A stretch of 39,195 nt of DNA from a virus (Duplodnaviria; Caudoviricetes): the IMG/VR virus record IMGVR_UViG_3300032257_000048, positions 1-39,195 of that record; one strand, 5' to 3'. Below the pieces are notes generated by a model. That model saw only the letters and a list, made by a program, of their open reading frames with translations, was not told where the DNA came from and made no database searches. The stretch's first letter is position 1. Every line of letters starts with the position of its first letter. A program made the position numbers and the translations under genes. Of the stretch, positions 1 through 39,195 are shown in pieces.

Positions 1-56
1 TGACCCGTTGTCTTCATTTAATAGCTTGTTCATGGCGGTTTCAAATTCATCAACTT
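1..56. repeat. 56-nt terminal direct repeat, left copy (circular assembly overlap)
   Basis: 1-56 is identical to 39140-39195. Confidence 0.97.
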
Positions 57-126
57 TTCTTTGATGCTCATGCGCAATGCAAAACAAACCATATGCTTTC
101 ATATAAGTATCATTACTAATATTCAT
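1..126 (-). CDS. 5' part of a 74-aa hypothetical protein spanning the contig junction (126->1, then 39139->39041)
   Basis: ATG at 126 abuts the stop of ORF 127-396; translation MNISNDTYMKAYGLF...NEDNGS continues in frame as HLSDLIYSY...SLGQP*. Confidence 0.85.
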   Translation of the reverse strand, partial: MNISNDTYMKAYGLFCIAHEHQRKVDEFETAMNKLLNEDNGS

Positions 127-396
127 TCACTCCCCCTCTTGGCTTATACGCTGTTTTAATTTTATTGATAACAAATCCTTAAGAGGCTTAATTCCTGTTT
201 GATACACTTTCTCATGCAGGCCTTCATTGCTCTGAATCTCTGCATCGCTCAACATTCTGGCTAAATCAGCAGCAACTTTAATAATTCCGTCCCTGTATCG
301 CTTCTCTAACTCCACTAACTGGTCTTTGTGTGCGCTCCTTAACCCGATCACTATGGCATTAGTCCACTTATCAATGTCACTCTTATGGTCACTCAT
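127..396 (-). CDS. hypothetical early protein
   Basis: ORF track; ATGA coupling with upstream gene, GGAGG RBS. Confidence 0.75.
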   Translation of the reverse strand: MSDHKSDIDKWTNAIVIGLRSAHKDQLVELEKRYRDGIIKVAADLARMLSDAEIQSNEGLHEKVYQTGIKPLKDLLSIKLKQRISQEGE

Positions 397-683
397 ACAA
401 CCTCCTTGAATGCTTCACGGATAATTTGTCTTCCATCTGTGCCTTTAATATTCATTAACAAATCTTTCTCTAACTCTTGGAACCGGGCTTTGTGTTTATC
501 CTGCTCTTCTTTACGAGCCTGATTAATAAGCGTTACTGACATTTGTTTGCTTATGCTGGTATCTGCTAAGATGTATTTAATATTGTCTCCACCCCATGCG
601 TTAGGGTCATTTGAATAATATTTATATTTAGGGTCATTGGTTTTATAAGCATATATAACCTCTGGCATATCGTTGTCTTTCAT
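393..683 (-). CDS. hypothetical early protein
   Basis: ORF track; ATGA coupling. Confidence 0.75.
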   Translation of the reverse strand: MKDNDMPEVIYAYKTNDPKYKYYSNDPNAWGGDNIKYILADTSISKQMSVTLINQARKEEQDKHKARFQELEKDLLMNIKGTDGRQIIREAFKEVV

Positions 684-871
684 ACCTTACCCCTTAATAA
701 CTGTTCTAAATTTGGTTTAGTTTTTGAGTTAACATGAAGTTCAGCACCAAATAGACCAGATACAGGCTTTATACATGAGACATAGCCATCACGAATAGTG
801 CTTGCTATAACAATTACTGGGTTTTTATATTCAAGCAAATACTCTTTAACTTCTGATTCATTTTTAAGCAT
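680..871 (-). CDS. hypothetical early protein
   Basis: ORF track; tiles with neighbours. Confidence 0.65.
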   Translation of the reverse strand: MLKNESEVKEYLLEYKNPVIVIASTIRDGYVSCIKPVSGLFGAELHVNSKTKPNLEQLLRGKV

Positions 872-1208
872 ATTTATTCCTCAATACCTTGTTAATACAT
901 TTGATAATAGCTGTGCGACGGTCTTCTGAATAGTCAGTAACACCACCTTGTGTTTCAGCCATCCATTGCTCGCTCGAAGGCAGCCAATCAACATCTAGCT
1001 TCATCTCATCAATAACAAGATCACGGTCGTTGCTGTCATGTGCTGGGTTGAACTCAATCTGTCTATTGCTTTTATCAAAATATAAACGCCTTAATCCCTT
1101 AATCGTAACACCAGCTAATTCAAGCCCCATATACTCAGCACAAGCTAAATTAAATTCCTTCGCCGCTTCATCTGTCATGTTATTCATTAGGTTTGTACTC
1201 GATTTCAT
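864..1208 (-). CDS. hypothetical protein, weakly NinX/ABA-sandwich-like (true start probably nearer 1187)
   Basis: LNxACAEYMG...FNPAHD..D..LVI pattern; tiles in operon. Confidence 0.55.
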   Translation of the reverse strand: MKSSTNLMNNMTDEAAKEFNLACAEYMGLELAGVTIKGLRRLYFDKSNRQIEFNPAHDSNDRDLVIDEMKLDVDWLPSSEQWMAETQGGVTDYSEDRRTAIIKCINKVLRNKYA

Positions 1209-1452
1209 CTAAATCCATGCCTATTTCATTTAATATTTCTTGATCTGTTTCTGCAAAGTCATCCCATTCATAAAGCTCGCTTAAATTTTTTAATTGCCAC
1301 TTCCAGCCATCTTCACAAAGCACTCTAATAACAACTCGCTCAATCATTGTGTCAATATCAAAAATAACTCCCAGCCCAGCACCAACCCCATCTCGCACAG
1401 AAGAGAATCTTATTTTTACTGGTCTATATAGCTTTGGTAATCTCATACCCAC
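1180..1452 (-). CDS. hypothetical early protein
   Basis: ORF track; tiles in operon. Confidence 0.65.
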   Translation of the reverse strand: MGMRLPKLYRPVKIRFSSVRDGVGAGLGVIFDIDTMIERVVIRVLCEDGWKWQLKNLSELYEWDDFAETDQEILNEIGMDLDEIEYKPNE

Positions 1453-1574
1453 CCCTCAATAACCCATAAATAATACGGCTGAAATATCTTAAATAACAAC
1501 CAACATAAACCTAGTGTCAGGATAGCGGCTATATAGGGGACTAATTTACAGTACAGTTTGTTATAAGCTTTCAT
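1443..1574 (-). CDS. 43-aa predicted membrane peptide (below ORF-track cutoff)
   Basis: own translation MKAYNKLYCKLVPYIAAILTLGLCWLLFKIFQPYYLWVIEGWV; GAGGA RBS; fills gap. Confidence 0.6.
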   Translation of the reverse strand: MKAYNKLYCKLVPYIAAILTLGLCWLLFKIFQPYYLWVIEGWV

Positions 1575-1576
1575 TA

Positions 1577-1732
1577 CTAGTCCTCGATCTCCATTACTTC
1601 AGCATCATAAAAACACTCATACTCTTCTTCAGCAGATTCAAGAGCCAGTTTAATCGCCTCTTTTTCGGATTCAGCTTCAACGCTTACAGTGTCCGAATAT
1701 TTAAATGTTAATTTAATTTGGTAATAACTCAT
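1577..1732 (-). CDS. 51-aa acidic hypothetical protein (below cutoff)
   Basis: own translation MSYYQIKLTFKYSDTVSVEAESEKEAIKLA...; TGATG coupling with upstream gene. Confidence 0.7.
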   Translation of the reverse strand: MSYYQIKLTFKYSDTVSVEAESEKEAIKLALESAEEEYECFYDAEVMEIED

Positions 1733-1995
1733 CACTTATCCTTTGCTATTCTTTTTTCGTAGTAATTGCAGTTTTTACACTCATACATATCAGTCCACTT
1801 TTCACCGAAAGGCTGCATTTCATGATCGCCTTCTTGACAATAAACGTCATAACTAAAGCTAATACTAGTTGTGAACTTAAACCCCTTTCCGCAACTACAG
1901 TCCTGCATATAATCCCCGTCTTCTTCGTATCCATAGCCATCATCATGATTTATTTCTTGTTCTTCACCGCAATACGGGCATGTAACATCAGTCAT
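1732..1995 (-). CDS. Cys-rich zinc-ribbon-like protein
   Basis: CPYC, CxC, C-x4-H and CKNC motifs; AAGGA RBS. Confidence 0.75.
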   Translation of the reverse strand: MTDVTCPYCGEEQEINHDDGYGYEEDGDYMQDCSCGKGFKFTTSISFSYDVYCQEGDHEMQPFGEKWTDMYECKNCNYYEKRIAKDK

Positions 1996-2029
1996 TTACT
2001 TATCCTTTACTATTGCTGTTAAACAGTCT

Positions 2030-2206
2030 CTAACCATTAATATTTAAAGTTTTTATTACATCTTTCCAGATAATTTTCTCAAGCTCGAATAAGTCTTTAT
2101 CCAGATCTTCTGTGGATCCATCTATGCAATGCTTAATTCTTAACCCAATAATGGGGTCACTAATAGCTTTGTATAATTCACTCTTTCTTTTTTCACTGAT
2201 CTTCAT
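2030..2206 (-). CDS. 58-aa hypothetical protein (below cutoff)
   Basis: own translation MKISEKRKSELYKAISDPII...; fills gap. Confidence 0.65.
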   Translation of the reverse strand: MKISEKRKSELYKAISDPIIGLRIKHCIDGSTEDLDKDLFELEKIIWKDVIKTLNING

Positions 2207-2208
2207 TG

Positions 2209-2446
2209 TTATCTATCCGGTTATTGGGGTTATAGGTAAGCCATTAACATAAAGACAAACTACACAAAGCATTGCCAGAACGTCTACACTTGAAAAAATA
2301 TAATTCCTGTCATGGATTGCGCTTCTAATTAGCTGGCTAAATAACACAGGCACTGTTAATAAAATAATAAATACGCTAAATAATTGAGCTATTAATTCCA
2401 TCCTCTATTCCTCTCTATTATTATCTATCCGGTTATTGGGGTTATA
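2209..2446. repeat. 26-nt direct repeat pair (2209-2234, 2421-2446)
   Basis: ttatctatccggttattggggttata occurs twice, exactly. Confidence 0.92.
2213..2401 (-). CDS. 62-aa two-TM membrane protein
   Basis: two hydrophobic stretches; GAGG-rich RBS. Confidence 0.65.
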   Translation of the reverse strand: MELIAQLFSVFIILLTVPVLFSQLIRSAIHDRNYIFSSVDVLAMLCVVCLYVNGLPITPITG

Positions 2447-4181
2447 AAATAGACAAAGCTTTATTAATCATTTTCTTAATTTTTAATACATCGGCTTTGC
2501 TAACCCAATCAAAATCAGCTATAGGAATATCAAATTCAAAAGGTGCGTCTTTATCCATGTGATCGACAACTATGCCAATCGTAAATCCATTTTCAAGTTC
2601 GTCATTAATAAACGTTTTCTTTGTTTCTTCTGTATATATTTCCATGCTTATTCCTCAAATAGTTGGTCTTGAATCTGTAACCCTATGTTACGCAGTAAGA
2701 GATATGTCTCAGGTTCTTTAATCCTATACGTTAAAGCGATCTCTGTCAAGACCTTAACCCTCTTTTCTTGTAATTCTCTTGATCCATGTAGAGTAATCTC
2801 TGTGAAATCACCCGCTTCTCTCTCTAACATCTTATCCCAAATATCCATCACATTTCCTCTGAATAAACATAGTCTTTAGCTTCTCGTACAGACTTAAAGT
2901 CTGCAATAAAAGCCCCTTCATTGAATACCTTACACATTTTAAGGCATCTATCTTGATTGTAGTACACGTTAATAATCTCATACTTATGAAGTACAATATA
3001 GCCAGTACATAGCTTCTTCCAGTACCTGTCCAGGTGTTTCACTTCTGCTTAAGAAACTCATTAATACCATGAGTTAGCTTAACATGAGTAAGTGTAAGGT
3101 ACTCTTGGCAGTCTTGGCAAAACAAATGGTAATCAACTCTAGTAAAGTCTTCGTCTTCCTTCTCTGTTGTATGTTCTTTTTCAACTGCTAAGGCACTAAA
3201 CGGGTGTTTACATTTAAAGAATCTCATTCTATTGCCTCTATGAATTTCTTAGCTATGTAATCATAACTCCATGTAACACAAGCTGCATCTATTGCCTCCG
3301 TTCTTGTTGGGTATTTAAATACTTCGATATTATTTTTGAGGCAATTAACATAAATAACCTCTGGTTCTGGCTTTATGCGGTAACTCTCCAAATTATCTGA
3401 AAAATCAATGTTAGTTGCTTTTACCCATGAGCCATCTCCAAGATAGTATTCAATATTTTTACCTTCTGCAAACGCCTGAATAATCGGTAATAACTGTTTT
3501 ACTCTGTCTCTGTTCATTTTCTCTGCTCCAATAATTCAAACATATCCTGGTTCCACTGTATAAATTCATGCACTTCTTGCTCTTTGGAGCATACACGAGG
3601 GCAAGTATAAGCCTCCCCTTGACAGAAGTACTCCATCTCTGACTCTGTACTGTCTCCTATGCTGTACTTCTCTACATAACACCCAAGGTGACAACAATCG
3701 TCACACTCCGATGGATCTACCTCAATATCTTTAAATATCCTGATTGTATTAGCTATGAACATTAGTATCCCCTATTATGTCTATTATATCTTCGTCAAGT
3801 TCAAGCCAATCATCTGAGTACAATAGTTCACAAAGTTCCATATCTCTTTGCTCTGCTCCTTCAGTGTCATCATAAGGTACAGAGTTAAAGTCCAGTACAA
3901 TCTCCTCAGAGAAGTTAAGTCCTGCATTCATGTTAGTCATCACGTTCTCCTAGTTCAATAGGTGTTATATCTGTTAGTGAATCTATACTCTCTTGAGATA
4001 AGAAAGCATAACCTGTTAATATATCCCCTTTCTTATCATCCCTTGAAGGCGAGGTAGTAAAAGGGTAGTGTTTACCTGAATTAGATACCATAACAAATGT
4101 ATCCTGGTTGCACTGATCAGTGCAAGTGTACCCTGAGACTGCTACTTCAAATAAATCTAGTTGTTCCACAATCAACTCCAC
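2442..4181 (-). other. run of eight tightly coupled small hypothetical ORFs (2442-2645, 2648-2851, 2848-3042, 3039-3227, 3224-3517, 3514-3762, 3749-3943, 3933-4181)
   Basis: ORF track; abutting or overlapping starts and stops, SD-like motifs; no recognisable families. Confidence 0.7.
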
Positions 4182-4399
4182 TTTCTTAATAATATGCCAG
4201 TTGTGGCTTTATTGTACTTATCTTCATCATACCCTATATAGAGATTGAAAGTAGCTGATATTCTACCTATACAGAATGCTAATAAACAATAAAAATATAA
4301 TTCATAATCCATAATCAACTCCTATGCTAATAAGCTATGCTAATAAAATTAAGGCTATCACGCCTAATACAAAGATGCAATACATGAATGTATCTTCTC

Positions 4400-4606
4400 T
4401 CACTTTATCACCTCTAATTTGTTAAGTCTCTCTAGTCTCTCTAGTCTTTTCTCTAGATCAGAGACATATTTAAGGGTTGCATCATGTAATCCCTTATTAG
4501 CATTAACGAATGTAGTCATATCCTGGACAAATACACCTATGCCTTGTAATGACTTCTTAATGGCTTCTATATCTTGTAAGACCTTAGTCTCTGTTGCTTC
4601 ATTCAT
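4400..4606 (-). CDS. coiled-coil hypothetical protein (start revised to 4606)
   Basis: GGAG RBS before MNEATE; LEKRLERLERL heptads. Confidence 0.65.
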   Translation of the reverse strand: MNEATETKVLQDIEAIKKSLQGIGVFVQDMTTFVNANKGLHDATLKYVSDLEKRLERLERLNKLEVIK

Positions 4607-4693
4607 CTTAATCTCCATTAGGCCATAAGACTGCACAAATAAGTAAAACAAGGCCTATATAGACCACGGTTAGTACTGCAATGGCTAGATAGC

Positions 4694-4978
4694 TCATGAT
4701 TCACTCTCCTGATCAGTATGGTAGTAAACACCTATTAAATTACGTGCTTCTAGTTCAGAATCTAAAGGGCCGCCTATTGTATTAATCCCTGCGGGTGTTA
4801 TCTCCATTAGAGCGTATATAGTGCTATTCATAAAATGATCTTTGGTAATAAAGTACTTATTTTGTATTAACCCAGTAACGTATGATTCATTGAAGAAACT
4901 ATCAGCACTGAACCAATTATTAATATATTTCTCATCTTTAATAACTTGCCTTGTTCTTTGTATTATTTCAGATCTCAT
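4694..4978 (-). CDS. hypothetical early protein
   Basis: ORF track; downstream of promoter at 5056-5083. Confidence 0.7.
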   Translation of the reverse strand: MRSEIIQRTRQVIKDEKYINNWFSADSFFNESYVTGLIQNKYFITKDHFMNSTIYALMEITPAGINTIGGPLDSELEARNLIGVYYHTDQESES

Positions 4979-5055
4979 AATCTTATCTCTTTGTTAGTTA
5001 ATGTAAGGCGTTGCATTATACCCTTAAACGTATTATTTCAATTTATACACTTATA

Positions 5056-5083
5056 AGTATAGCCAGTCTTAATGTATTGTCAA
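5056..5083 (-). promoter_or_regulatory. sigma70-type early promoter
   Basis: TTGACA-16nt-TATACT on minus strand in an intergenic gap. Confidence 0.7.
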
Positions 5084-5245
5084 GACTTATAAATTAAATA
5101 TTATCGTAGCTAAAACAATAGCTATGAACCATGCTTTAAGCTCTGCTTTAAGAGTATTAGGATCATCTTTGGTTAGCCACTCAGGTAACCATTTAATTGC
5201 TGTAATTATATTCATGTATCACCTAATCAATGTTGTGTTGTATTA

Positions 5246-5287
5246 AGTATAGCTAGTTTGTACACCACGTCTAGTACCGTTCGTCGG
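5246..5287 (-). promoter_or_regulatory. sigma70-type early promoter with upstream GACGAACGGTA motif
   Basis: TAGACG-16nt-TATACT; shares GCTATACTTA with the 5056 promoter; precedes a small ORF starting at 5215. Confidence 0.55.
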
Positions 5288-5520
5288 GTACTTAAAGTAT
5301 ATCTGGTATTAGCTTGTACCGAGAGCTGAAATATGATATTATTATCTTTAGTAATTAGTAAGATGTTACTTCTATCATACATCTATACATACAAGTTTAC
5401 TTATCCTAACTTATCTTACTTCTACTTTCCATACTAACTTCATACTATCTTATCATACTTTATAACATAATATCAATGATACAGAAGCTTACACTTATAT
5501 TCTCTACTTGAGAATGATTC

Positions 5521-5754
5521 TTATTTAGGTTCTGACTGTATATCTTGGTTAATACTTGATTCAGAGTCCAAACAAGCTGATAAGCATAACCCAACAGTTT
5601 CATAATTACTCTCTATGGTTTTGTTTATTGTTTGTGAGTTAAGTTTATGCAGTTCCTTATAATGCTCAACTTCTACACTAAGTCTGTTATTCTCTTCATG
5701 TAGATCAATTATCTGATACGCTAGATCTATAATACTCAGTTCATTGTGTTTCAT
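5521..5754 (-). CDS. hypothetical early protein (coiled-coil)
   Basis: ORF track. Confidence 0.65.
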   Translation of the reverse strand: MKHNELSIIDLAYQIIDLHEENNRLSVEVEHYKELHKLNSQTINKTIESNYETVGLCLSACLDSESSINQDIQSEPK

Positions 5755-5755
5755 A

Positions 5756-5941
5756 TCAATACCCCATTTCTACATAAAGTTGTTTAAGTGATGTTATTGG
5801 CACTAGATCATGCCCTCTAACCCTACCTTCTGCTGTGTGCTTAACGAATGGTATACATAGATAAAGGCTATCTGCTGAACATACCTTAAAGCCGTGTGAC
5901 TCTGCATGTCTGGTTAGTAAGTCTTGAGTTGGTTGTCTCAT
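5756..5941 (-). CDS. first gene of the early arm, hypothetical (start revised to 5941)
   Basis: MRQPTQDLL; lies downstream of the -10 box at 5993-5998. Confidence 0.65.
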   Translation of the reverse strand: MRQPTQDLLTRHAESHGFKVCSADSLYLCIPFVKHTAEGRVRGHDLVPITSLKQLYVEMGY

Positions 5942-5992
5942 AATCTTATGCCTTCTGTAAGTTGAGTTGTTAGAATAAATAAACATAACTAA

Positions 5993-6031
5993 ATTATACA
6001 TACATGTAATTGTATTGTAATACCGTTCATC
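5993..6031 (-). promoter_or_regulatory. early promoter with upstream GATGAACGGTA motif
   Basis: TTACAA-16nt-TATAAT on minus strand. Confidence 0.55.
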
Positions 6032-6132
6032 AGATTACATAAAATTAAACGTACATAAATGTACTATATATATGTATCTTCCCCCGTTAATTACATTACA
6101 TGATAGATGTGGGCAATAGTATTAAGTATGCC

Positions 6133-6166
6133 TTAATGGTCTTACATGTTAATGGTCTTAATGGTC
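6133..6166. repeat. three copies of TTAATGGTC
   Basis: 6133-6141, 6149-6157, 6158-6166. Confidence 0.85.
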
Positions 6167-6227
6167 ACATACATACACTCTCTTCCCTCTAATTCAGACG
6201 TTGTGTAATGCACTACTTTATTTAACC

Positions 6228-6242
6228 TGATAATAATTATCA
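6228..6242. promoter_or_regulatory. Fur box (7-1-7 inverted repeat)
   Basis: TGATAAT-A-ATTATCA matches the 15-bp Fur consensus TGATAAT-N-ATTATCA exactly. Confidence 0.75.
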
Positions 6243-6246
6243 TCTC

Positions 6247-6286
6247 TGTGGATAACCTGTGGATAAGTATACTAACCTGTGGATAA
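6247..6286 (-). promoter_or_regulatory. three perfect DnaA boxes (TTATCCACA)
   Basis: TGTGGATAA at 6247-6255, 6258-6266, 6278-6286. Confidence 0.85.
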
Positions 6287-6467
6287 CTTTATAAAGATCC
6301 CCTAGGAAGACCCCCCACCCCCTGTGGTATACTGGTGTATGTGGGATATGACGCTTCAAAACTCGAAAGGTAGATTCTGGTTTTTAAGCTCTTATAGCCC
6401 CTACAAACTCGGGAGGTGAAATTGGATAATTGATTTGAAAATTAATGAAAATAATTCCGTAATTCGC

Positions 6468-6496
6468 TTGACAAGCGTTATTCAGTGTGCTAATAT
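6468..6496 (+). promoter_or_regulatory. sigma70-type promoter of the morphogenesis arm
   Basis: TTGACA-17nt-TAATAT with TGn extension and AT-rich upstream tract; -35 sits inside palindrome CGCTTG-A-CAAGCG. Confidence 0.75.
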
Positions 6497-6603
6497 CGGG
6501 GGGTATTTAACTTAACATGATAAAAAATGGCACCTCTAGTTAAGTACTTGATAATTAAGACATTTCTATAGCAGGGGATATTCTCCTATAACTGAGAAAT
6601 ACT

Positions 6604-6825
6604 ATGCAAGAAGCTACAGCGTTAGAGACAGCTAAATTAAAGATCATGTCATTGAACTCAGAGAACAATGCCTTGAGACAAAGACTTGAATACAGACAAG
6701 AACAAGTCCAACAGTTACAGTCAGGGATCTATAGTGAAGGGTTGAAGGACGGTAAACTACAAGCAGAAGTAGATGCTTACAAGTCTGTCCTGTTCGAGGT
6801 ACTGGATCGTAATGGAAGATACTAA
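6604..6825 (+). CDS. coiled-coil hypothetical protein
   Basis: ORF track; first + arm gene. Confidence 0.7.
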   Translation: MQEATALETAKLKIMSLNSENNALRQRLEYRQEQVQQLQSGIYSEGLKDGKLQAEVDAYKSVLFEVLDRNGRY

Positions 6826-7267
6826 GATACAAAGAACAGCTTCAGGGAGTATAGCAGGTGTAGGTGGAAGACCTCCAGGCGCTAAGAATAAGACTACCTT
6901 AGTAAAAGAAGCTATTAAAGAAGGGATGGAAGATACCCTTATGCAGTACGGTATAGATGTACTGAAAGCTACTGCACAAGCTGCTGTAGGAACTAAGCTT
7001 AAAGACAAAGATGGTGAGTACTTGTACGACGAACATAATAACCATGTGTACATCAAAGGAGACAATGCTTGCAAGAAGATGCTACTAGATAGGATGGTTC
7101 CTATAGCCGATGTATCAGGTAACAACAAGTCAGGTACTACTCAAGTAGTTATCAATGTCCAGGGTATGGAAGCCAAGGTAGACCTTATGGACGCTAGCGT
7201 CATAGAGCAAAGCTCTGATGGTGAGTTCCACGAAGTGCAAGAAGAGGTTACAGATGGTGATGATTAA
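6812..7267 (+). CDS. terS: probable terminase small subunit (start revised to 6812)
   Basis: N-terminal GGRPPGAKNKTT motif typical of TerS-like proteins; upstream of TerL. Confidence 0.65.
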   Translation: MEDTKIQRTASGSIAGVGGRPPGAKNKTTLVKEAIKEGMEDTLMQYGIDVLKATAQAAVGTKLKDKDGEYLYDEHNNHVYIKGDNACKKMLLDRMVPIADVSGNNKSGTTQVVINVQGMEAKVDLMDASVIEQSSDGEFHEVQEEVTDGDD

Positions 7268-7442
7268 TATCAATGGAGTAGAAATGACTCCACTAGAGGC
7301 CAAAGAGATATACAAAGAGTTAGATCTCTTGTTTGGCAAGCCTATGGTTACACTTGCACCAACTAAACAGCCTAAGGATTTGTTAAACCCCTGCGGAATT
7401 ACTTGGACCCCATCAAGCCTAGATAGAGTATTTAAAGATTAA
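7218..7442 (+). CDS. hypothetical protein (start probably 7254-7260)
   Basis: ORF track; GAGG RBS before MVMININ. Confidence 0.55.
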   Translation: MVSSTKCKKRLQMVMININGVEMTPLEAKEIYKELDLLFGKPMVTLAPTKQPKDLLNPCGITWTPSSLDRVFKD

Positions 7443-7693
7443 TGAAAATTATGCTACTCATTTACACATTATGTGGGAGTGAGCAGTGCATTACAACTGT
7501 ACAAGATACAACAGTTAGGTGTTTTTATACCCTTCACAAGTAGTACAGTTAATGAAAGAGACACAGAACAAGAAAGTGCAGTCAGTAAAGATTCCACTAG
7601 AAATAATACACAAAGGTCAATGCACGTAAGCGTAAGCTGAGTCAAGCCTAACTAACTGGGCATAGCCCTTAACCGCATCAGGAGATCCTATAA

Positions 7694-8011
7694 ATGCGAT
7701 ATGAACTACGTAACCGTTACTACGGCCACAGAATGATTGCTCCGAATGAAAAAGCTAAGTTACGCTTAGTCGACAATGGAGTTAAAGATAAAAGAGATAA
7801 TCTTCCTGTTTGGGCAGTTTCTAAAGAGCTTCCTGATGAAGTCCCAGAACCTAAGTTCAGTAAAGAAGAACTCTTAGCTATGATTGCAGTTCTTGAGGAA
7901 GCTGATGCAACAGAACCAGAACGTGAGAAGATAATTGAAGCAGTTAATAAACCTAAAGCAGCTCCAAGAAAGAAAGCTAAGAAATTAGGTAATAAAGGGA
8001 GTTCTATTTAA
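7694..8011 (+). CDS. hypothetical protein with basic C-terminal tail
   Basis: AGGAG RBS; KPKAAPRKKAKK tail. Confidence 0.75.
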   Translation: MRYELRNRYYGHRMIAPNEKAKLRLVDNGVKDKRDNLPVWAVSKELPDEVPEPKFSKEELLAMIAVLEEADATEPEREKIIEAVNKPKAAPRKKAKKLGNKGSSI

Positions 8012-8122
8012 TGAACATCTACGATAAAGGCGCCCCAACTACGAAACCTTTACAAGTTAATGATGTAATTGACTACGCTGTACGGGTACTTAAAGAGAAT
8101 ATAGAGAAGATAAAGGTTTCTA

Positions 8123-8335
8123 ATGACTGATATATTTGATATACCTCGTCTTAAAAGAGAGCGAGAAGAACGTCTTAAAGAGATCTTGCGTAATGGTGAG
8201 ACTTCAGATGATGATTCACAACGTCCTCAAGGCTCTGATACTCCTAACCCTGTTCCTGATAAATCTAAAGAGCAAGGAGAAGCTGAGTTAGAGGCTTTAC
8301 GTCAGAAGCAACGAGATCGTGCTAAGAAGAAATGA
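8123..8335 (+). CDS. hypothetical charged protein
   Basis: ORF track; ATGA coupling to next gene. Confidence 0.65.
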   Translation: MTDIFDIPRLKREREERLKEILRNGETSDDDSQRPQGSDTPNPVPDKSKEQGEAELEALRQKQRDRAKKK

Positions 8336-9165
8336 CTGTCCCTACTACTCATACAGGGAACACTAGTACCTGGGATACAGGTAACGCTAGAATAAATGTT
8401 ACTAAAGGTAATATAGGCACTATTGACTACAAACATGAAGTAGCCCTAGGTATTATACAAGGTTCATCTCTGTGGAATAAGTTCGGATACAACGCAGATA
8501 TAGATACAGCTACAAGTCCAGAGATAATAGCCTCCTTTGGTGGCTCTTTTAGCCCAGATGTAACAGCTACAACAGTGGACATTGTATCAAGTGATGCAGC
8601 AGATGACTCAGGTGGTACAGGTTGTAATTCAGTTGTAGTGTACGGGCTTGATGCTAATTGGGATGCTCTTGTAGAGGTTGTAACACTCGATGGTGTTACT
8701 CCAGTTACAACTACTGGATCGTTCATAGGTATTAATCGAGTAGCTATGTTCTTATGTGGATCAGGTAGAGTAAATGCAGGGACAATAACAGCTACAGCTA
8801 CCACAGGCGGTAGAACAATGGCAGTACTGCCTTTAGGTGAGGGTGTTACACAACAATGCTTGTTCTATGTACCTCAAAATAATACATTTGTTATGGAGTA
8901 CTTGTTACTAGGCGCTGCACGTAATGCGTCCAACAACCCTTATGTTACATTCAAGGTATTTGTGTTCTCAAGTGTAAGTAATGGAATACAAGAGGTTTTT
9001 AGAAAGACTTTAGATACTGAAGTTCAGGTTTATGCAGATATAGAACCTAACCTCCCTTTCCCTATAACAGAGAAGACTGTAATTTGGGTAGAAGCTAGTA
9101 CAGACCAGAACAATACAGAAGTTACATGCAGATTTAGTGGAATCTTGGTAGAAGATGAAGCATGA
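8332..9165 (+). CDS. putative virion structural protein (Thr/Gly/Val-rich, beta-rich)
   Basis: 277 aa; NKFGYNADID motif; composition typical of virion accessory proteins. Confidence 0.55.
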   Translation: MTVPTTHTGNTSTWDTGNARINVTKGNIGTIDYKHEVALGIIQGSSLWNKFGYNADIDTATSPEIIASFGGSFSPDVTATTVDIVSSDAADDSGGTGCNSVVVYGLDANWDALVEVVTLDGVTPVTTTGSFIGINRVAMFLCGSGRVNAGTITATATTGGRTMAVLPLGEGVTQQCLFYVPQNNTFVMEYLLLGAARNASNNPYVTFKVFVFSSVSNGIQEVFRKTLDTEVQVYADIEPNLPFPITEKTVIWVEASTDQNNTEVTCRFSGILVEDEA

Positions 9166-9307
9166 TACAGAAACTTACTACAAAAGGTTATAAAATAAAG
9201 CAAAGTAAGGATGTTTTCATCGTAAAGAAAGGATTTTTTAAAATAGGTGAAGCTAGTACTTATCTGGCAGCGCAGGCTATAGCCCTTAACCATTACTTAA
9301 GTAAACA

Positions 9308-10618
9308 ATGATCCTCGACCTCGACTTTGAGCTCCATGAGAAACAATTAAATATATTTAAACACCCTGCTAGGTTCAAGGTAACAGCCGCAGGTAGACGT
9401 GGAGGTAAATCCTTCTTATCTGCTGTTATGCTCTTAATTGAAGCATTAAAAGATACTAATAAGTTCGGTCAAAGTCTCCATAGAGCAGAGGTTTTCTATG
9501 TAGCCCCTACCTTTAACCAGGGCAAGGATATTATGTGGAACCTCTTGATAGAATTAGGTGGCATGGAGGCTCAAGGTGGGGTTATACGATCGGTACGACA
9601 AAACGAAGGGGTGTTGCGTCTTATTAATGGGCGTACTATTAAGATTAAAGGATCGGATAGGCCTGATACTCTTCGTGGTATTGGTTTATCTTATGTCGTA
9701 ATGGACGAATACGCAGACATGAAGCCTGAAGTATGGGATTTAATCATACGACCTGCTCTGTCTGACTATGAAGGAGAGGCAATGTTCATCGGGACACCTG
9801 ATGGCAAGAACCACTTCTACGATTTATGGTGCTTCGCTGGAGAAATGCAAGCTAAAGGTCACCCTGAATGGGCTGCTTTTCACTTCAACTCCCTTGATAA
9901 CCCAAAGATTAAGCCCTCAGAGATTGAGGCAGCTCGTAACTCTATGTCAGCAGCAGCTTTTAGACAAGAGTACGAGGCTAGTTTTTCAGCCGGAGGCGGT
10001 ACGTCCTTTAAAGAGGAACATCTCCGTTATGCTGACTTACCACCTGAACAGGGTAACATCTACATAGCAGTAGATTTGGCTGGTTTCGGGACTGGAAATG
10101 GAATGATAAAGTCAGCTATCAAAAAGTTGGATGAACATGCTATCAGCATTGTCGAAGTTTCACCCTCTGGCTGGTTTGTACACGAGATTATACACGGAAG
10201 ATGGGATGTTAGAGAAACAGCCCTTCGTATAATCAAGGCTTCTAAGGATTATAGCCCTATTGCAGTAGGTATAGAGCGGGGAATCGCTTACAATGCCTGT
10301 CTTCCTTACCTGGAAGATGAAATGAAGAGAATGAACAGATTTCCTGTTATTACCCCTTTAACTCATGGTGGTAAAAACAAAACAAACAGGATTGTATGGG
10401 CTTTACAAGGCAGGGCAGAACGAGGAAGGCTTATCTTGAAGAAAGATGCTCCTTGGATAAGACCTTTTCTTGATCAGTGGTTAGATTTCCCTAATCCTAT
10501 GGCGCATGACGATCTACTTGACTCTCTGGCTTATATTGACCAGATAAGTGAAACAGCTTACAACACATGTATTGAGATAGAAGAGTTCGAGCCTCTTGAT
10601 CAGTTCACAGGAATATAA
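9308..10618 (+). CDS. terL: terminase large subunit
   Basis: Walker A AGRRGGKS, Walker B VVMDE, IGTP, FRQEY, nuclease AVDLA and HDDLLD. Confidence 0.97.
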   Translation: MILDLDFELHEKQLNIFKHPARFKVTAAGRRGGKSFLSAVMLLIEALKDTNKFGQSLHRAEVFYVAPTFNQGKDIMWNLLIELGGMEAQGGVIRSVRQNEGVLRLINGRTIKIKGSDRPDTLRGIGLSYVVMDEYADMKPEVWDLIIRPALSDYEGEAMFIGTPDGKNHFYDLWCFAGEMQAKGHPEWAAFHFNSLDNPKIKPSEIEAARNSMSAAAFRQEYEASFSAGGGTSFKEEHLRYADLPPEQGNIYIAVDLAGFGTGNGMIKSAIKKLDEHAISIVEVSPSGWFVHEIIHGRWDVRETALRIIKASKDYSPIAVGIERGIAYNACLPYLEDEMKRMNRFPVITPLTHGGKNKTNRIVWALQGRAERGRLILKKDAPWIRPFLDQWLDFPNPMAHDDLLDSLAYIDQISETAYNTCIEIEEFEPLDQFTGI

Positions 10619-10620
10619 GA

Positions 10621-12456
10621 ATGGATCAACCTGAAGAAATAACACAGTCCGATATAGACCAAGAGTTAGTCTCTTGGGTTGTTGGGACTATTAAGCCTTG
10701 GGAAGACTACCGAGATCAGAACTTTGAGAAAGATTGGGAAGAGTACTACCAGCAATGGAAAGGTATCTGGACTCATGATGGTAAAACAAGACAGTCAGAA
10801 AGAAGTAAGTTCATATCTCCTGCTTTAGCACAAGCTATTGAGATGGCAGTGTCAGAGATGGAAGAAGCTACCTTCTCTCGTAAGAATTGGTTCGATGTAG
10901 CTGATGATTTAAAAGATCAAGATAAGAAAGACAGAGAAGTTATACGTGATCAGCTCTTAGAGGACTTCAAGATAGCAGGTGTAACTAAAGCTATATCTGA
11001 GATCTTTCTTAATGGTGCTATTTACGGTACAGGTATCGGTAAAATAGTCCTAGATGAAAAAGATGAAGTATTTACAGGCCCCGATGGTTCAGAAGTTAAA
11101 CTTCAGCGTATAGAAGTACAGTTAGCTTCTGTATCTCCTAAAGAGTTTGCTATGGATCCAGTATCTAGGACAGTTAACGAAGGTATGGGCTGTGCCTGTA
11201 CACCAGTTAAGCCTAAGATTGATATTATCCGTAAGCAAGAAGAAGGTATTTATAACGATGTACCTCTAGGTTCATTCACTGATGAAGAGAACGTAGCTGC
11301 AATGGGGGAACATTCCCTAAATCTTAATGAAGAGAAATGTGAGCTAATAGAATATCATGGTTTAGTACCTACTCGGTTACTTATCCAGATCGAAGATGAA
11401 ATAGATCAAGATTTAGCTGATGGTGACGATTTAGACATGACTGAGGCTATTGTCACGATAGCTAACAGATCAGCGTTACTTAAAGCAGTAGCTAATCCAT
11501 TCATATACAGAGATCGGAGTATTGTTGCTTATCAGCACGATACAGTACCTAATAGATTTTGGGGTAGAGGCGTTGCAGAGAAAGGTATTCACTCACAACG
11601 TGCTTTAAATGCAGAGCTACGAGCAAGACAAGATGGATTAGCTTTGACTATTCATCCTATGATGGCAATAGATGCTACTCGTATCCCTCGTGGATTTAAG
11701 CCTAAGATAGCTCCAGGTGCTACGTTATTAAGTAATGGCGATCCTAAGCAAGTATTCAATCCTTTGCATTTCGGAGATATGGGTACACATACATACTCAG
11801 AAGCTGGGGAGCTTGAGCGTATGATGCAGATGGCTACAGGGAGCATGGACTCAGCTACACCTACATCACAAAACGCCCGTAATAACACTATGGGCGGTAT
11901 GAGCATGATAGCTGCTGGTGGTATTAAGCGTTCCAAAAGAACGATGCGTAACGTAGAAGAAGACTTCTTAATACCTTTGATAGACAAAGCTACATGGCGG
12001 TATCAGCAATTCTCTCCAGAAAGATATCCTTTTGGTGACTATAAGCTACTTCCTTATTCAACTATGGGCATTATGGCACGAGAGATGGAACAACAACAAA
12101 TAGCTCAAGTGTTACAAGCAGTACCAGAAGGGCCAGCTAAGGGTGCTTTAATTATGGCTTTTGTTGAAAACTCATCAATACAGAACAAAGTACAGATACA
12201 AGAAGCAGTATCTCAGCAATTTCAACCACCTCAACCTGATCCTATGCAACAACAAATGCAGCAACTACAATTGCAAAATGCAATGCTAGAGAATCAGATC
12301 TTGACTAAGAATCTAGGGAAGATTGAATCAGAGACAGTAGAAAACTACGCTAATGCTCAATCCAAGATTGGACAAACTGAAGTAAATAAATTTAACGCTA
12401 TAGCTCAAACAGAAGACAATGAGCTTGATAGAGAATCTTTCGGGAGAAAAGAATAA
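10621..12456 (+). CDS. portal protein (P22-like, Gln-rich C-terminal barrel)
   Basis: 611 aa directly after TerL; AIYGTGIGK, RFWGRG motifs; PQPDPMQQQ tail. Confidence 0.92.
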   Translation: MDQPEEITQSDIDQELVSWVVGTIKPWEDYRDQNFEKDWEEYYQQWKGIWTHDGKTRQSERSKFISPALAQAIEMAVSEMEEATFSRKNWFDVADDLKDQDKKDREVIRDQLLEDFKIAGVTKAISEIFLNGAIYGTGIGKIVLDEKDEVFTGPDGSEVKLQRIEVQLASVSPKEFAMDPVSRTVNEGMGCACTPVKPKIDIIRKQEEGIYNDVPLGSFTDEENVAAMGEHSLNLNEEKCELIEYHGLVPTRLLIQIEDEIDQDLADGDDLDMTEAIVTIANRSALLKAVANPFIYRDRSIVAYQHDTVPNRFWGRGVAEKGIHSQRALNAELRARQDGLALTIHPMMAIDATRIPRGFKPKIAPGATLLSNGDPKQVFNPLHFGDMGTHTYSEAGELERMMQMATGSMDSATPTSQNARNNTMGGMSMIAAGGIKRSKRTMRNVEEDFLIPLIDKATWRYQQFSPERYPFGDYKLLPYSTMGIMAREMEQQQIAQVLQAVPEGPAKGALIMAFVENSSIQNKVQIQEAVSQQFQPPQPDPMQQQMQQLQLQNAMLENQILTKNLGKIESETVENYANAQSKIGQTEVNKFNAIAQTEDNELDRESFGRKE

Positions 12457-12962
12457 TGGTTACAGGTACAGTTGAAGTAAGAGGTGCTGTAAATGACACT
12501 ACAGGTAAAATAGATGGTGTAGTTAAGCAAAAATATACTAATGATTCGAAGCATGTGCATTTGGCTTCAGATGCAACTAAAGTAACTTACGATAATGAGA
12601 TTTATGAACTATTAAATGCTGTAACGACAGGTGCGACTGTCACATCTAATATCTGGATTTCAACACGAGATTTAGTTGATGGTTTATTGCATTTTGAGAC
12701 ATCAGCAGCCCAGACAGGTAATATAACAGCGTACTACTCATTTGATGGTATCAGTGCTATTAATTCTGAAACAGTCAAAGCTTTGGCGGGTGGCGCAGCA
12801 GAACAACACGCGCTAGGTTTTAGTGATTTTGATGCAGGATCGGACGCGGCTGGTTTTACTCGTAATATTAAAATGTATCCATTCGTAACATTTGGTTTAG
12901 CAAGTGGCGCAGGCACAGGCACAATCACAAGTCTAGCAACGGTGGTACGTAGAAATGGCTAA
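12456..12962 (+). CDS. hypothetical beta-rich protein (inserted cassette gene 1)
   Basis: TAATG-coupled to portal. Confidence 0.7.
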   Translation: MVTGTVEVRGAVNDTTGKIDGVVKQKYTNDSKHVHLASDATKVTYDNEIYELLNAVTTGATVTSNIWISTRDLVDGLLHFETSAAQTGNITAYYSFDGISAINSETVKALAGGAAEQHALGFSDFDAGSDAAGFTRNIKMYPFVTFGLASGAGTGTITSLATVVRRNG

Positions 12963-14490
12963 GTTCTCACAGAATAACCCACCTATAAGGGTTTTAATGC
13001 TTGATGTTAAAGCTGCCGGTTTCACGCTATCTAATTTCCCATGGTCAGCTCATGATGCTTTTTTTAAATCTATAGGCGCACACGTTGAATGGCGACATGC
13101 TCCGAGTATGAATGCTGGAGATCAAGTTTATAGTGATCATTGGGACTTGATTGTTATCCCGTGGATAGGTGACATAACAAGTCAATATTCTTTCTTAAAA
13201 GTTCAATTAGCTTTGTTTGTTGATACCGGCATCCCTATTTGGTATGCACAATGCTATCTAGCCGCAGGTGTAAACGCACAACCTACAACTGGTATTACAG
13301 TGGTTAATGCCGCAGGTAAATTCACATCAACTGGTTTAATTAACTGGGAAGATAGAATGGGCGGACAAGTCACATTCTACGGTGATGCCCCAACAATTGC
13401 AGGCGCTTCAACAGTAACAACACACGCGACTGATTTAGATAATGATGCGGTAATGTTGTGGAGCAATCCTGTAGAAGGCCATCCAGCTTTATTTATGACC
13501 GCTTATAGTTCACAAACCTCAACACTTGCTAAGCCGTGGCTGGGCGCTCAGTGGATGGTAGATCAATGCCCTACAGCAGCACGTAAAGCCCAGCTATTAG
13601 GGCACTTAAGAAAAAGACATTTGTCTATTCGGTTTGATATGGGTGGACTCAATAATGATGAAGTTAGTCGTGCAAACGGTGATCTTGATACGGCGTATGA
13701 CTCATTAAATTCTTACGGCGTGAAAGGAATAAGTCTGGCTTTCTTGTGGGGCGCAGGCGGGAGCTTTGGCACACTCCCAGACACAGCCAATTCAGCGGTT
13801 GCAAACTGGTTCCTAGTTCGTGATAGATCAAATGGCGGATTATTTCGCTGCATGAACCATGAAACAGATATAGTTGACGGGACAACATTTACCCCTAATG
13901 AAAGATGCACCACAGATAGTATCAACCCAGACGGATTTAAGAATGCTGCGAATGCTTATGAAACCCATTGTGACCAGTTAACGGCATTCGGATTTCAGTT
14001 AGGTGATAACGGGTATGGTGGTGGCGACCCTAACGTCCAAAACGGAAACGACATGAATAATCCATCGGCTCATTTCTTAAGTGGCTCAGACGGCATTTAT
14101 GATACTGATGGTTTTTATGGTGGCTATGATGTAGCGGGCCTCTGGGTTTCGGGGGACGAAGATTACCCAACTGGTTTAACTCCACAGGCGAGTATCCGTC
14201 ATTCTATCACATGGGCTAAAGGGACTACATTATTAGGCTATTCTGAAGATACAATGACTTCTAGTAACCTAACAAATATGGCTGTTACATGGAATGCTGA
14301 TATTAATAGATGTCTGATAAATGGTGGTGGAATTTACTATCACGGTGGAGTAACAAACTTTACGCTTCCAGATCATGTAACAGAGCTTGGACAATTAAGA
14401 ACTTCATGCCCTGATATAATTGAAATAGGTGATTGGCCCGCTATGCTTGCTGATTTAAAACACGGTATCAGCGTTTGGTTTGATGGATAA
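12955..14490 (+). CDS. 511-aa protein, possible polysaccharide deacetylase/glycoside hydrolase-like barrel with N-terminal alpha/beta domain
   Basis: LSIRFD, GISLAF, CMNHE, IYYHG in CE4/NodB-like order; fold is inferred. Confidence 0.45.
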   Translation: MAKFSQNNPPIRVLMLDVKAAGFTLSNFPWSAHDAFFKSIGAHVEWRHAPSMNAGDQVYSDHWDLIVIPWIGDITSQYSFLKVQLALFVDTGIPIWYAQCYLAAGVNAQPTTGITVVNAAGKFTSTGLINWEDRMGGQVTFYGDAPTIAGASTVTTHATDLDNDAVMLWSNPVEGHPALFMTAYSSQTSTLAKPWLGAQWMVDQCPTAARKAQLLGHLRKRHLSIRFDMGGLNNDEVSRANGDLDTAYDSLNSYGVKGISLAFLWGAGGSFGTLPDTANSAVANWFLVRDRSNGGLFRCMNHETDIVDGTTFTPNERCTTDSINPDGFKNAANAYETHCDQLTAFGFQLGDNGYGGGDPNVQNGNDMNNPSAHFLSGSDGIYDTDGFYGGYDVAGLWVSGDEDYPTGLTPQASIRHSITWAKGTTLLGYSEDTMTSSNLTNMAVTWNADINRCLINGGGIYYHGGVTNFTLPDHVTELGQLRTSCPDIIEIGDWPAMLADLKHGISVWFDG

Positions 14491-14732
14491 TGAACAAAGA
14501 GAAGCAATTCCAGGTACTTAAAGATCTAGCACTCTCGGATGCTGGAAAGTTACTTATACAGGACATTGAAGCTAATAAGTCAAGTACTGATACTTTACTA
14601 GGGCATACTAACACTAATGATATGCTTATATCATCTGGTTATGTACAAGGGCTTGATTGGGTACTAGGTATCCTTAAACACTATCAAACTGCTGTGTATG
14701 AAGATATGAATGTGGATTACAATGAAAGTTAA
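14490..14732 (+). CDS. hypothetical head-module protein
   Basis: small helical protein of the type usually found right after the portal. Confidence 0.7.
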   Translation: MNKEKQFQVLKDLALSDAGKLLIQDIEANKSSTDTLLGHTNTNDMLISSGYVQGLDWVLGILKHYQTAVYEDMNVDYNES

Positions 14733-15009
14733 CTACAAGTACAGTTCTTCTGTCAAGAAGGACTTTGAATACAAGTGCAAGAGTTGTGAAGAAGTATTTA
14801 CAGTGCAAACAACTATGTCAGAGATGCAATCTGAGGTTGAATGTAAATGTTCAGGTACAGCGGTACGTTATATAGGAAAAGCTCCTATATTCTCACTTGA
14901 CCCTATAAGCGGGGACTTCATAGGGGCTACCGATAAGTGGCAGAAAGGCCGTGAGGCTCAGATGAAGAGAGAAGAACATAACATGAAAGAACACGGGACT
15001 TATGATTAG
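14722..15009 (+). CDS. FmdB-like zinc-ribbon protein (start revised to 14722)
   Basis: FEYKCKSCEEVF...CKC...R motif. Confidence 0.7.
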   Translation: MKVNYKYSSSVKKDFEYKCKSCEEVFTVQTTMSEMQSEVECKCSGTAVRYIGKAPIFSLDPISGDFIGATDKWQKGREAQMKREEHNMKEHGTYD

Positions 15010-15073
15010 TCCTACACTCCTTAGCCCGTAAGGACAACTAAGGTTAATTAACGTCTATAACCGAGAGGCAGAC

Positions 15074-15853
15074 ATGAGCGAAGAGAACGTCCATTTGGAC
15101 ATCATAAATGAAGATAACCCTGTTACTGATGAAATTATTTCAAAGGTACAAACAGAAGAACCTTCTAGCGGAACAGAGACTATAGAAGCTAATGAATCAG
15201 CGATTCCTGAGAAATATCGGGGCAAATCAGTTGAGGAAATTATAGATATGCACTCAAATGCTGAAAGAGAGTTATCTCGATTAGGTAATGAATTGGGTGA
15301 AAATCGTAAGTTAGTGGACAAGGTACTGCAAGCCGAACTTAACGCACAACCGAAGACAGTAGAGGAAGAACTTGATTGGGATTATGCTCCTGAACAGGCG
15401 GCAGCTTCACTGGTTCAAAAGGAAGTGGGTGCGATCAAGCATGAACTTGATCAAATTAAATATGATACAGCTTTAGATAAATTTAAAGGCAAGTATCCTG
15501 ACTTTGATACAGATACTCAAACAGCTGAATTCAGAGATTGGGTTCAGGCCTCTACTTACCGTACTAATCTTTATAATAAGAATTATAACGGTATAGACTT
15601 AGTAGCTGCTAGCGAGCTTATGGATGGATGGCAAGATATGAAATCTGCTGCCCCAGAAGTTGACCTAGCGGCGAAACGTGAAAATGATCTTAAAGCTGCG
15701 TCAATGGAAAAAGGCAGCTCTAGTGGTGCATCACGAAAGAATACATGGTCAAGAACATATATTCGTAAGCTTAGGACAGAACACCCTCTGAAGTATGAAC
15801 AATACAAAGATGAGATTGCTCTTGCTTATGCAGAAGATCGTGTCACTAAGTAG
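15074..15853 (+). CDS. scaffolding protein
   Basis: acidic N-terminus, IPEKYRGKS, LGNELGENRK, C-terminal EIALAYAEDRV; directly before capsid. Confidence 0.88.
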   Translation: MSEENVHLDIINEDNPVTDEIISKVQTEEPSSGTETIEANESAIPEKYRGKSVEEIIDMHSNAERELSRLGNELGENRKLVDKVLQAELNAQPKTVEEELDWDYAPEQAAASLVQKEVGAIKHELDQIKYDTALDKFKGKYPDFDTDTQTAEFRDWVQASTYRTNLYNKNYNGIDLVAASELMDGWQDMKSAAPEVDLAAKRENDLKAASMEKGSSSGASRKNTWSRTYIRKLRTEHPLKYEQYKDEIALAYAEDRVTK

Positions 15854-15912
15854 CTATTTAGCCCTAACGGGCAATGATGACTTAATGGCGCTCATGCGTC
15901 GAGGAAAATAAA

Positions 15913-16932
15913 ATGGGTTTAGGAACAAATCATTTAGGCATAACACATGCCACAGGTGGAGATCCAGGTGGATTCGTCCCAGCTAAGTGGATTGATGAAG
16001 CGATTGTTACTTACACACAGGCTTTACAGCTAGGTGACAAAATCTCTAAAATTGACTTCAGTGGCCAGAAAGGTGATGCAATCAATCTACCTTCTTTGAC
16101 TGATCGTGGCTCTCCTTCAGCTAAAGCTGAGAACACAGAAGTTACTCTAATCACTCGCACAGACTCTGAAGTGATCTTATCTTTGGATAAGCATTACGAG
16201 TACTCTTTCTTGATCGAAGATCGTACAGCTGTTCAAGCTCTTGACTCACTGTTACGTGAATACATGCAAGATGCTGGTTATGGTTTAGCGAAGCAGATCG
16301 ACCAAGATATTTGGACTGCTTTTGAGAACATGCAAGGTGGTGCAAACTTTGATGCTGCTGTAATTGGTGGCGATGGTAATACTGCATACGTTGGTGGTGG
16401 TACTGATAATCAGTCAAAACTAACAGACGCTGGTATTCGTCGTATTATTCAGACTCTTGATGATTCTGATAATCCTATGATGGATCGTCACTTAGTTATC
16501 CCACCTGTTGAACGTAACAACATTATGGGTCTAGCTCGTTTCTCTGAACAAGCGTTCGTAGGTAACGGCAATACTATCCGTAATGGTATAATTGGTAATC
16601 TGTATGGTGTAGATGTTAGTGTAAGTACTAACTGTCCTCATGTACATACTGATGCTGATGATACTATCTTCAACTTTAGTTCTTCAGCTCCGGGCGATGG
16701 TGCAGGTACTGATATTACTGGTACAGCGTACACAGCTTCTTCAGCTACAACTAAAGCCCGTGTTGGTGCTATGTTCCACAAAGATGCAGTTGTTATGGCT
16801 TCACAGATGGATATCCGTCTACAGAAGCAATACAAGCAAGAGCATCTTGGTGATCTACATACTGCTGATACGCTTTATGGTGTAACAGAGAAGCGTGATT
16901 ACGGTGCAGTTGCTATTGTAGTACCTGACTAA
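15913..16932 (+). CDS. major capsid protein
   Basis: FVPAKW, GDAINLP, GYGLAKQID, G.LYGVDV..S, DTLYG; GAGG RBS; followed by terminator. Confidence 0.93.
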   Translation: MGLGTNHLGITHATGGDPGGFVPAKWIDEAIVTYTQALQLGDKISKIDFSGQKGDAINLPSLTDRGSPSAKAENTEVTLITRTDSEVILSLDKHYEYSFLIEDRTAVQALDSLLREYMQDAGYGLAKQIDQDIWTAFENMQGGANFDAAVIGGDGNTAYVGGGTDNQSKLTDAGIRRIIQTLDDSDNPMMDRHLVIPPVERNNIMGLARFSEQAFVGNGNTIRNGIIGNLYGVDVSVSTNCPHVHTDADDTIFNFSSSAPGDGAGTDITGTAYTASSATTKARVGAMFHKDAVVMASQMDIRLQKQYKQEHLGDLHTADTLYGVTEKRDYGAVAIVVPD

Positions 16933-16944
16933 TCTAACCTGATC

Positions 16945-16967
16945 GGGGGAGAAATCCCCCTTTCTTT
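16945..16967 (+). terminator. rho-independent terminator after capsid gene
   Basis: GGGGGA-GAAA-TCCCCC then TTTCTTT. Confidence 0.88.
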
Positions 16968-16979
16968 AAGGAGAACAAG

Positions 16980-17255
16980 ATGAGTAGAATGTCAGGCCCA
17001 AAGGCCGAGGCAACGTGGAATCCAGGTTCTATGCTCGATGGTAACGAAGAAGTCACTACAGTAACTGTTCCAGGTGCTGTTTTAGGTGATTTTGCTTTTG
17101 TTAGCTTCGATGTAGATGTTGTGGATCTTGAGTTGTCAAGTCAAGTCACAGCTGCTAACACAGTAACTGTTTCTTTGAGCAACAACACAGGCGATACATT
17201 GGACTTAGGTTCAGGTACTCTACGTGTTAAAGTTGTTCATTACAACGACATGTAA
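16980..17255 (+). CDS. putative capsid decoration/head fibre protein
   Basis: ATWNPGS...TVTVPGAVLGD...AANTVTV all-beta module; AAGGAG RBS; follows MCP. Confidence 0.65.
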   Translation: MSRMSGPKAEATWNPGSMLDGNEEVTTVTVPGAVLGDFAFVSFDVDVVDLELSSQVTAANTVTVSLSNNTGDTLDLGSGTLRVKVVHYNDM

Positions 17256-17261
17256 CAAGGT

Positions 17262-17287
17262 ATGCCCTTCTTTTGAGGGGTATTTCT
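17262..17287 (+). terminator. probable rho-independent terminator
   Basis: ATGCCCTTC-TTTT-GAGGGGTAT then TTCT. Confidence 0.65.
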
Positions 17288-17328
17288 AAAGAGCTAAGTC
17301 TTTTCAGAAATAACTAATAGGTTAACTA

Positions 17329-17988
17329 ATGACATACTTAGAAACAATCAATGAAGTACTTAGAAGATTACGAGAAGATACAGTTAGTTCAGTATCTGAT
17401 TCTACTTACAGCACTTTAATAGGTTCATTTGTTAGACAAGCTTACACAGAAGTGTGCAATGCTTACTCATGGCCTGAACTTCAAGAAACACAAGATGTGG
17501 CTATTTCAGCCACAGATACAAGCTTTACTATCACAGGTGATTCAGGTGAAGGGATAGCTGATGTAACATCAGTGTACAATGTAACTGAAGAGTGCTTTCT
17601 AAGCCCTTCTAACAAGAAATGGGTAACTGATCGTCTTTCATGGGATACAGATACTAATCAACCATCTTGGTATGCTTACGGTGGAGAAACTGCTGCAAGC
17701 ACTTCAACTTACCATCTGTACCCAACATCAGATGCTTCTTACACATTAAGAGTTAATTTTAATCGTAAACCTGATGTTAATAATACATTAACTGATGCTA
17801 CATTCTTAAAAACACCTGAGTTACCTGTAGTACTACGTGCTTTATCTTTAGCAGTGTCAGAACGTGGTGAAGATGGTGGAGCTAGTGCAAATGAGGTAGA
17901 TACTCAGGCTGCTAATGCTCTAGCTGATGCTATATCTTTGTATGAAGCTAATAATAACTTCGATAACCTTAGTTGGCATGTAGTATGA
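17329..17988 (+). CDS. tail tubular protein A / head-tail adaptor
   Basis: MTYLETINEVLRRLRE N-terminus, ERGEDGG C-terminal motif; synteny. Confidence 0.85.
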   Translation: MTYLETINEVLRRLREDTVSSVSDSTYSTLIGSFVRQAYTEVCNAYSWPELQETQDVAISATDTSFTITGDSGEGIADVTSVYNVTEECFLSPSNKKWVTDRLSWDTDTNQPSWYAYGGETAASTSTYHLYPTSDASYTLRVNFNRKPDVNNTLTDATFLKTPELPVVLRALSLAVSERGEDGGASANEVDTQAANALADAISLYEANNNFDNLSWHVV

Positions 17989-19667
17989 CCCAGTTAAGGG
18001 ACGTAGTTATACAATCACCTGGAATACTTGGGCTTAATACTCAAGGTAAAGATGATGTAATGGATCAGAAGTTTTGTACAGTTGCTGATAACTGCATCAT
18101 TGATAGGAATGGGTTACTGGCTGCTCGTAAAGGCGCTAAGGTACTTAACGGTACAGCTGCTACAGGGACACCTACATTCGATACTATTCACTCATATGTA
18201 CAGGACGATGGTACAGAAATAATAGTATCTAGTGGAGGTTCAAAGGTATGGTCAGGAAGTACTACTTTAACTGATATAACTGGCTCAATGACTGTTACAG
18301 CTGATCATTGGCAGTTCCAGAACATACAAGGTAATTGTGCAGGCGCTCAGTCAGCTCATGAACCTATTTGGTGGGATGGTTCAGGTAACATAGAGACTTT
18401 GAATGGTCAAAACTCTGACTGGGCAGCAAGTACAGCTTATTCTCTCGGTGATATAGTTATCCCTACTACAGAGAACGGGCACTACTACGAATGTACAACA
18501 GCAGGTACGTCAAACGGAACAGAACCTGTGACATGGGATACAACCCCTGGAGGAACAACAAGTGATAACACGGTTACATGGACTACTCGTGAAATACCGA
18601 AGTCTAATACAGCCCTTGCAGCCTTTGGACGCTTATGGCTTAGTGATGCTAGTACTGGCACAATCTTTTATTCAGATCTTCTCATACCTAGTGCTTTCAG
18701 TGGAGGTAGTTCTGGCAGTATTAATCTCAACACTGTTTGGCCTACAAGTAATGATACTATAGTTGCACTTCATGTACATAACAACAACTTAGTTATATTC
18801 TGTGAAAGATCAATAGTTATTTATGCTAATGCAGATGATATAGACAATATTACATTAGTTGAATCAATAACAGTCAACGGATGTATAGCAAGAGATTCAG
18901 TTCAAACTATTGGCAATGACGTGTTTTATCTTGCTAACGATGGTATCAGATCTTTATCTAGGACTGTATTACAAGATAATATGCCTTTAGGGGAAGTTAG
19001 TACTAATATTAGAGATGATATTATTAGCTCAATCAATGTAGAGACTCTAGCTGATGTACGGTCAACGTACTCACAAAAAAAGGGGTTTTATTGTATAAAT
19101 TTCCCTGCTTCAGAGAAGACATTTATTTGTGATATAAGAGTACAAGGGACTCCAAGATGGACTGTATGGACATGGAGTTTACCAAAAGGACTTGAAGTAG
19201 GTAAAGATGACACATTGTACTTCGGGCTAAGTAGTGGGTATCTTAGTACCTATTCTGGGTATCTTGATGCTGATGTTAGTACAGGAGATACTACTGAGAC
19301 TTATATTCTTACATATAGATCAGGCTGGTTAGACTTTGGATTAAGTTCTATTAAAGCTATCTGGAAGAAAGCTATCTGGTACATAAGCTCTGAGTTTGAT
19401 CTAACTACTACAACTACCTGGGGTTTTGATTTTGCAGCTAAAGAGTACACAGAATCTAAATCTGTAACTGGTGTACCTCCTGCTCAATACGGAGTAGCGA
19501 CTTATGACAATGACACTTATGGTTCAAGTTTCGATAAAGATACTATACAGATGAACTTAAGAGGAACTGGTTCAGTTATAAGAGTAGGTACTCAATTAGC
19601 TGTAAATAATGGTAACTTTGCTTTCAATAAAATTAATTTATTCTTTAAGACAGGAAGAGTACGATGA
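17985..19667 (+). CDS. tail tubular protein B / nozzle with inserted carbohydrate-binding-like module (start revised to 17985)
   Basis: GLNT..., GRLW, GCIARDSVQ..G.DVFYL..DGIRSL beta-propeller motifs. Confidence 0.85.
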   Translation: MTQLRDVVIQSPGILGLNTQGKDDVMDQKFCTVADNCIIDRNGLLAARKGAKVLNGTAATGTPTFDTIHSYVQDDGTEIIVSSGGSKVWSGSTTLTDITGSMTVTADHWQFQNIQGNCAGAQSAHEPIWWDGSGNIETLNGQNSDWAASTAYSLGDIVIPTTENGHYYECTTAGTSNGTEPVTWDTTPGGTTSDNTVTWTTREIPKSNTALAAFGRLWLSDASTGTIFYSDLLIPSAFSGGSSGSINLNTVWPTSNDTIVALHVHNNNLVIFCERSIVIYANADDIDNITLVESITVNGCIARDSVQTIGNDVFYLANDGIRSLSRTVLQDNMPLGEVSTNIRDDIISSINVETLADVRSTYSQKKGFYCINFPASEKTFICDIRVQGTPRWTVWTWSLPKGLEVGKDDTLYFGLSSGYLSTYSGYLDADVSTGDTTETYILTYRSGWLDFGLSSIKAIWKKAIWYISSEFDLTTTTTWGFDFAAKEYTESKSVTGVPPAQYGVATYDNDTYGSSFDKDTIQMNLRGTGSVIRVGTQLAVNNGNFAFNKINLFFKTGRVR

Positions 19668-20248
19668 CCGATTACTCAAGAGCTTACAACGGAGCTGCTA
19701 AAGATGCAGCTAATAGTACGATACTAGGTGCTGATTTTGATGCAGAGTTTGACTCTATAGCAACGGCTAGTACTACTAAAGCTAATAAAGCAGTGCCTGC
19801 TTCAGCTAATAATATAGCATCTTTATCTGCAACAGGTGATTTACAAGACGGACAGACTCATATAATTGACCTTGTACACCCTATAGGTTCAGTATATGTA
19901 AGTACAGTTTCAACTAATCCGAATACATTATTTGGTACAGGTACTTGGGTTGCTACAGGAGTAGGTAGGGTACTAGTAGGTGTAGGTACTTCAGATGAAG
20001 CTTATGCACTTGATGACACAGGTGGCGCAAGTACAGAAACAGCTCACTTACATGCAGATGGTACATTATCAACTGCTGCACATTCATCAGGATTTAACAC
20101 ACTAAAAGGAGATGGCGTATCAGGTACTCTTATATCTGCAAATACACATACCCATGATGTAACAGGCTCAACAGCTAATAACTCTCCAAGTACAGGTGAT
20201 AATATGCCTCCGTACTTAACAGTACATATGTGGGAAAGAACTGCTTAA
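19664..20248 (+). CDS. short tail fibre (adaptor + collar/gp10-C-like domain with HxH motifs)
   Basis: N-terminal GADFDAEFDSIATA; HPIGSVY...NP..LFG.GTW...GRVLVG; NMPPYLTVHMWERTA. Confidence 0.75.
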   Translation: MTDYSRAYNGAAKDAANSTILGADFDAEFDSIATASTTKANKAVPASANNIASLSATGDLQDGQTHIIDLVHPIGSVYVSTVSTNPNTLFGTGTWVATGVGRVLVGVGTSDEAYALDDTGGASTETAHLHADGTLSTAAHSSGFNTLKGDGVSGTLISANTHTHDVTGSTANNSPSTGDNMPPYLTVHMWERTA

Positions 20249-20565
20249 TGCCTGACTCTTTATTCAATGTACCTATAAAAGAAGATATTAATAAACTAAG
20301 TGTAGGTAAGTTACGCAAAGGGTTTTTAGCAGATATATCAGGTACTGTAGGGAATAAAACAGCCTCAATAAGTGCAGATGTAGGAGTTAATGCTAATCTT
20401 TACTCTTTGTTTAACAGAGATCCAGATCTAAGCTTACTACTTAACCACGATGTAAGAGCAAGACTTAACTTAGATTTTGGGGATGCTTTAAAGATAATGA
20501 TACAGCATAACCTTAATAAAAGAACTACTGAGTTAAGTCTGTCAGGTAGATTCGATGGTTTTTGA
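20248..20565 (+). CDS. hypothetical protein (start revised to 20248)
   Basis: TAATG coupling. Confidence 0.6.
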   Translation: MPDSLFNVPIKEDINKLSVGKLRKGFLADISGTVGNKTASISADVGVNANLYSLFNRDPDLSLLLNHDVRARLNLDFGDALKIMIQHNLNKRTTELSLSGRFDGF

Positions 20566-20809
20566 GTGCAATGGTTGTGGTGCTTGTTGTAAGTTACTTG
20601 TTACAGAGTTTGCACCAGAGATGGACAGAGGTGATGGTATTTGTATTAACCTCAAAGATAACAAATGCAGTATCTATGAAAATAGACCAGATAAATGTAG
20701 ACACGGGTATTCATACAGAGAATCAGATATGTCTAGAGAAGAATACGATAAATTAAGTACAGAGATTTGTGTACAATTGGAGGCAATAGCCAGTGTTAAG
20801 TTTCAATAA
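20555..20809 (+). CDS. YkgJ-family (CxxCxxCC) cysteine-cluster protein
   Basis: FECNGCGACC...C..L....CSIYENRP..CR. Confidence 0.85.
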   Translation: MVFECNGCGACCKLLVTEFAPEMDRGDGICINLKDNKCSIYENRPDKCRHGYSYRESDMSREEYDKLSTEICVQLEAIASVKFQ

Positions 20810-21725
20810 AATCCTTAAAAAGTTCTGGAACGACTTTGTAGCTCCGAAAGTACTTAGTATAGATCCTATCCTTGGTGGTGCATTAATAATGGGAGCAGGA
20901 GGTCTTGGGGCCGCTGCTATCAATGCAGATGCTGCTTCTGATGCAGCTGCTAGTTCAGGGTTTCAACCCATAGGTGTTAGTTCAGGTACTGGTACTGTAG
21001 GGTTTCAAGAAGTTGGTTTCAGAGATGCTGCTTTAGCCCCTTTCCGAACAATGCTAGACCAAGGTCAAATAACTCAAGATCAATTCAATACATTTGCAGC
21101 TGGTGTAGGTCAGGACGGGTTCTCTGCGCAACTATCTCCTGAGTTACAAACCCAAAGAGATCAGTTGCTAGGTATAGGTCAAGCTGGGCTTGATCAGTTC
21201 CAGACATTTGATCCTAACCAGGCTGCTAGTCTCTTTACAAATGAACTAGATGCTATTGCTGCACCTCAAGAGGCTAGGCAAAGAACAAGCCTAGAGAACA
21301 GGTTATTCAAACAAGGACTAACTCAGAGTACTTCAGGTGCTGATAGATTTGAAGCTCTTAACTCAGCTCAAGGGTTTGCTCAGAATCAAAGAAACCTTCA
21401 AGGGTTACAATTCGGTCAACAACAACAAGAACGACTGTTCCAGAATGCTTTAGGTGGAATACAAGGCGCTACTGCACTTGATAACTTAGCTGCTCAACAG
21501 GTCAATCAAGCTATTGCTGCTTCAGGTGGTGTAACTACAGCTAACACTAATGCAGCTCAGTTCGGGTTCCAAGCAGGGCAGAACAATGCTGATGCTCTAG
21601 CAGGGTTCTTCGGAGGAGTAGGTCAAGGGTTCACTAACATGGCTTTCCAACAACCTACAGTTACAACTGACTACAATGCTAGTTTCCCTAATCTCAATAC
21701 TTCAGTCTTCGGCCCAGTACAATAG
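20793..21725 (+). CDS. internal virion/DNA ejection protein 1
   Basis: GGAGG RBS with GTG start; Gly/Ala/Gln-rich; hydrophobic GGALIMGAGG segment. Confidence 0.75.
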   Translation: MLSFNKILKKFWNDFVAPKVLSIDPILGGALIMGAGGLGAAAINADAASDAAASSGFQPIGVSSGTGTVGFQEVGFRDAALAPFRTMLDQGQITQDQFNTFAAGVGQDGFSAQLSPELQTQRDQLLGIGQAGLDQFQTFDPNQAASLFTNELDAIAAPQEARQRTSLENRLFKQGLTQSTSGADRFEALNSAQGFAQNQRNLQGLQFGQQQQERLFQNALGGIQGATALDNLAAQQVNQAIAASGGVTTANTNAAQFGFQAGQNNADALAGFFGGVGQGFTNMAFQQPTVTTDYNASFPNLNTSVFGPVQ

Positions 21726-21733
21726 GAAATAAC

Positions 21734-22750
21734 ATGGCAAGTTTATTCAATATGCCTACACCAGAGGCAGTAAGAGCACAAGCTAGACAATCTGTATTCA
21801 AACAACCTATAGCTCCCAGAGGGAGAGGTTTCGTACAGGTTGCTCAACAAGCTGGTGGGTTGTTCGGTGAAGCTTTAGGTCGATCTCAGGGAGGATTAGC
21901 TCCTGGTGAAGCTGAAGCTATGAAGTTCCAACAAGCTCAACAAGAGATTACAAAGCAATCAGAAGGTCTTAAGTTATCAGATCCTAATGATTATATTAAA
22001 ATGACTGGTATTGCTGCTGAAGTATTCAATTCAGTAGGTTTATCTGAGCAAGCTAATCAGGCAGCTTTAAAGGGGCTAGAGGTCAGAAGACAGTTCTCTG
22101 GAGACACAAGAGATGCTGTAGAACGTGATACATTAAACCAGAGAAAACTAGAGCAAAACTTTAAAGAAAGGCAAGCTAAAATCAAATCTGAAGAACTGTC
22201 ACCTACTGTACAGAAAATACTAGACAAAGCTCAAACAGAGGCTATATCCGCTGGACAGAATGCTTCTAGTTTCGATGTACTTGCAAGTGATGTTGAGAAA
22301 TCAGACTTTGAAGGTGGTATAGTTGCCTCTGTTAAAGAGACTATGAAGAACTTGACAGGTCAACAAGATGCTGTATCAGATCTTAGATTGAAGTATAACG
22401 CTGTACGTGCATCTCAAGCTGTTACTAACTTACCTCCTGGCCCAGCTTCAGATAAAGATATAGCATTAGCTCTATCCGGTTTCCCTAAAGATAATGCCCC
22501 TGCTACTCAACTAGCTAGATTCTTACGTGGTACAGCTAAACTTCAACGTATAAATGAAGCTTTCTTGACATTTAAGTCAGATAAAATTTCTAAGAAGAAA
22601 GGAACTAGAGCTTTACTGCAAGATTGGAAAAAGAAATCATTCTCTGATACTCTTGGTAGAGAAGTACAAACATCTGAGATATATATCACAGCTGCTAATA
22701 GAGGTCTTTCTATACAAGAAGTTAAAGATAAACTAGGTATAAAACAATGA
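21734..22750 (+). CDS. internal virion/DNA ejection protein 2
   Basis: helical Ala/Gln-rich; PGPASDKDI motif; synteny. Confidence 0.7.
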   Translation: MASLFNMPTPEAVRAQARQSVFKQPIAPRGRGFVQVAQQAGGLFGEALGRSQGGLAPGEAEAMKFQQAQQEITKQSEGLKLSDPNDYIKMTGIAAEVFNSVGLSEQANQAALKGLEVRRQFSGDTRDAVERDTLNQRKLEQNFKERQAKIKSEELSPTVQKILDKAQTEAISAGQNASSFDVLASDVEKSDFEGGIVASVKETMKNLTGQQDAVSDLRLKYNAVRASQAVTNLPPGPASDKDIALALSGFPKDNAPATQLARFLRGTAKLQRINEAFLTFKSDKISKKKGTRALLQDWKKKSFSDTLGREVQTSEIYITAANRGLSIQEVKDKLGIKQ

Positions 22751-24381
22751 GTGATCTATTTGATGAACTGAAACCAAGTACAGGTAGTACTAAAGTGGGT
22801 TCTGATCTATTGGATGAATTAGACCCTCAACAAGTTACACCTCCTCCTGAGATTGTTCAACCTACCTTACCAGTACAAGAAGATACTCTTGCTAATAGAT
22901 CATCTGCAAGAAGGCAGGAAGCAGTAGGTAAAGTACAACAAGATATATCTGATTTCGCTAAATCCCCTTCAAAAGAAGCTGCTTTTGGTCTGATTGGTGA
23001 TATAGCAGGGCAATCGGCATGGGCCGGTATTGATGTACTAGGGGATACACTCTTTACTGGTTTGAAAACTGTAGCAGAGACTGCCCCTGATAAAATGCAA
23101 GATGCTGTTAAGGCCGGTTTCCACTCATTGACAAATGCAGTACCTTCAGAAGTCAAATTATCCATAAGTTCAGGCACTAAAGACCTTATAGATATTTATG
23201 GAGATCTTGAAGAGAAGTACCCAGAAGAAATGAGACAAGTAGAGAATATTGCTGGGATACTTATGGTAGCAATGCCTGGGCCTAAGGCCAACCCTGCTGC
23301 TAAACCTTTTACGCCTATTGGAAAAGCAGGAGCTAAGTTAACACGCTCTGCTAAGGTACAAGCTGCTAAGTCTAAAAGGGAACTAGTGGAGACTCTTATT
23401 GAGGAGATCCCTACTGATGAGTTCAGTAGAAAAATGAAAATAAGGAGATCAAGAGAGACTACCCTTCTTAGAGGAAGAGACATAAAAGCAAGCCCACTAG
23501 AGACTATGGTAGCTAAAGATGTATCAAGAGTCCCTGGGCTAAACCCTAAGAGAAGTTTTTTATATAACAGTAACAGAGTAGTTGATGAAAGTAGAAAAGT
23601 AGCTGAAGATGTAGCTACTAAATTAGCTAACCTCCCAGAACCTAATGATTCTTTATTGAAAAATGCAATCAATAAAGTAGACTTAGGCGTGAATAAACTA
23701 TTAAAAGAAGAAACATTTCTAGCGGAAAGTAAGACAGCTGTCCAGAACATGGTAACTAAAGCTAAAAGTCTAATATCTAGTACAGATAACTCTGCTAGTG
23801 GTGTATGGGAAGCAAGGAAAGCATTTGATCAATGGGTAATCAAACAGAAAGGGAAATACCCTGACCCCAACAAAGCAGGGGCTTTTGAGCAAGTTAATGA
23901 AGTTGTAAGAAACTCATTGAATGGGGTTGTTCACACGGAAGCTAAAAAACATGGGGTTAATTCTCAAAGAGCAATGGAAAAGTTATTTCATTTAAACTTA
24001 GCCGAAACAGCCCTAGTACCTAAAGTGGAGAAAGAGGGGGTTAACGCTTTTTATAGGCAGATGACTAAACTTAAAGACGTGGTAGGTGTAAGAAATGAGT
24101 CTCTTGGTTTAATAGCAACAGCAATGGGTACTACATTCTTAGCCGCATCACAAACAGCTGCGGCGCCTGTTGCGGCTACTATCGCGGCAGGTTCGAGTTT
24201 AAGACTGATGTACAAAGCTGCTAAAACACCCCAATTTAAAAGGTCTGTTGGGTTGTTATTAAAAGCTACTGACGATGGTTTAAAAGTTGCTACTGACCCT
24301 ATTATGATTCAACAACTACGTGCAGATAGAGCTTTACTAATTGAATTGTCAGAACACTTAGATAAACAAGAGGAAGAGTAA
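22747..24381 (+). CDS. internal virion/DNA ejection protein 3
   Basis: 544 aa helical; DLFDEL/DLLDEL N-terminal repeat; synteny. Confidence 0.65.
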   Translation: MSDLFDELKPSTGSTKVGSDLLDELDPQQVTPPPEIVQPTLPVQEDTLANRSSARRQEAVGKVQQDISDFAKSPSKEAAFGLIGDIAGQSAWAGIDVLGDTLFTGLKTVAETAPDKMQDAVKAGFHSLTNAVPSEVKLSISSGTKDLIDIYGDLEEKYPEEMRQVENIAGILMVAMPGPKANPAAKPFTPIGKAGAKLTRSAKVQAAKSKRELVETLIEEIPTDEFSRKMKIRRSRETTLLRGRDIKASPLETMVAKDVSRVPGLNPKRSFLYNSNRVVDESRKVAEDVATKLANLPEPNDSLLKNAINKVDLGVNKLLKEETFLAESKTAVQNMVTKAKSLISSTDNSASGVWEARKAFDQWVIKQKGKYPDPNKAGAFEQVNEVVRNSLNGVVHTEAKKHGVNSQRAMEKLFHLNLAETALVPKVEKEGVNAFYRQMTKLKDVVGVRNESLGLIATAMGTTFLAASQTAAAPVAATIAAGSSLRLMYKAAKTPQFKRSVGLLLKATDDGLKVATDPIMIQQLRADRALLIELSEHLDKQEEE

Positions 24382-24617
24382 TGCAAATAGATAGTGATAC
24401 GCTGCATTACTTATGGAGCTTACTTGCTGTCCCTGCTGTATGGCTATTTAAAGTTATATGGCAACAACAGAAGTCTTTGCAGCAACTCAGAGAAGAGATA
24501 GCTAGGGATTACTACACTAAAACTGAAGTAGATCATGAAATTAATGACAACAAGGATGACTTGAAGTACATCAGAGGGAAGCTAGATAAAGTAGTTGATA
24601 GAATGCTTGATAAGTAA
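24381..24617 (+). CDS. single-TM coiled-coil protein, holin/antiholin-like
   Basis: N-terminal TM followed by coiled coil; start of lysis region. Confidence 0.55.
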   Translation: MQIDSDTLHYLWSLLAVPAVWLFKVIWQQQKSLQQLREEIARDYYTKTEVDHEINDNKDDLKYIRGKLDKVVDRMLDK

Positions 24618-24636
24618 GTATACAATAGGGGTTATA

Positions 24637-24963
24637 ATGAAGTTACCAGAGAAAGTTAAAGTAGGATGTTACGATGTACGGATAGTACCTATGCATGGAA
24701 TGGAAGGCTTTGCTCATGGTTGCCTAGGGCACTTCAGTTCAGCTGAGATGGTAATAAGGATAAGTATTGATCTCCCTGAAATACAAGTTATAAACACTCT
24801 TCTTCATGAGGTTCTCCATTCTTGTTATTATGTAGCGGGGCTTGAAGACACTGATGAGGAAGAGAGAATAATAACTTGCTTAGCTAACCAGTATCTACAA
24901 GTAATAATAGATAACCCTGCCTATAATAAGGCTATAAACAGTTGCTCAAAGAAGGAGAAGTAA
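24637..24963 (+). CDS. HExxH metallopeptidase-like protein (start revised to 24637)
   Basis: NTLLHEVLH...EE motif. Confidence 0.7.
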   Translation: MKLPEKVKVGCYDVRIVPMHGMEGFAHGCLGHFSSAEMVIRISIDLPEIQVINTLLHEVLHSCYYVAGLEDTDEEERIITCLANQYLQVIIDNPAYNKAINSCSKKEK

Positions 24964-25429
24964 ACCCGTACTTCTTTTCAGCAAAGGATCTGACAATAGT
25001 GGCTGCTAATTTACAAGAATACTGCCCTAAGAATACTTGCTTATTATCTATTGTTATGTAAGATCTCCACTTACTATCCCTTGCTGCATAAGATACGCCT
25101 CTTTGTTTACTAGTAGAGTTACATTGAAGTTTAGTATTCATCATATTTTGTTTCTGTGTAACATCTCTTAGGTTACAGATACGGTTATCATTAGGTATCC
25201 CATTGATATGATCAATGTTATTTTTAGGGAAGTTACCATAAGTATATAGCCATACTAACCTATGTACTAAATACTTTTCACCATCGATGCTTGTTTCTAT
25301 GTAACCAAGTGCCGTTTTACTGCCTAGAGCGTCTCCACGTTTAGCCCTAGCCTTATCTACTTTCCATGTAAATATGCCTGTAGATTTGTTATAAGTTACA
25401 AGTTCTTTTAATCGCAGTTGAGTAATCAT
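24932..25429 (-). CDS. HNH homing endonuclease with AP2-like C-terminal domain
   Basis: HRLVWLY..G, IDHING...DNRICNLR, GVSY, VFLGQY. Confidence 0.92.
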   Translation of the reverse strand: MITQLRLKELVTYNKSTGIFTWKVDKARAKRGDALGSKTALGYIETSIDGEKYLVHRLVWLYTYGNFPKNNIDHINGIPNDNRICNLRDVTQKQNMMNTKLQCNSTSKQRGVSYAARDSKWRSYITIDNKQVFLGQYSCKLAATIVRSFAEKKYGFTSPSLSNCL

Positions 25430-25448
25430 TACAGCTCCTGTTTTAGTT

Positions 25449-25477
25449 ATTATATATGAGGTTTAGATGAAAGTCAA
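25449..25477 (-). promoter_or_regulatory. sigma70-type promoter of the antisense HNH gene
   Basis: TTGACT-17nt-TATAAT, then CAGGAG RBS. Confidence 0.75.
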
Positions 25478-25766
25478 GGACAGTACAGTTAATATATGGG
25501 GTCTCCAGGTAGAGATGCAGCCTGTATTAAAAGCTGCTGATATTATATGGAAACAGCACAACAAAGAGTTAGTAATAACTTCAGCTAGAGATGGAATGCA
25601 CTCCGCTGGTTCATTGCATTACTACGGGTATGCTGTAGATCTTCGTATATGGGGTCTTGAAGATAAGATACAAAGTATAGCTACTCGACTAAGAGAGATA
25701 CTAGGTATTAACTATGATGTGATTGTACATACAACTCACCTTCATGTGGAGTATGATCCAAAATGA
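25467..25766 (+). CDS. endolysin, peptidase M15-like
   Basis: VITS..D..H...SLHY.G.AVD and HLHVE zinc-peptidase motifs. Confidence 0.85.
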   Translation: MKVKDSTVNIWGLQVEMQPVLKAADIIWKQHNKELVITSARDGMHSAGSLHYYGYAVDLRIWGLEDKIQSIATRLREILGINYDVIVHTTHLHVEYDPK

Positions 25767-26098
25767 GTATACTAATTGCTACACTAGCACTATGGGTATC
25801 GTTTATAGTACTAATGAAGATTGTTGATGATACAAAAAGAGAAGACCTTAACTGGTTTCAAAAGATAGCAGTTATCTTGTTCGTAGTGTTCGATGTTGTG
25901 TATAACTACACTTATGGAGCTATCTTGTTCTGGGAGTTTGCTGATAATGATCACAAAACACTAACTTCTCGATTGAAACATATCCTGTTATCAGGGTTTT
26001 ATGATGAAGATGAGTGGAGATTCAAGTTAGCTCTCTTTATGTGTAAGTACATGATCTCTCCTTGGGATCCAGGTCATTGTGGAATGGGGTTCAAATGA
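25763..26098 (+). CDS. lysis-region membrane protein
   Basis: two TM segments; TLTSRL and DPGHC motifs. Confidence 0.65.
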   Translation: MSILIATLALWVSFIVLMKIVDDTKREDLNWFQKIAVILFVVFDVVYNYTYGAILFWEFADNDHKTLTSRLKHILLSGFYDEDEWRFKLALFMCKYMISPWDPGHCGMGFK

Positions 26099-26319
26099 AG
26101 ATTAAAGACACAAGAGGGCGAGAGTCCATAACACTGACATTTTGTACACTAGCTACAGTTATACTGTTAGGTAAGTTCTTACTTGCTGGGTTAACTACAT
26201 ACTTAGGTGTAGTACCTGATATGAGTGCTGGTGAATTTGGACTAGCTTTTGCTGCTGTACTGGCACCTTGGCTGCACAGAGAATGGGTAGAGAAGAATGT
26301 TAAGTCTGATCAAGAGTAA
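26095..26319 (+). CDS. putative holin (start revised to 26095)
   Basis: two TM segments, charged C-terminus; between endolysin and spanins. Confidence 0.6.
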   Translation: MKIKDTRGRESITLTFCTLATVILLGKFLLAGLTTYLGVVPDMSAGEFGLAFAAVLAPWLHREWVEKNVKSDQE

Positions 26320-26536
26320 ATTAGCTAGCTTCGGATTAGCTGTAACAGGTATACTTGCAATAGCTGTAACCTTCCTGTATGCTTTACTACAGAAAGAGAA
26401 GAAAGAGCGAGTACAGGAGAAGGTAAGAAGAGTTAAAGTAGCTCAGAAAGCTTCTACAAAGACTACAGAAGCAATGGTTAAAGGAGTACAAGATGAGAAT
26501 AAGCCTATTACTAGGAATGGTCGTATTATTAAGTAG
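26297..26536 (+). CDS. i-spanin (Rz-like)
   Basis: N-terminal TM then basic coiled coil; overlaps lipoprotein gene. Confidence 0.72.
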   Translation: MLSLIKSKLASFGLAVTGILAIAVTFLYALLQKEKKERVQEKVRRVKVAQKASTKTTEAMVKGVQDENKPITRNGRIIK

Positions 26537-26726
26537 TTGCGCTACAGTGGAGTACGTACCTGTAAAGTTGACTGCTCCCCCCGCCTTGAACAACTTGACG
26601 GAGGAGGAGCTAGATCAACGGCTTGGGGAATGTGTGTCAGATTATACGTATAAAGATATAATCATAACATACAGGCGAGTAAAAACATTACAAGGCATAA
26701 TACAATCCACAAGAACAGAAGACTAG
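26493..26726 (+). CDS. o-spanin (Rz1-like lipoprotein)
   Basis: signal peptide with lipobox LSSC; Pro-rich linker. Confidence 0.78.
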   Translation: MRISLLLGMVVLLSSCATVEYVPVKLTAPPALNNLTEEELDQRLGECVSDYTYKDIIITYRRVKTLQGIIQSTRTED

Positions 26727-26733
26727 GGTTCAT
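26662..26733 (-). CDS. candidate 23-aa hydrophobic peptide antisense to o-spanin 3' end
   Basis: TAGGAG-10nt-ATG; MNPSLLFLWIVLCLVMFLLACML*. Confidence 0.4.
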   Translation of the reverse strand: MNPSLLFLWIVLCLVMFLLACML

Positions 26734-26750
26734 TATAGTTAGTCTCCTAA

Positions 26751-26840
26751 GGGTGTAAACGGGTAGCTATATTACTATTCTTGAGCACCTATGCACGAGT
26801 GGTAGTACCCCTGAAGGTCTGTGTAGCCCGTTGGAGCACT
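26751..26840. other. structured non-coding element at the convergence of the two arms
   Basis: AACGG/CCGTT and GCTATA/TGTAGC enclose a TACTA...TAGTA hairpin. Confidence 0.55.
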
Positions 26841-26866
26841 GATAATCTCAGCTCTAATAACAGTAC

Positions 26867-27145
26867 TTACTTTCCCACTCGGACTTCCTTTTTACCCTTC
26901 ACCAGTTTAGCTGGTTCCTCGTGAGCATGTTCAAACTTAACTGACAGTAGTTCCATCAAGGCATCTACTTTATCTTCTAATTCACGAATCTCCCCCCTGT
27001 AGTTATCATACCTAATCTCTTTGTATTTATCGAAACTAGTACCTTGTAATCTATTAATTAGTAAGTGGAACTTATATGACCAAGAATCCTCAGTGTCAAG
27101 TATTCCTAGATATTTAAGGTGATCTCTTAATTCTTTATCTTTCAT
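26867..27145 (-). CDS. hypothetical protein
   Basis: AGGAG RBS. Confidence 0.7.
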   Translation of the reverse strand: MKDKELRDHLKYLGILDTEDSWSYKFHLLINRLQGTSFDKYKEIRYDNYRGEIRELEDKVDALMELLSVKFEHAHEEPAKLVKGKKEVRVGK

Positions 27146-27154
27146 TATTATCTC

Positions 27155-27601
27155 CTAAGGTGTTATTGTACAAACTAAGTCTACTTCAGCTACTGTGCCA
27201 TTCATGCCTATTGAATAATCACATGGCCCTAGAGTAGAGCCACACACAAGTTCTGGGCCATACAGCACTGAAGATGTGCGTGAAGCAAAGTAGGATGCAT
27301 CGGCACCTGCTAATGGGGTTAGGTCATAGGCTATTCCACATTGACCATGGAATATAACACTAACACCTGTAGCTCCATCATATATGGGAATAGTTGTTAT
27401 TGGTGCTAAAGGAGCATTGATTGTAACTAAGACTTCATCTCCTCCAGCATCATCAAACATCTTCCTTGCATCAGGCGGTAAAGGTATCGTAATAGTGTCT
27501 GATATAGTCCCTGTGAATTTTCCTGTTAGAAAATCAAATGTTCCACTGCATCCTGATAGCAATATCAGGGCAGTGAATAATGTAATGTATATAAGTTTCA
27601 T
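27155..27601 (-). CDS. lipoprotein
   Basis: MKLIYITLFTALILLSGC lipobox; four further Cys. Confidence 0.78.
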   Translation of the reverse strand: MKLIYITLFTALILLSGCSGTFDFLTGKFTGTISDTITIPLPPDARKMFDDAGGDEVLVTINAPLAPITTIPIYDGATGVSVIFHGQCGIAYDLTPLAGADASYFASRTSSVLYGPELVCGSTLGPCDYSIGMNGTVAEVDLVCTITP

Positions 27602-28598
27602 TTCTTTACCTTTGGTTTAAAGTTCTGTGCAGTACTTCCACAACATCCATACAATGATCTAGCATCTGCACAATTAGTCCAGTAACTGTTAGTATGACTG
27701 GAATACGGGTTATAGCAATACAACGGTGAATGGTAATCAAACGGACTCTTTAGTAGACTGTATCTACAATCATGACAATCAACCATACTAACCTCCAGGT
27801 TTGTCTGCTCTAGTTATATTCAAAGTAGTCAACCATTCTTGGTACTCAGGATCAAGATCTAGAACCTTCTGAGGGTCTACTCTCTTCCCTGTTTCATCTG
27901 TGACATGAAATCCATACGTTATCATATCCTTTATTTGTTCATTGAGCTGAGAATGCAATAAATCAAGTCTTTCCTTATCTATATCCATGATATGAACACT
28001 CCACTACAGAAAGGAATTACGGCTAGGTTTACTTCCTTTAACTCATCTGTCAATTTCATCATTCTTCATCCTTTGTATATAATGGATGAAGGTATCACAG
28101 AATTCTCTAGGTGTCAACCCCATACCTATAAATATATCAAGTAATTCATCTAGATCATATTTAGCTAATAACTCTTCCAGGTACTCATGATCCATCATCA
28201 GAAAACTCCTTAAATAGTGCATTGATCATGAAGGCAGGCATTATGCCTTTATACTTATATAAATCTTTGTATTCCACTGTATAAGATATATCATCTACTC
28301 CCCAGAAGGTCAAACACCTATCATCTACGGGGACATGAGACTCATCTAGTATCTTTTGCATGGCTAATATATCTTGTAACTCAAGCACTTCACTCATCTA
28401 AAAATCCTCATCCTTAAGTACAGGTTCATCAAGAGCATTAAGCATTCTCTCAAGATCCTCTCGTAACTCTTGTACAGTTTCGCCACACGGTTGCATAGCA
28501 TCTTCTGTTATTGAATGAGGGAACTTATCTCCCTCATGGTAAAAAGCCTCATGTATACCATAATGCCTTCCAGTTTTAACTACTCTATGATTCCACAC
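27598..28598 (-). other. small hypothetical ORFs (27598-27786 Cys-rich, 27788-27988, 28185-28397, 28398-28598)
   Basis: ORF track; coupled starts and stops; last has the phage MWNHRVV motif. Confidence 0.65.
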
Positions 28599-29067
28599 GA
28601 TTAATCTCCCGCTGAATGTACCAAATTGCTTTCTCTAAGTCTTGCTTCTTATTACCTTTTAGTTCACATCTTTTTATGTACTTCACTGCATTACCTAGAC
28701 AGAAACCCATGTTTTCAGTTATTTGAATAGTTTCTATACCTGATGGATCTGATGTGTAATGTTTTGGGTGGTTAACTGGGTCTTCAATTACCTCATCCAC
28801 AACCTCAGACTCTTCATTTATCCCTCTAAAGATCTCATTGCTACTTCCTGTAAATTTTATTGTACTCCCATTTTCCATCTGTATTTCATCCTGTTTACCT
28901 ACATCTTCGGTGATAGTTTCACCAAATTTATTGTACCTGTATGTATTAGTATTAGGGTTATATGTAAGTACACACTCATCACACAATGATACACACCCGC
29001 TGCATTTATTTATCATAATTATGTCCACTCTCTTAGTAAATAATCCATACTTAGTTCCATCAGACAA
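28585..29067 (-). CDS. DUF3310 protein (T7 gp1.7-like nucleotide kinase domain)
   Basis: DPVNHPKHY..GIETI...GFCLGNAVKY..R...K...QDLEKAIWY. Confidence 0.85.
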   Translation of the reverse strand: MSDGTKYGLFTKRVDIIMINKCSGCVSLCDECVLTYNPNTNTYRYNKFGETITEDVGKQDEIQMENGSTIKFTGSSNEIFRGINEESEVVDEVIEDPVNHPKHYTSDPSGIETIQITENMGFCLGNAVKYIKRCELKGNKKQDLEKAIWYIQREINRVES

Positions 29068-29783
29068 TAGTTACCATCCTTAACTTCATGTTTATATATA
29101 CAACCCCTGAAATGGTTATTACCTTGGTAACCTTTGTAATCTTCATCGTGTTGGTAAAAAGAGCCTACAGCTAGTCCACGAAGTACTTTCCCATTAGCTA
29201 GATGTTTCTCTGCCAAGTCTTTTCCTTGCTGGTGCCCCATAGTGAATGACATACCTATGTTATTAAGTCTAGAACGTATCATACCGCCCCAAGGTCTGCC
29301 TGTATTAGGGTTAGCGAAGAAGTGACTGTAAGTGATACCATCTATCTCTACCATCTCCAGGAAGTCATAAGCTTCCCAACCTAACTCTTTCAACTTAAGG
29401 TCTTGATACCCGCACTTACCTGCAAGTTCAGGGTTTGCATTCACGTGCCGCATTATTCGTTCTTCATGATTACCTGTAGTAAATACTAATCTAGGCCTGT
29501 ACTGCTTCATCTTCTGACGAACCATCTTAGCATTATAAGCCCAAAGAGGACTTAATAGAGCTTCCATACCAAGTAAACCAGCTTCTATGTCTTGTTGATA
29601 AGTCCTGCCTTCTGCTTTCTTAGTACCTTTGTCATAAGATGAGAGACTAGGCATATCCCAGTGGTCAGCTAAGTGGATAACAGTGTCAGGTTGTTTATCT
29701 ACTATATAGTTACCAGCTGCTGTTAAGTGATCCACTGGAGTCCCTTTCTTACATTGAGTATCAGGTATTACAAAGTGTTCCAT
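29019..29783 (-). CDS. calcineurin-like metallophosphoesterase
   Basis: IPDTQ, LADHWD, GNHE, YSH, MGHQQ. Confidence 0.88.
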   Translation of the reverse strand: MEHFVIPDTQCKKGTPVDHLTAAGNYIVDKQPDTVIHLADHWDMPSLSSYDKGTKKAEGRTYQQDIEAGLLGMEALLSPLWAYNAKMVRQKMKQYRPRLVFTTGNHEERIMRHVNANPELAGKCGYQDLKLKELGWEAYDFLEMVEIDGITYSHFFANPNTGRPWGGMIRSRLNNIGMSFTMGHQQGKDLAEKHLANGKVLRGLAVGSFYQHDEDYKGYQGNNHFRGCIYKHEVKDGNYCLMELSMDYLLREWT

Positions 29784-30103
29784 AAGAACTCCTCTTCAGA
29801 TATTATTATACAGTTCTTCATTTATCTATCCTATAACAAGATAACAGCAATAAAGCTGTAACAATGTGCTTAATTTCAGACAATACATCCTCGGTAAACA
29901 TACTAAAATAGATAGCCGAAACCATACTAATACAACCACCTACAAGTAAAATAATATCTAGTACTTTCATACAACATCCCTCAGATTACCATACCTGTTC
30001 CACCTACGTTTCATTCTCTTGTAAAGGAATTTCCACTCATCGAGTCCGTTTCCGAGTGCCACTATTTTTGCGGCTTTTCTTAATACCTTTGCTCTTGTTC
30101 CTC

Positions 30104-30286
30104 TCATAAAGAACTCCCAGACGATAATGGCCTTACGTTATATAAAGGACAATCAGTGATACCACAAGCAGTTACTTGTTGTTTCCAAGTACCAGGGCAA
30201 GCAGGGTCATAAACACAATCTTTACATTTTTCGTTTATGCTTTTTCTGAGGCTTATTCTTGGTTTTTTGTCTGGTTGTTCTTCCAT
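30104..30286 (-). CDS. Cys-rich small protein
   Basis: KCKDC...C....CPLY..RP. Confidence 0.7.
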   Translation of the reverse strand: MEEQPDKKPRISLRKSINEKCKDCVYDPACPGTWKQQVTACGITDCPLYNVRPLSSGSSL

Positions 30287-30713
30287 CGTCTCGATCCTCT
30301 TTCTTTAGTTGTTTCTGAAGTCTTTGTATCTTAGCTTCGTACTTTGCTTTAGTGCTTTGTTTCTTAACCTTTTTCTTAATCTTTCTTAACTTCTTTATTT
30401 CTTTTTCTATGTAGTTAAGGTGAGTGGGGTACAGAGGGTTATCAGTCCAATCTTTGCTCCAGTACCAAACAAGATTCTTTATCCAGGTGTGTGTACACTT
30501 AGTCCCGCTTCTTTTAACCCAGTGAAGAACCTTCCCCTCTGCTGAATTGCAAGCACGACATAGTACCATTCTACAATGACCAGTGCTGTGCAAGTGGTCT
30601 AGGGTGGCTTGCCCTTCTCTTATAGTATCTTCACAGAGAGCGCACTTACCATCTTGATCTTCTAGCAGGGCTAACCTGTAGGCCGCCTTCTCATTAGATT
30701 TTAGTTTATTCAT
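30222..30713 (-). CDS. endonuclease VII-like Holliday junction resolvase
   Basis: QDGKCALC...LDH.H.TG..R..LC..CN..EG. Confidence 0.88.
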   Translation of the reverse strand: MNKLKSNEKAAYRLALLEDQDGKCALCEDTIREGQATLDHLHSTGHCRMVLCRACNSAEGKVLHWVKRSGTKCTHTWIKNLVWYWSKDWTDNPLYPTHLNYIEKEIKKLRKIKKKVKKQSTKAKYEAKIQRLQKQLKKEDRDDGRTTRQKTKNKPQKKHKRKM

Positions 30714-31207
30714 TTTCCGTGATTCTCATGGTAGCCATAATTAACCTCAGCCTCTTCTCTAGCTACCGCTGCATCTGATAACTTTTTAAAATAACCTAAA
30801 TGTATTTGCTTATAATTGTGAGTTATATATGCCCTATAAACACCTTTCTTTTTGACATAAGAAACACCAATCACTCCAGAAGTGTTTCCACAGCCTTTAC
30901 TTAAATTCCTTGCATTCTCTTGTCTACTAACTTCTCTTAAATTGACTATCCTATTATCATCCCTGATACCATTTATATGATCTATTTCATCAGGTAATCT
31001 ACCAACAACATACAACCACACTAGCCTGTGTGCCTTATAATGGACTCCCTCAAGGGATACAGAAATGTAACCAGAGTCTCGTTTAAATCCAGCTTTAGCT
31101 CCATTAAATCTGTATACAAAGCTACCAGTACCTTCTTTGTACACTAGCATGTTTCTAACATATTGCTGAGTAAGGGTATCAGCTTTCTCTTTCTGTTTAA
31201 GTTTCAC
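30710..31207 (-). CDS. HNH homing endonuclease with AP2-like domain
   Basis: AHRLVWLY, IDHINGIRDDNRIVNLR, NTSGVIGV, HLGYF. Confidence 0.92.
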   Translation of the reverse strand: MKLKQKEKADTLTQQYVRNMLVYKEGTGSFVYRFNGAKAGFKRDSGYISVSLEGVHYKAHRLVWLYVVGRLPDEIDHINGIRDDNRIVNLREVSRQENARNLSKGCGNTSGVIGVSYVKKKGVYRAYITHNYKQIHLGYFKKLSDAAVAREEAEVNYGYHENHGK

Positions 31208-31821
31208 CCGAAGCTCAATATCTTAGCTTCTGTTCTAAGTTCTGAGGTACTTCTCTTACGTTGTGCATGGATAATCTCCTTAGCTCTAGGTTCTTGCATA
31301 TCCTGGATAATACTCAATAACTCAGGTATCTTATCAGGGGTTATAATAACTTCAGAAGCATCTGCTTCACCTTTAGGTGTATAGAACCTCCACATTGATG
31401 GGTCATGTTCTCTAAGCCCCCTGTACCTATCAGGTGGTGCTATAGCTTCTCCTACCCATACTTCTTGTAGCTCTACTTTAGGTATCTCCATCTCTTTGTA
31501 CATTTCAGCTCGAAGTAGTAAGTCTTCTGAACCGAAGTACATATAAGGAGTCTCTTGCATATACCTTGAAGGATGATTTGAATTTCTGTACTCATCAATC
31601 ATAATACAAGCTGTCATGTACTTACTAGGGTTCCTCATGTATATCTTAGTGTTTAGCATGGACTGGTCATACATCTTCTCTATATGCCACCCATTTTGTA
31701 TTAAAGCATGGGCATTGCTTTCCCACCCATCACAAATTACCTTTGTTCTGGGATGGATTACCCATTGCTCATTTCTATAGCTCGCCAAGTTCGAACTCCA
31801 TTTCCTCCAACTCTCGTTCAA
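31204..31821 (-). CDS. hypothetical protein
   Basis: 205-aa ORF tiling in operon; start uncertain. Confidence 0.7.
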   Translation of the reverse strand: MNESWRKWSSNLASYRNEQWVIHPRTKVICDGWESNAHALIQNGWHIEKMYDQSMLNTKIYMRNPSKYMTACIMIDEYRNSNHPSRYMQETPYMYFGSEDLLLRAEMYKEMEIPKVELQEVWVGEAIAPPDRYRGLREHDPSMWRFYTPKGEADASEVIITPDKIPELLSIIQDMQEPRAKEIIHAQRKRSTSELRTEAKILSFG

Positions 31822-31969
31822 GGTTCTTCAAGATACGTCTTGATGTTTCTACTTCTTTAATCTTTGATTTAAAAGCTTGTACCATCTTCTTTTGTTCTTC
31901 TTCCGCAACTTCAAGTTTAGCTTTCGCTAGAGCTGCTTTAACTGAATCACCACCAATTTTAGATACCAT
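31775..31969 (-). CDS. coiled-coil hypothetical protein
   Basis: AAGGTG RBS. Confidence 0.7.
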   Translation of the reverse strand: MVSKIGGDSVKAALAKAKLEVAEEEQKKMVQAFKSKIKEVETSRRILKNLERELEEMEFELGEL

Positions 31970-32119
31970 TATTCTTCACCTTATTTACATTGATTAATTT
32001 AATTCTCCAAGGGAATACAACTCTTTTCTCTTGAAGCTTTTTCTTCATTTTAACAACTTCTAACTCGAACTGCTCTACCTCAATTTCCCATAAAGCTTGT
32101 TCTTTTATATCTTTAGTAT

Positions 32120-32875
32120 TCACAATCTAGCTCCTATACGTTTACCAATATGAAGTAGCTCATAGTTCTTATCGTACATCTCTTTAAAGTCTTCACCGTA
32201 ATGGTTCCTGTATGCAGCTATAACAGCAAGTTTAGGATCTTCAGCCTTGGAGAGTATCTTATAAGCTGCCATCTTACCTTTACCTGGAATCCCTTTAATA
32301 TTATCTGCTGTATCACCTTGAATCATTTGACACCAAAACCACAGATCTGCATCTTCTTCAGATACCCAGTACTTAACTTTCCACTTAGGGTTGTAATGCC
32401 ATCCAGGAAATGTATTGAAGTCTTTGTCTGATGAACAAGGTACATACTTAAGTGCTGATCTTACAAGTGCTGTTTTTACACCTTTACTTGTAACGTACTT
32501 CTTGTTCCAATCATCTCTACATATCTCAGCTATCCAATCATCAGCTTCTCTTCCGTCATCTGTTACAATAGCATTATGTTCTTCAATCAAGTACTGACGT
32601 ATAGCTGAATGCCACTTAGGTTTCTCTTGTTTTCTTTGACCTTTATAATCAGGGTACTTCTCTCTTCTGAAGCATTGCTTCCCTGTTAAGTAGCATTGAT
32701 AATCATCTGCTCCAGTCTCTCTTAATATATTCTTCATATGAGAGTCAACTGTTTTCTGTACATGTTCCCAATTCTCATTCTTGCAAGCGAAGGCGATTGA
32801 GTAAGCATCTACATCTGAGTCGTTCAAAGCTTTAATGCATCTCTCCTTTATCTGGTTTATTCTCTTCGTAGACAT
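32120..32875 (-). CDS. 5'-3' exonuclease (T7 gp6/FEN-like)
   Basis: DSD..AY, YKGQR, EADD, DKD, GDTADNIKGIPGKG. Confidence 0.93.
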   Translation of the reverse strand: MSTKRINQIKERCIKALNDSDVDAYSIAFACKNENWEHVQKTVDSHMKNILRETGADDYQCYLTGKQCFRREKYPDYKGQRKQEKPKWHSAIRQYLIEEHNAIVTDDGREADDWIAEICRDDWNKKYVTSKGVKTALVRSALKYVPCSSDKDFNTFPGWHYNPKWKVKYWVSEEDADLWFWCQMIQGDTADNIKGIPGKGKMAAYKILSKAEDPKLAVIAAYRNHYGEDFKEMYDKNYELLHIGKRIGARL

Positions 32876-33098
32876 CTCTACCTAACAAGAACAAGAAAGC
32901 TTCTGATAGTGTCAAGAGAGCTATATCTGTATCATCAAGAGATTCTACTCGCTCTGAGCATACATACATATGAGCCAGGATAATCTCAGTTACATTCTCT
33001 AACCAGTGCTGTATTTGATCTTCATCCCATTGCTCAGTAACCATTTCAAACATAGTCTCAGCTGGGTTCTCTGTTTTAATTGCTTTAAAGTTAGTCAT
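32832..33098 (-). CDS. hypothetical protein
   Basis: AGGAG RBS. Confidence 0.7.
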   Translation of the reverse strand: MTNFKAIKTENPAETMFEMVTEQWDEDQIQHWLENVTEIILAHMYVCSERVESLDDTDIALLTLSEAFLFLLGRDVYEENKPDKGEMH

Positions 33099-33111
33099 AC
33101 ATCTCCTATTA

Positions 33112-33209
33112 GGTGGCGGGGGCAGGACTTGAACCTGCTCAGTACCTTATGGGCCTATTTCTGTATTCATCCCATCGCCTCTAGGTTTCGCTTCACGCGA
33201 CTCCCCGCC
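33112..33209 (-). ncRNA. tRNA-like RNA (perfect acceptor stem and T arm, non-canonical core)
   Basis: GGCGGGG/CCCCGCC-A-CC; GCAGG-TTCAAGT-CCTGC; fills an intergenic gap; no assignable anticodon. Confidence 0.75.
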
Positions 33210-33564
33210 ATTGTTAGTCCAAACAAACTTTCTGTATAGTCCAATCTTCTAGTAAAGCATCTCTACCTTTGTTCTCATGCAGATAACGAAGGATAATGTG
33301 TTGTATCACAGAATCATCCACTTGTACGATACAAGGTTCTTGTAGATTGTCTTGTAATGAGTACCAAACTTCTGCTTCTATGTTCATTCTTTATCTCCAC
33401 ATTTAATCTTACCTTCGTAGTACTTGTTCTGAACAAAGGTATCTCCTTGAGGTGTACAGATTACTAACAAATGGTGAGTTGAATAATCGTACAAATCATC
33501 TTCATCACACCCTCTTGCTGGGGCTTGGGTGAAGAACATTAAGAACATTACATAAGTTATTGAT

Positions 33565-34110
33565 TTAGAAAGGAATATCATCATCAAAACTATCATCAGG
33601 TGCTGACTTCTCTACTACAGCTTTCTCTGCATCTTTACCTGATGCAAGATCAGCAATCAATGGTTGTGTGATATTGTACAATTGAAGACACGTCTTTTCA
33701 AGGAAGTCAAAGTCTACTTCACCTTTCTTAGCAGGACCATGGAGAGTTACAGCTTGGTTCATTGATGCCCCTATAGCCATACCAATTACATAACTATCTG
33801 TACCTTTCTTTGAGGTACTTGATCCTCTTGTTGGAGCTGTATTACCTGATCCTTCTTTGAGGACTGTTACAGTAGCTTTCTTTACATTCTTGAAGTCACC
33901 GTTCTGGTCATACATACCTTCAATCTCTGCACCTTTGGTGATCATACCTGTCTTAGTCCAGATCTCTCCCTGTACTCCACGTTTGATACTCCCGTAACTG
34001 AACCAATCATCACCCATCTTAAATGAAGCCCTGTGGGTGTTTTCGTACTGGTCTTGCTTGTCCATCTCTTTAACTGATACTACTTCTACTGTTCCTGAAA
34101 ATCCTGGCAT
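33565..34110 (-). CDS. ssb: single-stranded DNA-binding protein
   Basis: OB-fold-like N-terminus; acidic tail DDSFDDDIPF; GAGGA RBS. Confidence 0.8.
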   Translation of the reverse strand: MPGFSGTVEVVSVKEMDKQDQYENTHRASFKMGDDWFSYGSIKRGVQGEIWTKTGMITKGAEIEGMYDQNGDFKNVKKATVTVLKEGSGNTAPTRGSSTSKKGTDSYVIGMAIGASMNQAVTLHGPAKKGEVDFDFLEKTCLQLYNITQPLIADLASGKDAEKAVVEKSAPDDSFDDDIPF

Positions 34111-34131
34111 TTATTTATCCTCTTAGTTTTA

Positions 34132-34165
34132 ATTATAGTCTCATACTTTTTACTGCTTGTCAAGC
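34132..34165 (-). promoter_or_regulatory. candidate ssb promoter with long spacer
   Basis: TTGACA-20nt-TATAAT; -35 inside palindrome GCTTGACAAGC. Confidence 0.45.
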
Positions 34166-34362
34166 TTGTTGTATTCTATTTCTTGTATATGATATTCACC
34201 TGTTAACCTCTCATAAAAACAACGTACTGTACAATCTCCGTCACTGGCATAATCAATACCTATAAAAACTTCTCCTTCTTTAGGTATATAATTTGAGGGG
34301 AAAGGACTAATCTTTACCCATTTAGGATCGAACCATTCATTGCTCAATGTACATCTCCCCAA
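34150..34362 (-). CDS. hypothetical protein
   Basis: ORF track. Confidence 0.55.
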   Translation of the reverse strand: MGRCTLSNEWFDPKWVKISPFPSNYIPKEGEVFIGIDYASDGDCTVRCFYERLTGEYHIQEIEYNKLDKQ

Positions 34363-35834
34363 CTCTCCCCAACTTGAAACGAAGCATCCAGTGGAACTTT
34401 TAGTTTAAAGAACTCACCTGACTTAACAATACTTTGAACACACAGCTTACCAACTTGTTCAGCATCTTCTGGGTTGCATTCAATTATATACTCATCGTGA
34501 TAGTATACAACACGTTTGTACTCAATACAAGCATCTTTTAACATCTTCCTTAAGAAAGCCCAACTCATGTCCATAATCTTAGCACCTGTTGACTGAAACA
34601 GAGTGTTAGTAATACTATGCCTTGATCTAGTATAACGCTTACTGCGATCAATTGTCAAGATATATTTCTTTGAATTGTTCTCCCAAGCTCTTGCTACTGC
34701 TTCATCAACTTCTTTTAAAGCCCAGTTAGCTTCCCAGTACCTATCGAAGTACTCAGAACCTACTTCAGTACTAACACCTAGAGCTGAACAAAATGTAGCT
34801 AAACCACAGAAGTACTGTAAAGCATATCCAGGTGTCTTAGCATCTTTACGTTCACACTCCCATAACTTAGCATTCTCTTCATGTTCATCATACTCATCAG
34901 AGAGTATTCTCTTAGCGTACTCACCTCCGTCATATCTAGCTGTATAGTGGCCTTTAACTCTAGCTTCTAACCCTGCTGCATCATACCCTACAAAAACCTT
35001 GTTAGGAGAGGCTATGAATAGACCACGCATCTCGGAGCCGTAAGGTGTACCTACTCTAGGGATATTAGCTACTGTTTTATGTCTCTGTCTTCCTGTATTA
35101 GTTAAACCTGAACTTCCAGCAGGTAATCTACCATCTATTGCAAGTCTTGGGTTATTAAGCCACCCTTGTATGTTACTTCTTCTATGTCTGTACATAACCC
35201 ACAGAATAACATCTTTAATGAAAGGTACTTCAGAAGATAACTTAACTAAACCTGGACATATTTCACCTTTGTCATGCAGCTTAGGTGAAGTCTTAATCTT
35301 CTTACCTTTCTCTCTTATTTCCTTGCCGTTCGAGTCCTTCTTGAAGTTCCATATAGTTGCTTTCCAACCAAGGGATAACAACCAATCTTTTAGTTGTTGT
35401 TGATTACCTAATGTCATAGCTATATCATGGATAATACACTCATGGTGAGGCAATGGGTGCCAATGTCCATTCTTCAACCCTCCCCAATAACCTGTACCGT
35501 TGTCTACTCTTTTACCTCCTTTGAGTTTTGGGGTACGTGTCAAATAATTAACCTCATCGAACCACTTCTCACACATAGCACTTGGAGTCCCATCCTTCTT
35601 GAACTGTAACTTAGGAGGAGTCATAGCTTTTAGTTCAGACTTCAAAGGAGGACGAGAAGGCAGTTGAGGTTCTACTTCAAGCTCAATTAACTCCATCTTT
35701 TGAGTTAACTCTTGTATTAATTCTTCAGCTCTAACAGAGTCAAAACAGATACCTGTCCTTTCTTGTTCACACATACCGTCATAAGTTATGTGAGCTAGTT
35801 TAAGATACAAAGGGAGGTTAATCACTTGCACCAC
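34344..35834 (-). CDS. family A DNA polymerase, polymerase domain only (likely start GTG 35825)
   Basis: TNTGR, NIPR, motif A DAAGLEAR, motif B R...K...Y...Y, motif C HDE. Confidence 0.95.
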   Translation of the reverse strand: MVQVINLPLYLKLAHITYDGMCEQERTGICFDSVRAEELIQELTQKMELIELEVEPQLPSRPPLKSELKAMTPPKLQFKKDGTPSAMCEKWFDEVNYLTRTPKLKGGKRVDNGTGYWGGLKNGHWHPLPHHECIIHDIAMTLGNQQQLKDWLLSLGWKATIWNFKKDSNGKEIREKGKKIKTSPKLHDKGEICPGLVKLSSEVPFIKDVILWVMYRHRRSNIQGWLNNPRLAIDGRLPAGSSGLTNTGRQRHKTVANIPRVGTPYGSEMRGLFIASPNKVFVGYDAAGLEARVKGHYTARYDGGEYAKRILSDEYDEHEENAKLWECERKDAKTPGYALQYFCGLATFCSALGVSTEVGSEYFDRYWEANWALKEVDEAVARAWENNSKKYILTIDRSKRYTRSRHSITNTLFQSTGAKIMDMSWAFLRKMLKDACIEYKRVVYYHDEYIIECNPEDAEQVGKLCVQSIVKSGEFFKLKVPLDASFQVGESWGDVH

Positions 35835-36355
35835 TTGCCATTAGGTGCGATAATAGTATGCTTAGTGTACCTTCTAAAAGCATGGTAATAACAGACCACA
35901 CCTTCTGGAGTAGTACCATCTGCATCATCTTGCAACTTATCTAACAAAGATTGAATAGTTACAGGAGAAAGCTCCCCTTGATAAAGGATAGGGACTACTG
36001 AGCAACACTCAGGTCTGCTCGGGTTATCAGGGTTCCATCTGAAAGTATTGAACAAGAATAAAGTCTTTTCATTCAGGCCATGTGGGTTTTTCTGAATACC
36101 TGGGCCAGCCCATTCACCGTAGTGGTAGCCATCACCTAGAGTAAGCAAACCTTTGGTATTATCTTTTACCCATTGAGCAAACCCGAAGTTATCATCTTCA
36201 GGTGTAATGAATCTCTTACGTGACTGTACACCAACTATCTGATTATCTTGAATAACAATACAAGAGTTAGTGCCATCAATCTTCTCTGTAATAGTAACCT
36301 TGAATGGGTTATCTCTACCAATCTTAGGCCATGCTTTAAATTCTATTTCACTCAT
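35822..36355 (-). CDS. RNA ligase-like nucleotidyltransferase (Rnl2-type, minimal)
   Basis: motif I EKIDGTN, SRKR, GEW.G.GIQ, LFLF, EGVV. Confidence 0.85.
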   Translation of the reverse strand: MSEIEFKAWPKIGRDNPFKVTITEKIDGTNSCIVIQDNQIVGVQSRKRFITPEDDNFGFAQWVKDNTKGLLTLGDGYHYGEWAGPGIQKNPHGLNEKTLFLFNTFRWNPDNPSRPECCSVVPILYQGELSPVTIQSLLDKLQDDADGTTPEGVVCYYHAFRRYTKHTIIAPNGKWCK

Positions 36356-36364
36356 ATCTCTATC

Positions 36365-36568
36365 CTAGCTGTAATTGTACTCTGATTTAATATTAGGTGC
36401 AACACCATGTACTTTAACTGTTACTGAGTTACCGTACCCTGCTTCTTTGTACAACTTAAAACACAAATCCCAGAACTCCTCTCCGTTACTTATAGCTCCA
36501 TCAGGGTCTTTAAGCTCAAGTGAAGGGAACTCTTCTTTTATAACAATGTAACCTGTTTCTGTCATCAT
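36365..36568 (-). CDS. hypothetical protein
   Basis: GGAG RBS. Confidence 0.65.
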   Translation of the reverse strand: MMTETGYIVIKEEFPSLELKDPDGAISNGEEFWDLCFKLYKEAGYGNSVTVKVHGVAPNIKSEYNYS

Positions 36569-36753
36569 ATCTCTATCTCCGCTTCGTTAACAATTCTACA
36601 AAGTTCTTTTATTAGTAGCTTCACGTCTTCAAGTGTCAGCATTGCAGGGTCTTCATACAATGAGTCGAACTCTATCATGTCATACTTTATAAGATCTGTA
36701 TCTACTACTAAATCACTTACTCTGATAATCAATTCCAGCCTCCTTTTGACGAA

Positions 36754-37224
36754 TCAGATAACAATATCTGCTTCTTTAAGTAATGCTTCTAGCACGGCGC
36801 CAGTAATTCTCACGTCTTCACGACAACGGTGGACGTACTCTTCTGTACTAAGACCTTCCCAGTTTTCTATTGTTGGCTTCTTTATACCTAGTTTTTCTCC
36901 CCACTTACCTAGCCCATGAAACCCCCTATCAGGATTAAGCTCTCTTGATAGAACCATAGTGTCAATTATTTGACAAGGTACTGAGTTAATTACGTCAGGT
37001 TGGATGTAATACTCCAGACCAGCCAACTTATTGTAGACAGGAAAATCATAACCGATAACATTATGACCAACAAGAGTGTAACCTGAACTAAGGACTTTAA
37101 TAACACTTTTAAAATCATACATAGTTCTCCAATTATCTGTCCCTAGTTCATTAAAACAAGTGCAATGCATTTTATCAGGATTGAGCCCATTAGCTTCCAT
37201 GTCAAAGACTATGATTTTACTCAC
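36754..37224 (-). CDS. stand-alone 3'-5' proofreading exonuclease domain of DNA polymerase
   Basis: ExoI FDMEANGL, ExoII GHNVIGYD, DTMVLSR, HGLGKWG, ExoIII RCREDV. Confidence 0.92.
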   Translation of the reverse strand: MSKIIVFDMEANGLNPDKMHCTCFNELGTDNWRTMYDFKSVIKVLSSGYTLVGHNVIGYDFPVYNKLAGLEYYIQPDVINSVPCQIIDTMVLSRELNPDRGFHGLGKWGEKLGIKKPTIENWEGLSTEEYVHRCREDVRITGAVLEALLKEADIVI

Positions 37225-37380
37225 TCAGAGTAACCTAAGTACACAAAGTAAGCAAAGAGCCCAGAGAGCCACAAAGTTAATAACCCACCCGCTAACTCAC
37301 CAGTATTAATCATAAAAATAGCACCAGTTGTAAACAAAATAGTTAACATAGTACCAACAAAACACATAGGTCTTAGTATT

Positions 37381-38973
37381 TTATTCATCTAGATACTCCT
37401 CTTTAGGTATTGCCATCATTCTACCTGTGTGTTTATCGAGTGTCAATGTATCACATATACCTGAATTATCCCACTCTCTTGCATACAGAATACTTATTCT
37501 ACTAAACCCCCGTGTCTTATCTTCTTTGATCTCTTTATCTATCCCTATTAAGTTAGAAGTTACTTGCTCAAAAGCCCCAGAGCCCCGCCCATCATCAGGT
37601 TCTATCTCATACCAATAAGGATAACTAATACTTCCATCGGGTTTCTTAGGTTTACCTCTGTTCTTATCTCGTGTGATATGAGCTACTGCAATAACATGTA
37701 TACCTGTCTTTTTAACAAAAGCTGCTATGTTTGTCAAGAGGTTATCTATCTCTTTTCTCTCGTTTGTACCTGTGGAACCAGAGAATACAAAACTTAAGTG
37801 ATCCAGTATAACGAACTCTACACCTCTTGCTGCTTCCCATTCAAGTATCTGCATTAACCTCTCAGGGCCAATATGACCTTTCTTGTCTACTGTAAATCTA
37901 GCATACGTAGGATCAAGTACTTCTTGTACAGTTCTGCGTCTTTGTTCATCTGGTACTATATCAGGGTTCTCTCTGAATAGAGGTAGATGTACATTATTAT
38001 CCATAGCTATAAAGCTTTGTCTAGTCTTAACTATATCTTCTTCTAAATAAATACCTAAAGTCTTCTTCTTCATTAATAACAAATGGTAGTTAATCAACTT
38101 ACATAGGGTAGTCTTACCTGCTTTTGGTGGAGCTAGAATGATTGTTAACTCACGGGGGCGTAACCCTCTAAGCTTGCTCATAAAGATAGGTAAGCCAGGA
38201 ATATACATACCTTTAGGAATTGGTTGTATAAGATCCTCGTACTCACCTCCTCCGTACTCAACAGAGTCTACTTGAAAAGACTTAGCTTGGAACATTAACA
38301 TCTTAGCTAGTTCTTCTGATCTACCTTCTTTTATGTACTCATTAGGATCATTAAGTTCAAGCTCTACGTTCTTCATTTCTTGTATACAGAGAGCTACTTC
38401 CATTACTGCATCACGACCTTTAACAATACCTTTTAGCCTCTCTTCAGGTGTCGCTTCATCATTATCAAATACTGTTATAGGTTCTTGAAATGACTGTACA
38501 AACTCTTGGTTATTAGATACATGCTCTGCTGCATGTTTAGTACCTAGTCCAATAGATACTACATTAGGTACAAAAGGTTTACTAAGTCCTTGATTGTAGT
38601 CAGAAAAATATAATGCTTGCCATGCTGATAAGTAATCGTATTGGCCTTCGGCTATGAATAACTTCTTACCTTTCTGGCACACATCTTGCCCTACTAGATC
38701 GCATCCTGTATCTACATCACCTACTGTACTGAAAGCTTTCTTTTTTGGTTGCGTTAGATCTCTTTTCAAGAACCCACTAATCTTACCCTTCTTAGTAACA
38801 GGGAAGTAATGTGCTATAACAGTACCTTCTACTTCACTGAACTCTGATCTGATACCAAAATGTTCACATGTTTCTAACTTAATACCTCTATCAGGTATAG
38901 CTTTAATTGGGTACTTTTGTACTGTTTGTATTGTTTGCATACTCTTCTGTACCTCACCTTTGAAGTGGCTCAT
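37381..38973 (-). CDS. T7 gp4-like primase-helicase lacking N-terminal zinc-binding domain
   Basis: DRGI, TOPRIM EGQYD and FDND, Walker A APPKAGKT, ILDHL, RGSGAFEQ. Confidence 0.93.
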   Translation of the reverse strand: MSHFKGEVQKSMQTIQTVQKYPIKAIPDRGIKLETCEHFGIRSEFSEVEGTVIAHYFPVTKKGKISGFLKRDLTQPKKKAFSTVGDVDTGCDLVGQDVCQKGKKLFIAEGQYDYLSAWQALYFSDYNQGLSKPFVPNVVSIGLGTKHAAEHVSNNQEFVQSFQEPITVFDNDEATPEERLKGIVKGRDAVMEVALCIQEMKNVELELNDPNEYIKEGRSEELAKMLMFQAKSFQVDSVEYGGGEYEDLIQPIPKGMYIPGLPIFMSKLRGLRPRELTIILAPPKAGKTTLCKLINYHLLLMKKKTLGIYLEEDIVKTRQSFIAMDNNVHLPLFRENPDIVPDEQRRRTVQEVLDPTYARFTVDKKGHIGPERLMQILEWEAARGVEFVILDHLSFVFSGSTGTNERKEIDNLLTNIAAFVKKTGIHVIAVAHITRDKNRGKPKKPDGSISYPYWYEIEPDDGRGSGAFEQVTSNLIGIDKEIKEDKTRGFSRISILYAREWDNSGICDTLTLDKHTGRMMAIPKEEYLDE

Positions 38974-39023
38974 TTTAACCTCTTTTTATTCTCTTGACAA
39001 CCTGGACATGCTTCTCTTTTCAT
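38970..39023 (-). other. 17-codon ORF MKREACPGCQENKKRLK, possible remnant of primase zinc finger
   Basis: AAGAGG RBS; CPxC; ATGA overlap with primase start. Confidence 0.5.
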
Positions 39024-39139
39024 TTGAACCTCTTAGCCTGCTATGGTTGGCCTAAACTTAAGCCCATATTTTTGAGAGCTTCGTCAAAACTTGCTTGGTT
39101 TGCTGCGCTATCATATGAGTAAATCAAATCACTTAAATG

Positions 39140-39195
39140 TGACCCGTTGTCTTCATTTAATAGCTTGTTCATGGCGGTTTCAAATTCATCAACTT
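39140..39195. repeat. 56-nt terminal direct repeat, right copy
   Basis: identical to 1-56. Confidence 0.97.

What the first reader, a model, noticed from the sequence alone, without database searches (positions are those of the whole stretch)
6000..6600. Candidate new system: a host-factor landing pad at the probable physical genome end
Seen: the only large gene-free region holds, in order, early promoter, short repeats, Fur box, 4 nt later a DnaA triplet, a CCCCCCACCCCC tract (6311-6322), a repeated AAACTCGrrAGGT (near 6359 and 6405) and the late promoter. Established: two-arm podoviruses of the SIO1/cobavirus type have termini upstream of the terminase genes. Inference: the virion DNA ends map here, and abundant host DNA-binding proteins are recruited to the end to shield it from exonucleases, help DNA entry, or report iron and replication status. 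This is my best candidate for an undescribed system.
Basis: inference. Interest (0 to 1): 0.85.

Follow-up and report, generated by a model that had tools for sequence, protein, structure and literature searches.

The report
Host-protein docking strip in phage ends
A gene-free stretch of an uncultured phage carries a perfect match to the site of the bacterial iron regulator Fur and three perfect matches to the site of the replication starter DnaA, inside what is predicted to be the roughly 180-base repeat at both ends of its DNA, so the phage likely loads host proteins onto its DNA ends, possibly to guard them.

Summary
Real: a perfect Fur 15-mer (6228-6242; 1 of 20,000 shuffles) and the genome's only three perfect DnaA boxes (6247-6286; 0 of 20,000). 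The AAACTCG pair is chance-level. The termini were not mapped for this phage. In relatives, 5 of 28 contig ends fall on one homologous base. Together with the mapped ends of LUZ24 and tf, this predicts a direct terminal repeat at about 6167-6347. It contains Fur, DnaA and the C tract; both promoters lie outside. In 57 non-redundant relatives the same slot holds helically phased perfect DnaA boxes in 19 (0 in either flank), sigma-54 sites in 9, LexA sites in 4 and Fur in 0; 34 hold none of the motifs tested. Only the closest relative keeps DnaA plus a Fur-like site. The cultured T7-like phages Kp7 and A7 also have DnaA-filled terminal repeats. So this is an optional, swappable host-protein docking strip, not a fixed Fur-DnaA system, an origin or a cobavirus hallmark. 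End-guarding is my best guess (about 0.33), although RecBCD is known to evict protein arrays. Precedents are the T5 injection-stop DnaA boxes and CtrA sites in phage terminal repeats. This scan has noted the same class on other DNA.

The parts
5993..6021 (-). Candidate early sigma-70 promoter (10 of 12), outside the predicted repeat; drives the small early genes (first gene probably starts near 5940)
   Evidence: this class of match is at chance level, so weak
6132..6166 (+). Three TTAATGGTC short repeats just outside the predicted repeat on the early side, placed like the short repeats next to T7's left repeat; one copy kept in L203
6167..6347 (.). Predicted direct terminal repeat, about 180 bp (edges uncertain by about 5 nt); would be present at both ends of the virion DNA
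   Evidence: inferred: homologous contig-end pile-up in relatives; tract offset of 27 nt in LUZ24 and tf; mapped repeats of 121-186 bp
6168..6190 (+). Conserved pyrimidine-rich ACAC(T/A)C motif marking the late-side edge of the repeat in the family
6228..6242 (.). Perfect Fur-box palindrome (7-1-7); L203 has a 2-mismatch version with the same flanks
6247..6286 (-). Three perfect DnaA boxes (6247, 6258, 6278; spacings 11 and 20, in helical phase), the only perfect ones in the genome
   Evidence: L203's genome likewise has exactly three, all in this slot
6311..6322 (+). C tract (G tract on the early strand), the family's landmark about 27 nt inside the early end; polarity as in LUZ24/tf, opposite to ICBM1 and the marine relatives
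6359..6417 (+). AAACTCGrrAGGT pair: rejected as chance
   Evidence: 604 of 1,000 shuffles contain such a pair; not kept as a pair in L203
6468..6496 (+). Late sigma-70 promoter with extended -10, outside the predicted repeat
   Evidence: conserved in L203 and marine relatives
6518..6532 (+). Second, weak copy of the Fur-like element with the same CCTCT flank, just downstream of the late promoter; also in L203
   Evidence: (family D1)
6773..7267 (+). Probable small terminase subunit (position, GRP motif; ortholog in L203); no Pfam or PHROG hit
   Evidence: inference
9308..10618 (+). Large terminase subunit, used to collect relatives
   Evidence: (phrog_2, E 2.6e-42)

Best explanation
The stretch 6167-6347 is predicted to be the phage's short direct terminal repeat, and its interior is an optional slot of host-protein binding motifs (here one Fur box and three phased DnaA boxes) that would load abundant host proteins onto both DNA ends as soon as they enter the cell, most likely to hinder host machines that load at or scan inward from free DNA ends. 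Shown: the motifs, their excess over chance, their phasing, their confinement to this slot in relatives and the swapping of their identity between relatives. Inferred: the end positions (about 0.8) and binding by host DnaA and Fur (about 0.85). Least certain: the purpose (about 0.35-0.4 given the first two). Candidate targets are SbcCD/Mre11-Rad50, Lamassu-type sensors and RecBCD/AddAB; the coat would need no phage protein synthesis.
For: Position: 5 of 28 distinct relative contigs ending within 400 nt left of the tract start within 2 nt of one homologous base (P about 1e-4 to 1e-3 under uniform ends). 5 of 12 right-side ends lie within 50 nt of the tract pattern, two at the same base (P 0.013). 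The GGGGTGG offset of 27 nt in LUZ24 and tf independently gives 6347. Slot: perfect DnaA boxes in 19 of 57 relatives (46 boxes) vs 0 of 57 in each of two flanking windows; sigma-54 sites 9 vs 0 and 1; LexA sites 4 vs 0 and 1. 66 of 102 box pairs lie within 1 nt of a multiple of 11, none at half-turn distances, and 68 of 83 boxes share one orientation. The order of the Fur-like site and the DnaA triplet is swapped between the window and L203, so there is no fixed register to a promoter or cut site. Neither motif overlaps the two good promoters. The cultured phages Kp7 (238-bp repeat) and A7 (177-bp repeat) have DnaA-filled repeats. Fur next to DnaA recurs in gene-free gaps of 4 unrelated viral contigs. 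End-sensing systems are established threats (passages of PMC13685816 and PMC12663957).
Against: No reads map this phage's ends; one contig runs unbroken across 2606-9418. The sites lie 60-120 bp inside the predicted ends, leaving the tip bare, while the Lamassu structure holds only a 20-bp duplex (PMC12663957). RecBCD pushes through tandem arrays of tight binders (10.1101/142224, abstract). 34 of 57 relatives, including L202/L206 (portal 65% identical), have none of the tested motifs, and the mapped repeats of ICBM1, ICBM2, RIO-1, VpV262 and LUZ24 lack DnaA boxes. Overall contig-edge density is no higher left than right of the junction motif, and the homologous base was chosen after seeing the data. 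An 11-bp tandem unit could give part of the phasing by slippage. The host is unknown, so its Fur and DnaA specificities are assumed.
Confidence: 0.33

Rival explanations
1. Packaging or concatemer aid: bound host proteins bend the repeat or stall RNA polymerase or a replication fork so that terminase cuts and the repeat is duplicated, as IHF helps lambda terminase (recalled).
For: The boxes are strongly oriented (68 of 83). IHF-type sites lie on the late side in 22 of 57 relatives vs 0 on the early side. A TTGACA..TATGCTA element points at the tract in 15 of 57 slots. The marine early edge shares the 9-mer TGTTACAGT that lies at T7 position 164, next to its repeat.
Against: The distance from boxes to either edge is not fixed (window about 80 and 60 nt; L203 about 45 and 135 nt). 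The window has no perfect IHF-type match on the late flank of the repeat apart from one downstream of the late promoter. Many relatives package without any tested motif.
Confidence: 0.2
2. Decoy or sensor: replicated copies titrate DnaA (stopping host initiation) and Fur (derepressing iron uptake), or the proteins tune phage promoters to host state, like CtrA sites in phage terminal repeats.
For: CtrA sites cluster in terminal repeats or gaps of alphaproteobacterial phages and were tested by EMSA and reporters (PMC9437464, passages). Multicopy Fur titration is textbook (recalled). A weak 9-of-12 leftward promoter overlaps the Fur box, a second Fur-like copy sits just after the late promoter in the window and L203, and 3 relatives have good Fur boxes in the promoter-bearing flanks.
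Against: Titration does not need an end location, yet perfect DnaA boxes occur in 0 of 57 flanking windows, and concatemers would carry only one repeat per genome. The main Fur box is more than 200 bp from both good promoters.
Confidence: 0.22
3. Entry aid as proposed for T5: membrane-associated DnaA catches the leading end and anchors or ratchets it during ejection.
For: T5-like phages have eight conserved DnaA boxes at the injection-stop region (10.1101/866236, in silico). Here the boxes would be within the first 120 bp to enter.
Against: Fur, sigma-54 and LexA replace DnaA in relatives. No A1/A2-like genes or long repeat were seen. A 40-bp patch is a poor ratchet for 39 kb.
Confidence: 0.1
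4. Host-primed early origin: DnaA opens the adjacent AT-rich DNA before the phage primase-helicase is made.
For: In the window an 80% AT stretch lies immediately left of the first box, in the oriC-like orientation, and the GC-skew minimum is here.
Against: No AT-rich or trio-like flank is conserved in L203 or in the 19 box-bearing relatives. The phage encodes its own primase-helicase and polymerase. The skew follows the gene-strand switch.
Confidence: 0.05
5. Tolerated filler: the repeat interior is free to vary, and the motifs are slippage products or picked-up host DNA of no benefit.
For: 34 of 57 slots lack the tested motifs; the 11-bp unit can expand by slippage; mapped cobavirus repeats lack the boxes.
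Against: Perfect consensus sites of several unrelated host proteins recur in one slot; phase is kept across unique spacers; the feature appears independently in T7-like phages.
Confidence: 0.1

Closest known systems
DnaA boxes of the T5 injection-stop (iss) region (Davison, bioRxiv 10.1101/866236; in silico; still called poorly understood in PMC13250531)
   Same: Conserved host DnaA boxes in the untranslated part of a terminal repeat of a lytic phage that encodes its own replication proteins
   Different: T5 has about eight boxes in 3-bp-spaced pairs within inverted repeats, kilobases from the tip of a 10-kb repeat, tied to two-step injection. Here three same-strand boxes and a Fur box lie 60-120 bp from the predicted ends of a 180-bp repeat, and relatives swap or lack them.
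CtrA sites in terminal repeats or gaps of alphaproteobacterial phages (PMC9437464)
   Same: Host regulator sites concentrated in terminal repeats of lytic phages; binding shown for CtrA
   Different: CtrA sites regulate phage promoters; here the sites overlap neither good promoter. That study found no positional bias for DnaA sites in its phage set.
Short direct terminal repeats of Zobellviridae (ICBM1, ICBM2, RIO-1, VpV262) and LUZ24/tf-like phages
   Same: Two-arm genome, ORF-free divergent gap, G/C tract near the early end, 121-186 bp repeats (PMC6775973)
   Different: No DnaA boxes in the five repeats shown; TerL and portal of this phage do not match these phages
DnaA-filled terminal repeats of the T7-like phages Kp7 and VB_Ship_A7
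   Same: Four or more perfect boxes plus near-matches inside 177-238 bp repeats
   Different: Different family with its own RNA polymerase; I saw records only, with no annotation of the boxes and no paper describing them

Membership tests
Cobavirinae / Zobellviridae | Two arms with opposite transcription | tested here: met
Cobavirinae / Zobellviridae | Short direct terminal repeats in the ORF-free gap | tested here: inconclusive
   inferred from relatives; own reads give no ends
Cobavirinae / Zobellviridae | G+C-rich tract near the early end of the repeat | tested here: met
   tract at 6311-6322; polarity like LUZ24/tf, opposite to ICBM1
Cobavirinae / Zobellviridae | Homologous terminase, portal and capsid proteins | tested here: not met
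   vs ICBM1 only primase-helicase (28%) and polymerase (24%) match; TerL 0 of 5 and portal 0 of 5 other cultured phages (no positive control); capsid closest to A-4L (29%), weak to RIO-1
Cobavirinae / Zobellviridae | Cobalamin-dependent ribonucleotide reductase (cobaviruses) | tested here: not met
   no hit among 52 ORFs scanned with PHROGs
T5 injection-stop region | DnaA boxes in an untranslated part of a terminal repeat | tested here: inconclusive
   boxes shown; repeat predicted only
T5 injection-stop region | Box pairs 3 bp apart within large inverted repeats, long repeat, A1/A2 genes | tested here: not met
   same-strand boxes spaced 11 and 20; no A1/A2 hit
DnaA-dependent origin (oriC type; features recalled) | Conserved AT-rich unwinding element or trios beside the proximal box | tested here: not met
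   AT-rich only in the window; absent in L203 and 19 relatives
DnaA-dependent origin (oriC type; features recalled) | DnaA-ATP unwinding and replication activity | not testable with these tools
   needs biochemistry
Fur operator | 7-1-7 consensus palindrome (consensus recalled) | tested here: met
   0 mismatches; 1 of 20,000 shuffles
Fur operator | Overlaps a promoter that it represses | tested here: inconclusive
   more than 200 bp from both good promoters; overlaps only a 9-of-12 chance-level site
Fur operator | Iron-dependent Fur binding | not testable with these tools
   host unknown; needs EMSA

The most novel reading that the evidence does not exclude
Short terminal repeats of several podovirus lineages act as borrowed telomeres: a modular strip, freely refilled with sites for whichever abundant host DNA-binding protein is at hand (DnaA, Fur, sigma-54 polymerase, LexA), that caps incoming linear DNA against end-sensing nucleases and immunity before any phage gene is expressed. 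The T5 injection-stop boxes would be one case of the same principle.
Probability: 0.25. Interest if true: 0.85.

Novelty: new variant of a known kind. Interest (0 to 1): 0.55.

Why it matters
How lytic phages with plain blunt ends survive end-sensing nucleases in the first minutes, and what the DnaA boxes of T5's injection-stop region do, are open questions. A compact, non-coding, naturally optional array inside a 180-bp repeat, also present in small cultured T7-like phages, makes both testable with a few base changes. That was not practical for T5's essential cis site. If the arrays prove to be decoys or sensors instead, they show a protein-free way for a lytic phage to act on host replication and iron control.

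Tried and rejected
DNA search of 5700-7300 against cultured phages: no match. Portal vs cultured phages: no match. TerL hits were all distant, 40% or less over about half the length, so there is no cultured close relative with mapped ends. Sequencing runs are assembled contigs only and show no ends; run X3 holds only a small share. TerL in bacterial genomes gave 3 short contigs in unrelated MAG bins, which I did not take as host evidence. The probable small terminase found only the window's own record among metagenome contigs. DnaA triplets near viral contig ends (10 of 118 within 100 nt vs 2.5 expected) were rejected as evidence of termini because many breaks fall inside the arrays. Three right-side ends within 8 nt is not significant (P 0.18). 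An alternative repeat from the C tract to the G run at 6498-6503 was rejected because that G run is not kept in L203. 6 of 10 Fur+DnaA pattern hits lie in or against coding regions and were treated as chance. CRP, FNR, matS, CtrA, PhoB, ArgR and MraZ motifs showed no slot enrichment. A broader Fur pattern still gave 0 of 57 slots. No earlier notes exist on this genome. Literature searches that found no description of DnaA or Fur arrays in short podovirus repeats: (open-licence papers and preprints only). No homology-search, folding or complex jobs were run, because the feature is non-coding.

Full report
Setting. The window is a whole 39,195-bp virus record classed as circular/DTR, found in microbial-mat metagenomes. 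It has two arms: structural genes on + from 6604 (TerL 9308, portal 10621, capsid 15913) and replication plus small early genes on - (primase-helicase, split polymerase, nucleases). The arms diverge across 6002-6603, the largest ORF-free gap. The host is unknown. The phage resembles Zobellviridae and LUZ24-like phages in layout, but only its primase-helicase and polymerase match ICBM1. TerL and portal match none of five other cultured two-arm phages (no positive control), and the capsid is closest to cyanopodoviruses.

Observation. The Fur 15-mer (6228-6242) is perfect, and three perfect same-strand DnaA boxes follow at 6247, 6258 and 6278, the only perfect ones in the genome. In 20,000 dinucleotide shuffles of the gap a perfect Fur box arose once, three boxes never, and the C/G tract 39 times; a pair like AAACTCGrrAGGT arose in 604 of 1,000. 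The consensus motifs used are recalled. The late promoter at 6468-6496 is conserved in relatives; the early one is a 10-of-12 match in a scan that is at chance level overall.

Closest relatives. L203 (portal 66% identical) keeps a DnaA triplet (its genome's only three perfect boxes), a 2-mismatch Fur-like palindrome with the same flanks, the C tract with its downstream motif, and the late promoter. The triplet lies left of the Fur-like site instead of right. At 2 mismatches that genome has three such Fur hits, so position, not score, supports the homology. L202/L206 (65%) have a G tract at the homologous place and neither motif.

Where the ends are. The runs hold only contigs, and one spans 2606-9418 unbroken, so the ends are inferred. 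Cultured two-arm phages have 121-186 bp repeats with a G/C tract near the early end (PMC6775973, passages read, supplements not seen; its repeat alignment could refine this). In LUZ24 and tf, GGGGTGG starts at base 27 of the early strand; the same offset here gives 6347. Among relatives, 28 distinct contigs end within 400 nt left of the tract (three duplicates dropped). Five start within 2 nt of one homologous base, just before a conserved ACAC(T/A)C motif (P about 1e-4 for a 400-nt window, 1e-3 for 230 nt; base chosen after inspection). On the other side, 12 of 120 loci end within the fetched flank, 5 within 50 nt of the pattern (P 0.013) and two at the same base. This gives repeats of about 150-215 bp in the marine clade, with the DnaA arrays inside. 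Against this, gross edge density left and right of the junction motif does not differ (88 of 120 loci with a tract). Mapped to the window, the repeat is about 6167-6347. Fur, DnaA and the tract are inside; the early promoter, the TTAATGGTC repeats, the AAACTCG pair and the late promoter are outside.

What fills the slot. I located the tract with enough flank in 96 loci (22 TerL/portal loci dropped for no tract or short flank) and reduced them to 57 non-redundant. In the 200 bp left of the tract, perfect DnaA boxes occur in 19 of 57 (46 boxes) vs 0 and 0 in the late and early control windows. Sigma-54 motifs occur in 9 vs 0 and 1, LexA in 4 vs 0 and 1, NrdR in 1, and Fur in 0. IHF-type motifs occur on the late side in 22. 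23 of 57 carry at least one tested motif and 34 none; three have good Fur boxes in the flanks instead. Boxes are phased (66 of 102 pairs within 1 nt of a multiple of 11; none at 13-17, 24-28, 35-39 or 45-50) and oriented (68 of 83), with no conserved unwinding element. Across IMG/VR, Fur-plus-DnaA patterns gave 10 hits. Four lie in gene-free gaps of contigs with no match to the ten window proteins tested (L407, L408, L415, L416), and six look like chance. A short-query search of cultured phages hit T5-like phages and several T7-like phages. For two of these, Kp7 and A7, the record ends are 238- and 177-bp repeats packed with boxes.

Mechanism. A role must explain confinement to the repeat, interchangeable proteins, a loose register to the edges, no overlap with good promoters, and dispensability. 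An early protein coat that hinders machines working inward from free ends fits best, and end-sensing SbcCD and Lamassu are documented threats (PMC13685816 and PMC12663957, passages). But the tips stay bare for about 60 bp, and RecBCD evicts tandem arrays (10.1101/142224, abstract), so I give it 0.33. Rivals: decoy or sensor 0.22, packaging aid 0.2, T5-like entry anchor 0.1, filler 0.1, origin 0.05.

Prior knowledge. DnaA boxes in T5's terminal repeat are described in silico (10.1101/866236; first sixth of the text and passages read) and cited as unresolved in 2026 (PMC13250531, one passage). CtrA sites cluster in terminal repeats of alphaproteobacterial phages with binding shown, while DnaA sites showed no bias in that set (PMC9437464, passages). 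PMC11512268 shows only an Ori-Finder prediction (passage). Seven searches found no paper on DnaA or Fur arrays in short podovirus repeats. Unreviewed notes of this scan report the same class in other phages. They prompted my slot survey and the Kp7, RIO-1 and VpV262 checks, but they are not counted as support.

Verdict. A real, selected-looking, optional host-protein docking strip in a predicted terminal repeat; a new variant of a known but unexplained kind. Interest 0.55.

Noticed in passing
L417, L515 right ends; T7 record L403 position 164: The marine clade's predicted early end falls at a TGTTAC(A/T)GT motif; the same 9-mer lies at T7 position 164, next to its terminal repeat (the concatemer-junction pause; role recalled). 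It may be a shared terminase or pause signal.
   Followed up: partly
L014, L022, L032, L037, L072, 200-290 bp left of the G tract: parS-like 16-mers (2 mismatches to a recalled consensus) on the early side of the slot in one clade, with LexA-like sites inside the slot.
   Followed up: partly
marine relatives, 60-260 bp right of the tract: IHF-type motif in 22 of 57, absent on the early side; reminiscent of host-assisted packaging.
   Followed up: partly
15 of 57 slots, last 90 bp before the tract: Conserved TTGACA..TATGCTA element pointing at the tract, often with GTGAC..GTCAC inverted repeats, mainly in slots lacking DnaA boxes.
   Followed up: partly
window 6518-6532; L203 7387: Second degenerate Fur-like palindrome with a CCTCT flank just after the late promoter in both phages; could be a Fur site or a site for another, possibly phage, protein.
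   Followed up: partly
window 5056-5104: Strong leftward promoter match (11 of 12) in a 248-bp gap, overlapped by a rightward 10-of-12 match.
   Followed up: no
window 34344-37224 (-): DNA polymerase is split: exonuclease part 36754-37224 and polymerase part 34344-35834, with an RNA-ligase-like ORF and small ORFs between them.
   Followed up: no
window 24932-25429 (-): A 165-aa ORF on the opposite strand inside the late arm.
   Followed up: no
runs X1-X3 laid on 6244-6292: Other low-depth contigs in the same mats carry DnaA arrays followed by a G tract or by a Fur-like motif, and an L203-like phage co-occurs.
   Followed up: no
one search hits: DnaA-box clusters in non-coding DNA of gokushoviruses, Lactococcus 949-like phages and Pseudoalteromonas phage H101.
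   Followed up: no
window 1-3500: Deeper contigs of related phages in the same runs share short stretches between early ORFs and skip individual genes, suggesting cassette-like exchange of early genes.
   Followed up: no
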